From Minisyncoccota bacterium (GTDB lineage: Bacteria; Patescibacteriota; Minisyncoccia; Minisyncoccales; RBG-13-42-11), in the NCBI GenBank assembly GCA_028712445.1, contig JAQTPY010000002.1, positions 1-62,274 of the forward strand: a DNA stretch of 62,274 nt, written 5' to 3'. This document shows, in pieces, positions 1 to 62,274 of this stretch. The notes below the pieces were generated by a model. That model saw only the letters and a list, made by a program, of their open reading frames with translations, was not told where the DNA came from and searched no databases. The translations under genes were made by a program, and so were the position numbers. Within the stretch, counting starts at the first letter, position 1. Each line of letters starts with the position of its first letter.

Positions 1-608
1 GGGGCTCCTCGCCAATTCAGTGGCCCATTTTGAAAGGTGAAAAAGAGACAGGGGTGACTATAATGCTCGTGGATGAAAAAATGGATCACGGCCCCATTTT
101 AAAACAAACAAGATTGAGCTTTGGAGAAAAAGAAACAGCAAAAATCCTTCATGATAAACTGGCTCATCTTGGCGCCGACTTGCTCTTAAAAACAATCCCC
201 GACTGGATTAATGGAAAAATTAAGCCAGTATCCCAAAACGAAAAAGAAGCCACCTTTTCTGAAATACTAAAAAGAGAATCGGGTAGAATCGATTGGAAAA
301 AGAAAGCCGAGGAAATAGAAAGACAGATAAGAGCTTTTGATCCCTGGCCTGGCAGTTACACTCTCTGGAAAAAAGACGGCAAGAAAATAAAAATCAAAGT
401 TTTAAAAAGCAGGGTTTTAATATCACCCGAGAACAAAAGATATGAAGTGGGTAAGGTTCTGGTTGTCCCCCAAAATGAAATTGGAGTTCAATGCGGTGAT
501 GGGAACTTCCTGGTAGTAGAAAAACTTCAAATGGAAGGAAAAAAAGAAACTCTGGCTGAAGACTTTTTACGGGGCCATTCCGATTTCATCGGAACAGTGT
601 TAGATTGA
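1..608 (+). CDS. fmt: Methionyl-tRNA formyltransferase, 5'-truncated by the window edge
   Basis: Frame is open from position 3 (GSSPIQWPILKGEKETGVTIMLVDEKMDHGPIL); IRAFDPWPG and VEKLQMEGKK C-terminal motifs. Confidence 0.95.
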   Translation, partial: GSSPIQWPILKGEKETGVTIMLVDEKMDHGPILKQTRLSFGEKETAKILHDKLAHLGADLLLKTIPDWINGKIKPVSQNEKEATFSEILKRESGRIDWKKKAEEIERQIRAFDPWPGSYTLWKKDGKKIKIKVLKSRVLISPENKRYEVGKVLVVPQNEIGVQCGDGNFLVVEKLQMEGKKETLAEDFLRGHSDFIGTVLD

Positions 609-613
609 GTCAT

Positions 614-1645
614 ATGGATAATTGGGAAAAAATAAAAAAGAATCCCGGATTAAAGGAAATTCAGGTCAAAAGAAGTAAAATCTGCGAATTGATCCGCGAT
701 TTTTTTAAAAATGACGGATTTCTTGAGATGCAGACACCCGCAATTGTCAAATGCGCCGGTCAGGAGCCCTATCTAACCCCGCTGGAAGTTTGCTTTAAAG
801 ATAACCGCGGCAAGGAATTTAAAGGTTTTTTAGTCACCTCTCCCGAATATTCGCTAAAAAAAATTCTTTCTGCGGGATTCAAAAAAGTTTTCGAACTTGC
901 CAAAGTCTTTCGTTCTGACGAAAAATTCGGCGGCTTACATAACCCGGAATTTACAATGCTTGAATGGTATCGTGCGCATTCAGACTATAGACAGATAATG
1001 AAGGATGTCGAAAATCTTGTGCTTTTTCTCAATAAAAAAATAAACCATTCCAAATATCTGAATTTTCAGGGCCAAAAGATCAACCTCACTCCCCCATGGC
1101 CCAAGATCAGCGTTAAGGAAGCTTTTCTGAAATATGCCAAAATTAATTTAGATAAAGCGCATACAATAAAATCCTTTTCTAAACAAATTACAAAAAAAGA
1201 ATACCTTTCTAGTGACTGGAATAATATTTTTTACAGTGTCTTTCTTAATGAAATTGAACCCAATCTTCCCAAAGATCGCCCGCAAATAATATACGACTAT
1301 CCTTTGCCTCAGGCCTCTTTATCAAAAAGGAAGGGTAAAAGTTTCTACGCTGAGCGCTTTGAGGTCTATATCGGAGGCATGGAACTGGCGAATGCATTTT
1401 CGGAATTAAATGATCCTGGAAAACAGATGTTGCGATTTGTCGAGGAACAAAAATTGAGAAAAAAAATGGGGAAAAATTTCGTTCCTATTGACGAAAAATT
1501 CATTTATGCATTAAGATTAGGGATGCCGCCTTCAGGCGGTATTGCGTTGGGACTCGAGAGACTTCAAATGCTATTATTAAACCTTAAAGACGTTGACGAT
1601 CTGCTGATTTTTCCAAGCAGTCAATTATTTCAAAATCATGATTAG
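614..1645 (+). CDS. epmA: EF-P lysine aminoacylase (EpmA/GenX/PoxA), LysRS catalytic-domain paralogue
   Basis: LVTSPEY, VFRSDE..HNPEFTMLEWY, ERFEVYIGGMELANAFSEL, GGIALGLERL; no anticodon-binding domain; overlaps efp. Confidence 0.92.
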   Translation: MDNWEKIKKNPGLKEIQVKRSKICELIRDFFKNDGFLEMQTPAIVKCAGQEPYLTPLEVCFKDNRGKEFKGFLVTSPEYSLKKILSAGFKKVFELAKVFRSDEKFGGLHNPEFTMLEWYRAHSDYRQIMKDVENLVLFLNKKINHSKYLNFQGQKINLTPPWPKISVKEAFLKYAKINLDKAHTIKSFSKQITKKEYLSSDWNNIFYSVFLNEIEPNLPKDRPQIIYDYPLPQASLSKRKGKSFYAERFEVYIGGMELANAFSELNDPGKQMLRFVEEQKLRKKMGKNFVPIDEKFIYALRLGMPPSGGIALGLERLQMLLLNLKDVDDLLIFPSSQLFQNHD

Positions 1646-2204
1646 TTCAGCTGACTTAAAAAAAGATCTATATTTGATAATGGATTCTCAACCGTGGATG
1701 GTTGTCGAAGTTCAATTCGTAAGCCCCGGCAAAGGGTCTGCTTTTTATAGGACAAAATTAAAGAATCTTAAAAGCGGGAACGTAGTTGAAAAAACTTTCA
1801 AATCAGGCGAACATTTTGAGGAAGCCAATATTGAGAAAACAAAAGCCAAATTCCTTTATTCTCATCGCGACAAATATGTTTTTACAAAAGCGGACAATCC
1901 GTCAGTGCGTTTTGAATTACCCCAGGAAATTATCGGAAATTTAATCAAATATTTAACCCCGAACCAAATCGTAGACGGCCTCCTGTCTAACGGAGAGATT
2001 ATAAATATTTCTCTTCCCATTAAAATTTATCTGAAGGTCAAAGATGCCCCAATCGGCATCAAAGGAGACAGGGCTCAGGGTGGAACAAAAACCGTCACCT
2101 TGGAAAGCGGGGCCACAGTTGAAGCCCCCTTGTTTATTGAAACAGGAGACACGCTTGAAATAAACACGGAAACTGGTGAGTACGTCAGGAGAGTGGAAAA
2201 GTAA
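1638..2204 (+). CDS. efp: Translation elongation factor P
   Basis: VSPGKGSAFYRTKLKNL loop with the modifiable Lys; C-terminal LESGATVEAPLFIETGD..INTETGEYVRR. Confidence 0.97.
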   Translation: MISSADLKKDLYLIMDSQPWMVVEVQFVSPGKGSAFYRTKLKNLKSGNVVEKTFKSGEHFEEANIEKTKAKFLYSHRDKYVFTKADNPSVRFELPQEIIGNLIKYLTPNQIVDGLLSNGEIINISLPIKIYLKVKDAPIGIKGDRAQGGTKTVTLESGATVEAPLFIETGDTLEINTETGEYVRRVEK

Positions 2205-2215
2205 ATCAGCTAAAT

Positions 2216-2249
2216 AAAAAGCACGGAAGTCTGACCTCCGTGCTTTTTT
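2216..2249. terminator. Bidirectional intrinsic terminator
   Basis: aaaaa-GCACGGA-9nt-TCCGTGC-tttttt between convergent genes. Confidence 0.85.
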
Positions 2250-2260
2250 CTTGTTTGAAT

Positions 2261-2713
2261 CTATCTGAACCTTACAGGTATCACTATTTCATCGTCATAT
2301 TCAGGCAACCCTGAAGGATTATCTTTTTGGAGAATAAGCTCTCCTGCTTCAGTCTCAGGAATCTCGAATGATAAACTTGACTCAAAAGGGACAAAATCGG
2401 TTGTCATCCACTCGCCCTGCGCCTGAGCAAAAGTCAAAATAAGAATTTTTCCGTTGGAATCAACCAGTCTCACAGGGAAAGAAGCTTCAAAAAACCAATT
2501 TCCCCTGGCCTCCCCTCTGACCGAATAAGGGCTTTTGATTATTTCGTTTGGTTTCGGATTTGTAACCCTTATAAGGTCTTCTTTTTGATTGCTTTGATCG
2601 TTTTCCTTGACCAAAGGCTCTTTACTGGATAAATATCGATAAATGAATAATCCCCCAAATACTGCGATCAAAATTATAATTAATGCTGTTTTTGAAATAA
2701 ATCCATTAGACAT
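2261..2713 (-). CDS. Membrane-anchored Gmad2 immunoglobulin-like domain protein
   Basis: N-terminal TM; VRGEARGNWFFEASFPVRLVD..AQAQGEWMTTDFVPF..LILQKDNPSGLPE; start moved to MSNGF. Confidence 0.8.
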   Translation of the reverse strand: MSNGFISKTALIIILIAVFGGLFIYRYLSSKEPLVKENDQSNQKEDLIRVTNPKPNEIIKSPYSVRGEARGNWFFEASFPVRLVDSNGKILILTFAQAQGEWMTTDFVPFESSLSFEIPETEAGELILQKDNPSGLPEYDDEIVIPVRFR

Positions 2714-2730
2714 GAAAATCAAAATAAATA

Positions 2731-3309
2731 TTAGATTCCTCGTATTCCGTCCCAAAAGCCCCTGCTCGCGGCCACAGTGGCGGAACCAACCCGGTTAAAT
2801 CCGGTGCCTATTGCTCCCGCTAAGGTGGTAAAGACTGACCCGATTCTCCCCCAAAAACTTATTCCACCCTCTTTGATCGGTTTGTAGAAATAAACAGGAA
2901 TAACAACTGTTTTTAAGTTCCCAAGTATTGCGGATGTGCCTCCTTTTTCCAGAATCAAATCTCCCAAATCACTGGACGGTATTTCAAAATCCACTTCTGC
3001 TTCAAAAGGAACAAAGCTGTTTGTCTGCCAATCGCCCTTGGCCTGAGCGTTTGAGGAGCCGATAAGTCTTCCGTGCATGTCATAAACCTTTACAGGAAAA
3101 GTTCCCTCGTAAAACCAGAAACCTCTGGCTTCTCCCTTGACCACATACGGGCTTCTGATCACTTCGTTTTCTTCAGGATTTTTTACCCTGATCATATCGC
3201 TGTCGTTAGCAAATGAAATCTGAGGAAGAAAGGATGAAGCAGCAAAAACTGCAATTACAAACAGAGCCCCGGCATTGCGTTTAATTGCGTTAAGCGTTTT
3301 TTTGCTCAT
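2731..3309 (-). CDS. Secreted Gmad2 immunoglobulin-like domain protein (paralogue of the downstream gene)
   Basis: Signal peptide; VKGEARGFWFYEGTFPVKV..AQAKGDWQTNSFVPFEAEVDF. Confidence 0.75.
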   Translation of the reverse strand: MSKKTLNAIKRNAGALFVIAVFAASSFLPQISFANDSDMIRVKNPEENEVIRSPYVVKGEARGFWFYEGTFPVKVYDMHGRLIGSSNAQAKGDWQTNSFVPFEAEVDFEIPSSDLGDLILEKGGTSAILGNLKTVVIPVYFYKPIKEGGISFWGRIGSVFTTLAGAIGTGFNRVGSATVAASRGFWDGIRGI

Positions 3310-3421
3310 ATATTTTTTCTTGAGCTATAATTTCCCTAAGGGATAAAATTCCCCGAGGGTACTTGTCGACCTTGATGCTACACTTAAATTATATCAAATT
3401 CGACAAATTCAATAAAAAGAA

Positions 3422-3820
3422 CTAAAAACTCGTTTTTCCGTCAAAGTGTTCCTCTGACTTTTCCGCCTCCTCTTTTGTCGCATGAACAATGCCATTCTGG
3501 TGGTTGGGTGGAGAATAAATTGTATATAATTTCAAAGGTTCGGTGGCAGATATGTTTATAATATTATGTTCGGTTCCTGCCGGTATCACAACCGCTGTAC
3601 CGTCCTTAATAAAAAATTCTTCACCCTCAATCACTGCTTTTCCCTCCCCTTTTTCAAATCGGAAAAATTGGTCTATATTTTCATGCACTTCCGATCCTAT
3701 TTCCTCGCCGGGCTTCAAACTCATCAATACCACCTGGCTCCGGCTGGCTGTGAAAATCACTTTTCTGAAAAATTCATTATCTAAGGTGTCTTTTTCAATG
3801 TTGGTTATAAATCCTTTCAT
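3422..3820 (-). CDS. Cupin-domain protein
   Basis: GEEIGSEVHENIDQFFRFEKG..VIPAGTEHNIIN..LYTIYSPPNH cupin motifs. Confidence 0.9.
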   Translation of the reverse strand: MKGFITNIEKDTLDNEFFRKVIFTASRSQVVLMSLKPGEEIGSEVHENIDQFFRFEKGEGKAVIEGEEFFIKDGTAVVIPAGTEHNIINISATEPLKLYTIYSPPNHQNGIVHATKEEAEKSEEHFDGKTSF

Positions 3821-3881
3821 ACTTTTTTTTAGTTAATATTTTGACCTTTCTTTTTTTATTTTATCAGATATTGATTGTTTT

Positions 3882-5402
3882 TTATAGGACATCTATTTTT
3901 TCCAGATCTATGGCGGCTGGCCCATGAATTAATTTCCCGTCACAGGAAAAACTCGAACCATGACAGGGACAATCCCACGATTCTTCAGCATTATTCCAGT
4001 TTAAAGTGCAGCCCATGTGAGTACAGGTGGTGGAAACCGCGTGAATTTTCCCCTGCTGGTCTTTAAAAACCCCTACTTTTCTGCCTTCAAGTTCAAAAAT
4101 CATGGCCTGTCCCAAGCTTAAACTCTGAACTTCAAGATGAGGAAACTTTTTAAACCTGCCTTTTAGCAAGCTAATGCTTGCCTGCACATTGTGAAGAAGA
4201 AATTTTTGGCCCGCTTTGGCGCTTATCATTCTGGAAGGAGAATAAAGCAAAGCCCAGGGATTCGGTTTGCCCAAAACAAGATCAGACAATATCTTTCCTG
4301 AAACCGTGGCGTTAGTCATCCCCCACCCGCCGAAGCCGGTTGCAACAAATATATTGTTTGACCTTGAAGTCAGCTTCCCAATGTATGGCACCCGATCCAC
4401 AGAAACACTGTCGTGAGTAGACCAGCGGTAAAGTATTGATTCTATATCAAAACGTTCAAATGCGTATTCTTGGAGTTTCCTGTAATGTTCCAGGGCGTCT
4501 TCGCCAACACCCGCGCGATGATTCTGTCCGCCTATAATGATTACATCTCCTTCTTCCTTTGATGTGTGATGGCGAATTGAATTGAAGGGGTCCTCAACTG
4601 TAATAAACATGCCTCGGGGAACGGGTCCCTTCAATTTTGCAGCCAGCGCATACGACCTTTTAGGAAAGAGTCTGGAAAAATAAGCTCCTCTTGTACCGAA
4701 AGGATAATTACTGGCAATAACGATGTTCTTTGCTTTCAACTGCCCCCCTTCAACAATTACCGTATTGGGTTTTCCTTCGTTTATGTCAAAAAATCTGGTG
4801 TTTTCAAAAATGAAGCTTCCGTCTCCCTGTATTTTTTTTGCCATATGCAAAAGATATTTTTTGGGATGAAAGAGGGCCTGGTTTTCATAACGAATGGCTC
4901 CTTTGATCGGAAAAGGCAGGGGTGATTCCTTAACAAATGAGACCAGCAAACCCATTTTTTTTGCAGCTCTCACCTCGTCTTCGATTTTTCCTACATTTTC
5001 TTTATTTTCAGTATAAGTATACGCTTCTGTTCTCTGAAATTCACAATCAATCGAATTTCTTTCAATATTTTGGGCTATTTCCTCAATTGCTCACTGGTTG
5101 GCTTCAGCATATAATCTGGCTTTCCTTGATTTGATATTCGACAAAAGATAATTGTAAATTAAACCATGAGCTGAAGTGATTTTGGCGGTTGTATTCGCCG
5201 TGACCCCTTTTAAAATCCTTCTCATGTCAAGGACCGCAACCTTGAGACCCGCATTTTTTAAATAAAAAGCTACCGTAAGCCCTGCTATTCCTCCACCCAG
5301 AATAGCCGCGTCGAAAGGCCCCTCCCCTTTCCAGGCCGGGAAATTAGTATCCGAGCTTGTTCCTTCCCATAAAGATTCATGTTTCCCCAATAATTCTTCC
5401 AT
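3882..5402 (-). pseudogene. FAD-dependent oxidoreductase with C-terminal Rieske [2Fe-2S] domain (YhfW-like), interrupted by one in-frame TGA at 5091-5093
   Basis: ORFs 5091-5402 (GGGIAG FAD motif) and 3882-4973 (CTHMGC..CPCHGS) are in the same frame, joined by 39 open codons after a single TGA. Confidence 0.85.
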
Positions 5403-5440
5403 ATAACTATATTATTTATCGGAAAGATTAACGGCAGATG

Positions 5441-5465
5441 AAAAAAAGGAGGATCGGCCTCCTTT
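5441..5465 (-). terminator. Intrinsic terminator after 5487-6377
   Basis: AAGGAGG-5nt-CCTCCTT with a T tract on the minus strand. Confidence 0.7.
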
Positions 5466-5486
5466 AGCTCTTTAAGAAAATTTCCC

Positions 5487-6377
5487 TTAGAAAAGTGCTG
5501 CGATAAACTCTATGGACTTATCCGTCTCAACTGGCAGAATCTCGTCTTCGAGAATATCGATAGCGTAGATCTTGGCTTTCCCCGATTCCTCGGCTATGAC
5601 GATGGGGAAAACGGGATGAGAAGTGGTCTTTTTTACATAACCTACCGGAACTGTGCTCCAATTGGGCTGTTTAAAAGCTCCCATCAGATTGATTACATAA
5701 TCTGAATCTTCTCCCAGATCCAGTTCGCTGCCTGCATCTGTCTTGAGAAAGCGCTGAACCTCTGTAAAATTGACCAGCGAGTATTTTTCTCTTTCAGGAC
5801 CGCGGATGCGGGCGTTGGGAAAAGTGGCGCGGAGCAGTTCCATGACTTCAGTCTGACTCATTGCCCTGGTTATTTTGGGCTCCGGAATAGCGCTGAAAGA
5901 GGAAGAGCCATTACTCTTTGCCAGGGTTGTTTTCAAATCAGTTATCTGCTTTGTCTGATTTTCCAGGGCAACTTTAACCTTGTTTACTTCCGTACTCGCT
6001 TTCTCTAAAGCCTGTTCTTGCTCGACTATGGCGTCTTCTTTTTGCCGTATCGCCTTGAGCAAATCATCGTTTCTCTTTGTCAGATCGGCAATAGTGGCAT
6101 CCCTGGTTGAAATTTGAACTATAAGATCGCTGCCCAGACCTGGCGTGTTTTCGCCGTTGCTTTTTGGCGTCGGCGTGGGTGTGTCTTTCGGCTCCTCAAA
6201 CCAGGGAATTTCTGAATTTCCCGGATCAGTTGGCGGTTTTGTCATTGTTTGATTCCGGGATGACTCAAAATTTTCTTGCCAGGACTGCATTTTATCAGGA
6301 GCAATAATATACACTATCCCAAAAATCAAAAGAACCATGCCCAAAAGTAACATCCCTGCCAGTAAAAATGCTTTCAT
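5487..6377 (-). CDS. Membrane-anchored coiled-coil protein with a conserved C-terminal domain (paralogue of 48023-48829)
   Basis: N-terminal TM, Pro/Thr linker, heptad coiled coil; C-terminus shares RIRGPER, EVQRFL, LGEDSDYV, PVG and PVF with the 48-kb gene; SD GGAGG. Confidence 0.8.
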   Translation of the reverse strand: MKAFLLAGMLLLGMVLLIFGIVYIIAPDKMQSWQENFESSRNQTMTKPPTDPGNSEIPWFEEPKDTPTPTPKSNGENTPGLGSDLIVQISTRDATIADLTKRNDDLLKAIRQKEDAIVEQEQALEKASTEVNKVKVALENQTKQITDLKTTLAKSNGSSSFSAIPEPKITRAMSQTEVMELLRATFPNARIRGPEREKYSLVNFTEVQRFLKTDAGSELDLGEDSDYVINLMGAFKQPNWSTVPVGYVKKTTSHPVFPIVIAEESGKAKIYAIDILEDEILPVETDKSIEFIAALF

Positions 6378-6419
6378 TTACTCCTCCTATGTTTAATATT
6401 TCTTCACTTTATCTAATTG

Positions 6420-6450
6420 TAAAAAAACAAAACAGGTGAAAACACCTGTT
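6420..6450 (-). terminator. Terminator-like hairpin in the 5' leader of 5487-6377
   Basis: Minus strand ACAGGTG-TTTT-CACCTGT followed by TTTGTTTTTTT; lies between the promoter and the start codon. Confidence 0.7.
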
Positions 6451-6498
6451 AAACTGAATAATCCTTGCTATTTTCGCTGTTACTCTCCCCACACTTTA

Positions 6499-6527
6499 AC
6501 AATAGAAAATCGAAGGCATGTTGTCAA
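6499..6527 (-). promoter_or_regulatory. sigma70-type promoter
   Basis: TTGACA-17nt-TATTGT on the minus strand. Confidence 0.65.
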
Positions 6528-6634
6528 CTGCTGAATTGTAAAAAAAATCAAAAAACTTCATTGTAGTTTAATTTTCCGAAGATAAAATAAAAGGAGAACC
6601 TTTATACCTGAATACTGTAAAGAGGCAAAAAGGG

Positions 6635-7273
6635 GTGAAAAGAATTTACATGTTAAAACAGGTTGCCGAAGCGCAAGAGGAGGAAAGAAAAAGAATTGCA
6701 AGAGACCTGCACGACGGCGTAGCTCAAACCTTGGTTCCGGTGCCAATCAAGATCAATCACTTGATGAAAAATAATGACTTTCCTGAAAATGTCGCTTCCG
6801 AATTGAGAGATGTAGAAGAAACCGTCTCTGGAGCGCTAAGGGAAATACGGTGCATTTGCACGGGAGTAGGACCCGGTCTCATGATAGATCTTGGTTTAAT
6901 TGACACCCTCACAACACTCGTCGGAAGCATGAGGAAAAGGGGCCAAACCATAATTACTCTCAATATTGAAGGTAATCATAGAAAATTGCCCAAAGAAACT
7001 GAACAAGCCCTGTTTAGAATAGCTCAAGAAAGTCTAAATAATATCTGGAAACACGCTGAAGCAAAGAAAGCTACACTAAAAATTGCTTACGAAAAAAACA
7101 GAATATTCATGAGTATTTCCGACGACGGAAAAGGTTTTGATACAAATGTAAAAAGCAGCGGAAACCTTGGATTAAGAATCATCCGGGAGCGGGCGCGTTT
7201 ATTAAATGCTGATTTGCGGATTGACTCCGCGAACGGCAAAGGAACAACTATCAGCGTAACAATAAAAAAATAA
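6635..7273 (+). CDS. Sensor-less HisKA_3 + HATPase_c histidine kinase (NarX/UhpB/DegS type)
   Basis: EEERKRIARDLHDGVAQ H-box; FRIAQESLNNIWKHA N-box; SDDGKGF; GNLGLRIIRER; no TM or input domain. Confidence 0.9.
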   Translation: MKRIYMLKQVAEAQEEERKRIARDLHDGVAQTLVPVPIKINHLMKNNDFPENVASELRDVEETVSGALREIRCICTGVGPGLMIDLGLIDTLTTLVGSMRKRGQTIITLNIEGNHRKLPKETEQALFRIAQESLNNIWKHAEAKKATLKIAYEKNRIFMSISDDGKGFDTNVKSSGNLGLRIIRERARLLNADLRIDSANGKGTTISVTIKK

Positions 7274-7278
7274 TAAAG

Positions 7279-7301
7279 AACCCATGGAAACATGGGTTTT
7301 T
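7279..7301. terminator. Intrinsic terminator between convergent genes
   Basis: AACCCATG-GAAA-CATGGGTT-ttt. Confidence 0.8.
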
Positions 7302-8127
7302 ATTCCAATAAAATCCTGGCTTCGTTAGTCAGATTTTTGATTTCTTTTTCGTTAATTCCTAAATTACGGCTAAGCTTCCCCGAGGAAATTCCAATGAGAT
7401 CTGAAGCCAGCATTATCCCTTTTTCGGCAAACACATCGGCAAGATAACCCTTGAAAGATGGAAGGATGGTGATCGGATAAAGATTTTTTGTTTCAATTAG
7501 GATTTCCAGTCCCCTTCCTTCGGGATATTTCCATCCCAAAACATTTACTCCTGCACATTCTGAATACCGTATGGCTTGACTGGTAAATTTTGTGTTAGTT
7601 ACCAAAATTGATCTTAATTTTCCAGATTGGGGGTGATTTTTTTGAATATCCAAAAATCGGGCATGATTCGCCAATGCAATTTTCAGATCAACCCTCTCTC
7701 CGGCTTTATTGTGATATTTGCATTCTCCAAGGTAGATCAGATTATCCTTCTCAGCCAAAAAATCTATTTCGTACACGCATTTTGAAAAACCAATCAATTG
7801 CTGGTTTAATTTAATTTTATATCCGTTTTTTGCAAGAATTTCTCCCACATACTTTTCGAACAAAAATCCTGCAGGACCTAATTTGGCCATAGCCCTCTTC
7901 AAGGAAAACTTCATTGCAGACCTTAAGGATTCCTTCCTTAAGAATCCGCTTATTTTCTGGGAGATTTTTAAGGTTGTGATTCCGGGATAAGCTTCTTTTT
8001 CAATCTTATCGGCAATTTCCTGCGCTGAAAAATCATCCAGTCCTGCATTTCTGCAGGCTGTATATATTTTCCTTTTTGAAAATATTTCGCGTTCACCCAA
8101 CGAATTTATTACATACAATTCCTCCAT
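7300..8127 (-). CDS. ATP-cone domain + PD-(D/E)xK restriction-endonuclease-like protein
   Basis: YVINSLGEREIFSKRKI ATP-cone start; FEKYV..EIDFLAEK..GECKYH nuclease motif. Confidence 0.8.
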   Translation of the reverse strand: MEELYVINSLGEREIFSKRKIYTACRNAGLDDFSAQEIADKIEKEAYPGITTLKISQKISGFLRKESLRSAMKFSLKRAMAKLGPAGFLFEKYVGEILAKNGYKIKLNQQLIGFSKCVYEIDFLAEKDNLIYLGECKYHNKAGERVDLKIALANHARFLDIQKNHPQSGKLRSILVTNTKFTSQAIRYSECAGVNVLGWKYPEGRGLEILIETKNLYPITILPSFKGYLADVFAEKGIMLASDLIGISSGKLSRNLGINEKEIKNLTNEARILLE

Positions 8128-8155
8128 AATTTTGCTTTACCCTGCCAAATTTCTG

Positions 8156-9022
8156 TCACTCAGTCCCAATCGGGACTTCGCCGCATCTAGCTGCAGCTCC
8201 GTCGACAACTTTTATTACGTCGTCAATATTGGGCTCAGTAGCAATTAATCTATTTCCATTCTTGAGCATTAAAGTGACAATTCTGCTGTGTGTCTGAAAA
8301 ACTTTTTCTATTTCACAATTATTGATTGATTGAAGGGCCGCTTCCCATGTGCTATTTGTCTCCTGGAAAAAAATTCTGCCATCAGGCAAGGCGCACTGAG
8401 GCGGATTAGACTCCATTGAGGAAAACCCAGCCAGGATGCAATCATCAAAATTCCTGATTGTTTTTAACAATTGGCTGCATTTCTCCAAACTGGCCATATC
8501 GCTTTTGGGCAAACACTCCCTAAGTTGGGTTTTTATGTCATTGTCTGAATATTCCCCCAAATTCACACTGGCTATGAGCCATTGATTGTTAAACTTTACA
8601 AGACCCAGATCAACGGGACGAGTGACTGCAATGCCTCCCCCAATCTGCTCAACGCTTGTTATTTCAACAATATTTCCCCTCACCTCATACGCTCCCGATC
8701 CGAATTTTCTGAGACTTAAGATCTCTATTCCGTCCGGCCAAGGGCTTGAAGTTAGTCTCCCTGGCGCTTTTGACGGATCATTCTTCCACTGTAAAAGTAA
8801 AAATTGATCGAGAAAATCTTTGTAGTTTTGTTCAATATCCTGGCTTGCGGTCGATGAAAGCAAAGAGACATTTTTTAAAACTTTACCGAAATTCTCAACA
8901 GTATTCCGCACATCTCTTTCATCGGCTTGTTCGCTTTTTCTGACATCTGACTGACGCCAGAAATAAAAACCGATGGCTATTGCTGAAACAATAAGTAGAA
9001 TTGCTGAAATTTTCTTATTCAT
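8156..9022 (-). CDS. Membrane-anchored hypothetical protein with a Cys-pair module
   Basis: N-terminal TM; NFDDCILAGFSSMESNPPQCALPDGRIF module. Confidence 0.7.
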   Translation of the reverse strand: MNKKISAILLIVSAIAIGFYFWRQSDVRKSEQADERDVRNTVENFGKVLKNVSLLSSTASQDIEQNYKDFLDQFLLLQWKNDPSKAPGRLTSSPWPDGIEILSLRKFGSGAYEVRGNIVEITSVEQIGGGIAVTRPVDLGLVKFNNQWLIASVNLGEYSDNDIKTQLRECLPKSDMASLEKCSQLLKTIRNFDDCILAGFSSMESNPPQCALPDGRIFFQETNSTWEAALQSINNCEIEKVFQTHSRIVTLMLKNGNRLIATEPNIDDVIKVVDGAAARCGEVPIGTE

Positions 9023-9206
9023 AATTTTAAATTCAAAATACTTTTTTACCCTTAATCCTATATTATACCCATCTTAACAAAAAAATAAAACGACGACTTT
9101 TTATTTTAAAAATGATTTGACGTTTCCTTAAAAATGTAGTATTAATTAAATAGGCAAACAAATAAGTTTTTGATTTGTCCGCTTTCTTAAGCGGTTTTAA
9201 TTTTAC

Positions 9207-18660: not shown

Positions 18661-20079
18661 ATGCTGAAAATCTACAATACTTTATCTGGAAATAAAGAAA
18701 ACTTTAAAAACCGCGGAGGAAAGAAAGTCAATCTTTTTGTCTGCGGACCCACGGTTTATGATTACTCGCACGTGGGGCATGCCAGAACATATGTCATTTT
18801 TGACGTCATAGTAAAGTACTTAAAACAGATGGGCTTTAGGGTCTTTTATCTGCAAAATATAACCGACATTGATGACAAAATAATCGCCAGAGCAAAAGAA
18901 AAAAACACGACTTCGAAGCTTTTGGCGAAAGAATTCGAAAAAGAATACAAAAAGAACATGAAAGAGTTGTCCGTAAACAGCGTGACAAGATATGCTAAAG
19001 CCACTTTGCATATTAAGGAAATAATAAAACAAGTTGAGAGATTGCTTAAAAAAGGATACGCCTATCAATTGAATGATGGGATTTACTATGATATTTCAAG
19101 GTTTAAAGATTACGGCAAGCTTTCCAGAAGAACTTCCCTTCAAGCAGAAGATGCCGTTTCCAGAATTGACGAGAATTTGGAAAAAAGAAACAAAGGAGAT
19201 TTCTGCTTATGGAAATTTTCAAAACCCGAAGACCCCCAATGGAAATCTCCTTGGGGCAAAGGAAGACCGGGCTGGCACATTGAAGATACGGCAATTACCG
19301 AAAAATTCTTCGGGCCCCAATACGACATCCACGGAGGAGCAAAGGATTTGATCTTCCCCCATCATGAAGCTGAAATCGCCCAAATGGAAGCCATTTCGGG
19401 AAAATCTCCCTTGGTAAAATATTGGATGCATACCGGCTTTCTAACCGTAGAAGGGCAGAAGATGTCAAAATCTTTGGGAAACTTCATTACGATAAACAAC
19501 TTTTTAGGCGAAAACTCTTCTCGTCTCTTAAGGCTTTTGATTGTAAAAAGCCACTACCGCTCCCCTCTCGATTTCAGTCAAAACCTGATTTTCCAAACCA
19601 AAAACGAGTTATCGAGAATAGATGAATTCACAGACAAAATCAAAATTTTCAAAGAACCTCTGCTTATGGATAAGAGAGAAAAAAGAATTTCCAGAATGGA
19701 TTTGCCGGGGTTCGAAAAACGATTCCAAGAGGCCATGGAAGACGATTTCAACACCCCTAAAGCCATTGCCGTCATTTTTGATTTAATAAGCAAAGCAAAT
19801 GGCCTTATTGACAAAGATGAACTTTTTAAAAAAGACGCAAAAAACATCCTCAATTTTTTCAAACTGATCGACAAGTCCTTCTGTTTTATATTGACTGACA
19901 GACCCAAAGAAATAATTCCCCAGGAGGTGCAGAATTTAGTCAAAGAAAGAGAAGAATGCAGAAAGAACCAGGAATGGCAAAAAGCTGATGAAATAAGGGA
20001 AAAAATAAAGGATTCAGGATATTTGGTCGAAGATACCGAAGAAGGGCCAAAAATAAGAACCTTGCCGAATCGTCGGTAA
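18661..20079 (+). CDS. cysS: Cysteine--tRNA ligase
   Basis: CGPTVYDYSHVGHAR, GRPGWHIED, HGGAKDLIFPHHE, KMSKS. Confidence 0.98.
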   Translation: MLKIYNTLSGNKENFKNRGGKKVNLFVCGPTVYDYSHVGHARTYVIFDVIVKYLKQMGFRVFYLQNITDIDDKIIARAKEKNTTSKLLAKEFEKEYKKNMKELSVNSVTRYAKATLHIKEIIKQVERLLKKGYAYQLNDGIYYDISRFKDYGKLSRRTSLQAEDAVSRIDENLEKRNKGDFCLWKFSKPEDPQWKSPWGKGRPGWHIEDTAITEKFFGPQYDIHGGAKDLIFPHHEAEIAQMEAISGKSPLVKYWMHTGFLTVEGQKMSKSLGNFITINNFLGENSSRLLRLLIVKSHYRSPLDFSQNLIFQTKNELSRIDEFTDKIKIFKEPLLMDKREKRISRMDLPGFEKRFQEAMEDDFNTPKAIAVIFDLISKANGLIDKDELFKKDAKNILNFFKLIDKSFCFILTDRPKEIIPQEVQNLVKEREECRKNQEWQKADEIREKIKDSGYLVEDTEEGPKIRTLPNRR

Positions 20080-20118
20080 GAACCTTGATTTCTTCGCAAT
20101 TAAAAAAGCACCTCTTTC

Positions 20119-20925
20119 TTAAGGAGGCGCTTTTTGATCAAACTGCCACAGCACGTCATCCAGGAACTTTATCCCCTCAGTTCCCAGGCCTTTGACAGAG
20201 AAAATCCCTTTTTTAATCATTGTCAGATATTCGACCATACTGCCCATCTTCTCTGAATCCTTGTCATCCAAGAAAGTTGTGAAATGATGGTTAATCTTAT
20301 TCCAAACCCGCTTGTTGGGGAATTTTTCAGCCAGATAGCCAAGTTCTTCCAGGATTTTCTTTTTTTTATTCTGGATTTTTAGCTTCCCGGATTCCTCCGC
20401 AATTACTTCCCTGCTCAGACCCTCAAGATCCTTTTCGGTGAGGCCCTGGCGTTCCATTAATAAAGAAAGGCGGGCTCGGAGATTCTTTTTTTCATTCTGA
20501 CACTGGTCCCTTAAAGTTTTTGCTTCCACGTGGGGCAATATAAGGAATTCTTCCAGAGTTTTAAAGAGATTCGGGTCGGAATAACGGTACGATCTGAGAG
20601 CGCGGATCGCTTTAAGATACGATCCTCTTATTGCCTCTACGGTCACGCTGAATTCCGGACACTGGCCAATATCTTTGAATGTTCGCTGTTTCCCCTCGCT
20701 TAGGCCAAAGCGAAGATCCAAAATCTTCCACCATCTTCTCCATTGCCTTTTTTCTTTTTCGTTTAGAAACTGCAGATGATCGAAGATTTCTGCCATTGCT
20801 TCTTCCAGGGTTTTAGTCTTTTCTGCATCTGTAATGTGCGAATAGAAAAGTACTTCACCAACCTGATCCTCGCGATTCAGAATAGCCAAAAGGAATCTCT
20901 CGTGCGGTGTATACTCGATTTTCAT
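20119..20925 (-). CDS. sigma70 region-4 HTH protein with a possible C-terminal RNAP alpha-CTD-like HhH domain
   Basis: ILDLRFGL..RTFKDIG..SVTVEAIR..KAIRALR (sigma4); FSVKGLGTEGIKFLDDVL (HhH-like); SD AAGGAG. Confidence 0.6.
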   Translation of the reverse strand: MKIEYTPHERFLLAILNREDQVGEVLFYSHITDAEKTKTLEEAMAEIFDHLQFLNEKEKRQWRRWWKILDLRFGLSEGKQRTFKDIGQCPEFSVTVEAIRGSYLKAIRALRSYRYSDPNLFKTLEEFLILPHVEAKTLRDQCQNEKKNLRARLSLLMERQGLTEKDLEGLSREVIAEESGKLKIQNKKKKILEELGYLAEKFPNKRVWNKINHHFTTFLDDKDSEKMGSMVEYLTMIKKGIFSVKGLGTEGIKFLDDVLWQFDQKAPP

Positions 20926-21017
20926 TTATCCTGCTCCTTAATCCCAGATTCTAAAAAAGAAACCTTGATTGGTTTCTTTGCTGAAAATAAAATACAATAT
21001 TTTAGAGATTTTGTCAA

Positions 21018-22148
21018 TTATTTGCCCTCTTCTTTTTTCTTTCTGCAAATTTCATAAAACTCCAGAACCTGATCTGCAATCTTTTCCCAGGAATACTTTT
21101 CAGCTTCCTGTCTTCCCCATTCCCCCATTTCTTCTCTCAAGCTTTTGCTTTCAATTAGAATATCAAGTTTTTCAGCCAAAGTTTTGTAATCCTTGGGCCT
21201 GGCTAAAAACCTTCCGCCCATTCCTTCTCCCAAAACTCCCTGATATCCTTTGTTGGCAAAGGCAACCACAGGTTTTTTTGTCGCCATAGCTTCTATCAAA
21301 ACTATCCCAAAGCTCTCCCCGTAAATTGCAGGACTGCAGTAAATGTCGCAAGTGCGATAATAGGCAGATGCTTCTTTTTCTCCTTTCGGAGTTTCGAAAA
21401 CTACATTGTTTAATCCGTTATTTTGAGCCCATTCCCGGCACTCTTCTTTTAAAGGTCCCTCTCCTGCCACGATTAAACGCAAATTAGAATGCTTTTTATT
21501 TAAAATCTTTAAAGCCCGAATTAAATAAATTAAACCCTTCCTTTCTTCAATCCTCCCTAAAAAGAGAATGTTTATCTTCCCGTCAAGATATTTTTCTATT
21601 TTTGGTCCCTGAGGTTTGAATTCGTTCAAATTGATTCCGTTTGGAATCACTCTTTTTGGCCCCTTGTAGTTTTTAAACAATTTCAGGTTCAGAGGAGCTA
21701 CGCCTATTATGCCGTCCATCTTCCTTCCTATTGCTTTACTAACGAAAGAGGCAAAGCTCGGGAAAGTTTTTAAAATTGTTACCTTCTCCAGGTTTGCGTG
21801 GAAAGTCAGAACATTCAATGATTCGGAAGCGTCCAAAATCTGGAAGGAGGAGGGAAAACCGATGTTGTGAAAATGAAGAACATCAAATTTCTCTTTTTCC
21901 AAAACATCCTTTATGGCAAAGGGGTTGAAATTAATGCAAAAATCCGCCTGAGTCCCGATTACAGGCAAAGAAAAAGAAGTTCCCAGTAAGATAACGTCTT
22001 TTCCGTAATTCTCTTCCTCCTCTCTTCTGGGGACTATTATCTTTACCTTGATTCCCCTCTTTTTGAATTCATCGTGCAACCCTAAAATGTGGCGTTTAAC
22101 TCCGCCTGGCTGCAAAAAACTGTGGAACGAAATCAATCCTACTTTCAT
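21018..22148 (-). CDS. Glycosyltransferase family 4 (PimA-like)
   Basis: PGGVKRH, FLGRIEERKG, ESFGIVLIEAMA. Confidence 0.9.
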   Translation of the reverse strand: MKVGLISFHSFLQPGGVKRHILGLHDEFKKRGIKVKIIVPRREEEENYGKDVILLGTSFSLPVIGTQADFCINFNPFAIKDVLEKEKFDVLHFHNIGFPSSFQILDASESLNVLTFHANLEKVTILKTFPSFASFVSKAIGRKMDGIIGVAPLNLKLFKNYKGPKRVIPNGINLNEFKPQGPKIEKYLDGKINILFLGRIEERKGLIYLIRALKILNKKHSNLRLIVAGEGPLKEECREWAQNNGLNNVVFETPKGEKEASAYYRTCDIYCSPAIYGESFGIVLIEAMATKKPVVAFANKGYQGVLGEGMGGRFLARPKDYKTLAEKLDILIESKSLREEMGEWGRQEAEKYSWEKIADQVLEFYEICRKKKEEGK

Positions 22149-22229
22149 AATTTTTATTAATTCTACTAAGATTTTGCCGTCTTGCCAACTCCCCCCTGGC
22201 CATGCTAGATTGGAATATATAAAATTAAT

Positions 22230-23594
22230 ATGCCCAACGAGCTTCCGGAAAAACTACCGCCTCAATCGATAGAGGCTGAAAAATCTCTTCTAGGATGTAT
22301 AATGCTGGACAAAAACTCTTTAATTAAAGTCGTTGATTTTATTGCGCCTGAAGATTTCTACAGAAACACTCATAAGGAAATATATTTTGCTTGCAGAGAA
22401 CTTTTTGAAAGAAACGATCCCATTGACCTTCTAAGCGTGGCTAACAGGCTGAAAGACAAGGAAAAACTTGAAGAAGTGGGAGGAAACAGCTACTTGACCG
22501 AACTCATCAATTGCGTTCCTACCGCAACCAATATCTTTAACTACGCTAAAATAGTCCAAAAGAAAAGGATTCTGCGAGATTTGATCAATGCCGGCACCGA
22601 AGTGGCTGCTCTAGGATATGACGAAGCTGAGGATCCCGAAGTCTTAATGGATAGCGCTGAAAAAAAGATATTCAGCATAGCTCAGAAGGGGCTTTCTCAG
22701 GTTTTCTTGCCCATTAAATCAACTTTGGGAGAAGCATTTGAAAGAATAGACCGCCTTTCAAAAAATACCGGAGGATTAAGAGGTGTTCCTTCTGGATTCA
22801 CTCAGTTAGACAATATGCTTTCAGGATTCCAACCCTCAGATCTTATTATTCTGGCTGCCAGGCCTTCCATAGGAAAATCAGCTTTGGCCATGAACATAGC
22901 CAGCCACATTGCCATTAATGAAAAGAAACCTGTCGGAATATTCAGCCTGGAAATGTCAAAAGATCAGCTTGTGGACAGATTGATTGCCGATCAGTCCGGA
23001 ATCGACATGTGGAAGATAAGGACAGGAAAGCTTTCTGCAGAAGGAGATGAAAATGATTTTTCCCGCATACAGCATGCTTTAGGAATTCTTTCTGAAGCCC
23101 CCATATACATTGACGATTCAGGTTCCTCTAACATTCTTCAAATGAGAGCTTTAGCCAGAAGACTTCAGGCAGATAAAGGTTTGGGACTGATAATTGTGGA
23201 CTATTTGCAGTTAATGGAACCCAGAAACACCCTGGCCAGCATAGTTCAGCAAATGACTGAAATTTCCCGCTCCCTTAAAGCTTTAGCCAAGGAAATCAAT
23301 GTTCCTGTTTTGGCTCTTTCCCAGCTTTCCAGAGCTGTTGAACAAAGAACTCCTCAGATTCCCCGCTTATCTGACTTAAGGGAAACCGGCGCCATTGAAC
23401 AGGATGCCGATGTTGTTCTCTTTATTTACAGGGAAGACAGATACAGGCCCGACACTCCCAGAAAAGGAATTGCCGATATTATAGTAGCTAAGCACCGCAA
23501 TGGACCGGTAGGAAAAATTGAATTGTATTTTGATGAAACCAGAGTGTGTTTCAGGAATCTCGAGAAGGGCTATTCAGATAACAATGTATTCTAA
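22230..23594 (+). CDS. dnaB: Replicative DNA helicase
   Basis: PPQSIEAE, AARPSIGKS, IVDYLQLM, SDLRETGAIEQDAD, KHRNGP. Confidence 0.98.
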   Translation: MPNELPEKLPPQSIEAEKSLLGCIMLDKNSLIKVVDFIAPEDFYRNTHKEIYFACRELFERNDPIDLLSVANRLKDKEKLEEVGGNSYLTELINCVPTATNIFNYAKIVQKKRILRDLINAGTEVAALGYDEAEDPEVLMDSAEKKIFSIAQKGLSQVFLPIKSTLGEAFERIDRLSKNTGGLRGVPSGFTQLDNMLSGFQPSDLIILAARPSIGKSALAMNIASHIAINEKKPVGIFSLEMSKDQLVDRLIADQSGIDMWKIRTGKLSAEGDENDFSRIQHALGILSEAPIYIDDSGSSNILQMRALARRLQADKGLGLIIVDYLQLMEPRNTLASIVQQMTEISRSLKALAKEINVPVLALSQLSRAVEQRTPQIPRLSDLRETGAIEQDADVVLFIYREDRYRPDTPRKGIADIIVAKHRNGPVGKIELYFDETRVCFRNLEKGYSDNNVF

Positions 23595-24174
23595 TTCAAT
23601 TCAAAAACTAATCAGTTTATTCTCCAAGTTCCCGACAGTGGGTCCGAAAACAGCTGCCCGCTTTGTTTTCTATTTACTCAAACTTCCAAGAGAGCAGGTT
23701 GAAGAGATATCCATGGAACTGGCCCATTTGAAAGAAATCATTAAAAACTGTGTCCTTTGTTTTCTTCCGTTTGAAGGAGAAGGAACAATGTGTCCTATTT
23801 GCTCAGATAAGACGCGTGATAGAAGCACGCTTTGTGTGGTTGAGAAGGAACCTGATTTAGACTCAATCGAAAAAACCAACAAATACAAGGGACTTTATTT
23901 CATTCTGGGAGGGAATGTTTCTCCCGTAAGGAAAAAGGAAACTGCAATAAGGAGTGATGCTTTGCTCAAAAGAGCTCAAGACCCCCAGGTAAATGAAATA
24001 ATCCTGGCTTTAAATCCCACCACTGAGGGAGAGGCCACGACTTTATATATTGAAAGATTATTAAAACCTCTCAACAAAAAAGTAACTAAGCTTGGTCGCG
24101 GATTGCCTGTCGGAGGTGAACTCGAATATGCAGACGAAGAAACTTTATCCTCTGCCCTGGAAGGACGCAAATGA
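23584..24174 (+). CDS. recR: Recombination mediator RecR
   Basis: PTVGPKTAARF, C4 finger, Toprim LNPTTEGEAT, GLPVGGELEYADEETL; start moved to the ATG overlapping dnaB. Confidence 0.96.
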   Translation: MYSNSIQKLISLFSKFPTVGPKTAARFVFYLLKLPREQVEEISMELAHLKEIIKNCVLCFLPFEGEGTMCPICSDKTRDRSTLCVVEKEPDLDSIEKTNKYKGLYFILGGNVSPVRKKETAIRSDALLKRAQDPQVNEIILALNPTTEGEATTLYIERLLKPLNKKVTKLGRGLPVGGELEYADEETLSSALEGRK

Positions 24175-24204
24175 AAAACCCGGGGATTAACCGGGTCTCA
24201 AATT

Positions 24205-24519
24205 TTACTTAGTTTGAATTTCTTTAATCTCCACCTCTGTGAAGGTTTGACGGTGTCCTTTCTTCTGTCTGAACCTGTCTTTGGCTCTGTATTTAAAGAT
24301 GATTACTTTCTTTCCTTTGCCGTTTTTTGTAACCTTTCCAGTCACTTGAGCGCCTGAAACCAAAGGAGTGCCTATCTGAACGCTCCTGTTCTTCTCCACC
24401 AGCAAAACTTCCTTGAAGGCCACTTCCGCTCCTTCCTCTTTATCAAGTTTCTCTACTTTTATTTTTTCACCGGGGGAAACCAGATACTGCTTTCCGCCTG
24501 TTTTGATTACAGCTAACAT
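24205..24519 (-). CDS. rplU: 50S ribosomal protein L21
   Basis: AVIKTGGKQY..KKGHRQ. Confidence 0.98.
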   Translation of the reverse strand: MLAVIKTGGKQYLVSPGEKIKVEKLDKEEGAEVAFKEVLLVEKNRSVQIGTPLVSGAQVTGKVTKNGKGKKVIIFKYRAKDRFRQKKGHRQTFTEVEIKEIQTK

Positions 24520-24585
24520 ATTGGTAATTCAAGATTAAACGTTTATTATGTTACTACTTTTGCCGGAATTTGCAAGAGGATTGAT

Positions 24586-25635
24586 TTAATCAGCGTCTAT
24601 TTCGGTTTTAGGCTTTTCTAATTCCATTACTTCAATAGAGGGTTCAGCTTTAGAAACCCTGACCACGTCCTTGTCTATTTTGCCCAATTCCTTGTAAGCA
24701 TTATTGTAGTGGCTTACTGTATTGCACAGACTTGTCCCTAGCTTCTGCATGAAATCCTCGTAAGCTTTGATGTGTTTTCCTAAAGATTCCACGTTCTTTC
24801 TAATGCTCTTTGCCGACTCTTCTATTTTGAAAGCTCTAAGACCATACAAAACCGTCAATAAATAGGCAGAAAAGGTGGTTGGAGAGATTATAATAACCTT
24901 CTTGTCGTTGAAAGCATAATCAATAAGGTTTCTGGTGTTAACTTTTACCGCCCCTATTTCGTTTATCAAAAGGTCATAATAAACGGCTTCGTTTGGAATA
25001 AACATGAAAGCAAACTCCAAAGTCCCCTCTCTTGGTTTTATGTATTTTGAAGTTTCATCTATTCTCTTTTTTAAATCATTCTTAAACTCGCTTTCTAAAA
25101 TCTCTCTCTCGCTTTTATTCTCGCAGTCCACCAGCTTTTGGTAGTTATCCAGGGAAAATTTGGCATCAACCGGGATAAGTCCTTCTTTGGTGATTATTAC
25201 GGCATCAACCTTGTCTCCGTCCTTGAATTGATACTGCAGAGAAAAGGAAGTTGGCGGAAGGATATTTTCTAAAACCAACTGCAAGCCAGCTTCACCTAAA
25301 TTTCCTCTTTGCTTCTGGTTGGTTAAAATTTTGCTTAAATTATTGAGTTGTTCAGAAAAACCAATTACCTGCTGATTGGTCTTGTCCAAACTTGTCAGCT
25401 TCTCGGTCACATTCTGGATTATTTTGGAACTCTCCGAAAGCTGGACCTGAAGCATTTTAGCTGAGTCGGAAAGTTTATTATCTACGGCTTGAGTGAAGTT
25501 GCCCATTACCTGGGTTATCTCGTTTAATCTCTGCATTAGCATCAAATTATCTTCACCGTTTCCTTTCCTTCTCAGCAACAGAAAAATAACAAACAACAAT
25601 CCTGCGACTATCACGATTAAAAAAATTTTATCCAT
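24586..25635 (-). CDS. rmuC: DNA recombination protein RmuC
   Basis: RGNLGEAGL, PVDAKFSL, FAFMFIPNE, SPTT. Confidence 0.93.
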   Translation of the reverse strand: MDKIFLIVIVAGLLFVIFLLLRRKGNGEDNLMLMQRLNEITQVMGNFTQAVDNKLSDSAKMLQVQLSESSKIIQNVTEKLTSLDKTNQQVIGFSEQLNNLSKILTNQKQRGNLGEAGLQLVLENILPPTSFSLQYQFKDGDKVDAVIITKEGLIPVDAKFSLDNYQKLVDCENKSEREILESEFKNDLKKRIDETSKYIKPREGTLEFAFMFIPNEAVYYDLLINEIGAVKVNTRNLIDYAFNDKKVIIISPTTFSAYLLTVLYGLRAFKIEESAKSIRKNVESLGKHIKAYEDFMQKLGTSLCNTVSHYNNAYKELGKIDKDVVRVSKAEPSIEVMELEKPKTEIDAD

Positions 25636-25677
25636 TAAAAAATTCTATCATTTTTAAGATAAGCTAGTCAAAACAAA

Positions 25678-25728
25678 GATGTGCTGGGTCCGACCCGCCT
25701 AGCCGGCGAGGATGGCCCCGCACATCCC
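25678..25728. repeat. GGATGTGC element, copy 2, with a nested CCGCC/GGCG insert
   Basis: GATGTGC-tgggtccgacccgcctagccggcgaggatggcccc-GCACATCCC. Confidence 0.7.
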
Positions 25729-25729
25729 T

Positions 25730-27217
25730 TTAGTGAAGATATTTTTCTGAAACTTTCCTTAAATGAAAACCCTTTATGGCCATTTCAATTAAGGCGGGAA
25801 GAAGCTTCGGTCTCCTAAAAAGACCCCAGAAAAGCAATCTCCAGTAATAATTTCTTTCTTTTTCTCTGATTCCTAAAATCCAGAAAGCCCGCCAAAATGT
25901 CCTAAAGTCGGCAAAACTCGGCTTATACCTTCTCTTCTTTTTTGGCCTGTATTCCTTTAAAAAATTAATCAAGCGATTGTAGTAATCTTTCGGAGAATAG
26001 ATATTGTTTAAGATTTTTTTGTAGCCCGTAATCAAGGATTTTTGATCCATTTTGGGAATAAAATTCATGGTGCAGTCCGTATTATCTCCCGATGTTTGAG
26101 AAGTCAGCCTCCCCTCTTTTTTCAACCTCTGCCAAAGCCTGGTTTTGGCCGGAGCCTGCAAAAGCCCCACCATGGCTGTGGTGATTCCGCTTCCTTGAAT
26201 AAAGCGTATCATTCTGTCAAAAATGGTGGATGTATCCTGGTCAAAACCTACGATAAAACCTGCCTGAACTTCCAGGCCGCAGTTCTGGAGAAATTTGACT
26301 GATTCCAACAAATTCCGATTAACATTCTGCATTTTTCCACAACCCCTCAGGCTTTCTTCTCCGGGAGTTTCGATTCCGACAAATACCGTAGTAAAACCAG
26401 CCCTTACCATCATTTCCACGAGCTCCTTATCATCGGCCAAGTTTACGGAAACCTGAGTATTAAAAGTAAATGGATACTTCTTTTCCTTCATCCATTCAAT
26501 CAGCGCAGGGAGAACTTCATTTTTTAGCTTGGCTTTATTTCCTATAAAATTATCGTCAACAAAGAAAACGTTTCCTCTCCAACCCTTCCGATACAAAATT
26601 TCAAGTTCAATTAAAATCTTTTCTTTGTCCTTCATTCTTGGAACCCTGCCATTTAAAATTACGATGTCACAGAACTCGCAATTGAAGGGGCATCCTCTGG
26701 AAAATTGAACACAAAGCGAAGCGTAGTCCTTGATTCTAATCAAATCCCAAGAAGGAATGGGGATCTCGTTTATGTTCGGCCACGAATCGCATTTATAAAT
26801 ATTATTCAAAATCCCCTTTTTCAAATCAGACAAAAAGCCAGGTAGAGCAGTTTCAGCCTCACCCAAAATAAAGCAGTCAACTTTACCTAAAAATTCCTCA
26901 TAATTTGTGGTAAAAAGCGGTCCACCAACAACAACCCTTTTGCCCATCTTCCTGGACTTTTTTATAATCTCTAATGCCGATTCTTTTTGAATATCCATTG
27001 CTGAAATAAAAACGAAATCAGCCCACTCAATGGACTTTTCATCCAAACTCCTGACATTCAGATCGATTAATTTCTTTTCCCAGCCCGGAGGGAGCAAAGA
27101 AGCCACGGTCAGCAAACCTAAGGGCGGAAAAGCCGCTTTTTTATCGATAAAATAAAGAGCGTATTTGAAACTCCAGAAAGTTTTGGGAAATTTAGGATAA
27201 AGCAGCAAAACTTTCAT
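25730..27217 (-). CDS. B12-binding radical SAM protein with DUF4070-like C-terminus
   Basis: PPLGLLTVA, VVVGGP, SRGCPFNCEFC, FFVDDNF, GFIVGFD. Confidence 0.92.
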   Translation of the reverse strand: MKVLLLYPKFPKTFWSFKYALYFIDKKAAFPPLGLLTVASLLPPGWEKKLIDLNVRSLDEKSIEWADFVFISAMDIQKESALEIIKKSRKMGKRVVVGGPLFTTNYEEFLGKVDCFILGEAETALPGFLSDLKKGILNNIYKCDSWPNINEIPIPSWDLIRIKDYASLCVQFSRGCPFNCEFCDIVILNGRVPRMKDKEKILIELEILYRKGWRGNVFFVDDNFIGNKAKLKNEVLPALIEWMKEKKYPFTFNTQVSVNLADDKELVEMMVRAGFTTVFVGIETPGEESLRGCGKMQNVNRNLLESVKFLQNCGLEVQAGFIVGFDQDTSTIFDRMIRFIQGSGITTAMVGLLQAPAKTRLWQRLKKEGRLTSQTSGDNTDCTMNFIPKMDQKSLITGYKKILNNIYSPKDYYNRLINFLKEYRPKKKRRYKPSFADFRTFWRAFWILGIREKERNYYWRLLFWGLFRRPKLLPALIEMAIKGFHLRKVSEKYLH

Positions 27218-27223
27218 TTTCAG

Positions 27224-28183
27224 TTATTTGCGAATCAAAATTTCGATTAAGAAAAACAAAGCGTAAGCTGCCAAGAGAATCAGAGATTCCCTGATTGATA
27301 TCTTTCTGTCTGATCTTACAAAAAGGAAAAAGAAAACTGCCACTGTTATCAAAAACAGCCTGGCTACAGCAAATGGCGAGAAATCAACAATCTCAATAGG
27401 ATAGATCAAGGCCACTATCCCCAGAACCAAAGTCGATATTATGATGACCGACCCCATCATATTCCCCAGAATCATCCAGGTCTGCCCTCTTTTGGCCGCC
27501 AGAGTCATGAAATAGGCCTCAGGAAGGGCATTGGATATCCCGACGATCAAAATACCGACCAGCCCCACAGTAAAGCCCAAAGCTTCAGCAAAAAAAGTGG
27601 CAGATCTGACTATTCCCTCGGCAGCTAAAACCATGAAAGAAAGTCCTATCAATATTTTTCCAAAGCTGCCGATGAAGGATTTAAACCCTTTGATCGGAGA
27701 CTCTTTCTTATCCTCCTCGTAGGTTTTGCAGAATCTTTCTTTCTTTGAAAAAAGCCAGAAAAGATAAAAGAGAAAAACAGAAAGAAGGACTAATCCATCT
27801 CCTCTCCCTAAGCTTCCGTCTAATATTAAAATCAGAGGCAAAAGGGCGCAGGCCATGGTAAAAATGGCTGAAGATTGGACTATTTTGCTTTGAGCGGGCA
27901 ATCCTTTAGCTACCAGCGTGGTTAAAGCAACGAGCACGGTCATTTCAAATAAATTTCCTCCAACCACTTCCCCGAAAGACAATTGAGGAACCCTGTGCAG
28001 CGCCGCAGTGATGCCGACAAAAAGGTTGGGCACTGAAGTGGCTAAGGCCACCATAATGAAGGCCACAACAAATTCTTTCCACCCTAAAAATCTGGCGATT
28101 TTAATAAGAGACCCGATCAGCAATTGGCCGCTGAAAAACAAAAGGGTGCAGGAAATAATAAAAATAAAAATAAATGAAATCAT
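27224..28183 (-). CDS. Sodium/calcium antiporter (YrbG/CaCA family)
   Basis: ATSVPN and SNALPE alpha-repeat motifs; GNMMGS. Confidence 0.88.
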   Translation of the reverse strand: MISFIFIFIISCTLLFFSGQLLIGSLIKIARFLGWKEFVVAFIMVALATSVPNLFVGITAALHRVPQLSFGEVVGGNLFEMTVLVALTTLVAKGLPAQSKIVQSSAIFTMACALLPLILILDGSLGRGDGLVLLSVFLFYLFWLFSKKERFCKTYEEDKKESPIKGFKSFIGSFGKILIGLSFMVLAAEGIVRSATFFAEALGFTVGLVGILIVGISNALPEAYFMTLAAKRGQTWMILGNMMGSVIIISTLVLGIVALIYPIEIVDFSPFAVARLFLITVAVFFFLFVRSDRKISIRESLILLAAYALFFLIEILIRK

Positions 28184-30798
28184 GATTTTTGGCTGTTAAA
28201 CTTAATTTTTTCCCGTGAAATGAAAAACCATTTCGTTGCTTCCACAAAAATCAGCTCTGCTATGCCCATAGAAATCACGATCAGCCAGTCTGACTGATCT
28301 AAAGAAACTGTTCTGAGCAAGTTTTGTAAAGGCGGAAGGTAAACAGCCGAAAGGAGCATTAACATTCCTATCAGAACCGCTCCCACTAAAAATTTATTTG
28401 AAAATATGTTCATCTGCCAGATATTTTTTCTCAAACTCTTGCAGGAAAATACATAAAAAAGGGACTGAATGGCAAGGCATGAGAAGATCATCGTCCTGAT
28501 ATGGGCAATATCATATCCTGCTTTCCATAACCACAGGAAGAGACCCAGCAACATCAGATCAGTAATTATCCCTATGGCAAATATGATTATTTTCATTTCC
28601 TTGGTAAAAAGAGGGACATCTTTCTCTGCGGGCCTTCTCTTCATCAAATCATCTTCTTTGGGTTCAAAAGCCAAAGCTGTATCGGGAAGGCCGTCTTCAA
28701 CCAAATTGATCCATAAAATCTGGGCAGGAAGGATGGGCAAAGGAAACCCTAAAGCCAAAGCGCCGCCAATTAAAATCACTTCCGAAAAACTGTTTGAAAG
28801 AACGTAGGTGATTACCTTTCTAATATTGTCCATTATTGCTCTTCCCTCTTCGACTGCAGCCACAATAATACTGAAATTGTCATCTAAAAGCACTAAATCC
28901 GCGGTTTCTTTAGCCACCTCGGTGCCTGACCCTAAAGCGATCCCTATATCAGCTTTTTTTAATGCCGGGGCATCGTTAATCCCGTCTCCGGTCATGGCCA
29001 CCACAGCTCCCATCCTCTGCCACGCCGAAACTATTCTCATTTTATGTTTGGGCTCTACTCTAGCATAAATCATGATCTTATCCATTTTCTTTTCCAGTTC
29101 TTTATCAGAAAGCAATTCTAAATCTTTTCCCTCAAGTATGTTTTCTTCACCAACTTTATATCCCATTTTTAAAGCCAGACTCCGGGCTGTCAGCTTATGG
29201 TCACCGGTAATAATCAAAGGTCTTAATCCTGCCTTGGCGCATGCATCCAAAGAAGCCCGAGCATCCGGCCTCAAAGGATCCTCCAAAGAAATGAAACCCA
29301 GAAAATCAAGCTCCTTCATTTCTCCTTCCAAAACAGAGGAACCCGGCTTGAATTTTGAAATCTTTTTGAAAGCGGCGGCCACCACCCTCTGACCGTTCTC
29401 AGTCAGCCGTCTTAAGGTTTTTTTTGCGCTTTCTTTTTCCTGGTCGCTCATTTTTGAAAAAGAAAACATCTTTTCCGGAGCGCCCAAAACGTAAAGGTTG
29501 AATTTGTTCACTGAAGCCAAAGTTAGACTGGCAGCATATTTTCTTACACCATCAAAAGGAATTTCATCTATCTCTTCTTCTTTCTTTAAAATATCTTCTT
29601 TCAAAATGCCTGCCATAAGAGAAGCTTCCAAAAGCGCTTTATCTGTCGGTCTCCCTTTGATTCTCCATTTGTCTGAGACATCTCTTGGATTTTCAATATA
29701 AGCTTCATTGCAGAGAGCTGCAATTTTAAGTATCAGCTTCCTGGTCGAACTCTTATTGTCCTGAGCCAGCACTTCCTCAACCCTCATTTTTCCCTGAGTT
29801 AAGGTGCAGGTTTTGTCTGCTGCAATAACGGTGGCTCCTCCCAAAGTTTCTGCAGCCAAGAGCTTCCTGACCAAACCTTGTCTTTTTAAAATTCTTCGCA
29901 TCCCTAAGGCCAGAATTATGGTAAGGGCCATGGGCAACCCTTCAGGAATTGAAGCCACAGCAATGGCAACAGACGTGGTAAACATCTCAAGAAAAGTATT
30001 TCTGGTAACTAGCCCTTCAATGAAAATCAAAAAGGCGATGCAGACCACCGAAAACCCTATTATTTTGCTTAGATTGGCAAACTTTTTTTGGAGCGGAGTT
30101 TCTTCTTCTTTTGTTTCTTTTATTATTTCAGCCAACCGCCCTAACTCTGTTTCTTTTCCGGTTTCCGTAGCCACAACCCTTCCCTTGCCGTCTTCAACAA
30201 TAGTTCCCATATAAACCATATTATCTCTGTCAGCCAGCCGGGTTTCTTTGGCTAAAACCCCTGTTTTCTTTTTCGCCGGCAGCCATTCACCGCTCAAAAT
30301 CATTTCATTCATTTTTAAATTATGGCTTTCAATAACTCTGCCGTCCGCCGGAACCTTATCTCCGGGATCCAATATAAAAATGTCGCCCGGAACCATATTA
30401 AGGGAATCAATGAATTTTATGCCTCCCTCCCTTATTACCTTAGCCTCTTTTTTGATTATTTTTCTTAGCTCATCTAAGGTCCTGGAAGCTTTGCTTTCCT
30501 GAAAAAACCCTAAAAGAGTGTTTAAAATTACCGCGCAAAAGATTACAACACTGTCTGAATAGTCTTTTAAAAGAAGAGTGATAAAACCAGATAAAATTAA
30601 AATATAGATTAAGGGATTATTGAACTGGTTCAACAGAATCCTCAGCTGGGGCTGTTTTCTTTCTTCAGAAATCCTATTCTTGCCGAATTTTTCCTGGAGA
30701 CCGACCACTTCTCTTGCGCTCAAACCTTTCTTAAAATCACTCCCTAAAAGTTTGAGAGTATCCTCTATAGTAAGATTATGCCAAAAGAAATTGGTCAT
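28180..30798 (-). CDS. Cation-transporting P-type ATPase (type II-like)
   Basis: PEGL, DKTCTLT, GAPE, DPLR, ITGD, ARVEP, TGDGINDAPALK, WINLVED. Confidence 0.93.
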   Translation of the reverse strand: MTNFFWHNLTIEDTLKLLGSDFKKGLSAREVVGLQEKFGKNRISEERKQPQLRILLNQFNNPLIYILILSGFITLLLKDYSDSVVIFCAVILNTLLGFFQESKASRTLDELRKIIKKEAKVIREGGIKFIDSLNMVPGDIFILDPGDKVPADGRVIESHNLKMNEMILSGEWLPAKKKTGVLAKETRLADRDNMVYMGTIVEDGKGRVVATETGKETELGRLAEIIKETKEEETPLQKKFANLSKIIGFSVVCIAFLIFIEGLVTRNTFLEMFTTSVAIAVASIPEGLPMALTIILALGMRRILKRQGLVRKLLAAETLGGATVIAADKTCTLTQGKMRVEEVLAQDNKSSTRKLILKIAALCNEAYIENPRDVSDKWRIKGRPTDKALLEASLMAGILKEDILKKEEEIDEIPFDGVRKYAASLTLASVNKFNLYVLGAPEKMFSFSKMSDQEKESAKKTLRRLTENGQRVVAAAFKKISKFKPGSSVLEGEMKELDFLGFISLEDPLRPDARASLDACAKAGLRPLIITGDHKLTARSLALKMGYKVGEENILEGKDLELLSDKELEKKMDKIMIYARVEPKHKMRIVSAWQRMGAVVAMTGDGINDAPALKKADIGIALGSGTEVAKETADLVLLDDNFSIIVAAVEEGRAIMDNIRKVITYVLSNSFSEVILIGGALALGFPLPILPAQILWINLVEDGLPDTALAFEPKEDDLMKRRPAEKDVPLFTKEMKIIIFAIGIITDLMLLGLFLWLWKAGYDIAHIRTMIFSCLAIQSLFYVFSCKSLRKNIWQMNIFSNKFLVGAVLIGMLMLLSAVYLPPLQNLLRTVSLDQSDWLIVISMGIAELIFVEATKWFFISREKIKFNSQKS

Positions 30799-30825
30799 TG
30801 TCTCTGTTTGATTCGATTGTCTTGC

Positions 30826-31215
30826 TTATTTAATATCGCAAAATTTTCCCAGAATCTTCTTTGCCCCTTCCACATTTTCTTCTTCAACCATCAGATAATC
30901 TGTCTCGTAAGTGGAGATATAAAATATGCTTATTTCTTCATCAGACAATGGCTTAGACAGCGCTGAAACCACGCCAGTCAAGGTGAAGCCTAAGGGACCT
31001 AAAATCTTAAAAACCCTCCATTCACCCTCAAATAAGACACCTGCGGGAATATTTTCCTGGGGGCAAATTATAGACAGTTCATCCTGAGTCCTTGAGACGG
31101 ATGAGAAAATACCTTCTTTTTGCGCCCATTCAGGAATTTCGCTATTTTTATTCAGATGGCAAATTCCCAATTTTCCGGGAAGCAAAGCTAATGAAAGTCT
31201 TTTTGTTGGCTCCAT
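30826..31215 (-). CDS. ACT-domain protein
   Basis: SRTQDELSIIC, GPLGFTLTGV, ISTYETDYLMV. Confidence 0.88.
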   Translation of the reverse strand: MEPTKRLSLALLPGKLGICHLNKNSEIPEWAQKEGIFSSVSRTQDELSIICPQENIPAGVLFEGEWRVFKILGPLGFTLTGVVSALSKPLSDEEISIFYISTYETDYLMVEEENVEGAKKILGKFCDIK

Positions 31216-31324
31216 ATTGTTTACTTAATGCTAATTCCTGAAATTATATCATACAAAAGAAAAGAGCCCAAATAAGATTTTTTTATTCGGGCCTTATAAT
31301 TAAACATATTAAATGTTAAAAGAA

Positions 31325-32032
31325 CTATTTCTGGGCTTCCAAAGTGAGATCTTTCTCGAACTGAAGCCGTATCATCTCGTTATTCAGTTTGATTGAAGGC
31401 TGCCAATAACCCAAATCATAGGGACCCAAGCCGGCGAGATTACTTTTATCCTCCCCCATTTCAATGTAGATGTAAGGAATATATCTGGAAGGAGAAATGG
31501 GCATAAGCTCAATTACTCGACCATCCCTTTCCAGCCAGACGTGAGCCACATCAAGCTGACTATATTTGTCTATTAAATTATTGGGCACGCCTTCGACGTC
31601 GCCTCCGACCAAATCTATCCTGTCCTGCGGATTCTTAAGCTTCAGCAACCAAAAAGCTAGAACTGAACGATGGCGACAAACCCCTAAGTCTGCTTTGTCG
31701 AGATAGTCTTTGATTTCCTGGTCTGAAGAGAACTTTTGGTTTTTAAGCACTTCCTGGGCCTGAATAAATCCCTGGTCCAGTAATGCCAAATACCACCAAC
31801 CGCGGGCATTCCCCTGATCCAAATAATCCTCAAAGGTCGGCTTGCCAGCATACTGGCGAGAGATGAATTTGCTGAAATATCCTTCTTTTTCCTCAGCTAA
31901 TTGAGGAACGGGAGTTAAATTTGTTTTTACAATAGCTCCTTTAACAAGCGCGCCTGACAGCGCTCCTCCTCCCAATATCAATACACCAATCAAGACCAGA
32001 AGATAAATAGGGACTGATAATTTATTCTTCAA
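31325..32032 (-). CDS. Secreted/anchored transglutaminase-like (papain-fold) protein
   Basis: Signal anchor; GVCRHRS, AHVWLE, VIELM; TTG start 8 nt after GGAGG. Confidence 0.55.
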   Translation of the reverse strand: MKNKLSVPIYLLVLIGVLILGGGALSGALVKGAIVKTNLTPVPQLAEEKEGYFSKFISRQYAGKPTFEDYLDQGNARGWWYLALLDQGFIQAQEVLKNQKFSSDQEIKDYLDKADLGVCRHRSVLAFWLLKLKNPQDRIDLVGGDVEGVPNNLIDKYSQLDVAHVWLERDGRVIELMPISPSRYIPYIYIEMGEDKSNLAGLGPYDLGYWQPSIKLNNEMIRLQFEKDLTLEAQK

Positions 32033-32069
32033 AACTCATTACCTCCTTCATTTGCCTATTTACCGAATG

Positions 32070-32144
32070 CGCCCTCAACCAGATTTGAACTGGTGTTACC
32101 AGGATGAGAACCTGGCGTCCTGGACCGGGCTAGACGATGAGGGC
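32070..32144 (-). tRNA. tRNA-Glu(CTC), CCA not encoded
   Basis: GCCCTCA/TGAGGGC acceptor; CCAGG-TTCTCAT-CCTGG anticodon arm; TTCAAAT T loop. Confidence 0.95.
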
Positions 32145-32208
32145 AAGCCACGAATTAACTTTCTTTCTCTAATAGTCTATCATAAAATGATGAAATTTCA
32201 ATGTTAAA

Positions 32209-32239
32209 GGATGTGCTTAGCCCGACCCCGCACATCCCC
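32209..32239. repeat. GGATGTGC element, copy 3
   Basis: GGATGTGC-ttagcccgacccc-GCACATCCCC; reverse complement of copy 4. Confidence 0.85.
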
Positions 32240-32293
32240 AAAAAAAATAAAAGCCCAGTTTTTGCCGAGCTTTTATTCTTCCGGAAACAAACA

Positions 32294-32428
32294 CTATTTT
32301 TTGTTGATGTATTTCCAGAGAGCGACGACACCGAGGATGAGTAAAATCGTGACCAAGAGGTAGGATGTCCAGGCAAAAAACATCATCCCACCGCCCCCCG
32401 CTCCGCCCATCATTCCATAGTCCATCAT
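32294..32428 (-). CDS. 44-aa single-TM small protein, absent from the ORF track
   Basis: MMDYGMMGGAGGGGMMFFAWTSYLLVTILLILGVVALWKYINKK*; Met/Gly-rich head, TM, basic tail. Confidence 0.8.
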   Translation of the reverse strand: MMDYGMMGGAGGGGMMFFAWTSYLLVTILLILGVVALWKYINKK

Positions 32429-32522
32429 GTTTTCTCTATTTTATTTAAATATGATAATTGTTCCGACCTTTAAAAACGATTACATTATTTTATCAAAACC
32501 GCCTCGACAAGAAGGCAATAAA

Positions 32523-33080
32523 TCAAACTGCATTTCTTGCTTCCGCAGGCTTTAATGCCTGAGAAACTTCAACCAAATTCAATCCTAAACTTAATCCCAC
32601 TCCTGCCGCCAATAAAACTGCAGAAATTTTGTCGTCGCTGAACTCCTCTCCAATCCAGACCGGCACCAGGCTGCCCGCATATTTTATTTTAAAATTCAAT
32701 TTTTCTCCATCCATGACATTGCTGGCTTCAAGATTAAATTCCTTTCCGGAATCCAAAGCCAAAACTTTGATAGATTTCTTTTCTTTATAGATTATGAAGC
32801 CCTTCGTAAAGGGCAAGGGATCTAACCCATCAGGACGGTCTGCCACTAAAATTGCCACCTCAGATGCATTGACCAGGGATTTTAATTGAGACGAGTCATT
32901 TAAATCAACATCATAAAGCATAACATCTTTTCCTATCTCAAAACGCTGACCCAAAACCTGCCCGACAAACTCCTTAGTCAGGCTTTTTTGCTCGCCCGAA
33001 ATCATAATTATCTTTGGCTTTTTTTGAAAAAGATTAAAACGGTTTAAAAATTTCATGATTAAAGACAGCATATTACTCAT
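32523..33080 (-). CDS. Degenerate Mur-ligase-like (MurF middle-domain) protein
   Basis: Follows ftsI; SAVLLAAGVGLSLGLNLVEVSQAL resembles the Mur middle-domain end; no P-loop. Confidence 0.4.
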   Translation of the reverse strand: MSNMLSLIMKFLNRFNLFQKKPKIIMISGEQKSLTKEFVGQVLGQRFEIGKDVMLYDVDLNDSSQLKSLVNASEVAILVADRPDGLDPLPFTKGFIIYKEKKSIKVLALDSGKEFNLEASNVMDGEKLNFKIKYAGSLVPVWIGEEFSDDKISAVLLAAGVGLSLGLNLVEVSQALKPAEARNAV

Positions 33081-34695
33081 AATCGGGAGGAATTTGATAG
33101 TAATCGATTATATATTTTGCCATTTGTTTGAAAAGAGGAACCGCTGAAAATTCAGCGCTTTTGGTTTGAGGATTGTCCAATTTGACTAAAATGATGAATT
33201 GAGGGCTGAAAGCCGGAGCAAAACCTATAAAGCTTTGCCATGTCTTTTCTGAATAACCGGTTCTGTTAACGTTCAGGGAAGACCAGGGAACCTGGGAAGT
33301 TCCAGTTTTCCCGGCAATATAATAATTGGCGATCTTTGCGGGTTTTCCGTAGCCGTTCTCGATCACGCTGACCATCATTGACGCTAATTGGGAAGCGGCT
33401 TTCGGGGAAACTATCTCTTTTAGCGAAACCTTGGGATCAATAATTTTTTCCTCCATACCATTGGAAACTTTTTCTACCAGATAAGGCGTCACCAGTTTTC
33501 CGCTGTTGGTGATAGCCGAGAATGCCCTTACCAGTTGAAGCGGAGTCATTTCAAGCCCCTGCCCGAAGGCCGCTGTGGCATAATTCACCTCGTACCCTTT
33601 TTTTAATTCTTTGTTTTCCGAATATACTTCTTTTAAATCTATGCCTGTGGGCTCAAACACCCCGAAATTCTCAATGTATTTCATGAAATTGACGTGTCCC
33701 AATTTCTGTTCGGCAAAAACCGCTCCCGTGTTGATTGATTTTTCAAGAACATTGGTCATGGTCAGTTTGCCGGGATAAACTCTCTGCTCATAATTATATA
33801 TTGACCACTTCCCTATTTTAATAACTCCTGAATCTTCGTATGTTGTCAGGGGCGTGATCACGCCCTGGTCCAACGCTGAAACCATGGTAATGGGTTTAAA
33901 AATGGAACCTGGCTCAAATATTTTCTGAGTGGCCCCATTCTGAAAAACATTTAGATCCGATACCTTGGAATACTGATTCGGGTTAAAATTTGGATAGTTA
34001 GCCAAAGCTCTTATCTTACCCGTTTCAGCCTCCATAACAATCACCTGCCCTCCTTCAATATTTAGATTTGTCTTGGCATCTTTCAGCAGCTTTTCGGCGG
34101 TAAATTGAACCGCGTAATCTAAAGTCAGAGTGATGTCGTCCCCTGATTTTTTTCTGTCTTCAGATAAAATACCGTCATAATACTCTTCAAGCCCGTATTG
34201 TCCTTCTTTTTCAGCATTAAGAAATCCGACCACCTGGGACGCAAGCTCTTCGTGCGGATAATATCTTCCTGCTTCCTTTTTCAAATACACACCCTTAAGA
34301 CAGGCCTCCTTTATTTTTTTTGCTTCATCCTGATCTATACGCTTCTTTAGAATGGTATAAATATCATTTGTAGCCAGTTTCTCTAAAACCGAATCTCTGT
34401 CTAAATTTAAAAACAAAGCCAGATCCTCCGCTGTTCTGTCTTTTTCGGTAATTTCCCTGGGAGAAACAACAACCAGGGGCCATTCAGCATTAACAGCCAA
34501 AGGCTCTCCATCCTTAAAAAAAATCTCCCCCCGGCTGTTCTTTATTCTTTCTTCGATATTATAGAAAATCTGGCCCTGGGCCAGCGCTCCATAGTAACCA
34601 GCTTTTAGAATTTGAATGTCGTAAAGTTTAGCCAAAATGCCGGCGCCCAAAAAGAAGAAAAAGCATAAAACAATATTAACCCTCCAATTTTTCAT
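33073..34695 (-). CDS. ftsI: Class B penicillin-binding protein (FtsI/PBP2-like)
   Basis: EPGSIFK (SxxK), KSIN (SxN), AGKTGT; position in the dcw cluster. Confidence 0.88.
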   Translation of the reverse strand: MKNWRVNIVLCFFFFLGAGILAKLYDIQILKAGYYGALAQGQIFYNIEERIKNSRGEIFFKDGEPLAVNAEWPLVVVSPREITEKDRTAEDLALFLNLDRDSVLEKLATNDIYTILKKRIDQDEAKKIKEACLKGVYLKKEAGRYYPHEELASQVVGFLNAEKEGQYGLEEYYDGILSEDRKKSGDDITLTLDYAVQFTAEKLLKDAKTNLNIEGGQVIVMEAETGKIRALANYPNFNPNQYSKVSDLNVFQNGATQKIFEPGSIFKPITMVSALDQGVITPLTTYEDSGVIKIGKWSIYNYEQRVYPGKLTMTNVLEKSINTGAVFAEQKLGHVNFMKYIENFGVFEPTGIDLKEVYSENKELKKGYEVNYATAAFGQGLEMTPLQLVRAFSAITNSGKLVTPYLVEKVSNGMEEKIIDPKVSLKEIVSPKAASQLASMMVSVIENGYGKPAKIANYYIAGKTGTSQVPWSSLNVNRTGYSEKTWQSFIGFAPAFSPQFIILVKLDNPQTKSAEFSAVPLFKQMAKYIIDYYQIPPDYE

Positions 34696-34707
34696 TTCAA
34701 GATTATA

Positions 34708-35022
34708 TTACTTTGCCAAGGCCGTGCTCTCTAAAACGCGAACGTATTTGATGTTTGAAATTTTTTGAAAAGTCTGATTTTGAACGTAAGAAGTAAGATT
34801 ATTCAAAGAATTGGCTTTTGTAAAATTGATCTCCAAAGTCCTGTTCTCTTCATTCAACTGATTGATTCTGTCTTCGAAGGTTTGGATAGAGTAAAGAGAT
34901 CCTGTATAAACATTGACGTGAATTATTGAAAAAATAAAAAGAATGAAAGCGGCAAGAAACAATAAGACAAGCCAAAACTTATAACTGAATCCGTTTTGTA
35001 AAATAATCTGTGACTTTTGCAT
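34708..35022 (-). CDS. FtsL-like cell-division protein
   Basis: Single TM + coiled coil between rsmH and ftsI. Confidence 0.6.
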   Translation of the reverse strand: MQKSQIILQNGFSYKFWLVLLFLAAFILFIFSIIHVNVYTGSLYSIQTFEDRINQLNEENRTLEINFTKANSLNNLTSYVQNQTFQKISNIKYVRVLESTALAK

Positions 35023-35026
35023 ATGT

Positions 35027-35929
35027 TTATTTGGTTTGACTTATTGATCTAACTGCTGCTCTAAGCCTGCTTGACCTTGAGCGCGGATTAATTTTAATTT
35101 CGTCTTGGTTCGGCCTGATTGGTTTTTTAGTTATTAATTCTAAACTATTTTCCCTTACTTTGTCTCGAAAAAAATTCTTTACTATTCCGTCTTCCAAAGA
35201 ATGAAAGGAAATGACTGCCAGTCTCCCGCCCGGTCTTAGAATCTCAAATGCCTGACCAAGAGCTCTCTGAAGGTTGTTTAACTCATCATTAACCGCAATT
35301 CTTAAAGCTTGAAAGGTTCTGGTCGCAAAATGAATTTTCTGGCGCTGAATTGATTTAGGAATCGCTCTGCTCAAAATTTTGATCAAATCCTGGGTTGTCT
35401 CAATCTGCTTCTTGTTCCTTTGAGAAACGATCTCCTGAGCTATCTTCTTTGAAAACTTTTCCTCCCCATATTCCCTCAGTATTCTTTCTATTTCCACCAT
35501 TGACCAGAAATTCAGGATCTTTGCGGCAGTAATGGGAATTGAAGAATTAAACCTCATGTCTAAGGGCTCATTCCTCAAAAAAGTAAACCCTCTCTTGCTT
35601 TCCAGATGCCTGCTCGACATGCCTAGGTCCAACATTATGCCGGACACTTCCTGGAAATTCTCCCTTTCTTTTATTTCCTTTAAATTAGCAAAATTATCAT
35701 TAACCAATATCACTCTTTTCTCTGAGATTTCCTTTTTGAATCTTTCCTTGAGTCTAATGATATTTTCTTCATCCCAATCGATTCCCAGAACTTTCCCTTT
35801 CGGGGCGTTTTTTTCCAGTATCAGTTGAGCATGGCCGCCGTCACCCATCGTGCAGTCAATGAAATTCTCATCTTTTCCGGGCTTTAGACACTCAATTATT
35901 TCCCTTTGAAGAACAGGTATATGGGGCAT
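35027..35929 (-). CDS. rsmH: 16S rRNA m4C1402 methyltransferase
   Basis: HIPVL, DCTMGDGGH, DLGMSS, FQALRIAVNDEL, SFHSLED, NPRSRS. Confidence 0.97.
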   Translation of the reverse strand: MPHIPVLQREIIECLKPGKDENFIDCTMGDGGHAQLILEKNAPKGKVLGIDWDEENIIRLKERFKKEISEKRVILVNDNFANLKEIKERENFQEVSGIMLDLGMSSRHLESKRGFTFLRNEPLDMRFNSSIPITAAKILNFWSMVEIERILREYGEEKFSKKIAQEIVSQRNKKQIETTQDLIKILSRAIPKSIQRQKIHFATRTFQALRIAVNDELNNLQRALGQAFEILRPGGRLAVISFHSLEDGIVKNFFRDKVRENSLELITKKPIRPNQDEIKINPRSRSSRLRAAVRSISQTK

Positions 35930-35932
35930 TCT

Positions 35933-36364
35933 TTACACTCCTAATTCCTTTAATCTTTCAGCAATGTCTCCCACTGCAGCTTCTGTTTTCTTTTTGTAAT
36001 CATCCCATTTCTTGTCATCCCAAATTTCAATTCTATTCAAAACTCCCGCAACAACTATTTTCTTTTTTAAAAAAGCATATTCTTTTAAATAATCAGGAAT
36101 CAGAATTCTTCCTAAGTTGTCGATATTCACCTCCATGGCTCCTGCCAGCATCAGTCTGGCAAATCCCCTCGCATCAGCCTGAGATAAAGGAAGCTTAGCT
36201 AATTTTCCAATCAGCACTTCCCAATCCTTTGATTGATAAAGAAAAAGGCACTGATCAAGCCCTCTTGTTATTATGGCTTTCCTGCCTAAAATTTGCCTGA
36301 ACTTAGGAGGCAATGCCAATCTTTTCTTCTCATCAATCGAATATGAATACTCTCCTATAAACAT
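35933..36364 (-). CDS. mraZ: Division/cell-wall cluster transcriptional repressor MraZ
   Basis: MFIGEYSYSIDEKKR, DNLGRILIP, RIEIWD. Confidence 0.97.
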   Translation of the reverse strand: MFIGEYSYSIDEKKRLALPPKFRQILGRKAIITRGLDQCLFLYQSKDWEVLIGKLAKLPLSQADARGFARLMLAGAMEVNIDNLGRILIPDYLKEYAFLKKKIVVAGVLNRIEIWDDKKWDDYKKKTEAAVGDIAERLKELGV

Positions 36365-36368
36365 TAGC

Positions 36369-36439
36369 TTATCCACAGAATTGAATAGTTATTAACAGAT
36401 TTATCCACAATCTCCCACTGCATGTCCATTTTAACCCAC
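36369..36439 (-). promoter_or_regulatory. mraZ upstream region: MraZ-box-like repeats plus two perfect DnaA boxes
   Basis: GTGG(G/A)/ATGGA units at about 10-nt spacing (36404-36439); TTATCCACA at 36369-36377 and 36401-36409. Confidence 0.6.
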
Positions 36440-36537
36440 CCAAGACATCTAGTCAACCACCCTATACCATTACTTTTCCACAGTCAAAAGAAAATAAAAA
36501 AAGACCCTCAAACAGGGTCTGAAGATCAATTGATAAA

Positions 36538-39111
36538 TTATTTATTCACTATCAGTTCAAAATTGTTAGAATCCACCTCAACTCTGTCTCCTCTTTTTAT
36601 TCTTCCGGATAAAATCCCTGAAGCCAAAACATTTTCAACTTTGTCTTGAATAACCCTTCTCATTTCCCTTGCTCCGAAAGTCGGATTGTATCCCAGTTCA
36701 ACTATTTTTTCTTTCAAAGAATCGGTAATTATAAAATCTATGTTCTTTTCTTTAAGATTCTTTTTTAGTTTCTGCAAAAGAAGCTGGGCAATATCAGAAG
36801 TATTTTCTTTGGTTAAGTTTTTATAAACAACAACTGAGTCAAAACGGTTTATAAACTCGGGCCTGAAAACTCCCTCTTTAAAAAGAAAATCCAGAAGTTC
36901 CGCCTTTATCTCACCCATGGCCTTATTCTGTTTAATGGCTTCCAAGATTACCTGATACCCTGCATTGGAAGTGGCGATTATTATTGAATTCCTGAAATCC
37001 ACTTTTCTTCCCACTCCGTCTGTCAAAAACCCTTCGTCTAAAACCTGCAGAAAAAGATTGAGAATGTTTGGATGAGCTTTCTCTATCTCGTCTAAAAGAA
37101 CCAGGGAAAAAGGGCATTCTCTGATTTTTGTCGTCAAAAGACCTTCCTCTCCGGGGGAACCGATCAAACGTTTAATGTCGGCGACCGACTGAAATTCAGA
37201 CATATCCAGTCTGATCATTCTGGATTCAGACCCAAAATAGATTTCAGCCAAGACTTTGGAAGTTTCAGTTTTTCCAACACCGGTGGGACCCAAAAACAGA
37301 AAACAACCCATGGGTCCCTTTCTAACAGTCACTTCAGCCCGGGATCGCCTTAAAGCAGCAGAAACTTCTCTGACCGCTTCTTCCTGGTTTATAATCTTCT
37401 GATGAATCAGGTTTTCCAGATTAAGCAGAATCTCCCTTTCCTTAGATTCAATTTCTCCGACAGGTATCTCCGTTTTCTCAGAAACAATCTTGGCCACATG
37501 ACTTGGCAGAAGAGTATTTTCTCTTCTCTGGACCAGGAAAATCATCAATTCATCAAGCAATTCCATTGCCTTTTCCGGAAAAGGGGTTCCGGGCAGATAT
37601 TTTGAGCAGTAATCGATTATATTCCTCAGGGCAGGATAAGAAACAAATTTTTTGTATTTTGCTTCCAAATTCAAGGCCAATTTTTCAAGCAGAAGCAGAG
37701 TTTCATGATCTGAAATTTCAGAAACGTCTACTTTTTCAAAAAGGCCCAGAACCGATGAATTTTGTTCAATATTTCTGTGCAATCCCTCAAAAGTGGTAAT
37801 AGCCACAATCTGAAAAGAAATTAAAGGCAAATAACTTGAAAGGACGCCTGAGATGTCTATTGTTCCCAGGGAAGCTGATTGTTTGCCAACATAATTATGA
37901 AATTCATCTATTACTAAAACCACATTCCCGGCATGGATCACTTCCTGGAAAATAGAATCCAAAACCTGTTCGGCCTCCTCAATATCGTTAATTTGGGCCA
38001 GCAGAGACATCAAATCAAGCTGGACGACTCTTTTAAAATTAACTTCCGGCAAACTTTCTCCGGCAGCTGATCTGACAGCCAAAGCCTGGACAATGCTTTT
38101 TCTTCCTGATCCCGCCTCTCCGACAAGAAGAACGTTATTGTTGCTCTCCTGCCGGGATAAAATTCTTTCAATTGACCCGAGCTCTTTTTGATGACCAACT
38201 GTTTCGGGAAAGCCCTGCAATCTGTAAATTTCCGACAAATCAATGGAAAACTTGTCTAATAAATTAGTAAATCCTGAAGACCAATGTTTAGCCAAACTTC
38301 CTTTTTTAAGCAGATTCTTTCTGTCCCAAAACCTTTTTCTTAAAGCAATCTGGGATTCGAGGGATTCAAGCCAAAAAACAAGATTTTCCACATCATCCGG
38401 TTTCAAATCACAGCTCACCAAAAGACCCTTGAAAACAGGATCTGTTTTGGAAAGAGCAATCAGGAGATCCCCTTTTTCAGCAACTAAATGTTTCCTTGCG
38501 TGGGCGGCCTTGACTGATTCAAGAATAGCCAACTGGAAACTTTCTGCGTATTCCTTTCCGCTTACCCCTCCTAAATATTCTTTTCTTAAACCTATCAGCT
38601 GTTTTTTTAAAGTTTTCTTTAAATCCTTAAAGTTAATGAGCAGACGGGAAAAAATGAAATTGAAGTTCCTATTCTGGCAAAGAAGGGTGTAAAAAAGAAT
38701 CGTCGAATCAACGACGGGAAATTTATTCTCCTTGGTGAATTTTATCGATGCCAAAACGGCGCGGGCCGCCTCATAGCTCAAGAATTCAGCCAGATTGAAA
38801 TTTCCAGGATTCTCCATGGCTTCTTTCAAAGAAATTTTGGGTTTTGGTTTCTTTAAATATGTGGCCCTGAATAGGCTGATTGAATAAAAATAGAAAAATA
38901 AAACGAGGAAGACTATCGAGAATCCCAAGAAGAATGAATTTGCGTCCTGAGAAGCAACGCCACTGAAAAATCCGAAAAGAAAAAACACAAAGAAAAACGT
39001 AAAGAATGCAAAAAATGCCTTCCTTGCCAGCCAAGAAAATTTAAAAATCAGACAATCACCCCATTTGACAGAATTTTCAATCGTTGTTCCTTTAATATTG
39101 AAATTGAACAT
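36538..39111 (-). CDS. Membrane-anchored ClpA/B/C-family AAA+ ATPase
   Basis: Two N-terminal TMs; NBD1 GEAGSGRKS and IDEFH; NBD2 GPTGVGKT, LDEIEKAH, FRPEFINR, GAREMRR. Confidence 0.9.
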   Translation of the reverse strand: MFNFNIKGTTIENSVKWGDCLIFKFSWLARKAFFAFFTFFFVFFLFGFFSGVASQDANSFFLGFSIVFLVLFFYFYSISLFRATYLKKPKPKISLKEAMENPGNFNLAEFLSYEAARAVLASIKFTKENKFPVVDSTILFYTLLCQNRNFNFIFSRLLINFKDLKKTLKKQLIGLRKEYLGGVSGKEYAESFQLAILESVKAAHARKHLVAEKGDLLIALSKTDPVFKGLLVSCDLKPDDVENLVFWLESLESQIALRKRFWDRKNLLKKGSLAKHWSSGFTNLLDKFSIDLSEIYRLQGFPETVGHQKELGSIERILSRQESNNNVLLVGEAGSGRKSIVQALAVRSAAGESLPEVNFKRVVQLDLMSLLAQINDIEEAEQVLDSIFQEVIHAGNVVLVIDEFHNYVGKQSASLGTIDISGVLSSYLPLISFQIVAITTFEGLHRNIEQNSSVLGLFEKVDVSEISDHETLLLLEKLALNLEAKYKKFVSYPALRNIIDYCSKYLPGTPFPEKAMELLDELMIFLVQRRENTLLPSHVAKIVSEKTEIPVGEIESKEREILLNLENLIHQKIINQEEAVREVSAALRRSRAEVTVRKGPMGCFLFLGPTGVGKTETSKVLAEIYFGSESRMIRLDMSEFQSVADIKRLIGSPGEEGLLTTKIRECPFSLVLLDEIEKAHPNILNLFLQVLDEGFLTDGVGRKVDFRNSIIIATSNAGYQVILEAIKQNKAMGEIKAELLDFLFKEGVFRPEFINRFDSVVVYKNLTKENTSDIAQLLLQKLKKNLKEKNIDFIITDSLKEKIVELGYNPTFGAREMRRVIQDKVENVLASGILSGRIKRGDRVEVDSNNFELIVNK

Positions 39112-39114
39112 TTA

Positions 39115-39492
39115 TTAAAACAAAACTTTAAATCCAAAATACAAGCCCCAGAGCAGAATTATGGGAGAGAATACCCATAAAACAAGCCAAATTAAACCCC
39201 CAAAAAAGACAAACACCTCTGCGATAAGACCTGCTGCAATCAATCCGCTTCTGATTATGGCCCCCAGCAGTCTGAAGATCAGATTAGAGAAAAAAACTTC
39301 AATGTTTTTTTGAAAATCCAATCCCTTTCCATAAGACATTTTGTATTTTCTCCAGGGATAAAAAAAAGTTTTAACTAAAAGACCGACTGAAAAATAGTTC
39401 AGATTAAATTTAAGAAAGTTTTTCCATCCTTCCAGGATTTCTCTTGGCATCTCTGAAAAGTGCCAAGAAATCCATTGAAAAATCATTATCAT
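39115..39492 (-). CDS. Small membrane protein directly upstream of the Clp ATPase
   Basis: FSVGLLVKTFFYPWRK; hydrophobic C-terminal half; 3-nt gap to the Clp gene. Confidence 0.75.
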   Translation of the reverse strand: MIMIFQWISWHFSEMPREILEGWKNFLKFNLNYFSVGLLVKTFFYPWRKYKMSYGKGLDFQKNIEVFFSNLIFRLLGAIIRSGLIAAGLIAEVFVFFGGLIWLVLWVFSPIILLWGLYFGFKVLF

Positions 39493-39495
39493 TGC

Positions 39496-39834
39496 TTATT
39501 TCAATAGTTTAACACCAAGGTTAGAAATATGAAATCCGCCGAAGATCAAAAGGAAAGCCAAAATTGACCAGACTGTCAAATTCAGAAAATCAAAAATTGA
39601 ATCCATAGGGATAATCCCTTTTAACTGCTCCCCTATCATCTGACTTATCTGCCCCTCAATGCCGGAGCTTGTTAAATTCGTTTTTTGCGCAGTTAAAGAA
39701 CTGGGAGGAGTTTCGAAAAAAGCAGGCAAATTGCTTTTAGAGGTAAATATGTTGTAGGAAAATAAAAGCGTCCAGCCAATAATAATCACTCCTATCGTCA
39801 ATAACCCCCAACCTACGATTTTATTTAAGCCCAT
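39496..39834 (-). CDS. Two-TM hypothetical membrane protein
   Basis: Two hydrophobic helices; same operon. Confidence 0.7.
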   Translation of the reverse strand: MGLNKIVGWGLLTIGVIIIGWTLLFSYNIFTSKSNLPAFFETPPSSLTAQKTNLTSSGIEGQISQMIGEQLKGIIPMDSIFDFLNLTVWSILAFLLIFGGFHISNLGVKLLK

Positions 39835-39922
39835 ATGTTTTAAAATTAATCCTTGACTCCTTTATTTTATTAGAATAACATATTTATACAGTTTAAAACA
39901 AATATAAAGGGAGGTGTCTTAG

Positions 39923-40636
39923 ATGAACATCCTGGAAATAGCAATGGTTGTGGCATCTTATCTTATAGGCGCCATTCCCACCGGATTTCTGCTCGTTAAA
40001 AAGCTAGCAAAAATTGATGTGAGAACCGTAGGAAGCGGAAAAACCGGCGGGACTAATGTCAGAAGAGCCTTGGCTAAGGCCGGCTGCACACATCCCAGAG
40101 AATGGGCATGGCTGGTAATCGTCATAGACGCCTTGAAAGGATTTGCCATCTCGGCAATAGCCATGAACTTTTTTAGAGGTAGCCCTCTCATCATCGGCCT
40201 TTCTGTTTTTCTGGCAGTCCTGGGGCACAGAGTTTCTCCCTGGCTAGCTTTCTTCCCCTCCCCAAAGCCCGGCTTCTGGGCGAAATTTGAGGGTGGCAGC
40301 GGAGTCGCTTGCTTCATCGGAGTGCTCCTTCCCATTATTGCCTTCTGCGGCGTAACTTATTCTGATTACGGCATCATGACTCTTTTTTACTTTCTCGGAC
40401 TTATCGCAGTTTGGGTATGGATCCTTAAGAAGCTGCATTTAATGGGGCTGGCCAGTATGGCTGCAGTAAGCGGTATCTTCATCTATTTCGTACTTCTTTC
40501 CCTTTTCACTTCTTTCAGCTATTACTTTTCTGTGACTCTCGGAATATGCGCAACAGCGCTCCTCGTCATCCTAAACCACAGAAAAAACATAATCCGCACG
40601 TGGAACGGAAAGGAATCTAAAACCGACCTGCTTTGA
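39923..40636 (+). CDS. plsY: Glycerol-3-phosphate acyltransferase PlsY
   Basis: YLIGAIPTG, DVRTVGSGKTGGTNVRR, IDALKG, VLGH, FEGGSGVA, HRKNIIR; SD GGAGG. Confidence 0.88.
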   Translation: MNILEIAMVVASYLIGAIPTGFLLVKKLAKIDVRTVGSGKTGGTNVRRALAKAGCTHPREWAWLVIVIDALKGFAISAIAMNFFRGSPLIIGLSVFLAVLGHRVSPWLAFFPSPKPGFWAKFEGGSGVACFIGVLLPIIAFCGVTYSDYGIMTLFYFLGLIAVWVWILKKLHLMGLASMAAVSGIFIYFVLLSLFTSFSYYFSVTLGICATALLVILNHRKNIIRTWNGKESKTDLL

Positions 40637-40664
40637 GCCATCGAATTAAGCCGATGGCTTTTTT
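40636..40664 (+). terminator. Intrinsic terminator after plsY
   Basis: AGCCATCG-8nt-CGATGGCT-ttttt. Confidence 0.85.
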
Positions 40665-40665
40665 A

Positions 40666-41004
40666 TTAATTTGTCATTCTATATAATTCTTCTATCGTAT
40701 CCTCCGGAATCAGAGGCCTGGAGCCCGCCGGAGTTCTTCCAGGATATCTCCAGGCTGAAATGATTTTTAAACCCTTTGGTTTTTTCAATACCTGATACAT
40801 AACCCACGCTTCTGTAGGATGCTTCTTTGTGCCGGTGATTTGCATGGCAGCAATAGTCTGGGGAGCTATACCCTCTTCTCTTCTCACCGGCCTCCGCAGG
40901 ATAGTCAGCACTCTTTTTTCTGAAAATCGGTACTGCCTCAATTTAAACCTTGAATGGGTTGTCCAAAATACTTTTTCTTCTTTTAAGGGGTTAATAAAAA
41001 CCAT
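40666..41004 (-). CDS. Hypothetical protein (DUF4258/RelE-like fold possible)
   Basis: FWTTHSRFKLRQYRFSEKRV..WVMYQ..KIISAWRYPG. Confidence 0.55.
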   Translation of the reverse strand: MVFINPLKEEKVFWTTHSRFKLRQYRFSEKRVLTILRRPVRREEGIAPQTIAAMQITGTKKHPTEAWVMYQVLKKPKGLKIISAWRYPGRTPAGSRPLIPEDTIEELYRMTN

Positions 41005-41016
41005 TCACTAAAAACC

Positions 41017-41841
41017 TTACTTTATTTCATAAGTGATAGTGACGTTGACCTCCACCTTGTTCTCCCCCGTGGCAATTTCAGGAACCACTCCGCTCGTATC
41101 AGCTTCAACTGAAGATCGGTAGCCGTAGAAATAAGGAATTGTGCCGTTCTCGCTGAAATTACTTACCCTCAGCAATTTAAAACCCAGCTGAGAAGCCAAT
41201 TCCGAAGCTTTAGCTTTTGCAGATTCAATGGCCTTTTCTCGGGCCTGTTTCTTTAATTCGTCTTCCTTGTCGATTAAAAACTGCAGTTCGCTTACTTCAT
41301 TGGCTCCAGCTTTGGTGCCCCTCAGGACAATATTTCCAACATTGTCCATGTTTCTTATTTTTGTCTGAAGAGTCTGCCTTACTTCATACCCTGCCAGTGT
41401 CCTCTTTCCGCCAGGATAAAGAACAGTTTTTTCTTCCCATTCATACCTGGGATAAATAGTGAAACTGGTCGTTTTCAGGTCTTTTTCTTCAACACCCTGC
41501 TCCTTTAATGAGGCAATCAAGGTGTTCATGGAATTAGTATTTTTACTCATCGCCTCCACCACGCTGGGAGATTCAGTGACTATGCCGAAATTCACCATTG
41601 CAATATCTGGCGTAGCGTAAATTTCACCGCTGCCAGTGACGGTAAAAGTGTTTTCTCCCTGAGACAATTCGTTTTTTATTTTGATTACGTTTGAAACAAT
41701 CAAAACTGTCAGAAATGCGCCCACTAAAACTATAACTGGAAACAAAACTGGCCAGAATTGATTGCGCTTTATTTCTTCTCTCGCTTGGGTTTGAGGATTT
41801 TGCGCCTCCACCATAGGAAACATTTTTTCATCTGCACACAT
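41017..41841 (-). CDS. SIMPL/DUF541 domain protein
   Basis: TVTGSGEIYATPDIA, GANEVSELQF, AREKAIESAKAKA, GENKVEVNVTITY. Confidence 0.92.
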   Translation of the reverse strand: MCADEKMFPMVEAQNPQTQAREEIKRNQFWPVLFPVIVLVGAFLTVLIVSNVIKIKNELSQGENTFTVTGSGEIYATPDIAMVNFGIVTESPSVVEAMSKNTNSMNTLIASLKEQGVEEKDLKTTSFTIYPRYEWEEKTVLYPGGKRTLAGYEVRQTLQTKIRNMDNVGNIVLRGTKAGANEVSELQFLIDKEDELKKQAREKAIESAKAKASELASQLGFKLLRVSNFSENGTIPYFYGYRSSVEADTSGVVPEIATGENKVEVNVTITYEIK

Positions 41842-41881
41842 AAAATTATTTTTAAATTATAATTTAAAATTCTTCGACCTT

Positions 41882-42547
41882 TTAAATTATTCCTTTCTTG
41901 TCTTTACCCCCGATTTTATGGAAGACAAGATAGGAGTAAATGATCGGAAAAAGTACTGCTAACAAAATTGTTGCCAGGAAAAACCAGGGCGTCAAATCTT
42001 TGAAAAACACTCCCAAAAAAATAGTCAGCCCTCCTGCAATAAAAACTTTTCTGGAAAATCTATGAGTTTTATCCCAAACTTCATCCGAACTCAAAGTCCA
42101 AGGGGTCCTTATGCCCACAAAATAATTTCTTTTTGTTTTGGGAAGGAAAAATCCCAAAGTGACGAACAAGAATGAGACTGCTGGGATGATTAAATTGTTT
42201 ATGCTGAAAGCGTTTCCTGATGCGGCCCAAAGGGTATAGAAATAAAGCAGCGAAAAAAACGCCACAAAGATAACTTTGAGCCAGAAAAAAGATCCAATAA
42301 ATTTAAGATAATTTTCCTTCAAGGGATCGATTTTAGGCAGAAGCGTCATCAGAAGATATAATCCTAAAACCAAAGAAGGAAAGAACAAAACTGTAAAATT
42401 TTTACTTGACCAGGAATCGACTTCACCCTCAATATTCCAATGAGAAGGAACTTTTTCAGGCAGAACCGGATAAAAAATTGCCGTAACTAAGATAACGGTA
42501 AAAATCAGAGAAAGAGGCAGAATTTCTTTTTTGGCAAAAAATCCCAT
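41882..42547 (-). CDS. SdpI-family immunity-like membrane protein (DUF1648 + SdpI)
   Basis: LPEKVPSHWNIEGEVD, RNYFVGIRTPWTLSSDEVWDKTHR. Confidence 0.9.
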   Translation of the reverse strand: MGFFAKKEILPLSLIFTVILVTAIFYPVLPEKVPSHWNIEGEVDSWSSKNFTVLFFPSLVLGLYLLMTLLPKIDPLKENYLKFIGSFFWLKVIFVAFFSLLYFYTLWAASGNAFSINNLIIPAVSFLFVTLGFFLPKTKRNYFVGIRTPWTLSSDEVWDKTHRFSRKVFIAGGLTIFLGVFFKDLTPWFFLATILLAVLFPIIYSYLVFHKIGGKDKKGII

Positions 42548-42560
42548 GGAAAAGGAATTG

Positions 42561-42983
42561 TTAGATTTCCGATTTTTTGGTTTCTCTTCGTATTATCCCC
42601 CAGTGGTAAAGATAAAGCGGCAATCCGACGAAAATCATAGCAAGATTATTTGATGCTTCCCTCTGTCTGGAAGAAGCCAGATAATCTATCTTCCCTTCCC
42701 TGTCCTGCCACTCTTTGTAATTTTTGATGAATTGCTTTAAATTTGCCACCTCATCTTCGGTCAAAGCTTCATTGTCTTGCAAACTTTCTATTTTTTCAAT
42801 CGGATAAGGCGCAGGATAATAATATCTGTTTTGTATTTTTTCAGGTTCCTCAGCTTTAGTAAAAACGAAAGCCTTCAGTCCCATGTCGATGAATTTAACA
42901 GATCCCGTCACCACAAGGACCAGGCCGATTATGGTGAATAAATAAAGATATATGGCTCTGACTAAACTATGTTTTTGCGGCAT
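42561..42983 (-). CDS. Hypothetical membrane protein
   Basis: IYLYLFTIIGL..LAMIFVGLPLYLYHW; two TMs. Confidence 0.75.
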   Translation of the reverse strand: MPQKHSLVRAIYLYLFTIIGLVLVVTGSVKFIDMGLKAFVFTKAEEPEKIQNRYYYPAPYPIEKIESLQDNEALTEDEVANLKQFIKNYKEWQDREGKIDYLASSRQREASNNLAMIFVGLPLYLYHWGIIRRETKKSEI

Positions 42984-43073
42984 ATTAATTTGGTTATTTT
43001 AATCTTTTTTTATTATATCACCATTACGAACAAAGCCATAAAAAGTTACACACAGGGAAAAAAAAGCGCTACC

Positions 43074-43463
43074 CTAGTATTTCATCCACCAGGGTTGCGC
43101 TTCAGGTGCATAACTCCGCTTTACCGGCGCTTTCAAGGCCGCTACTGTTTTGGCTTCTGCTATCTTTTTTAACTCTGTCCATCTCTTCCAAGTAGCATAA
43201 GCCCTGTTAAAGGCCCTTCTCTTCATTGGATAAGGAGCTTGTATCTCTCCCCTCCTGCATCCGAAAGGATCAATAACGTTCTCTGACCCCCTTCCGAAGT
43301 CCAACCTCTTTGCTGTTTCAGAAAAGGAGAAAACGTACTCCCCTTCTGGGATGAAAATTGTGAGACGGGGGGAACCGTTGATTACGCAGTCTTGGATGAA
43401 AGGCACTCCCTTGCGCCAAACCTCTCCATAATTTATTGAGCACTCTGACGTTGAAGCTATCAC
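43074..43463 (-). CDS. Hypothetical protein
   Basis: 129-aa ORF; GTG start after GAGGAGG. Confidence 0.6.
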   Translation of the reverse strand: MIASTSECSINYGEVWRKGVPFIQDCVINGSPRLTIFIPEGEYVFSFSETAKRLDFGRGSENVIDPFGCRRGEIQAPYPMKRRAFNRAYATWKRWTELKKIAEAKTVAALKAPVKRSYAPEAQPWWMKY

Positions 43464-43525
43464 TTTTAACCTCCTCGTTCACAAGTTTTTAAAATTATAA
43501 ATCTTCTTTTAAATAAAGTCAATAA

Positions 43526-43819
43526 TTAGAGGTCGTATCTTATTTCAAAGCTAGAAAACTCTCCTTTGTAGTCTTCTTTGAAAAATTCGAGATTATTTAC
43601 TTTGGCGAAAAACGGTCCTCTTTTAGCCCATTTCACCAAACTTCCAACTTTTTCTTCATCTCCTTCTAAAACCGCCTCCACTCTTCCATCCTTTAAATTC
43701 TTTACCCAGCCCGAAACTCCAAACCTATCTGCTTTCTTTTTTGCAGTTTCTCTGAAAAAAACACCCTGGACCCTGCCTGAAATGAAAATATGAGCTCTCG
43801 TTTTCAGAAAATTAATCAT
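43526..43819 (-). CDS. acyP: Acylphosphatase
   Basis: ISGRVQGVFFR, GWVKNLKDGRVEAV. Confidence 0.95.
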   Translation of the reverse strand: MINFLKTRAHIFISGRVQGVFFRETAKKKADRFGVSGWVKNLKDGRVEAVLEGDEEKVGSLVKWAKRGPFFAKVNNLEFFKEDYKGEFSSFEIRYDL

Positions 43820-44529
43820 CTTTCCAAAAAGTAATCGTTCAAGATTTTCACCAGATGATCTTTAAACATCAGCTGCTCTGAAATAGAATTATCAACTTCG
43901 ATGGCGATTATCTTACTGAAAACGTATTTGGGCAGAGTGACAAGATAATCAAAGTCCTTGATCCCGCTCACAATGTGTTTGTCCTGCCGTTTTCCTGAAT
44001 TATAACCAGCAAGATGATTGCAGCCGATCACAGACTCCCCTTTGCCTGAACCAGAAGAATTCAAAAAAACGTAATAGGCCTCTTCCGTTCCCCGGGAAAT
44101 GGCTGCCTTAAAGTGTGACAGATCGATGCAGAATCCCCCTATTTTCTTTACCCTGACAGCTTTATCTATCTGATTATCAAAGTTCATCTCAAGATAAATT
44201 TTATCCCAGCACCCTCTCCATTTTTCCTCCAAAGTATCGAAATGATCCTCATGAATGTTAAAATGGCGTGTGCCGTATTCGTTTATGAAAAATTCAATTT
44301 CATCTTTTTCAATATCGTCTCTCAGGTGAATAAAAGGAACGCTGGTGATTGAAGACTTTCTGAGCAAACGATAAAAATTATCCCTCTCTTTCTTGTCAAA
44401 CCTCTCCAAAAAAACAGCCACGGATTTTAAACCGAGCTTATTGATTTCATCCAACTTCTCTTTCCAATCGAGGCTCGTTTCTCCGGTGATACTGACAAGA
44501 ATCCTGTTTTCAAAATTAAAATTTTCCAT
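43816..44529 (-). CDS. Hypothetical protein, possibly TIM-barrel/xylose-isomerase-like
   Basis: FIHLR, IYLEM, CIDLSHF, CNHL, IAIEV spacing. Confidence 0.6.
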   Translation of the reverse strand: MENFNFENRILVSITGETSLDWKEKLDEINKLGLKSVAVFLERFDKKERDNFYRLLRKSSITSVPFIHLRDDIEKDEIEFFINEYGTRHFNIHEDHFDTLEEKWRGCWDKIYLEMNFDNQIDKAVRVKKIGGFCIDLSHFKAAISRGTEEAYYVFLNSSGSGKGESVIGCNHLAGYNSGKRQDKHIVSGIKDFDYLVTLPKYVFSKIIAIEVDNSISEQLMFKDHLVKILNDYFLER

Positions 44530-44532
44530 TCC

Positions 44533-44625
44533 TCATTTGGAGATATTGGGGATGATTTGAGTAAAAACGTAATAGACAGCAAACACTGTCAATAAAATTA
44601 TGGCTAATATTTCTATTTTATTCAT
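44533..44625 (-). CDS. Candidate 30-aa single-TM peptide, absent from the ORF track
   Basis: MNKIEILAIILLTVFAVYYVFTQIIPNISK*; its ATG shares the last base of the tRNA-Val CCA. Confidence 0.4.
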   Translation of the reverse strand: MNKIEILAIILLTVFAVYYVFTQIIPNISK

Positions 44626-44699
44626 GGTGGACGGTACAGGATTCGGACCTGTGGCCTCTTCGATGTGAACGAAGCGCTCTACCTCTGAGCCAACCGTCC
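44625..44699 (-). tRNA. tRNA-Val(CAC), CCA encoded
   Basis: GGACGGT/ACCGTCC acceptor; CTTCG-TTCACAT-CGAAG; T loop TCCGAAT. Confidence 0.92.
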
Positions 44700-44816
44700 C
44701 TAAAACCTTTCTTGCAATAATAGAATATCATAGCGCATGAAAAGGGGCAATTGCCCCTTTTCATGTTTCTGCCCAGCGTTCAAAACTATTCTTACTTCTT
44801 AAGATTAAAGGCCATT

Positions 44817-45875
44817 CTATCTATTCAAAACCTCCCGGATTCTTATCTTGGCTATCTTTGCCTGCAACATCTTTCTGTTCTTATATTCCCGAAGTTGCTT
44901 TTTCCTTTCATCCATCCACTCTTCCAATCTAAGAATGTTAGACTTGAAGATCCAGATCATCATTAAGGTTAAAAGCAATGGAAGGAAGAAAGAATCAAAG
45001 AAGATGTTGTTTGTGAAGCCGGTAGGAATGTTGGTTGCTCCGCTGACGGTACCCTCCTTATTGACAGTCACCTGGGACGCATCCGAACTCTTGACCTTAT
45101 CGTTGTAGGCCATTGCCGTATTGGTCAATTTTGTTTTTCCGAAACTGAACTTTCCCGCCTCAGCCACCCTGGCATGAAAGACTATGGTTTTTGTCTGATT
45201 GGCAGCAATATTACCTATATTTACCCCCTTGGTAATATCACCGCTCAGACTGACTCCATTCATGCTCAAATTGCCAATATATGTAAGCTTGTCTGGTAAA
45301 GCATTCTTGACCGTCACGCCGCTTAAATCCGTCCCTCCGGCTTTAACCTGAATTTTGAAAGCCAGAAGATCTCCGGGTTTGGCAGTGACAGAATCGGCAA
45401 AAACATTGGGATTTGCAATAAGACCAACCAAACTGGTGATATTTATTGACGCTGTGGCCACTTGCGAAGTTCCGGTTTTATCCTCTGTGTCGTCCCAAGG
45501 AATTTGTTCAGTTTCCACATCGTAGTCCCAAGGAGACTCGCTGCCATCTCCTATGACGCTCTCGCCTCCGGTATCATTGAAATCCCACGGTGTTTCTGTT
45601 TCCATTTCGTCATCCCAGGGCAATTCGCTTACCGGGTTTTGAGTCAAAACCAATGTCTGACTTGCTCCGGGATCCGTGGTGGTTCCCTGATCCTCCTCTT
45701 GATCATCCCAAGCTATATCGTTGAGAACAGTCGGTTCTGAAGTTACTTCTGAAACTGTATTGTTCCTTGCCGATTGATCGCCGGCATCAGCAATATAGTC
45801 CCAATCGGCGCTTACCACACCGGCAGGAGCGATCTGAAAAAGAATCAAACCGAGTGTTAAGAAGATTTTTAACAT
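44817..45875 (-). CDS. Exported surface protein: acidic WD-motif region, DUF11-like Ig domain, IPTG motif + C-terminal TM
   Basis: Signal peptide; AKPGDLLAFKIQV..VTVKNALPDKLTYI..IGNIAANQTKTIVF..LTNTA; TNIPTG then TM and basic tail. Confidence 0.75.
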   Translation of the reverse strand: MLKIFLTLGLILFQIAPAGVVSADWDYIADAGDQSARNNTVSEVTSEPTVLNDIAWDDQEEDQGTTTDPGASQTLVLTQNPVSELPWDDEMETETPWDFNDTGGESVIGDGSESPWDYDVETEQIPWDDTEDKTGTSQVATASINITSLVGLIANPNVFADSVTAKPGDLLAFKIQVKAGGTDLSGVTVKNALPDKLTYIGNLSMNGVSLSGDITKGVNIGNIAANQTKTIVFHARVAEAGKFSFGKTKLTNTAMAYNDKVKSSDASQVTVNKEGTVSGATNIPTGFTNNIFFDSFFLPLLLTLMMIWIFKSNILRLEEWMDERKKQLREYKNRKMLQAKIAKIRIREVLNR

Positions 45876-45972
45876 AATTTTCCCCCATTTATTAATATCT
45901 TTTCGACCTTTAATCTTAAAAGAATATCTATGGGTTTACCCACAGATTTTCTTGCACCTGAAAGTAATCGAT

Positions 45973-46113
45973 AAAACAAAAACAGGTCAAAAACCTGTCC
46001 AAAAACCATCAAACTTTCACTTCCCTTCTCCCCCTTTACGTCCCCTCTCTCCCTATTAATAAGGACGCTTAGAAAGTTTAGCATTAAACTATTAAATTGT
46101 TTCCTCTACTTTT
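45973..46113 (-). promoter_or_regulatory. Structured 5' leader with terminator, copy A
   Basis: AACAATTTAATA, GTTTA/TAAAC stem, 29-nt core 46039-46067, ACAGGT/ACCTGT terminator 45982-45998. Confidence 0.7.
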
Positions 46114-46142
46114 AGAATATAAAAATTGAGGAGACGTGTCAA
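46114..46142 (-). promoter_or_regulatory. sigma70 promoter for leader A
   Basis: TTGACA-17nt-TATTCT. Confidence 0.75.
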
Positions 46143-46144
46143 TA

Positions 46145-46861
46145 TCAGGAATCTTCCGATGATAAAACTGCTTCTATAAAAATTCTTTGAATATTTTTCC
46201 CCGGAGGCCAGCAGCTTATGAGCAAAAGTATATTTTTTGAATCAACCAGCTCATTTTTAGCCGGTTCCTCTCCCCTGTTTATGATGAATTTTTGGCTGAA
46301 AATATATTTGTATTCTTTTTCATTAAAAATAATTAGTATTTCATCTCCTTCGGCAAGATCGTTAAGTTTGCTGAAAACCCAGTCAAACTTTATCTTTGGC
46401 CAGCCAGGAGGCGCGCTGTGCCCCAAAATTATAGTTTGTCCAACCCTCCCGGGAAGAACTGATTTAGGATAATGAATTACACCCTTATTAAGCGACTTGT
46501 GAAGAATCGTCTCGTTCTCATCGGGATTATCAAAAAATATTATAGGAGCTTCAATGCCGATCTTTGGAATTTTAATCGATCCCTCCTTCTCCAAAATCAC
46601 CTCTTCTTCAATTTCCGGAACAAGACTTTCCAATTCAGCTCCACTCAAAATTATTTGACTTTCACTCTTTCGAAACAAATTCTCTACCATTCCCGAAATC
46701 ACTCGATAATTGAAAACCCAGCCGTAAGTGTCAAAATTGAGGGAAATAAAAGAAATCGCAAAAAAAACAGCAAAATACTTCCAGATTTTGCCTACAAAAG
46801 AAACATTGCTCGCGCAAGAAGAAATATGTTTAAACTTTTTCTCTCTATTCTCTCCCCTCAT
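46145..46861 (-). CDS. Sortase-family protein
   Basis: N-terminal TM; IKIPKIGIEAPI, LNKGVIHYP, ILGHS, LISCWPPG..QR (His/Cys/Arg). Confidence 0.88.
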   Translation of the reverse strand: MRGENREKKFKHISSCASNVSFVGKIWKYFAVFFAISFISLNFDTYGWVFNYRVISGMVENLFRKSESQIILSGAELESLVPEIEEEVILEKEGSIKIPKIGIEAPIIFFDNPDENETILHKSLNKGVIHYPKSVLPGRVGQTIILGHSAPPGWPKIKFDWVFSKLNDLAEGDEILIIFNEKEYKYIFSQKFIINRGEEPAKNELVDSKNILLLISCWPPGKNIQRIFIEAVLSSEDS

Positions 46862-46900
46862 CCTATTTTTATTATAGCAAAATTTTGTTAAAATGTAGCA

Positions 46901-47962
46901 ATGCAGGTTTTTGAATTTCTTTTTAATCCCAAAATCAAAGACAATTTAGTTTTTGATAGTTTTTGCTACGATCCTCAAAACATCTACGAAAAAAGGATGG
47001 GAAGTCTTTATATGGCAGGATCATTAAAGAATGTCCTGCCTCAAAACCTTTATTTCCTGAATAATTTAGCTAAAGCAATCAGAGAAAGATATTATAAAAC
47101 AATTTCTGCTACGCCTGAGAAATCGCTGAAAGAGACCTTGAGGAAAGTTAATGATTATCTTGAAAAGGTGGCAAAAAGTGGAGACGTAAGCTGGCTGGGG
47201 AACTTAAATTTTACCGTCCTTTCGCTAAAAAACTACGAACTTAATTTCACTAAGGTCGGTGACCTGAAAATCTATCTGATAAGAAAGGGGCAGATCATAG
47301 ACATCGATCAGAAACTTAAATTTGAAGAAATTGAACCCTATCCGCTGAAGATCTTTGGCAACATCGTCTCGGGGACTCTAAATGAAGACGATGTAATTTT
47401 GATTGCGACCAAGGAAATTTCTGATTTCTTTATCCAGGACAATCTCATGAATGAATTCTCAAAAATCTCTCTGTCCATTTCCGATTGTCCGGAAAAAAGA
47501 AATTTAAGCGCGGTTAAGAAGGTTTTTGAAAACAAAAAAGAAAGACTCGGTCTTATTTCCGGCGTTTGTCTTTTTGTCGGCCTCAGCAAAGAATCGTTGC
47601 CGAAGGAAAAAGAAATCGTGGCTGCCGGAAAAAAGAAACTCAACTTTGCAAAAAACGTCGCCTCCTTCCTGAAACCTCCCGCGATGCCCAAAACCATTGC
47701 AACCATTAAAAAACCTGTTTTTTCTTTTACTCTTCTTGAAAAAATAAAAAGGATAAGAATCTATTTAAATTTGATTTTTTTAAATATTACGCGCCTCCTA
47801 TTCACCTCGATCCGCCTAATTTCAAACCTGCGCGGAAAATGCAAAAAATCTTCCCGTTTGAATTTCAATACTTTTTTGACTAAGAATAAAAACTGGTGTC
47901 TGGTTCTCCTTTTTATAATCGTCCTTTTTATCGGCTCCCTTATAACAAATCTGACTGATTAA
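46901..47962 (+). CDS. Hypothetical protein, possibly a degenerate PP2C/PPM-like fold, with C-terminal TM
   Basis: LNFTKVGDLKIYLIRKGQIIDI, SGTLNEDDVILIAT resemble PPM strands; metal-binding Asp motifs not evident. Confidence 0.5.
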   Translation: MQVFEFLFNPKIKDNLVFDSFCYDPQNIYEKRMGSLYMAGSLKNVLPQNLYFLNNLAKAIRERYYKTISATPEKSLKETLRKVNDYLEKVAKSGDVSWLGNLNFTVLSLKNYELNFTKVGDLKIYLIRKGQIIDIDQKLKFEEIEPYPLKIFGNIVSGTLNEDDVILIATKEISDFFIQDNLMNEFSKISLSISDCPEKRNLSAVKKVFENKKERLGLISGVCLFVGLSKESLPKEKEIVAAGKKKLNFAKNVASFLKPPAMPKTIATIKKPVFSFTLLEKIKRIRIYLNLIFLNITRLLFTSIRLISNLRGKCKKSSRLNFNTFLTKNKNWCLVLLFIIVLFIGSLITNLTD

Positions 47963-47995
47963 AAAAAGGGGGGATGGGAGTTTCCCCCTTTTATT
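47961..47995. terminator. Bidirectional terminator (approximate coordinates)
   Basis: A tract, G-run/C-run hairpin, T tract between convergent genes. Confidence 0.6.
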
Positions 47996-48022
47996 TTATT
48001 AAGTTCAGGACCACGGAATTGA

Positions 48023-48829
48023 CTAGAAGAGCACTACTATGAATTCTGCTGACGGGTCATTTTCGATGGGCCATACTCTGTCCGCTCTAACATCCACGCC
48101 GTAGACCTTGACCACACCGCCTGATTCGGCAAGAATGATGGAGAAGACAGGATTGGTGCGAGTAGGTTTGACGAAACCGACCGGAATAGTATCCCAACCT
48201 GGCTGAGATTTAATGGCGCCCTGAAGATAAGCCACGTAATCGGAATCTTCACCTAGAGCCAGTTTATCACCCTGGTCTGAATTCAGAAAACGCTGAACTT
48301 CTGAAAGCGAGATTACGCCGTATTGCTTCCTCTCCGGCCCCCTGATCCGGCACTCTGGGAATGTCTGGCGAAGAACGTTCATCACATCGGCCTGGTTAAC
48401 CATCTTAGATATGCTCGGAGCTGAAGTTGTAGCCGTAGTGACAGCTGTTGACTGGGTGACTGCGGCTGCTGCTGCCGGAGCTCCCTTGCCAAGCAAGCTC
48501 TGCAAACTGTCTATCTTGCTCTGCTGACTGGCAATGATCCCCTCTTTTGCAGCTACTTGCTGGAGTAAAGCCGTGTTTTTTGCCTGGTAATCATTGACCG
48601 TGGATCGCAGCGCTGCCACTTCAGAGCTGGTATTTGCCCGGGCTGAGGCCAGCATGGGAGCCATCACAATAATGGCTATGGCCAAAACCGCGATAGAAAT
48701 GTTCCGCCAGTTATTTTTGAACCAATCTCCCACCTTCCGCGCAGTGCTCCTTACTTCAGTAGGTATACCTCCCGGTACGGGCGCCGTCCGTTCGACTGCC
48801 CTTTCCTCTCTCTCTTCTGGGTTTTGCAT
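48023..48829 (-). CDS. Membrane-anchored coiled-coil protein (paralogue of 5487-6377)
   Basis: TM, coiled coil, Ala/Thr linker, shared C-terminal domain; ATG 7 nt after GGAGG. Confidence 0.8.
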   Translation of the reverse strand: MQNPEEREERAVERTAPVPGGIPTEVRSTARKVGDWFKNNWRNISIAVLAIAIIVMAPMLASARANTSSEVAALRSTVNDYQAKNTALLQQVAAKEGIIASQQSKIDSLQSLLGKGAPAAAAAVTQSTAVTTATTSAPSISKMVNQADVMNVLRQTFPECRIRGPERKQYGVISLSEVQRFLNSDQGDKLALGEDSDYVAYLQGAIKSQPGWDTIPVGFVKPTRTNPVFSIILAESGGVVKVYGVDVRADRVWPIENDPSAEFIVVLF

Positions 48830-48952
48830 TTCATTTCCTCCTTTTGATTTCCTTCCTTGCAAACTTTAGTTTCGTTGCCAGACCCCTGACTATTAAACAC
48901 ATTATCTTTTCTTACAATTTTTACCTCCTTCTTTCTTTCAATTTTTGTTTGG

Positions 48953-49103
48953 AAAAAAACAAAACAGGTCAAAAAGACCTGTGAACACATCTTATAATTA
49001 TTCTCCCTCCCCCTACGTCCCCTCTCTCCCTATTAACAAGGACGTATATTGTTATGCTCATTCAAAAATTAGAATTGAGCTATTAAATTGTTCTCTCAAT
49101 TTC
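48953..49103 (-). promoter_or_regulatory. Structured 5' leader with terminator, copy B
   Basis: AACAATTTAATA, GCTCA/TGAGC stem, 29-nt core 49016-49044, ACAGGTC/GACCTGT terminator 48964-48982. Confidence 0.7.
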
Positions 49104-49133
49104 AAGATAACAAAAAACAAGGCCGTCTGTCAA
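49104..49133 (-). promoter_or_regulatory. sigma70 promoter for leader B, overlapping the rplL terminator
   Basis: TTGACA-18nt-TATCTT. Confidence 0.55.
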
Positions 49134-49147
49134 ATGCCTTGTTTTTT
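49112..49147 (-). terminator. rplL terminator
   Basis: AAAAAACAAGGC-12nt-GCCTTGTTTTTT. Confidence 0.85.
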
Positions 49148-49156
49148 GTATATAGT

Positions 49157-49576
49157 TTATTTCAATTCAATCTTAGCTCCAGCTGCTTCGAATTTCTTCT
49201 TTAAATCTTCTGCCTCCTCTTTCTTTGCATTTTCTTTTACAATCTGAGGGGCGGCTGCGGCGGCGTCAACCAGGTCCTTGGCTTCTTTCAATCCTTTTCC
49301 AGTAGCGTCTCTCACAATCTTTATTACTTCAATCTTTTTATCTCCCACAGATGTGAGCTGGACATTGAAGGATGTTTTTTCTTCAGCTTCAGGAGCGGCG
49401 CCTGCAGCGGGAGCTGCAACTGCCATTACCGGAGCGGAAGCCGAAACCCCGAACTTCTTTTCCAGAACTTTAACCAAATCAGCTAAATCCAGAACACTCA
49501 TCTTTTCAATTTCACTGACTAGTTTCTGAAACTTTTCAGGAACTTCAATTTCTTCTTTTTTTATTTCTTCTGCCAT
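49157..49576 (-). CDS. rplL: 50S ribosomal protein L7/L12
   Basis: [44 protein letters not shown]. Confidence 0.98.
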
Positions 49577-49617
49577 ATTTTTATCTTTTATGCTAATTTA
49601 TTTATTAATTTAAATTC

Positions 49618-50139
49618 TTAAATATTCTGTGTTTTAATTTGACCTAAAACACGAATCAGACCTTTAATATTTCCTTGCAAGACATTAACAAAACCTGAAA
49701 CAGGAGCCGAAATTGAACCCACAACTTTGGATAAAAGCTCGGGTTTGGTCGGAAGCTGGGCCAAAGCGATCACTTCTTCAACACTTTTTTCTTCGTTGGT
49801 CAAAAACCCGCCCAGGATCTGGACCTTATCGTTTTCTTTGGAAAACTGGTAAACAGTTTTTGCCGGCATGATTTCATCTTCATATCCTAGAACCAGAGCT
49901 ACTTCAGTTTTATGCTTTTTCTTGTCAAAGGAAATTTTATTCTCTTGCAGAACAATATTAGCCAAACTCTTCTTAATTACTTTTAACTCACCTCCGCTCT
50001 TTTTCAGCCTTTTTCTCAGTTCAGTCATATCTTTTACTTTCAAACCGGTAATTCCAAGAAGAACCATTGATTTTTGGCGTAAAATCCTGTCTTTCAATTC
50101 TTCTATTCTCTTACTCTTTTTTTCTTTTGATAATGGCAT
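49618..50139 (-). CDS. rplJ: 50S ribosomal protein L10
   Basis: ELRKRL..KVIKKSL, ALAQLPTKPELLSKVVGSISAP. Confidence 0.96.
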   Translation of the reverse strand: MPLSKEKKSKRIEELKDRILRQKSMVLLGITGLKVKDMTELRKRLKKSGGELKVIKKSLANIVLQENKISFDKKKHKTEVALVLGYEDEIMPAKTVYQFSKENDKVQILGGFLTNEEKSVEEVIALAQLPTKPELLSKVVGSISAPVSGFVNVLQGNIKGLIRVLGQIKTQNI

Positions 50140-50164
50140 ATTGGTAATTCAAATTTTAATAAAT

Positions 50165-50257
50165 AAAAAATCTGCTTTTCGCAGACAAACTCCGAGGTCG
50201 AACCTCAGTTAGAATATCTCCTCGGCGGGGCTTATTGTTTGCCCGCTGTCTGCGGAA
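50165..50257 (-). promoter_or_regulatory. Ribosomal protein L10 leader (autoregulatory) with terminator
   Basis: CCGCAGACAGCGGG..CCCGCCGAGG..CCTCGG kink-turn pattern, then TCTGC-GAAAA-GCAGA-TTTTTT, upstream of rplJ. Confidence 0.85.
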
Positions 50258-50273
50258 TGAATGATATGTTCAA

Positions 50274-50302
50274 AGTATATAGCAAGCCTTGAATTTTGTC
50301 AA
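50274..50302 (-). promoter_or_regulatory. sigma70 promoter of rplJL
   Basis: TTGACA-17nt-TATACT. Confidence 0.8.
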
Positions 50303-50303
50303 C

Positions 50304-50336
50304 AGGGATGTGCGGGGTCGGGCTAAGCACATCCCT
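50304..50336. repeat. GGATGTGC element, copy 4, overlapping the mltG stop codon
   Basis: AGGGATGTGC-ggggtcgggctaa-GCACATCCCT. Confidence 0.85.
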
Positions 50337-51366
50337 ATCTTAAATATTTGGCTGTAGCTATATTGTGCTCGGTCAAGTTTTTGCTGAAAACAGTTTCTCC
50401 TGTATCCTGCCTGTTTAAAAAATACCAGTAGGAACTTTTTGTGGGATAGATAGCAGCTTCTATACTTTTTAATCCGGGGTTTGAAATGGGTCCCAAGGGA
50501 AGCCCCGCATATTTATAAGTATTAAAGGGAGAATCTATTTCCATCTCTTCCTTTGTGATCTGGGTTGATTTTTTTCCAGTGACGTAATTCACGCTAGGGC
50601 AAGCCTGAAGAGGCATGCCCGCACTGAGTCTTTTCCAAAAGATACCTGAAACCGTCTTTCTGTCTTCATCATTCATGACTTCTTTTTCTATAATCGAAGC
50701 CATAGTGATTATGTCAAAAATGCTCTTTTGCTGTCTGGCTATTTCCGCTCGCAATTCGGGAGTTAGTTTTTTATCAAAATTAGAAAGCATTTTTCTTACG
50801 ATCTCCACATTACCCTCTCCGGGAATGACCACATAGGTATCCGGAAACAGATAACCCTCCAGCCCCACGCTCTTGGACTTATCTTTTAAAAATTCAAATT
50901 CGGCGGAAAAATCTTTAGGAGGAATCAATTTTTCTGATTTTGAATAATCCTGAGCTGGAATACCGGTGACATCCCATAATTCTTGAGATTTTGCAATCTC
51001 TTTTTCCTCAAAATAATTTCCTATATCTCTCAAACTCCAGCCCTCTGGTATTGTAATTTTTTTCTGCACAATTTCCCCTTTTTTTAATTTACGAGCTATT
51101 TGAAAAACACTCTTTGAGGAAGATAAAGAGTAGCTTCCGGCTTGAAGATTATCCGAAATTCCGGTTGCCAAAACATAAGCTCTGAAAACCAAAGACCATC
51201 TTATTATCCCTTCTTTTTCAAGGTTTTGAGCTATCTCCTTGGAACCTTCCCCCGAACGGATAATGAAAACCTTCTCATTTTCTGAAAAAGGATCTTTGGG
51301 CAAATGGACCGAAGAAAATAAAAACAGCAAACAAAGCGCAATTAAAATTTTCTTTTTTATTTCCAT
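50335..51366 (-). CDS. mltG: Endolytic transglycosylase MltG
   Basis: LQAGSY, TIPEG, LEGYLFPDTY, MASIIEKE, SPFNTYKYAGLPLGPISNPG. Confidence 0.95.
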   Translation of the reverse strand: MEIKKKILIALCLLFLFSSVHLPKDPFSENEKVFIIRSGEGSKEIAQNLEKEGIIRWSLVFRAYVLATGISDNLQAGSYSLSSSKSVFQIARKLKKGEIVQKKITIPEGWSLRDIGNYFEEKEIAKSQELWDVTGIPAQDYSKSEKLIPPKDFSAEFEFLKDKSKSVGLEGYLFPDTYVVIPGEGNVEIVRKMLSNFDKKLTPELRAEIARQQKSIFDIITMASIIEKEVMNDEDRKTVSGIFWKRLSAGMPLQACPSVNYVTGKKSTQITKEEMEIDSPFNTYKYAGLPLGPISNPGLKSIEAAIYPTKSSYWYFLNRQDTGETVFSKNLTEHNIATAKYLR

Positions 51367-51977
51367 CTTTTTACCAGCGGAACAAAAACAAACCCCCGAA
51401 ACTCTTGCCGCTCAAAATATTTTTCTGATTTTTTAACATATCTTAAAATTGACGATCCCTGTGGAAAAACAATCCTTCCGCCCACCCTCAACTGTTCCTT
51501 CCAGGGTTGGAGAAAATCATCTGAAGCAGCTGAGATCAAAATTCTGTCATAAGGGGCTTCCTTTGGATATCCCTCCCTTCCGTCAGCCCGGATCATTTTA
51601 ACTCTCCCCTTCTCAATAAAATTATATTTGGACACATTCTTGCTGCCGAATCCAACAAGTTCAGGGATTATTTCCAACCCTATCACTCTTCCTTTATCTC
51701 CCGCGATGCAGGAAAGAATGGCTGTTGTCCAACCGGAACCTGATCCTATGTCTAGAATTTTGTTTCCTTTTTCAGGCTGCAGTTCTTCAATCATCAAAGC
51801 CACGACCAGGGGCTGGGAAATTGTCTGCTCAGCCATAGTTGGAAGAGCAATATTTTCCCGGGCGGCCTCCTTTAAATCATCTGGAACGAAATCTTCTCTT
51901 TTTATTTTTTTAAATGCCTCTATTATTCTTGGCGTCTTTAACCATCCTTCTCTGATTAATTCACTAACAAGATCCAT
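51357..51977 (-). CDS. pcm: Protein-L-isoaspartate O-methyltransferase
   Basis: QTISQP, LDIGSGSGW, APYDRILISAA, FVFVPL. Confidence 0.93.
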   Translation of the reverse strand: MDLVSELIREGWLKTPRIIEAFKKIKREDFVPDDLKEAARENIALPTMAEQTISQPLVVALMIEELQPEKGNKILDIGSGSGWTTAILSCIAGDKGRVIGLEIIPELVGFGSKNVSKYNFIEKGRVKMIRADGREGYPKEAPYDRILISAASDDFLQPWKEQLRVGGRIVFPQGSSILRYVKKSEKYFERQEFRGFVFVPLVKRWK

Positions 51978-52476
51978 AATTCCTTTTCATCTTCCCAATA
52001 ATATTTCTTGCCTTCCAGCGCTGGATCAGATTCATTTTGTCTAAAAGCAAAGTGCCGTTCAAATGATCTATTTCGTGCTGGATAACCCTGGCAGCCATTC
52101 CTTCAGCCTCAATTTGAACTGTTTGGCCTTCGAGATTTAGAGCTTCAAGCAATATCTTTTTGGGTCTTCTGATCTTTACCCAAAGATCAGGAAAACTTAG
52201 ACAACCCTCAAGGTCCGAAAACTTTTCTTTGCTTTTTTGGGCAATCTTGGGATTAATCAAAGCGATGACCCCTTTACCGCTTTCAAAAACAATGAGACGC
52301 CTTAAGACACCCACCTGAGGAGCGGCCAATCCAACTCCTTTTTCCTTCTCCATCAGCAAAACCATCTCTTTGGTAAGAGACTTAATTTCATCATCGATCG
52401 CTTTTATTTCCTCTGACCTCTTCTTTAAAACAGGATCGGGATATTTTTTAATTGTATGAATGGAATTCGTTTCCAT
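51964..52476 (-). CDS. def: Peptide deformylase
   Basis: GVGLAAPQVG, EGCLS, HEIDH. Confidence 0.97.
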   Translation of the reverse strand: METNSIHTIKKYPDPVLKKRSEEIKAIDDEIKSLTKEMVLLMEKEKGVGLAAPQVGVLRRLIVFESGKGVIALINPKIAQKSKEKFSDLEGCLSFPDLWVKIRRPKKILLEALNLEGQTVQIEAEGMAARVIQHEIDHLNGTLLLDKMNLIQRWKARNIIGKMKRNYGSC

Positions 52477-52501
52477 GTTAATTACTTTAAAATAATATCA
52501 T

Positions 52502-53731
52502 TTATTCGTATCGTCTTAAAGCTTCTACTGGCTTGAGCTTGGCAGCTGCCCTTGCTGGAAAAACCCCCGCCAGGCAGCCAACCAGAAAAGAAAAGCATAA
52601 AGCAAAAATAATCATTCCGAAAGTGATTGTGGTTTCGAGATGAAAAGAAGTGTTGTTTGCTCCCCAATAACCTATTGCTTTAGCCAAAATTGAACCGAGA
52701 GCCACTCCCCCGACTCCTCCCAAAACTCCAATTATTCCCGATTCAATCAAAAAGATTGAAAGAATAGCCGAATTTTTGGCGCCGATAGCTTTCATAACTC
52801 CTATTTCCCTTGTTCTCTCCCTCACTGAAGTAAACATGGAATTTGTAATTCCGATGCCTCCTACAAAAATAGCTATGGATGCAAAACCAATGATCACTGC
52901 TTGTATTATATTCAGGATATTTCCGGCAATGTCCCCCATTTTCTCCGAAGTGATTACCGAAAAATCCTCTTCGTCTGTACCCGACCTTCTTTTTCTTGTC
53001 TGTCGCAAAGCTTCTTCTATTTCATCAGCTGCCTTTTTATCATCTACACCCTCATTTAATTTTACCATGGCGTAAGAAGCTGTTCCGCGTTTTTCTCCCG
53101 TTAGATCCTGGTAGATTTTCATATCCATGTAAACCATGCTGTCATCCTGTTTATTCCCCAAAGAATTAAGGATTCCCATCACTTCGAATTTCTTTCCTTT
53201 AATAGTTATTTCTGACCCTGAACTTATCTTTTTGGAAAATGTTTCGTTTGCAATATAGCTTCCCACCAAAACCTCATTTCCTTTGGACGGCCACCTTCCC
53301 TCAGTCAAACTCCATCCCTGAAATCTGCTTAGAATGTCAATTCCCTCTTTCCACGGATCATATCCGGCTATGGCAACCTGCTTTGATTCATCTCTATAAC
53401 GGGCCGGGGTTCCTGTGTAGGAAAAACCCAAAACGCTTTCTACGGTTTTTACTTTCTTGATTGCTTCAATGTCTTCTTGCTGGAGTTTGGCGCCGCCGAA
53501 CATCATGCTGGCGAAAATATCTTCGTCTCCTCCGGGCATTACCATCACCATCTCCCCTCCTAGGGCCTGAAGCTGGCGGTTAATAGTGGACTTCAAACCT
53601 TCGCTTAAAGAAAGCAGGCTGATTATAAGAAAAACGCCTACAACTATTCCCAAAACTGTCAGCCAGCTCCTTAACCGCCTGTTAAGAATATTTTTTATTG
53701 AAAGATTGAAATACTCCTTGAAATTATCCAT
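52502..53731 (-). CDS. ABC transporter permease (MacB/FtsX-like)
   Basis: RSWLTVLGIVVG, GGIGITNSM..VRERTREIGVMKAIGA, PARAAAKLKPVEALR. Confidence 0.93.
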   Translation of the reverse strand: MDNFKEYFNLSIKNILNRRLRSWLTVLGIVVGVFLIISLLSLSEGLKSTINRQLQALGGEMVMVMPGGDEDIFASMMFGGAKLQQEDIEAIKKVKTVESVLGFSYTGTPARYRDESKQVAIAGYDPWKEGIDILSRFQGWSLTEGRWPSKGNEVLVGSYIANETFSKKISSGSEITIKGKKFEVMGILNSLGNKQDDSMVYMDMKIYQDLTGEKRGTASYAMVKLNEGVDDKKAADEIEEALRQTRKRRSGTDEEDFSVITSEKMGDIAGNILNIIQAVIIGFASIAIFVGGIGITNSMFTSVRERTREIGVMKAIGAKNSAILSIFLIESGIIGVLGGVGGVALGSILAKAIGYWGANNTSFHLETTITFGMIIFALCFSFLVGCLAGVFPARAAAKLKPVEALRRYE

Positions 53732-53734
53732 AGA

Positions 53735-54418
53735 TTAAGAGTTCACGATTTGCCCGTCCCGGATTTTAACAATCTTATCTGCAAATTTCGCCACCTCAGG
53801 ATCATGAGTGACTACAATGACAGTTTTCTTCTGATTTTTGTGGAAATCAGAAAGAATCTCCATTATTTTCCTGCCATTAACAGAATCGAGATTCCCTGTC
53901 GGTTCATCGGCAATCACCACTTCAGGATCATTGGCAAAAGCTCTGGCAATGGCTACTCTTTGGCGCTCCCCTCCGGAAAGCTCTGTCGGCTGGTGATATA
54001 TCCTGTTTTCCAAGCCAACCCTTGCTAAAAGCTCCTTTGCTTTTTCTAAACGTTTTTCCAGTGGCACTTTTTGGAAAACCATGGGCAGCATGACATTCTC
54101 AAGAGAATTCAAATGATTCAACAAATTAAATTCTTGAAAAATGAATCCTATCATTTTTCCTCTGAACTGAGAAAGCTGGCTTTCCGATAAAGTCAGGATG
54201 TTCTTTTCCTGGAGAAAAACCTTCCCCCGTGTAGGAAAATCCAAACAGCCCACCATATTCAGCAGGGTGGACTTTCCGGATCCCGAGGACCCCATTATCA
54301 CCAAAAATACTCCCCTTTCAATTATTAGACTCAAGCCCCTAAGAGCCGATACCTCGGTTTTGCCCAGACTATAGATTTTCCAAACATCTTCTAATTTAAT
54401 AACCGGTTCTACGTTCAT
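53735..54418 (-). CDS. ABC transporter ATP-binding protein (MacB/LolD-like)
   Basis: GSSGSGKS, LSGGERQR, ADEPTGNLD. Confidence 0.95.
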   Translation of the reverse strand: MNVEPVIKLEDVWKIYSLGKTEVSALRGLSLIIERGVFLVIMGSSGSGKSTLLNMVGCLDFPTRGKVFLQEKNILTLSESQLSQFRGKMIGFIFQEFNLLNHLNSLENVMLPMVFQKVPLEKRLEKAKELLARVGLENRIYHQPTELSGGERQRVAIARAFANDPEVVIADEPTGNLDSVNGRKIMEILSDFHKNQKKTVIVVTHDPEVAKFADKIVKIRDGQIVNS

Positions 54419-54420
54419 GA

Positions 54421-56052
54421 TTATCGCAATATTATCTTTTCCCCCTCGCTTAAACCAAAAATCACTTCAACCATATCGTCACTGCCCCTAATTCCCTCTT
54501 CTATTTCTCTCTCTGTTCCGCTTCCATTCTGAAAAACTTCAACAAATGCCTTACCCCCTGCCTTTCTTATTGCGTCTTCAGGAACAACCAGCACATTTTC
54601 TTTCAAATTGGTTAAAATGGTGAGATCGGCGCTCATGCCGGGCTTTATACCTTCGGGCGGTTCTTCGAAAGCTATTTTGGCACTATAATAAACAATTCCT
54701 TCAACTAATTTTTCGCCAGGATCAATAGAAATAACTTTCCCCTCAAACGTTCTTCCAGGGAAAGCCACCAAAGATATGTCCACCGTATTTCCAATGCTTA
54801 TTTTTATAATATCCTCTTCATAAATATCCACTTCTATTGCGTAGGGTTCGGCAGGAATTAATACGAAAACTGCTTCCTGCAAAGCTGCCTGCGCCATTTC
54901 TCCTGCCCTTTTCCCAACATCGGCAATCTGTCCGTCAATCGGGCTGTAAAGCTTGGATTTTCTCATTTTATTCTCTAAAGCCCTGACCTCTGCTTCAGCC
55001 TGACTTATCTGCGCTTGATTCAAATCGATATCTTCCTGACGAGGCGGAGCTATCAAAAGATTCAATTCGTCTTGCGCTTTAATATGGGCCCCTTCGGCAA
55101 CGGCGACCGCGGCCTTAGCCGTGTTGACACTAGAAGTGTTGCTTAATTTTGAAGAAGAGATATCTTGCTGAGAATCAGTAATGTCGGTAATTGCAACAGA
55201 TATGTTTGATCTATGCGTATCTAAAGAAGTTTTATCTGCAGAAGAAACTATGTTCCGATAATAATCTGTTTCGCAATTTTCTCTTATTTTTTTTAAGTTT
55301 TCAGAGATGTCAGACAAATCAGTTTTTGTTTGCGATAAATTTTCGTCAATTTTTTCGAACAGATCGTCTTCTTTTGCTTCGTCCAAGTAGGTTTTAATTT
55401 CTAAAACCAATCTGTCTATTTCGCTTTTAGCTTGTTTTACCTTTAATCCTTCAATATCATTTCCTCCAAAATAAGCTCTTTGAATCAAACCCACAGCCGC
55501 CTGAACATTATAGGACTTGAGGTAAGCATTACTAAGAACGTTCAAAGAATCTTCGTAAGATGATTTTAAATCTTCGTCTGCCTGGATTTCAGCATCAGCA
55601 AGATCGATCTTGGCATTATCTAGATTGATCTTGGCGTTAGCGACAGCAGTTTGAGACACCTTTTTTTCCGCCTCTGTGGCGCCCGCCAGAAGTTTGGAGA
55701 ATTTTGCCTCAGCTACAATCAGCGAGGATTTAGCATTGGTCAATTGAATTTTTAACTCTTCTGCGTCAAGTTCCGCCAAAAGATTTCCTTTTTTAACCGT
55801 ATCTCCCACTTGAACATAAATTTTTTCAATTTTCCCGGATTCTTCGAATCCCAGCTTTATTTTCTCTCCCCTATTTACTTTCCCGGTTTCAAAAATCTCC
55901 TCCTTGATGGTCCCAAGCTCTACCTTAAAGGAATTGCTGCCATTCTTATCGTTTTTGAAAAATGATTGAGAAATGACCATTGACAAAACAAAAATCGCGG
56001 CAAAGACTGTAATCACCTTCCATTTGGTTAAATTATTCAATAATTTTTTCAT
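54421..56052 (-). CDS. MacA/HlyD-like adaptor subunit with a long alpha-hairpin
   Basis: GKIEKIYVQVGDTVKKG, LYSPIDG, IKPGMSA, VLVVPEDAI. Confidence 0.9.
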   Translation of the reverse strand: MKKLLNNLTKWKVITVFAAIFVLSMVISQSFFKNDKNGSNSFKVELGTIKEEIFETGKVNRGEKIKLGFEESGKIEKIYVQVGDTVKKGNLLAELDAEELKIQLTNAKSSLIVAEAKFSKLLAGATEAEKKVSQTAVANAKINLDNAKIDLADAEIQADEDLKSSYEDSLNVLSNAYLKSYNVQAAVGLIQRAYFGGNDIEGLKVKQAKSEIDRLVLEIKTYLDEAKEDDLFEKIDENLSQTKTDLSDISENLKKIRENCETDYYRNIVSSADKTSLDTHRSNISVAITDITDSQQDISSSKLSNTSSVNTAKAAVAVAEGAHIKAQDELNLLIAPPRQEDIDLNQAQISQAEAEVRALENKMRKSKLYSPIDGQIADVGKRAGEMAQAALQEAVFVLIPAEPYAIEVDIYEEDIIKISIGNTVDISLVAFPGRTFEGKVISIDPGEKLVEGIVYYSAKIAFEEPPEGIKPGMSADLTILTNLKENVLVVPEDAIRKAGGKAFVEVFQNGSGTEREIEEGIRGSDDMVEVIFGLSEGEKIILR

Positions 56053-56389
56053 GCCTTTTTATGATGTTATGCCAATCTCTGTAGCAGTAGATTCCCTGGA
56101 AAAGGGCTCCCCCTAAGATCCCCGAGGTAAACTGAACCGAAAAAAGAGGTGAAATATTATAAGCTACGACCAAGGGGAGGAAGGCCAAAGATAAAATCCA
56201 ATGGTGAAGGTGCACCTTGTATTTCCCTATCTTGAAAACGTTGAATTTTATCTTTCCAGGAACGCCTGTTTCCTTTCCTGAAAAGAAATCTGCGAGAAAA
56301 TATCCAAAAATCACGCCAAGATAAACCTCTACTGAGAACATTGCTATCGGCAAGCCCCAAAAAATTTTATTTTTTCCTGGCTTTCTCAT
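56033..56389 (-). CDS. Hypothetical membrane protein
   Basis: Hydrophobic; HLHHW motif. Confidence 0.7.
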   Translation of the reverse strand: MRKPGKNKIFWGLPIAMFSVEVYLGVIFGYFLADFFSGKETGVPGKIKFNVFKIGKYKVHLHHWILSLAFLPLVVAYNISPLFSVQFTSGILGGALFQGIYCYRDWHNIIKRHEKIIE

Positions 56390-56399
56390 GGTTTTACTG

Positions 56400-56470
56400 C
56401 GGGGGTTGAGGGAATTGAACCCCCATCAAAGGTTTTGGAGACCTTTGTTCTGCCGTTGAACCAAACCCCC
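56400..56470 (-). tRNA. tRNA-Trp(CCA), CCA end not encoded
   Basis: GGGGGTT/AACCCCC acceptor; AAGGT-CTCCAAA-ACCTT. Confidence 0.93.
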
Positions 56471-56475
56471 TGGAT

Positions 56476-56649
56476 TTATTTTTTGGCTTCTTTATGAAGC
56501 GTGTGTTTTCTATCCCACTTGCAGAATTTCTTCAACTCCAACTTGCGGACAGTTGGATCTGTCGGCTTGCCGGACTTTTTGGTAAAATAATTCACCCTCT
56601 TGCATTCCTGACATTGAAGTTTGACCGCTGGTTTCTTTTTAACTGCCAT
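56476..56649 (-). CDS. rpmG: 50S ribosomal protein L33, absent from the ORF track
   Basis: MAVKKKPAVKLQCQECKRVNYFTKK..LELKKFCKWDRKHTLHKEAKK*. Confidence 0.96.
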   Translation of the reverse strand: MAVKKKPAVKLQCQECKRVNYFTKKSGKPTDPTVRKLELKKFCKWDRKHTLHKEAKK

Positions 56650-56674
56650 ATTTGTAGTACCTAATTAATAATTC

Positions 56675-56750
56675 TGGAGCCTGAAAGCAGATTTGCACTG
56701 CTGACCTCGTCTTTACCAAAGACGTGCTCTGCTACCTGAGCTATTCAGGC
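56675..56750 (-). tRNA. tRNA-Thr(GGT), CCA encoded
   Basis: GCCTGAA/TTCAGGC acceptor; CGTCT-TTGGTAA-AGACG; T loop TGCAAAT. Confidence 0.92.
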
Positions 56751-56757
56751 AAAACGG

Positions 56758-56840
56758 TGGGTAGGGAGGGATTCGAACCCCCGTAGCCCGAAGGCGTCAG
56801 ATTTACAGTCTGAAGCAATTGACCGCTCTGCCACCTACCC
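56758..56840 (-). tRNA. tRNA-Tyr(GTA), followed by CCG rather than CCA
   Basis: GGGTAGG/CCTACCC acceptor; TCAGA-CTGTAAA-TCTGA; long variable arm. Confidence 0.95.
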
Positions 56841-56853
56841 GCAGATAATATCT

Positions 56854-56878
56854 TTCGGTTAAACCTGGTTTAACCGAA
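56854..56878. repeat. Perfect 12-bp palindrome
   Basis: TTCGGTTAAACC-T-GGTTTAACCGAA. Confidence 0.6.
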
Positions 56879-56924
56879 TATTGGAGCCTAATCCTTAAAT
56901 CCTGTTCTCGGAACTAGAAATATT

Positions 56925-57656
56925 CTAGCAAATTTTATCGTTTTTGCCAACTTCTTTTCCGTATTTTGCCCTCCAATCTCCGATCTTTTTGTGATTGCCT
57001 GATAAAAGCACCTTGGGAACCTGCCAATAAATTTTCTTTTTTCCGGTTCCCGCCTTCGCTGAAGCTTCGGCGGGCACAGTAAAAACCTCAGGTCGCGTAT
57101 ATTGGGGGTATTCCAAAAATCCTTTATCTTTGGTTATCCTCTCTTTAAGAAATTCGGGTTTTCCTATGGCTTGAGGAATAAGCCGGGTGACGCTCTCTGT
57201 CACCACCATTGCCGGCAGTTCCCCGCCCATCAGATCGTAATCTCCTATCGACAGTTCAACATCTGCAATATGTTTTGCCACTCTTTCATCCACCCCCTCA
57301 TATCTGCCGCAAATCATAATAATTTGATCCAGCTTTGAAAGCTGATAAGCAAATTTCTGATTGAATTTCCTTCCTCTTGGAGTAAACAGAATTACTTTGG
57401 TTTTAAGTTTACGGCTTAAGGTTTTCAATTTTATCTTTCTAATTGCCCGATAAATGGGCTCTACCATATAAACCATTCCCAATCCCCCGCCAAAAGGCCT
57501 GTCATCCACACTTCTGTGTTTGTTCTTTGTAAAATCCCTTAAGTTATGGATTTTGATTCCGATCAGTTTTTTTTCTTGGGATTTTTTAATAAAAGATTCT
57601 TTCAAATAAGAATCAAAAATCTCAGGAAAGATTGTAATAATATCAAATTTAATCAT
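56925..57656 (-). CDS. trmD: tRNA (guanine-N1)-methyltransferase
   Basis: VDDRPFGGG, ICGRYEGVDERV, SIGDYDLMGGE, LEYPQYTRP, LLSGNH. Confidence 0.98.
   Translation of the reverse strand: MIKFDIITIFPEIFDSYLKESFIKKSQEKKLIGIKIHNLRDFTKNKHRSVDDRPFGGGLGMVYMVEPIYRAIRKIKLKTLSRKLKTKVILFTPRGRKFNQKFAYQLSKLDQIIMICGRYEGVDERVAKHIADVELSIGDYDLMGGELPAMVVTESVTRLIPQAIGKPEFLKERITKDKGFLEYPQYTRPEVFTVPAEASAKAGTGKKKIYWQVPKVLLSGNHKKIGDWRAKYGKEVGKNDKIC
57049..57074. repeat. Palindromic element inserted in frame in trmD (PAEASAKAG)
   Basis: CCCGCC-ttcgctgaagcttc-GGCGGG. Confidence 0.65.
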
Positions 57657-57686
57657 GATAAAACTATTTTAACACGTAAATTGGAA

Positions 57687-57719
57687 CGAAAACAGTCCCT
57701 TGAACCGGAACTGTTTTCG
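57687..57719 (-). terminator. 10-bp hairpin, probable terminator of the small transcription unit
   Basis: CGAAAACAGT-13nt-ACTGTTTTCG. Confidence 0.6.
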
Positions 57720-57840
57720 CATTAATGGTAGCTCTTTCTTATCAGAATCTCTTAAGTCCGCGATTACAATCTCGAACTTGAGAGATCGGGTAATTCACAA
57801 AAGCTTGAACCCTTATGTGAATTACCCTTTCGGAGGCCCC

Positions 57841-57918
57841 CTATTTGGCATCTTTTTTATATTCAATTGCTTCCATGAGGCTCTTGAACACGATGCCCTT
57901 GTATACAATGTACGCCAT
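57841..57918 (-). CDS. Candidate 25-aa small protein, absent from the ORF track
   Basis: MAYIVYKGIVFKSLMEAIEYKKDAK*; SD AAGGAGG; dedicated promoter. Confidence 0.55.
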   Translation of the reverse strand: MAYIVYKGIVFKSLMEAIEYKKDAK

Positions 57919-57952
57919 CTCTCCCTCCTTTTATTGTTTGTATTGTACTAAT

Positions 57953-57981
57953 AGTATAGCATATTACTTTGAATTTGTCAA
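57953..57981 (-). promoter_or_regulatory. Near-consensus sigma70 promoter with extended -10
   Basis: TTGACA-17nt-TATACT with TGn. Confidence 0.8.
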
Positions 57982-58016
57982 GTATTTATTCTTCATCAAA
58001 TAAAAAGGCGGCCTGA

Positions 58017-60404
58017 TTATGAGTCAGACCGCTTTGGTCTTTTAAAGAGCTTTTTTACTCCCAGGGTGGCCAAGAGTAAAATGGTAAATGTTTGAAATCC
58101 GATTATCCACGGTTCAATTCCCTGCGGAGAATCGTCTCCTTTAGCAGGGACCGCGGGAGGTTTTACCGCGATCGTTGTTGGCGGAGGACGCATGGTCTGG
58201 ATGAAAATACGATTTGGCGACGGGACTGGCTTGGGCGAAACAAGGGGCGATGAAGCAACAGAGGGCTCGAGAGAATCAGCAGGAGTAGGAGTTGGAGCAG
58301 GAGTGACAGTCAAAGGAGCGACAGCAACCGGAACCGGCAAGACAAAGGGATCGTGGACGAGAAAAGATATCCTTTCTGAATTCCACAGCACAACCAAGCT
58401 TACTTTACCGTCAACCGCAACTTCAAATCCGTCCCAATCGCTGTCTTTCAATCCTTCTACCGGGTTTAGCTTCTTTGTCTCAAACAAAGCCCAATAGATG
58501 TCTCTGCCTAAAGAAGCATAGACGCCTCGATGGAAAATGGATATGTGGTCGGGTTTCCAGGGAAACTCAAGAATCTTCTCCCACTCGCCGCCAACCCTGA
58601 GGCAATAGAGCTCCGCTCCGAGAATCCTATAGATGAGGTCGTCTGAAGAATAAACAAACTGCCAATCTTCCAAAGGGTAAGCAAACTCTTTAGGTAAGGA
58701 CGGGAGAATAGTGAAGGTTTTGCCGTCAAACAGAGCAATCCTTTCGGCTTCGCCCTGTTCATCCCCTCCTATTACCAGTAATTTTCCTTGAGGGCCATTT
58801 TCAAACTTTTCCACCCAGGAGAATCCTGAAGTAAGAACAGGGCCGGAAGGAAAACCGTAGTCATTCAATTGATAGATGCCATCCTCCCTTATCCCCCAGA
58901 GCTGTCCATTAAGAAAAGATGTGTCCCTGAAAGCATTAGCGGTTTCGTTCCATTTGAGCCCTCCGTTGCGCGTAATCAGTAAAGAATTATTATATCTTTT
59001 CACAAGGATTAGGCCCGGCTGCAACGCCTCCACTCTCACCTTTTCGATTCCCTCTGGACAGTAAAGAATCCTTTCTGCGCCTGCAAGAACAGATCCGTCC
59101 TTCAGTTTAACCTTCAAAATACTCTCTCTGTTGCGGACGTACAGGGTTTGATCCTTGGCAAAATCGGGCGAAGGGAATACTTCCTCTAGATAAAGAGAAT
59201 CGTCCAATAAGGATATCGGAATAACAAACTCTCCCTCAGTCCTCCCAAAGAAACTGCCTTCACCGGAAACGCCAATGAAAGTCATTCCTGAGGAAGAAGT
59301 TACCTGGCATTTTCGAATACCCGGAAGCCGGACCTGACTTAAAGACCAATCGTTCTTGGAATTGAGATTCAATACGGCTGGCCCTTGATCGCGCGTCACG
59401 CCTACCGACAGACTCGCATTCTTATGATCGTAGTCCATGCTGTCGAACATTAAGTTGTCTTTTCCGCCAGGAACAGATATCTTTCTTCCTTTGGCAGGAG
59501 AATAATCACCACTATCAAGATCGATAAGGAAAACGCTGTCTCCCGCCCCTTGCTGGGTATTGTAGAAAGCAAAGACTCTCAGTCCCTTGGAATCATACTT
59601 AATTTGGGCTGACAGGATTTCACTGCTTTTAGGCGGGGTTCCCGGGTTTTCAGCCAACTCCACAGGCCAGCGTGAATACCAATTCCACAAAGACGATTCA
59701 CTGCCGGAGTTTAGCATACCCATATTAAGGAACAATCCTTCACTCCTGGAACCGGAACCGTCCGGATCACCTGAAGCCAAAAATAGAACTGATTTCTCGG
59801 GTCCGAAAACCACTGCTAATACATCTGCGGAATAACCCTTCTGGAAGAACGATTGCCTCATTCCTTGAGGACGCCATTCGTCTTTGCCGGAAAATCCCCA
59901 AGCATATATCCCGTCTTCGGGATATTTCTCGCCCGGATTCCAAACCCCGACGACAATAGCATAAGAGGAAGAGCTTCCTGAAATATCAAAAGAAGTTATC
60001 TCCTCTCCCCTTTCCTTCATCCCCGCAGGCACTCCCAAGTTCAAAAATATTTGGCCGCTATTGCGAAAAATACATACCTCCCCCGAAGTGGCCAATCCCA
60101 AGAGAGTCTGGTCTGATGGCGACGCTTTCAGAGAAAGCGGCTTTCCCGTCAAAACCAGCTTTTTGGAAAATTCTTTCCACGTCAGGCCAGCGTCACGCGA
60201 GACGTATAAAAATCGTTCGCCATTAATGTTGACCAGACTATAGAGGGTCCCGTCATTTGCTGAAGAGACCAGCTCCACATCGGAGCCAGGAAGTATTATA
60301 TTCCCCTCCTTGAGAGAAATATATGGAATCCCTGCCAAGGCAGGCACGGGGAAAACCCCTAGCGCCAATAAACCCAGCAGAAAGCCTGTAATTATCTTTT
60401 TCAT
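58017..60404 (-). CDS. Large secreted beta-propeller/BNR-repeat surface protein with Pro-rich stalk and C-terminal TM anchor
   Basis: Signal peptide; VSRDAGLTWK and ITRNGGLKW Asp-box motifs; PAPTPTP linker; TM + KKLFKRPKR. Confidence 0.8.
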   Translation of the reverse strand: MKKIITGFLLGLLALGVFPVPALAGIPYISLKEGNIILPGSDVELVSSANDGTLYSLVNINGERFLYVSRDAGLTWKEFSKKLVLTGKPLSLKASPSDQTLLGLATSGEVCIFRNSGQIFLNLGVPAGMKERGEEITSFDISGSSSSYAIVVGVWNPGEKYPEDGIYAWGFSGKDEWRPQGMRQSFFQKGYSADVLAVVFGPEKSVLFLASGDPDGSGSRSEGLFLNMGMLNSGSESSLWNWYSRWPVELAENPGTPPKSSEILSAQIKYDSKGLRVFAFYNTQQGAGDSVFLIDLDSGDYSPAKGRKISVPGGKDNLMFDSMDYDHKNASLSVGVTRDQGPAVLNLNSKNDWSLSQVRLPGIRKCQVTSSSGMTFIGVSGEGSFFGRTEGEFVIPISLLDDSLYLEEVFPSPDFAKDQTLYVRNRESILKVKLKDGSVLAGAERILYCPEGIEKVRVEALQPGLILVKRYNNSLLITRNGGLKWNETANAFRDTSFLNGQLWGIREDGIYQLNDYGFPSGPVLTSGFSWVEKFENGPQGKLLVIGGDEQGEAERIALFDGKTFTILPSLPKEFAYPLEDWQFVYSSDDLIYRILGAELYCLRVGGEWEKILEFPWKPDHISIFHRGVYASLGRDIYWALFETKKLNPVEGLKDSDWDGFEVAVDGKVSLVVLWNSERISFLVHDPFVLPVPVAVAPLTVTPAPTPTPADSLEPSVASSPLVSPKPVPSPNRIFIQTMRPPPTTIAVKPPAVPAKGDDSPQGIEPWIIGFQTFTILLLATLGVKKLFKRPKRSDS

Positions 60405-60502
60405 TTATTCACTCCTATCGTTATTTTCCTTATATCAATACCGCATTTTGCGATAATTATCTCCACCGATATTCAGTTTACAATGGACATTTTAAATATA
60501 AT

Positions 60503-60531
60503 ATTTTACTAATAATTTATTGATTTGTCAA
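60503..60531 (-). promoter_or_regulatory. sigma70 promoter
   Basis: TTGACA-17nt-TAAAAT. Confidence 0.7.
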
Positions 60532-60547
60532 TGATTACAGAATTAAT

Positions 60548-60571
60548 AAAAAGGCAGCGCTTTCGCACTGC
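60548..60571 (-). terminator. Intrinsic terminator
   Basis: GCAGTGC-GAAA-GCGCTGC-CTTTTT. Confidence 0.7.
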
Positions 60572-60595
60572 ATTGGAATTATCTTGGTGTTGCTT

Positions 60596-60766
60596 CTACT
60601 TTTTCAAAAAATGATTTTCCTCCGGCTTATTGATATCCAGTATAATCTCTGACCGGCATCTCCTTCTGAAATCCATGGAAAGAGGATATGTCAGCTGGAG
60701 ATCTTCCGGGGTTCCGGGAGTAATTTTCAGCTTTTTACGTTCAGCTTCCAGAAGCTTGCTGCTCAC
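60596..60766 (-). CDS. Candidate 56-aa protein, absent from the ORF track
   Basis: GTG start after GAGGAGG; MSSKLLEAERKKLKITPGTPEDLQLTYPLSMDFRRRCRSEIILDINKPEENHFLKK*; terminator follows. Confidence 0.5.
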   Translation of the reverse strand: MSSKLLEAERKKLKITPGTPEDLQLTYPLSMDFRRRCRSEIILDINKPEENHFLKK

Positions 60767-60834
60767 ATTTCCCTCCTCATGTTTTTAAATTGAATCTGAA
60801 TTGATTATACCATAAATTTTATTTTCTGCAAACG

Positions 60835-60860
60835 AAAATCCCGCTTTGCAGCGGGACTTT
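60835..60860 (-). terminator. khpA terminator
   Basis: TCCCGC-TGCAAA-GCGGGA-TTTT. Confidence 0.75.
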
Positions 60861-60873
60861 CTTTAAACTTCGA

Positions 60874-61200
60874 TTAGATTCTGAGATCTTCAAGACCTTC
60901 AGTTTCAGCAGCTACGCTCCTTGGTTTGGGAGGCAATCTGCCGCCTTCTGGTTCTTCGATCTTCAGGTTCACTCTAGCGTGATTCTTTAGACCGACAATT
61001 CTCACCAAATTTCTTATTGCTCTAGCAGTAGTTCCTGCTCTTCCGATAATCTGTCCCATATCTTCGGGATTTACCTTCAGAGTGAGCAAAACTCCCATTT
61101 CATCCACCTTTCTGCCAATTTCGACATCATCGGGATGATCAACTAGAGCTTTGACAATGTATTCTAGCAATTCCTGGTCTAATGTTTTCTTTTCAGCCAT
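60874..61200 (-). CDS. khpA: KH-domain RNA-binding protein KhpA
   Basis: LEYIVKALVDHPDDV, VNPEDMGQIIGRAGTTARAIR. Confidence 0.92.
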   Translation of the reverse strand: MAEKKTLDQELLEYIVKALVDHPDDVEIGRKVDEMGVLLTLKVNPEDMGQIIGRAGTTARAIRNLVRIVGLKNHARVNLKIEEPEGGRLPPKPRSVAAETEGLEDLRI

Positions 61201-61337
61201 AGCGTTCAGAAGTAACTTTACTGGTAATTTATCATACTAGTAGCCCAACCTTTAAATCTGCTACTACATAAACGTTTCGCTACAATTTAAACGTAAATCT
61301 TTTTCCCATTTTTGTCAAAAATAACTGCGCGCTAATG

Positions 61338-61433
61338 GATCGGATTTAGAGTCGCTCTCGCAAGGCGGTTACCCTTCCCCGAAGGGAAGGATGGGGGAGA
61401 GATCCGCTTACGAGAGCGATTCTAAACCCGATC
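61338..61433 (-). ncRNA. Candidate 96-nt structured RNA or composite palindrome
   Basis: Stem of about 30 bp with two G-U pairs on the minus strand, an internal loop and a CCUUCCC-UUCG-GGGAAGG cap. Confidence 0.4.
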
Positions 61434-61510
61434 TTCACTTCTTAATCTATAAATAATTACGGACTAAGAAGTGAGGGAGAGCATAGAGGAGCTCTCCCAG
61501 TTTGAGACAT

Positions 61511-61906
61511 TTAGCAAAAGCCGGGAAGGTAGAGGGCTCTGTTGTTGAAGATATAATTGAGGATTCGAAGATCTCCATGTGCTTCATGCATTGCTCGATG
61601 CATACACTCGATACCCTCCTCAACCAGAGTATCGTCCTCCGGCTGAGCGCAGAGTTCTACGACTTTCTGGAAATCTTTGAGATCCCGGTTATGTATCCGG
61701 ATAAGCCATTCCACATCCATAACCAGTTCGCTTAGGATTGGTTCGTTGGGAGCAAAACCGTATTTCACTCCCAGTTTGGTCACCTTTTCAGGAATTTCAT
61801 CCATTCTTCCCCTACCCTCTACGAAAGATATCAACTCGCGCCGGAAATTTCCTTTAGGCAACCACCTGAATGCAGCCAGAACTCTTTCCCCTGTGCTTAT
61901 TGTCAT
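61511..61906 (-). CDS. Hypothetical protein
   Basis: 131-aa ORF; ATG after AAGGAGG. Confidence 0.65.
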   Translation of the reverse strand: MTISTGERVLAAFRWLPKGNFRRELISFVEGRGRMDEIPEKVTKLGVKYGFAPNEPILSELVMDVEWLIRIHNRDLKDFQKVVELCAQPEDDTLVEEGIECMHRAMHEAHGDLRILNYIFNNRALYLPGFC

Positions 61907-62040
61907 AATTTCCTCCTTTTCCTTAAAATTTATTATTAAGCTTATCTCTCATAAAATAAGCGTAATAAAGATTTTGAAAGTCCACCCTCTCCCCGCTAAA
62001 TATATATTATTATATCCCAAAATTACAATCTGTCAATCTC

Positions 62041-62266
62041 CTATTCCGCCTTAGGAACCTCTGGCGCAGACTGAGGAGCTTCGGTTTTAGGTTCCGCTGG
62101 TTTTTGCTCTATTGGAGATGCTGGCGCAGGCGCGGTTCCTCCGGCAGGCGCTGCTGCCTCCCCTTCTTTTTTCTTTGCCTTTTTGTGAACATCTATTTTT
62201 TTCCCCTCGATTAATTTCTCTGAAACTAACAAATTATAGACTGTTGCTGAAGGCTGAGCTCCCACT
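62041..62266 (-). CDS. rpsP: 30S ribosomal protein S16, C-terminal part (5'-truncated), with an Ala/Pro/Glu/Lys tail
   Basis: VGAQPSATVYNLL motif; upstream of khpA and trmD as in the canonical operon. Confidence 0.85.
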
Positions 62267-62274
62267 AGATCGGA
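62267..62274 (+). other. Probable untrimmed Illumina adapter remnant
   Basis: Window ends in AGATCGGA exactly where S16 similarity stops. Confidence 0.6.

What the first reader, a model, noticed from the sequence alone, without database searches (positions are those of the whole stretch)
44817..46861. Sortase next to a candidate substrate with a non-canonical IPTG sorting signal
Seen: a sortase with His/Cys/Arg (GHS, ISCW, QR) lies immediately upstream of a secreted DUF11-like protein ending SGATNIPTG, a hydrophobic helix and a long basic tail. Knowledge: sortases cleave LPxTG-type signals located before a TM and basic tail. Inference: a CPR-type sortase/substrate pair using (N)IPTG. The substrate has its own promoter and leader A, so it can be regulated separately from the enzyme.
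Basis: partly seen in the sequence, partly recalled or inferred. Interest (0 to 1): 0.55.

Follow-up and report, generated by a model that had tools for sequence, protein, structure and literature searches.

The report
Dedicated sortase with proline-less sorting signal
An ultra-small (CPR, Nealsonbacteria-type) bacterium keeps one surface-anchoring enzyme (sortase) next to its single client protein, whose anchoring tag is a conserved, uncatalogued variant (T-x-[V/I]-x-T-G plus a long conserved tail) of the textbook LPXTG signal, which gives a way to predict this uncultured lineage's surface adhesins.

Summary
Window 46145-46861(-) is the genome's only sortase, with His148/Cys217/Arg226 intact. 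The next gene, 44817-45875(-), is the only protein in the 697-kb genome with a signal peptide, a DUF11 stalk, NIPTG, a membrane helix and a 42-residue basic tail.

The pairing is real. 23 of 24 related genomes with this C-terminal module also have a sortase. In 18 of those 23 the sortase lies directly upstream on the same strand.

"IPTG" is not the conserved motif. In 150 independent cluster representatives, T-G is near-invariant (148 and 149 of 150). The residue three before G is V or I (146/150). Aligned on T-G, V/I sits where LPXTG has its Pro.

The whole 83-residue module always lies at the extreme C-terminus. It carries varied passengers and matches no Pfam or NCBIfam model. It was found only in this order (Nealsonbacteria/Minisyncoccales). 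The enzyme belongs to a phylum-wide sortase family but has its own [ST]CWPPG motif. One relative carries this system and a canonical TLxTC sortase with an LPDTG substrate side by side.

Cleavage and the acceptor are inferred. This scan has noted analogous CPR variant signals on other genomes, but not this module. Verdict: a new variant of a known kind.

The parts
46145..46861 (-). Sortase gene (238 aa). It has an N-terminal membrane helix, a disordered tether (residues 68-88) and a catalytic beta-barrel (94-233). Catalytic codons: His148 at 46418-46420, Cys217 at 46211-46213, Arg226 at 46184-46186. Subclade motifs are LGHSAPPGWPKI and ISCWPPGKN.
   Evidence: PF04203 at 59.6 bits. Only sortase in the genome. 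H/C/R invariant in 32 sequences. AF2 model pLDDT 80. Foldseek hits to sortases of classes C, D, E and A at E 1e-11 to 1e-9. Coordinates.
45876..46144 (-). Intergenic leader ('leader A'). It has a promoter-like TTGACA-17-TATTCT at 46142-46114, terminator-like hairpins at 46000-45980 and 45947-45926, and a G-rich ribosome-binding site before the ATG.
   Evidence: It is 76% identical to a second copy at 48863-49156(-). No Rfam match.
45807..45875 (-). Signal peptide of the substrate (residues 1-23, ending VSA before D).
   Evidence: Read from the sequence.
45456..45806 (-). Variable passenger region (residues 24-140). It is strongly acidic (32 D/E against 2 K/R) with six [P/A/D]-W-D-[D/Y/F] motifs. 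Homologues have PKD or Ig-like domains here instead.
45057..45446 (-). DUF11 ('CLIPPER') beta-sandwich stalk domain (residues 144-273). The isopeptide triad is degenerate in this copy (Ser148, Asn191, Asn252).
   Evidence: PF01345. Model pLDDT >90. Foldseek hit to 9IFR CLIPPER and to Gram-positive pilins. Triad counts.
45006..45056 (-). Flexible linker (residues 274-290) that carries the sorting motif. The core T281-N-I-P-T285-G286 lies at 45018-45035. The inferred cleavage site is between Thr285 and Gly286.
   Evidence: Low-pLDDT linker between the sandwich and the helix. T-G and V/I conservation.
44946..45005 (-). Conserved membrane helix (residues 291-310) with Asp294 and the invariant Pro299.
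   Evidence: P(+13) 150/150 and D(+8) 140/150. Helix predicted.
44820..44945 (-). Conserved 42-residue basic amphipathic cytoplasmic tail (residues 311-352), of the form ...EEW-x-D-x-RKK...Y-K...
   Evidence: W(+34) 139/150. Continuous helix with the membrane segment. Net charge +8.

Best explanation
This is a dedicated sortase-substrate pair. The secreted DUF11-stalk protein is exported by Sec and held in the membrane by its C-terminal helix and basic tail. The membrane-tethered sortase encoded just upstream recognises the exposed linker motif T-x-[V/I]-x-T-G. It most likely cuts between Thr285 and Gly286 and transfers the protein to an amine acceptor, most probably the peptidoglycan precursor lipid II. 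A 66-residue membrane remnant is left behind. The signal is a lineage-specific replacement of LPXTG, with a polar residue and then V/I where Leu-Pro normally sit. It is read by a subclade of the phylum-wide CPR sortase family marked by [ST]CWPPG. Shown here: the anatomy, the conservation, the co-occurrence and the gene adjacency. Inferred: cleavage, the cleavage site, the acceptor and the role of the tail.
For: (1) There is one sortase and one candidate substrate in a genome scored 100% complete, and they are adjacent and co-oriented.
(2) The catalytic His/Cys/Arg are invariant and the fold is a sortase fold.
(3) The module was found in 24/100 relatives, and 23 of these have a sortase, against 12/76 without the module. 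At family level the counts are 17/17 against 10/59. In 18/23 the sortase is within 4 kb upstream on the same strand. This count includes G011, where the pair spans a circular-overlap contig junction.
(4) T(-1) is 148/150, G(0) 149/150, [VI](-3) 146/150 and P(+13) 150/150. The module is always at the extreme C-terminus, on proteins of 84-2208 aa with varied passengers.
(5) The motif lies in a low-confidence, exposed linker five residues before the membrane helix.
(6) Five more CWPPG sortases sit next to DUF11 proteins that keep the core motif with a different tail or with T-A/A-G variants.
(7) Natural control: in G042 a CWPPG sortase with a TDVSTAG protein coexists with a TLFTC sortase and an LPDTG/short-tail protein. 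G024 has only the canonical pair.
(8) No exosortase or rhomboid is present to process the module instead.
(9) MraY, Mur ligases and FemAB-like genes are present, so a lipid II acceptor is available.
Against: There is no biochemical evidence of cleavage, and nothing identifies the acceptor. The 42-residue, sequence-conserved tail is unlike the short, unconserved tails of classical sorting signals. It could mean the protein stays membrane-anchored. The canonical Pro, important for substrate recognition in characterised sortases (general knowledge), is absent. Related genomes are not independent samples, so the association statistics overstate significance. Six sortase-positive relatives could not be assessed because their contigs end at the locus.
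Confidence: 0.7

Rival explanations
1. Pilus or fibre assembly rather than wall anchoring. The sortase acts like a class C enzyme and joins Thr285 of one DUF11 protein to a lysine of the next, building a covalent surface fibre.
For: The top sequence and fold matches of the enzyme are class C sortases, by a narrow margin. The stalk domain resembles sortase-assembled pilins and the CLIPPER domain. The arrangement of one enzyme with one substrate resembles pilin cassettes. A Lys in the G-Q-x-K-T-I-T-F strand is conserved in 19/24.
Against: No class C 'lid' motif is conserved ahead of the barrel. All NCBIfam class models score far below their cut-offs. No recognisable pilin motif was seen. Passengers vary from 84 to 2208 aa, which fits adhesins better than pilins. 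A housekeeping sortase to anchor a fibre is missing, since the genome has only one sortase.
Confidence: 0.13
2. Permanent membrane anchor. The module is an uncleaved tail anchor whose conserved cytoplasmic helix binds a partner. The adjacent sortase acts on something else, or only rarely.
For: The tail is long, conserved in sequence and predicted as one continuous helix with the membrane segment. This is atypical for sorting signals.
Against: This does not explain the invariant T-G in an exposed linker just outside the membrane. It does not explain the 23/24 co-occurrence and conserved adjacency with a sortase. It also does not explain the absence of any other candidate substrate in the genome. 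In G056 and G094 the core motif persists with a quite different tail, so motif and tail can be separated.
Confidence: 0.12
3. One reading: a simple L-to-I variant of LPXTG in which (N)IPTG, with its Pro, is the recognition element.
For: This genome's copy does read NIPTG. 24/150 representatives have Pro at that position.
Against: Pro is at position -2, not -3. It is replaced by Ser in 85/150 and by A, I, K, N or V in others. Position -3 is V or I in 146/150.
Confidence: 0.03

Closest known systems
LPXTG cell-wall sorting signal with housekeeping sortases (class A/E type; TIGR01167, PF00746)
   Same: Same layout: a signal peptide, a passenger, a short motif ending in T-G, a hydrophobic helix and a basic tail. 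The enzyme is a membrane-tethered Cys transpeptidase with a His/Cys/Arg triad.
   Different: There is no Leu-Pro; a polar residue and then V/I sit at -4/-3. A conserved V-A-G-A-A-T lies upstream. The membrane helix is conserved (D+8, P+13, W+22). The tail is 42 residues and conserved in sequence. Neither model matches, even at E<=10. The enzyme serves one substrate, not many.
Class C sortases and their pilin signals, commonly summarised as (I/L)(P/A)XTG (from general knowledge, not tested here)
   Same: These are the nearest solved structures by a small margin. The cassette pairs an enzyme with a dedicated substrate, and the substrate has an Ig-like stalk.
   Different: No lid is evident. The class C model scores 44.9 bits against a 160-bit cut-off. 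The motif lacks Pro/Ala at -3.
Single-substrate sortase systems of some Gram-negative bacteria (from general knowledge, not tested here)
   Same: One sortase gene lies next to its only predicted substrate.
   Different: Different lineage, different motif and different passenger. No sequence relationship was tested.
Canonical TLxTC sortase with LPSTG/LPDTG substrates in the same order (genomes G024 and G042)
   Same: Same lineage, same gene layout, and DUF11-like passengers.
   Different: The canonical enzyme motif (LVTC, TLFTC) goes with a canonical LPxTG and a short RKKR-type tail. In G042 it coexists with the CWPPG system, which suggests two orthogonal specificities.
Other CPR variant sorting signals noted by this scan (LVSTG with a conserved helix; VPYTG with a conserved cytoplasmic tail; APxTG; FFPAG)
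   Same: Same theme: lineage-specific tags beside unclassified CPR sortases. Some also have V at -3 or a conserved tail.
   Different: They are on other genomes, and no sequence look-alike of this module was found in the scan's index. Those notes were not tested here.

Membership tests
Sortase family (Pfam PF04203 / MEROPS C60) | Profile match above the curated cut-off | tested here: met
   59.6 bits against a 26.6-bit cut-off; 61 bits in the genome search.
Sortase family (Pfam PF04203 / MEROPS C60) | Catalytic His, Cys and Arg in the conserved positions | tested here: met
   H148, C217 and R226 align with the catalytic residues of solved sortases and are invariant in 32 homologues.
Sortase family (Pfam PF04203 / MEROPS C60) | Eight-stranded beta-barrel sortase fold with an N-terminal membrane anchor | tested here: met
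   AF2 model with barrel pLDDT about 90 and an N-terminal helix. There were 139 Foldseek PDB matches at E<=0.001; all 35 rows printed are sortases.
Sortase family (Pfam PF04203 / MEROPS C60) | Transpeptidase activity on a sorting signal | not testable with these tools
   Needs a peptide cleavage and ligation assay.
Sortase classes A-F (NCBIfam class models) | Score above a class model's cut-off | tested here: not met
   Best scores were D at 47.2 and 45.6 bits (cut-offs 140 and 165), C at 44.9 (160), F at 27.1 (166) and E at 27.2 (160). The fold search does not separate the classes.
Sortase classes A-F (NCBIfam class models) | Canonical TLxTC active-site motif | tested here: not met
   This order's subclade reads L-I-[ST]-C-W-P-P-G. 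Related CPR sortases in other orders read TLMTC[WTV]PxGT.
LPXTG-type cell-wall sorting signal (TIGR01167 / PF00746) | L-P-x-T-G pentapeptide | tested here: not met
   Position -3 is V or I in 26/26 and 146/150. Position -4 is polar. T-G itself is kept.
LPXTG-type cell-wall sorting signal (TIGR01167 / PF00746) | Hydrophobic segment directly after the motif | tested here: met
   Residues 291-310 are predicted helical.
LPXTG-type cell-wall sorting signal (TIGR01167 / PF00746) | Short, positively charged tail | tested here: not met
   The tail is basic (net +8) but 42 residues long and conserved in sequence.
LPXTG-type cell-wall sorting signal (TIGR01167 / PF00746) | Match to the curated models | tested here: not met
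   No Pfam or NCBIfam family at E<=10 for the 83-residue module.
DUF11 / CLIPPER isopeptide stalk domain (PF01345) | Profile match and CnaA-like beta-sandwich | tested here: met
   38.1 bits against a 24.6-bit cut-off. Model pLDDT >90. 9IFR is at rank 2 in Foldseek.
DUF11 / CLIPPER isopeptide stalk domain (PF01345) | Lys-Asp-Asn isopeptide triad (PMC12617251) | tested here: not met
   The window copy has Ser148, Asn191 and Asn252. Relatives have K in 16/24, D in 18/24 and N in 20/24.

The most novel reading that the evidence does not exclude
The CWPPG sortases are a naturally orthogonal, proline-independent specificity class that reads T-x-[V/I]-x-T-G. The conserved 66-residue remnant left in the membrane after cleavage (helix plus amphipathic tail) is itself functional. 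It could dock the substrate to the enzyme, or it could report surface-protein export to the cytoplasm. The anchored DUF11/PKD proteins would then be the adhesins by which these epibionts attach to their hosts.
Probability: 0.25. Interest if true: 0.7.

Novelty: new variant of a known kind. Interest (0 to 1): 0.5.

Why it matters
Sortases occur in most CPR/Patescibacteria genomes (PMC6744442; 353 of 401 genomes). I found no paper that says what signals they read. Motif searches for sortase substrates use LPXTG-like patterns, for example the regex list in PMC12617251, and would miss this family entirely.

A defined module and enzyme subclade gives a way to predict the surface proteins of Nealsonbacteria-type epibionts. 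Members of that group are reported to attach to methanogenic archaea (PMC10936435).

A sortase that does not need the Pro, and that coexists with a canonical one in the same cell, would also interest people who use sortases as orthogonal protein-ligation tools. The conserved cytoplasmic tail raises the question of what a sorting-signal remnant does after cleavage.

Tried and rejected
- My first genome-wide regex (x-P-x-[TSA]-G) missed the protein itself, because IPTG has only four residues. This exposed the register problem. The broader search gave only spurious ORFs and polytopic membrane proteins besides the target.
Gene context for the metagenomic homologues P0002-P0013 could not be obtained that way.
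- Curated C-terminal sorting-domain models gave no hit at E<=10.
- Exosortase and rhomboid/rhombosortase as alternative processors are absent from the genome.
- The search for related loci failed with alignment A4 (no conserved word) and found nothing with the single module. It worked with a tighter alignment, which supplied the organism names.
- Class assignment by fold failed, because classes C, D, E and A score alike.
- I looked for substrates next to related sortases in other orders. They are mostly not adjacent. One neighbour carries a canonical LPRTG.
- The CAP/SCP-like membrane protein upstream of the sortase in relatives was considered as a possible third component. It is not encoded in this genome, so it is not required.
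- The 279-aa protein at 48023-48862 was considered as part of the system. Its similarity to small proteins in relatives' cassettes is weak (E 0.002 in a tiny database), so this is not established.
- PMC10231131 (the Nealsonbacteria paper) is not held.

Full report
**1. Observation**

The window holds a 238-aa ORF at 46145-46861(-) and a 352-aa ORF at 44817-45875(-), separated by 269 bp.

The first ORF matches Pfam Sortase (59.6 bits). It is the only sortase in the 697-kb, 24-contig genome, which is scored 100% complete. Its LGHS, ISCW and QR elements align with the catalytic His, Cys and Arg of solved sortases. These three residues are invariant in 32 homologues.

The second ORF has these parts:
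- a signal peptide (residues 1-23);
- an acidic region (24-140) with 32 D/E, 2 K/R and six WD motifs;
- a DUF11 domain;
- NIPTG at 282-286;
- a hydrophobic stretch at 291-310;
- a 42-residue tail with 14 K/R and 6 D/E.

A genome-wide search for motif + helix + tail found no other credible candidate. The description is therefore accurate.

One point of register needs correcting. IPTG is a tetrapeptide. When T-G is aligned with LPXTG, the Pro falls on the 'x' position and Ile falls where Pro normally sits.

**2. The C-terminal module is a conserved, portable domain**

Thirteen database homologues share the last ~80 residues far better than the rest of the protein.

A search of 100 related genomes found the module in 24, usually once per genome.

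A profile of the module was run against 1.84 billion representative proteins. It found 346 hits (258 at E<=1e-10). In every one of the 150 listed hits the match ends at the protein's C-terminus, on proteins of 84 to 2208 aa.

On those representatives the counts are T(-1) 148/150, G(0) 149/150, [VI](-3) 146/150, [TS](-5) 143/150, D(+8) 140/150, P(+13) 150/150 and W(+34) 139/150. Position -2 is Ser in 85 and Pro in 24.

Passengers vary. Among 82 scanned, DUF11 occurs in 57, PKD-type domains in about 25, Big_9 in 15, and there are also fn3, laminin-G, CBM35 and others. One relative carries the module on a protein without DUF11.

No Pfam or NCBIfam model matches the module, even at E<=10.

**3. 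Structure**

An AF2 model of residues 138-352 (pLDDT 90.9) shows three parts. There is a beta-sandwich at 144-273, a low-confidence linker at 274-290 that contains the motif, and a single helix at 291-351. The T-G therefore lies in an exposed segment five residues outside the membrane helix.

The sandwich matches the solved CLIPPER/DUF11 domain 9IFR and sortase-assembled pilins.

DUF11 is described as a CnaA-like stalk domain of fibrillar adhesins with a Lys-Asp-Asn isopeptide triad (PMC12617251). Most relatives keep the triad, but this copy has lost Lys and Asp.

**4. Linkage to the sortase**

Of the 24 relatives with the module, 23 have a sortase. Of the 76 without it, 12 do. Fisher p is 7e-13. 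At family level the counts are 17/17 against 10/59, p 2e-10. Relatives are not independent, so these p-values are upper limits of significance.

The one exception (G005) has the substrate gene close to a contig end (locus L012; contig length).

In 17 genomes the sortase lies within 4 kb upstream on the same strand. In an 18th (G011) the pair spans the junction of a contig whose ends overlap by about 100 nt, and the ORF stays open in frame across it. In the other five the two genes are on different contigs.

Among the 12 'sortase-only' genomes, five have a DUF11 protein beside the sortase that keeps the core motif. The tail is different or the core has a T-A/A-G variant: VAGEVTEVPTG, VAGAITEIPTG, AATEVNTAA, PTDVSTAG, PTLIPAG. 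Six sit at contig ends and cannot be judged.

Four of those five diverged signals lie beside sortases reading PPGV[ND] rather than PPGK[DN]. The fifth (G094, VAGEVTEVPTG) lies beside a PPGKD sortase. This hints at co-variation, but on very few cases.

**5. The enzyme**

The order's sortases share LGHSAPxGWPKI and L-I-[ST]-C-W-P-P-G.

All NCBIfam class A-F models score far below their cut-offs. Fold matches to classes C, D, E and A are nearly equal. I therefore do not assign a class.

A profile of this subclade detects related sortases in 353 of 401 genomes sampled across the phylum, often in several copies. That tally includes one unpublished genome, G251. This agrees with the report that more than half of CPR genomes carry a sortase family (PMC6744442).

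In contrast, the module was found in none of the 400 other phylum-sample genomes. Only five of these came from this order, and three of those five had already lacked it. The enzyme family is therefore phylum-wide, and the module is specific to this order.

Out-of-order relatives read TLMTC[WTV]PxGT and mostly lack an adjacent substrate. One neighbour carries a canonical GATTELPRTG signal with a short RKRLK tail. Aligned on T-G, this shows directly that Leu-Pro has been replaced here by a polar residue and V/I.

**6. A natural control**

Within the same order, G024 has a canonical LVTC sortase next to an LPSTG protein with a short RKKRTV tail. G042 has both systems: a TLFTC sortase with an LPDTG/RRRVL protein, and a CWPPG sortase with a TDVSTAG protein. 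Two enzyme types, each beside its own signal type in one genome, is what two orthogonal specificities would look like.

**7. Rivals and context**

No exosortase or rhomboid is encoded. MraY, five Mur-ligase-type genes and FemAB-like genes are present, so the usual lipid II acceptor is plausible.

Pilus-type polymerisation cannot be excluded. It lacks support from a lid or a pilin motif.

The long conserved tail is the main unexplained feature. It could retain or dock the substrate, or it could act after cleavage.

**8. Lineage**

Named records that carry the module are Candidatus Nealsonbacteria, Minisyncoccales, Ca. Parcubacteria and Ca. Staskawiczbacteria. A few carry automatic 'Saccharibacteria' labels. 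Nealsonbacteria are reported as ectosymbionts of methanogens (PMC10936435). An adhesin role for the substrate is a reasonable speculation, not a result.

**9. Regulation claim**

A promoter-like site lies directly after the sortase stop codon, followed by terminator-like hairpins in the 269-bp spacer. The spacer is 76% identical to a second leader in front of the 279-aa gene at 48023-48862. No Rfam family matches, and the leader core is absent from relatives' loci. Separate regulation is plausible but untested, and it belongs to another finding.

**10. Novelty**

I found no paper describing a CPR sortase signal. Published regex lists for sortase motifs would not catch this one.

This scan has noted analogous variant signals on other genomes, such as LVSTG, VPYTG with a conserved tail, APxTG and FFPAG. 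It has no look-alike of this module.

I class the finding as a new variant of a known kind: a sortase system with a proline-less signal and a conserved extended remnant.

Noticed in passing
window 45876-46144 (-) and 48863-49156 (-): Two homologous leaders, 76% identical. They share a TTGACA box, GAACAATTTAATAG, a CGTCC...GGGGACG hairpin and a terminator-like TTTTTGACCTGTTTT. One precedes the sortase substrate and the other precedes a 279-aa membrane protein just after rplL. No Rfam match. The core 20-mer is absent from 113 loci of relatives.
   Followed up: partly
window 48023-48862 (-): A 279-aa protein with an N-terminal membrane anchor, a coiled/Ala-rich region and a C-terminal globular domain. 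It has no Pfam hit. It has three paralogues in this genome (C23:5490-6116, C19:1194-1889, C5:29661-30050). It shows only weak similarity to small proteins that lie between the sortase and the substrate in G011 and G050.
   Followed up: partly
window 45057-45446 (-): The DUF11/CLIPPER domain of this copy has lost two of the three isopeptide-triad residues (Lys to Ser148, Asp to Asn191; Asn252 kept). Most relatives keep all three, and loss of Lys and loss of Asp tend to go together.
   Followed up: yes
window 45456-45806 (-): The passenger region is unusually acidic (32 D/E, 2 K/R in 117 residues) with six [P/A/D]-W-D-[D/Y/F] motifs. Homologues carry PKD/Ig-like domains here instead. Its function is unknown.
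   Followed up: no
L071:6170-7189, L063:126-1292, L072:3974-4999 (relatives): In many relatives a ~340-390-aa CAP/SCP-like membrane protein ending ...LIPHNLxI lies directly upstream of the sortase and overlaps its start. tblastn found no copy in this genome.
   Followed up: partly
L061 and L062 (genome G042); L059 (G024): G042 carries two sortase systems side by side: CWPPG-type with TDVSTAG, and canonical TLFTC with LPDTG. G024, in the same family as the window's genome, has only a canonical LVTC sortase with an LPSTG substrate.
   Followed up: partly
L070:3461-5248 (G023); L072:1967-3353 (G016): Extra ORFs lie between sortase and substrate. In G023 there are Pro/Gly-repeat proteins and a degenerate second sortase copy (SCWPSDKD). 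In G016 there are Tyr/Pro/Arg-rich proteins.
   Followed up: no
window 44625-44699 (-) and 44741-44761: tRNA-Val (cac) lies directly downstream of the substrate gene. It follows a palindromic GC-rich hairpin that could terminate transcription in both directions.
   Followed up: partly
window 46901-47962 (+): A 353-aa ORF divergent from the sortase, with a C-terminal hydrophobic segment. It has no significant family match, only sub-threshold Cas8c/Csd1 noise.
   Followed up: no
L128 / L004 (G011 contig C7, JAPLXL010000005.1): The last 100 nt of this 224,967-bp contig recur at positions 5-105 of its start. This suggests a circular or wrap-around assembly. The substrate ORF is continuous across the junction.
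   Followed up: yes

Follow-up and report, generated by a model that had tools for sequence, protein, structure and literature searches.

The window analysed here, a stretch of DNA of 62,274 nt, contains two related leaders on its minus strand, A and B, which lie 3 kb apart (Table 1). Leader A separates a sortase gene from gene A, the product of which ends in an IPTG motif, a TM segment and a basic tail and is a candidate sortase substrate. Leader B is located directly 3′ of rplJ-rplL, behind a separate rplL terminator, and is followed by gene B, which has three paralogues. Two of these three are preceded by shorter leaders, D1 and D2, with a promoter, purine run and terminator as in A and B but without their core; like the gene behind D1, the one behind D2 encodes a membrane-anchored protein. 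Each of the four leaders in the genome immediately precedes, in the same orientation, a gene for a secreted or membrane-anchored protein. The initial annotation had denied any gene duplication. This is correct for A versus B, and a tblastn search of the genome with the DUF11 protein returned only the protein itself, but gene B does have paralogues with related leaders.

Table 1. Positions of the genes, leaders and leader elements in the window.
Feature	Position	Strand	Description
Gene A	44817..45875	minus	secreted DUF11-domain protein (PF01345, E 2e-9)
Sortase gene	46145..46861	minus	PF04203, E 3e-16; immediately upstream of leader A
Gene B	48023..48829	minus	268 aa; N-terminal TM segment, coiled coil, conserved C-terminal domain
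Gene B paralogue behind D1	6377..5487		membrane-anchored
Leader A	46142..45972	minus	promoter -35 box through terminator U-tract
Promoter, A	46114..46142	minus	TTGACA-17-TATTCT, 10/12 to consensus; begins right behind sortase stop codon (46147..46145)
5′ block, A	46101..46089	minus	AACAATTTAATAG, RNA AACAAUUUAAUAG; near 5′ end of predicted transcript
Hairpin P1, A	46089..46076	minus	GUUUA-AUGC-UAAAC, 4-nt loop
Core P2, A	46067..46039	minus	CGTCCTTRTTAATAGGGAGAGAGGGGACG; CGUCCUU / 15-nt loop AUUAAUAGGGAGAGA / GGGGACG
Purine run, A	46014..46037	minus	AAAGGGGGAGAAGGGAAGUGAAAG
Terminator T1, A	46000..45972	minus	(GG)ACAGGU-UUUUG-ACCUGU(UU), then UUUUUGUUUU
Hairpin H2, A	45926..45947	minus	AUCUGUGGG-UAAA-CCCAUAGAU, weak U-tract
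Leader B	49133..48952	minus	promoter -35 box through terminator U-tract
Promoter, B	49104..49133	minus	TTGACA-18-TATCTT with upstream TG, 10/12 to consensus
5′ block, B	49092..49080	minus	AACAATTTAATAG, RNA AACAAUUUAAUAG
Hairpin P1, B	49080..49056	minus	GCUCA/UGAGC, 15-nt loop
Core P2, B	49044..49016	minus	G for A at loop position 1
Terminator T1, B	48982..48952	minus	ACAGGUC-UUUUU-GACCUGU, then UUUUGUUUUUUU
Leader D1	6400..6535	minus	TTGACA-17-TATTGT, then UAAAGUGUGGGGAGAG, then ACAGGUG-UUUU-CACCUGU with UUUUGUUUUUUU

Leaders A and B are similar over their full length, promoter included (nhmmer E values of 3e-12 and 7e-12; 69.9 bits and E 3e-12 with a covariance model), and this homology ends at the U-tract, with none detected beyond the terminator. 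The four ordered parts described for the two minus-strand leaders in the initial annotation were all found where it had placed them. The predicted leader RNA is roughly 130–140 nt long, and the -10 box lies ~239 nt (A) or 242–275 nt (B) ahead of the start codon. Comparisons drew on the two genomic copies and on three fragmentary metagenomic ones (A′, B′ and C).

The promoters of A and B are homologous (nhmmer), and the rplL terminator hairpin (AACAAGGC..GCCTTGTT) has the -35 box of leader B in its loop. The pattern TTGACA-N16-18-TAnnnT occurs at 77 sites genome-wide, 69 of them in intergenic DNA, which makes up only ~11% of the genome; this ~75-fold enrichment renders the leader promoters credible. 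A scan from terminator to start codon revealed no second promoter-like site in either A or B. Both leaders therefore lie between the sole detectable promoter and the start codon of the gene with which they are co-oriented. D1 and D2 are arranged in this way too.

In the 5′ block, variation among the sister copies is confined to the two middle bases (AAU-UU/CC/CA-AAUAG). Compensatory changes had been claimed for the adjoining hairpin P1, and two double changes do indeed separate the A type from the B/C type (GCUCA/UGAGC in C as in B), with loops of 4, 15 and 3 nt. These represent two independent lineages only, and in A′, from a sister strain, one of the two covarying pairs is a C.A mismatch. 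Moreover, the 3′ arms of P1 in A and B occupy non-homologous positions in a core-anchored alignment.

The 29-nt core, P2, behaves differently. Its identity at 28 of 29 positions between A and B was confirmed, and two matches were found in the window against none in 100 shuffles with three mismatches allowed. Outside the core, A and B differ at ~40% of the neighbouring positions, against 1/29 inside. In A′ the core is identical although the rest of the leader differs by ~13%, and given that rate zero changes over 29 nt are expected with P ~0.02; in B′ and C it is likewise present within different flanks. Folding predicts a single hairpin of 7 bp with a 15-nt loop (pair probabilities of 0.74–1.0 in A and 0.52–1.0 over the A, A′ and B ensembles). 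The pattern in the core is one of invariance, not covariation.

A GGGGGAG run follows the core in both A and B, and D1 and D2 have a related purine run (GUGUGGGGAGA). Core and run of A together form one of eight canonical G-quadruplex motifs in the genome. Further downstream, a terminator scan returned stem-loops at 46000..45980 and 48982..48964 with tails TTGTTTTATC and TTTGTTTTTT. Each consists of a G+C-containing stem-loop followed by a U-tract on the transcribed strand, so that the ACAGGU..ACCUGU hairpin between promoter and gene is, as initially proposed, a canonical intrinsic (Rho-independent) terminator, here termed T1. It is predicted with pair probabilities of 0.99–1.0 in A and 0.87–1.0 over A, A′ and B. 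The base of the stem, ACAGG/CCUGU, is common to A, B, D1 and D2. With A′ included, the five pairs at the base never vary, and the upper stem pairs covary among the five copies, with U-A or C-G at pair 6 and C-G, G-C or U.G at pair 7. Leader A has an additional hairpin, H2, whose pair 4 is U-A in A and, by compensatory change, C-G in A′; 3′ of it, A and A′ share 32 identical nt up to the SD of the DUF11 gene. Since 15 of the 36 long leaders in the genome carry a terminator-like hairpin between promoter and next gene, the promoter–terminator layout is not special to these genes.

The full cassette with the core occurs only twice in the genome, as A and B. No comparable element was found in 400 genomes of the order, in GTDB representatives or in JGI metagenomes, and none was located beside rplL in 80 Patescibacterial rplL loci. 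Elsewhere the core was found only on fragmentary contigs from the same landfill metagenome, where it is unchanged. Homologues were thus not encountered outside very close relatives, and the element appears, in the collections searched, to be restricted to one poorly sampled, genus-level lineage. A dispersed repeat or MITE was rejected: the copies number just two, and each precedes a gene in the same orientation.

At six related loci, 4–13 nt without any leader separate the DUF11-type gene from the gene upstream of it, which carries a sortase annotation in L011. Leader A is therefore an insertion. The genes behind B, D1 and D2, in turn, are paralogues at 33–44% protein identity, each of which has kept its leader. 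D1 sits in a divergent intergenic region, and hence its terminator cannot serve an upstream gene. The initial proposal of a cis-regulatory RNA of a surface-protein regulon in a CPR organism gains from these observations: the promoters are credible, the leaders are co-oriented before envelope-protein genes, and D1 and D2, preceding membrane-anchored paralogues of gene B, strengthen the notion of a surface-protein regulon.

The further step, from a leader with a terminator to a riboswitch, was not supported. At the gathering threshold, Rfam 15 returned only six tRNAs in the window and no match to the leaders, and at E≤10 over 45600..49400 nothing overlapped either of them; in this respect the element is, as claimed, undescribed. 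Aptamer helices supported by covariation across lineages, by which a riboswitch would be recognised, were not found, P2 being invariant and P1 varying between two lineages. Nor was a mutually exclusive terminator/antiterminator fold predicted: the invariant single hairpin P2 co-exists with T1 in the A, A′ and B ensembles, and RNAalifold gave only weak pairing of the purine run with the 3′ arm of the terminator. Nothing in the analysis shows the leader to be a ligand-sensing riboswitch.

What, then, might the cassette do? It is probably a control element specific to its lineage. As to how it works, our tentative preference, a little short of being probable, is transcription attenuation by a lineage-specific 5′ leader acting in cis, with the core as the recognition site of a trans-factor. 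A strong sigma-70-type promoter would start a leader RNA that carries, in order, the 5′ block, P1, the invariant P2, the purine run and the canonical intrinsic terminator. Polymerases would reach the envelope-protein gene only by reading through this terminator and, in A, past H2 as well. The frequency of read-through would be set by a trans-acting factor, either a protein or another RNA, bound sequence-specifically to the core. Because the core is kept base for base, loop included, sequence-specific recognition is its likeliest role, ahead of a folded metabolite pocket. The promoter–leader family would have travelled with the paralogous genes (B, D1 and D2), and one copy, without its gene, would have inserted between the sortase gene and the DUF11 substrate gene to give A, uncoupling the two. 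That termination depends on conditions, with the core as the sensor, is our inference; T1 could be constitutive.

It is rather unlikely that A and B are instead two paralogous, stand-alone sRNA genes of roughly 130 nt, placed before envelope genes incidentally or acting in trans through the core. Such genes would explain why the homology of A and B spans exactly promoter to terminator and why, between A and A′, the 30 nt behind the terminator are scrambled. In predicted folds, moreover, GAAACAA at the 5′ end pairs with UUGUUUU in the 3′ tail, a feature of many stable sRNAs, and an invariant sequence suits a seed for base pairing or a site bound by a protein. Against this, four related units all stand co-oriented directly before a gene, three of them retained through the divergence of the paralogues, and a promoter-like site between terminator and gene start is not found. 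Ten-mers complementary to the core are not in excess either (44 matches, the two loci included, versus 9–114 for shuffled cores).

The leaders could also do no sensing at all. A duplicated promoter cassette whose constitutive, partial terminator fixes a low level of expression, like the E. coli rplL-rpoB attenuator, would agree with the frequency of leader terminators in this genome and with the lack of a predicted switching fold. The core would then have been kept by recent copying or gene conversion, for which two copies only, 3 kb apart on the same strand, offer an opportunity, or as an RNA stability or processing element. However, as the core is unchanged in other organisms or strains with diverged flanks, gene conversion within the genome cannot explain it, and the contrast of the core with its surroundings in A and B tells against this reading as well. 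We regard the constitutive terminator, together with this account of the core, as unlikely. We are similarly doubtful that the 5′ block, P1 and the 29-nt hairpin make up a new small sensor, whether a riboswitch or the binding site of a new RNA-binding regulator, that gates transcription of the host-contact surface proteins (the sortase substrate and the anchored coiled-coil family) of an episymbiotic Patescibacterium.

A metabolite or ion riboswitch, in which the 5′ block, P1 and P2 form a small aptamer and the terminator the expression platform, seems quite improbable. The order of promoter, conserved structured block and terminator suits it, as do the two double changes in P1. Small aptamers such as preQ1-I and guanidine-III exist, and the lack of an Rfam match would make this a new class. 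Yet P2 is invariant, A′ has a mismatch in P1, the predictions offer no switching fold, and D1 and D2 retain the terminator module without the putative aptamer. Occurrence in a single genus-level lineage is also unlike nearly all validated riboswitch classes. GGDEF and DAC domains were absent from the genome, the control genomes being positive, which argues against the c-di-GMP and c-di-AMP ligands considered initially; with no Rfam match either, riboswitches of these two types were rejected.

Leader-peptide attenuation, where translation of a short ORF from an AUG before the core, through the purine run and into the terminator, would control termination, is the least credible reading and highly improbable. 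An AUG does lie exactly 17 nt before the core in A (46084..46082, inside P1), B (49061..49059), A′, B′ and C, even though the 14-nt linker shows no conservation (A and B agree at 3/14 positions), and the ORF, M-x5-V-L-[IV]-N-R-E-R-G-D-V..., reaches into the terminator or passes through it (30 codons in B, with UGA in the terminator loop, 71 in A and 49 in A′). But no copy has a Shine-Dalgarno sequence before this AUG, as real genes here do, length and C-terminus are unconserved, the changes between A and A′ (3 synonymous, 7 non-synonymous) are about neutral, and the core is invariant at third codon positions too, which a peptide constraint leaves unexplained.

Very little is known of gene regulation in ultra-small episymbiotic bacteria. 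Searches of the literature turned up no description of a native riboswitch or leader RNA in Patescibacteria, where riboswitches figure only as a proposed engineering tool; a new sensor, if real, would be this radiation's first native class of regulatory RNA to be defined. Should the leader act conditionally, the cassette would be a small, portable module for controlling cell-surface proteins, the expected mediators of host attachment. Its copying before a sortase substrate split an otherwise conserved operon. Even under the null reading, the cassette is an example of operons in a reduced genome being reshaped by promoter–leader capture. With the element confined to one poorly sampled lineage, its practical reach is limited for now; the 29-nt hairpin is a small, concrete target for biochemistry.

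In Clostridioides difficile, c-di-GMP-I/II riboswitches precede genes for sortase-substrate adhesins. The arrangement of promoter, conserved structured leader, intrinsic terminator and gene for a sortase-anchored or envelope protein is shared, but the leaders described here match neither RF01051 nor RF01786, the genome lacks a diguanylate cyclase, and the conserved part is one invariant hairpin with no competing antiterminator predicted. Qrr RNAs, a multi-copy family of Rho-independent-terminated small RNAs, resemble A and B in that the latter are two ~130-nt copies, each with a promoter and terminator to itself and with an internal segment that does not vary; unlike these, A and B keep a set position and orientation in front of genes without a separate promoter, and complementary targets of the core are not enriched. 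As with the rplL-rpoB attenuator, leader B follows rplJ-rplL and its terminator has to be passed by downstream transcription. It differs in having its own promoter and in that the next gene is not rpoB. The cassette also occurs away from ribosomal genes, as in A, and in the comparison with this attenuator and the L10 (rplJ) leader RF00557 gave no match.

The remaining comparison is with leaders of protein-dependent attenuation or antitermination, such as the PyrR binding site, TRAP, the BglG/SacY RAT and LoaP- or EAR-type elements. Unlike a RAT, the core does not overlap the terminator, and the regular (G/U)AG repeat spacing of TRAP sites is missing from the leader. A candidate factor did not emerge from the genome: it contains a single NusG-family gene, hence no LoaP/RfaH-type paralogue, and CsrA was not found in it. 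The core contains AGAGAGG, as does the PyrR loop, with no Rfam match to PyrR (RF00515) or other leaders. What the cassette has in common with this group is a short, sequence-conserved hairpin in the 5′ leader upstream of one or more terminators, and the sequence invariance of its core fits recognition by a protein.

The two minus-strand leaders reported in the initial annotation, A in front of the DUF11/IPTG gene and B in front of the coiled-coil gene B, were recovered with all of their parts in the order described. Both carry a 5′ block, AACAAUUUAAUAG, followed by a 5-bp hairpin, P1 (GUUUA/UAAAC in A, GCUCA/UGAGC in B), a 29-nt core (hairpin P2), CGUCCUURUUAAUAGGGAGAGAGGGGACG, with 28/29 identities between A and B, a GGGGGAG purine run, and an ACAGGU..ACCUGU hairpin with a U-tract that was scored as terminator-like by a terminator scan. 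The core is found at two places in the window, and in none of 100 shuffles even when three mismatches are permitted. Homology between A and B was detected over their full length including the promoter, both by nhmmer (E 3e-12 and 7e-12) and with a covariance model (69.9 bits). As the initial annotation had supposed, neither leader belongs to a known Rfam family: at gathering score Rfam 15 returned six tRNAs and nothing else in the window, and at E ≤ 10 nothing matched over leader A or B, the c-di-GMP, c-di-AMP, T-box, PyrR and L10-leader models included.

Positions of the leaders, their promoters and boundaries, and the gene B family (window coordinates unless a contig of the same genome, C5 or C19, is named)
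Feature	Position	Strand	Remark
Sortase stop codon, start of leader A region	46147..46145	-	from sequence
Leader A promoter, TTGACA-17-TATTCT	46142..46114	-	10/12 consensus match
rplL stop, start of leader B region	49157	-	from sequence
Leader B promoter, TTGACA-18-TATCTT, TG upstream	49133..49104	-	10/12 consensus match
Leader D1	6400-6535	-	TTGACA-17-TATTGT promoter
Leader D2	C19 2215-2345	-	promoter -10 TATAAG
Gene B	48023-48829	-	four-member family
Gene B paralogue behind D1	5487-6377	-	four-member family
Gene B paralogue behind D2	C19 1194-2195	-	four-member family
Fourth gene B family member	C5 29660-30167	-	no A/B/D-type leader

Pattern search, nhmmer and the covariance model agreed on exactly two copies of the core, A and B, in the 697-kb genome. 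The covariance-model search suggested in the initial annotation brought no further homologues: when the structure-aware model R1 was run against 400 genomes of the same order, the lowest per-genome E was 1e-3, which is noise, with unconvincing alignments and no credible homologue. A core 20-mer with up to 3 mismatches matched 60 relatives at the noise level of its reversed-pattern control. Among the GTDB representatives, three core patterns, exact or degenerate, found only chance matches in unrelated phyla, and JGI metagenomes contained a single chance match in a purine-rich contig. A B-like leader was present at none of 80 Patescibacterial rplL loci; the relatives identified by rplL belong to Paceibacterota/Patescibacteria and so confirm the CPR affiliation.

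Further copies of the core were found only in landfill metagenome runs which also contain this genome. One of these, A′, is a 251-nt contig approximately 87% identical to leader A; in its sequence, reconstructed from difference tables, the 29-nt core is unchanged and the remaining leader differs at approximately 13% of positions (P ≈ 0.02 that all 29 nt would escape change). Copy B′ is a B-like fragment located 3′ of rplL, and type C represents a third context with different flanks (..GCGCAAAUCAAAUAGCUCACAAUGAGCAAAAAAG-[core]-UCGGGGGAGAGAGGAAUAUAUUG.. in RNA sense); in both, the core lies within the aligned piece. Type C was seen in contigs of 780 and 1089 nt (runs X1 and X2), whose visible 30-nt loose ends gave no meaningful match to the genome; this copy is from another organism or strain. 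Over the genomes and metagenomes searched, the leader element is confined to one sparsely sampled lineage.

In the predicted ensembles of A, A′ and B, P2 and the terminator form together (P2 pairs at 0.52–1.0, terminator pairs at 0.87–1.0) and no competing antiterminator fold is present; RNAalifold paired the purine run weakly with the 3′ arm of the terminator and offered nothing else. Whole-leader stability gave z −0.7 for A, which is unremarkable, and z −2.4 for B, a moderate value. The covariation claimed for P1 was upheld in part, as two double changes distinguish A from B and C (4-, 15- and 3-nt loops), but one pair is a C.A mismatch in A′ and just two independent lineages are compared. 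P2 is invariant, and hence provides no evidence for or against its pairing. In the terminator the five basal pairs do not vary; at pair 6, A, B and the core-less leader D1 have U-A and its paralogue D2 has C-G, and at pair 7, B has C-G, D1 has G-C and A has U.G. In a second hairpin of leader A (45947..45926, minus strand) U-A is replaced by C-G in A′, a compensatory double change. Between A and A′, the latter from a sister strain, the 30 nt 5′ of this hairpin are scrambled and the 32 nt 3′ of it are identical.

The core together with the purine run (46023-46053 and 49005-49030, minus strand) accounts for two of the eight canonical G-quadruplex motifs (G3+N1-7 ×4) in this genome of 40% G+C. A conserved G-quadruplex was nevertheless rejected, the fourth G-tract being only GG in A′ and C. 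The leader's AAUAGCUCA(C) equals 10 nt of the GTPase-associated centre of 23S rRNA; mimicry of rRNA was likewise discarded, a 10-mer match being expected by chance. The assembly contains no 23S for comparison.

The pattern TTGACA-N16-18-TAnnnT is found at 77 sites in the genome, of which 69 are intergenic, the intergenic share being approximately 11% by a crude ORF map. It is evidently the housekeeping promoter of this organism and a very clean signal, and leaders A and B are thus very probably transcribed. Downstream of either terminator, a promoter scan revealed no further promoter-like site before the start codon of gene A or B. Among 36 long leaders (60–600 nt) behind this promoter, a terminator-like hairpin precedes the next gene in 15, and the promoter-leader-terminator architecture is therefore common in this organism. 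One of the genes preceded by such a promoter (50302..50274) and then a terminator-like hairpin is rplJ. The −35 box of leader B, TTGACA, falls within the loop of the rplL terminator hairpin, AACAAGGC-(loop)-GCCTTGTT (49112-49150, minus strand), and the −10 box lies 3′ of the rplL terminator U-tract, so that terminator and promoter are interleaved.

Two weak matches of the covariance model (window 6423..6542 and C19 2235..2344) correspond to the shorter leaders D1, reached via the weak third match, and D2. Both consist of promoter, UAAAGUGUGGGGAGA, ~45 nt, terminator and a further ~45 nt before the gene start; the ACAGG/CCUGU base of the terminator stem and the UUUUGUUUU tail are shared with A and B. 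D1 is homologous to D2 (E 2e-4), and both resemble A and B in three parts only, namely promoter spacer, purine run and terminator. Neither contains the 29-nt core, A and B having an additional 5′ module (block, P1 and core) that follows the −10 box and precedes the UAAAG..GGGGAG run. A gene for a soluble HisKA_3-type histidine kinase with an LHDGVAQTL motif (6635-7273, plus strand) adjoins D1 divergently, and its product may be a regulator of the D1 promoter.

The genes behind B, D1 and D2 and a fourth gene on C5 belong to one family, in which the paralogues are 33–44% identical to protein B (E 1e-20 to 1e-54). They share an N-terminal TM segment and a conserved C-terminal domain of ~125 aa with the motifs FPxxxIRGPE and LGEDSDY, and three members have a coiled coil; the proteins behind D1 and D2 are membrane-anchored. 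No Pfam match was obtained, and no homologues were found in 60 relatives or, by pattern, in GTDB; the family is confined to this lineage. The statement that gene duplication is not involved was only half right: the genes downstream of A and B are unrelated, but B, D1 and D2 constitute a gene-plus-leader family.

At six related loci the DUF11-type gene follows 4–13 nt after its upstream gene, annotated as a sortase in one of them (L011), and the upstream regions of DUF11 homologues at seven loci contain no leader. Here the sortase gene and the gene for its DUF11/IPTG substrate lie 270 nt apart (45876-46144), an interval with a promoter and two hairpins with U-tracts. Judged from this arrangement, leader A is an insertion, a promoter-leader copy captured ahead of the sortase substrate gene.

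The best-supported reading is that the leaders form a lineage-specific cis-acting attenuator cassette. It is favoured because homology is limited to the promoter-to-terminator stretch, the promoters are genuine, all four leaders keep a fixed place and orientation ahead of envelope genes, the leader was kept while the gene family diverged, and the core is invariant across diverged copies. Conditional termination is inferred, and the invariant hairpin would act as a sequence-specific recognition site. Of the candidate factors looked for, CsrA is absent and NusG is present as a single gene; the genome has neither GGDEF nor DAC domains.

That A and B are instead a pair of stand-alone sRNAs is a less probable reading; a trans-target search found no enrichment of sites complementary to the core in the genome. 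It is unlikely that a leader peptide is made from the AUG (46082-46084 and 49059-49061, minus strand) upstream of the core. In each of the five copies this codon lies exactly 17 nt 5′ of the core although the linker is not conserved, and it opens an ORF (M-x5-VL[IV]NRERGDV...) reaching into the terminator; however, it lacks a Shine-Dalgarno sequence, the ORF ends are unconserved, and A and A′ differ by 3 synonymous and 7 non-synonymous changes, a roughly neutral dN/dS. Least supported of the regulatory readings is a true metabolite riboswitch, given the tiny, invariant conserved element, the lack of a predicted switching fold, the extremely narrow taxonomic range and the sister leaders D1 and D2 without the ‘aptamer’; of the proposed undescribed riboswitch-like element, ‘undescribed’ is supported and ‘riboswitch’ is not.

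The proposed attenuator cassette would provide a useful first handle on surface-protein regulation in a CPR bacterium. In the literature we searched, no native leader RNA was described for Patescibacteria. The leader motif is undescribed, while its architecture is familiar.
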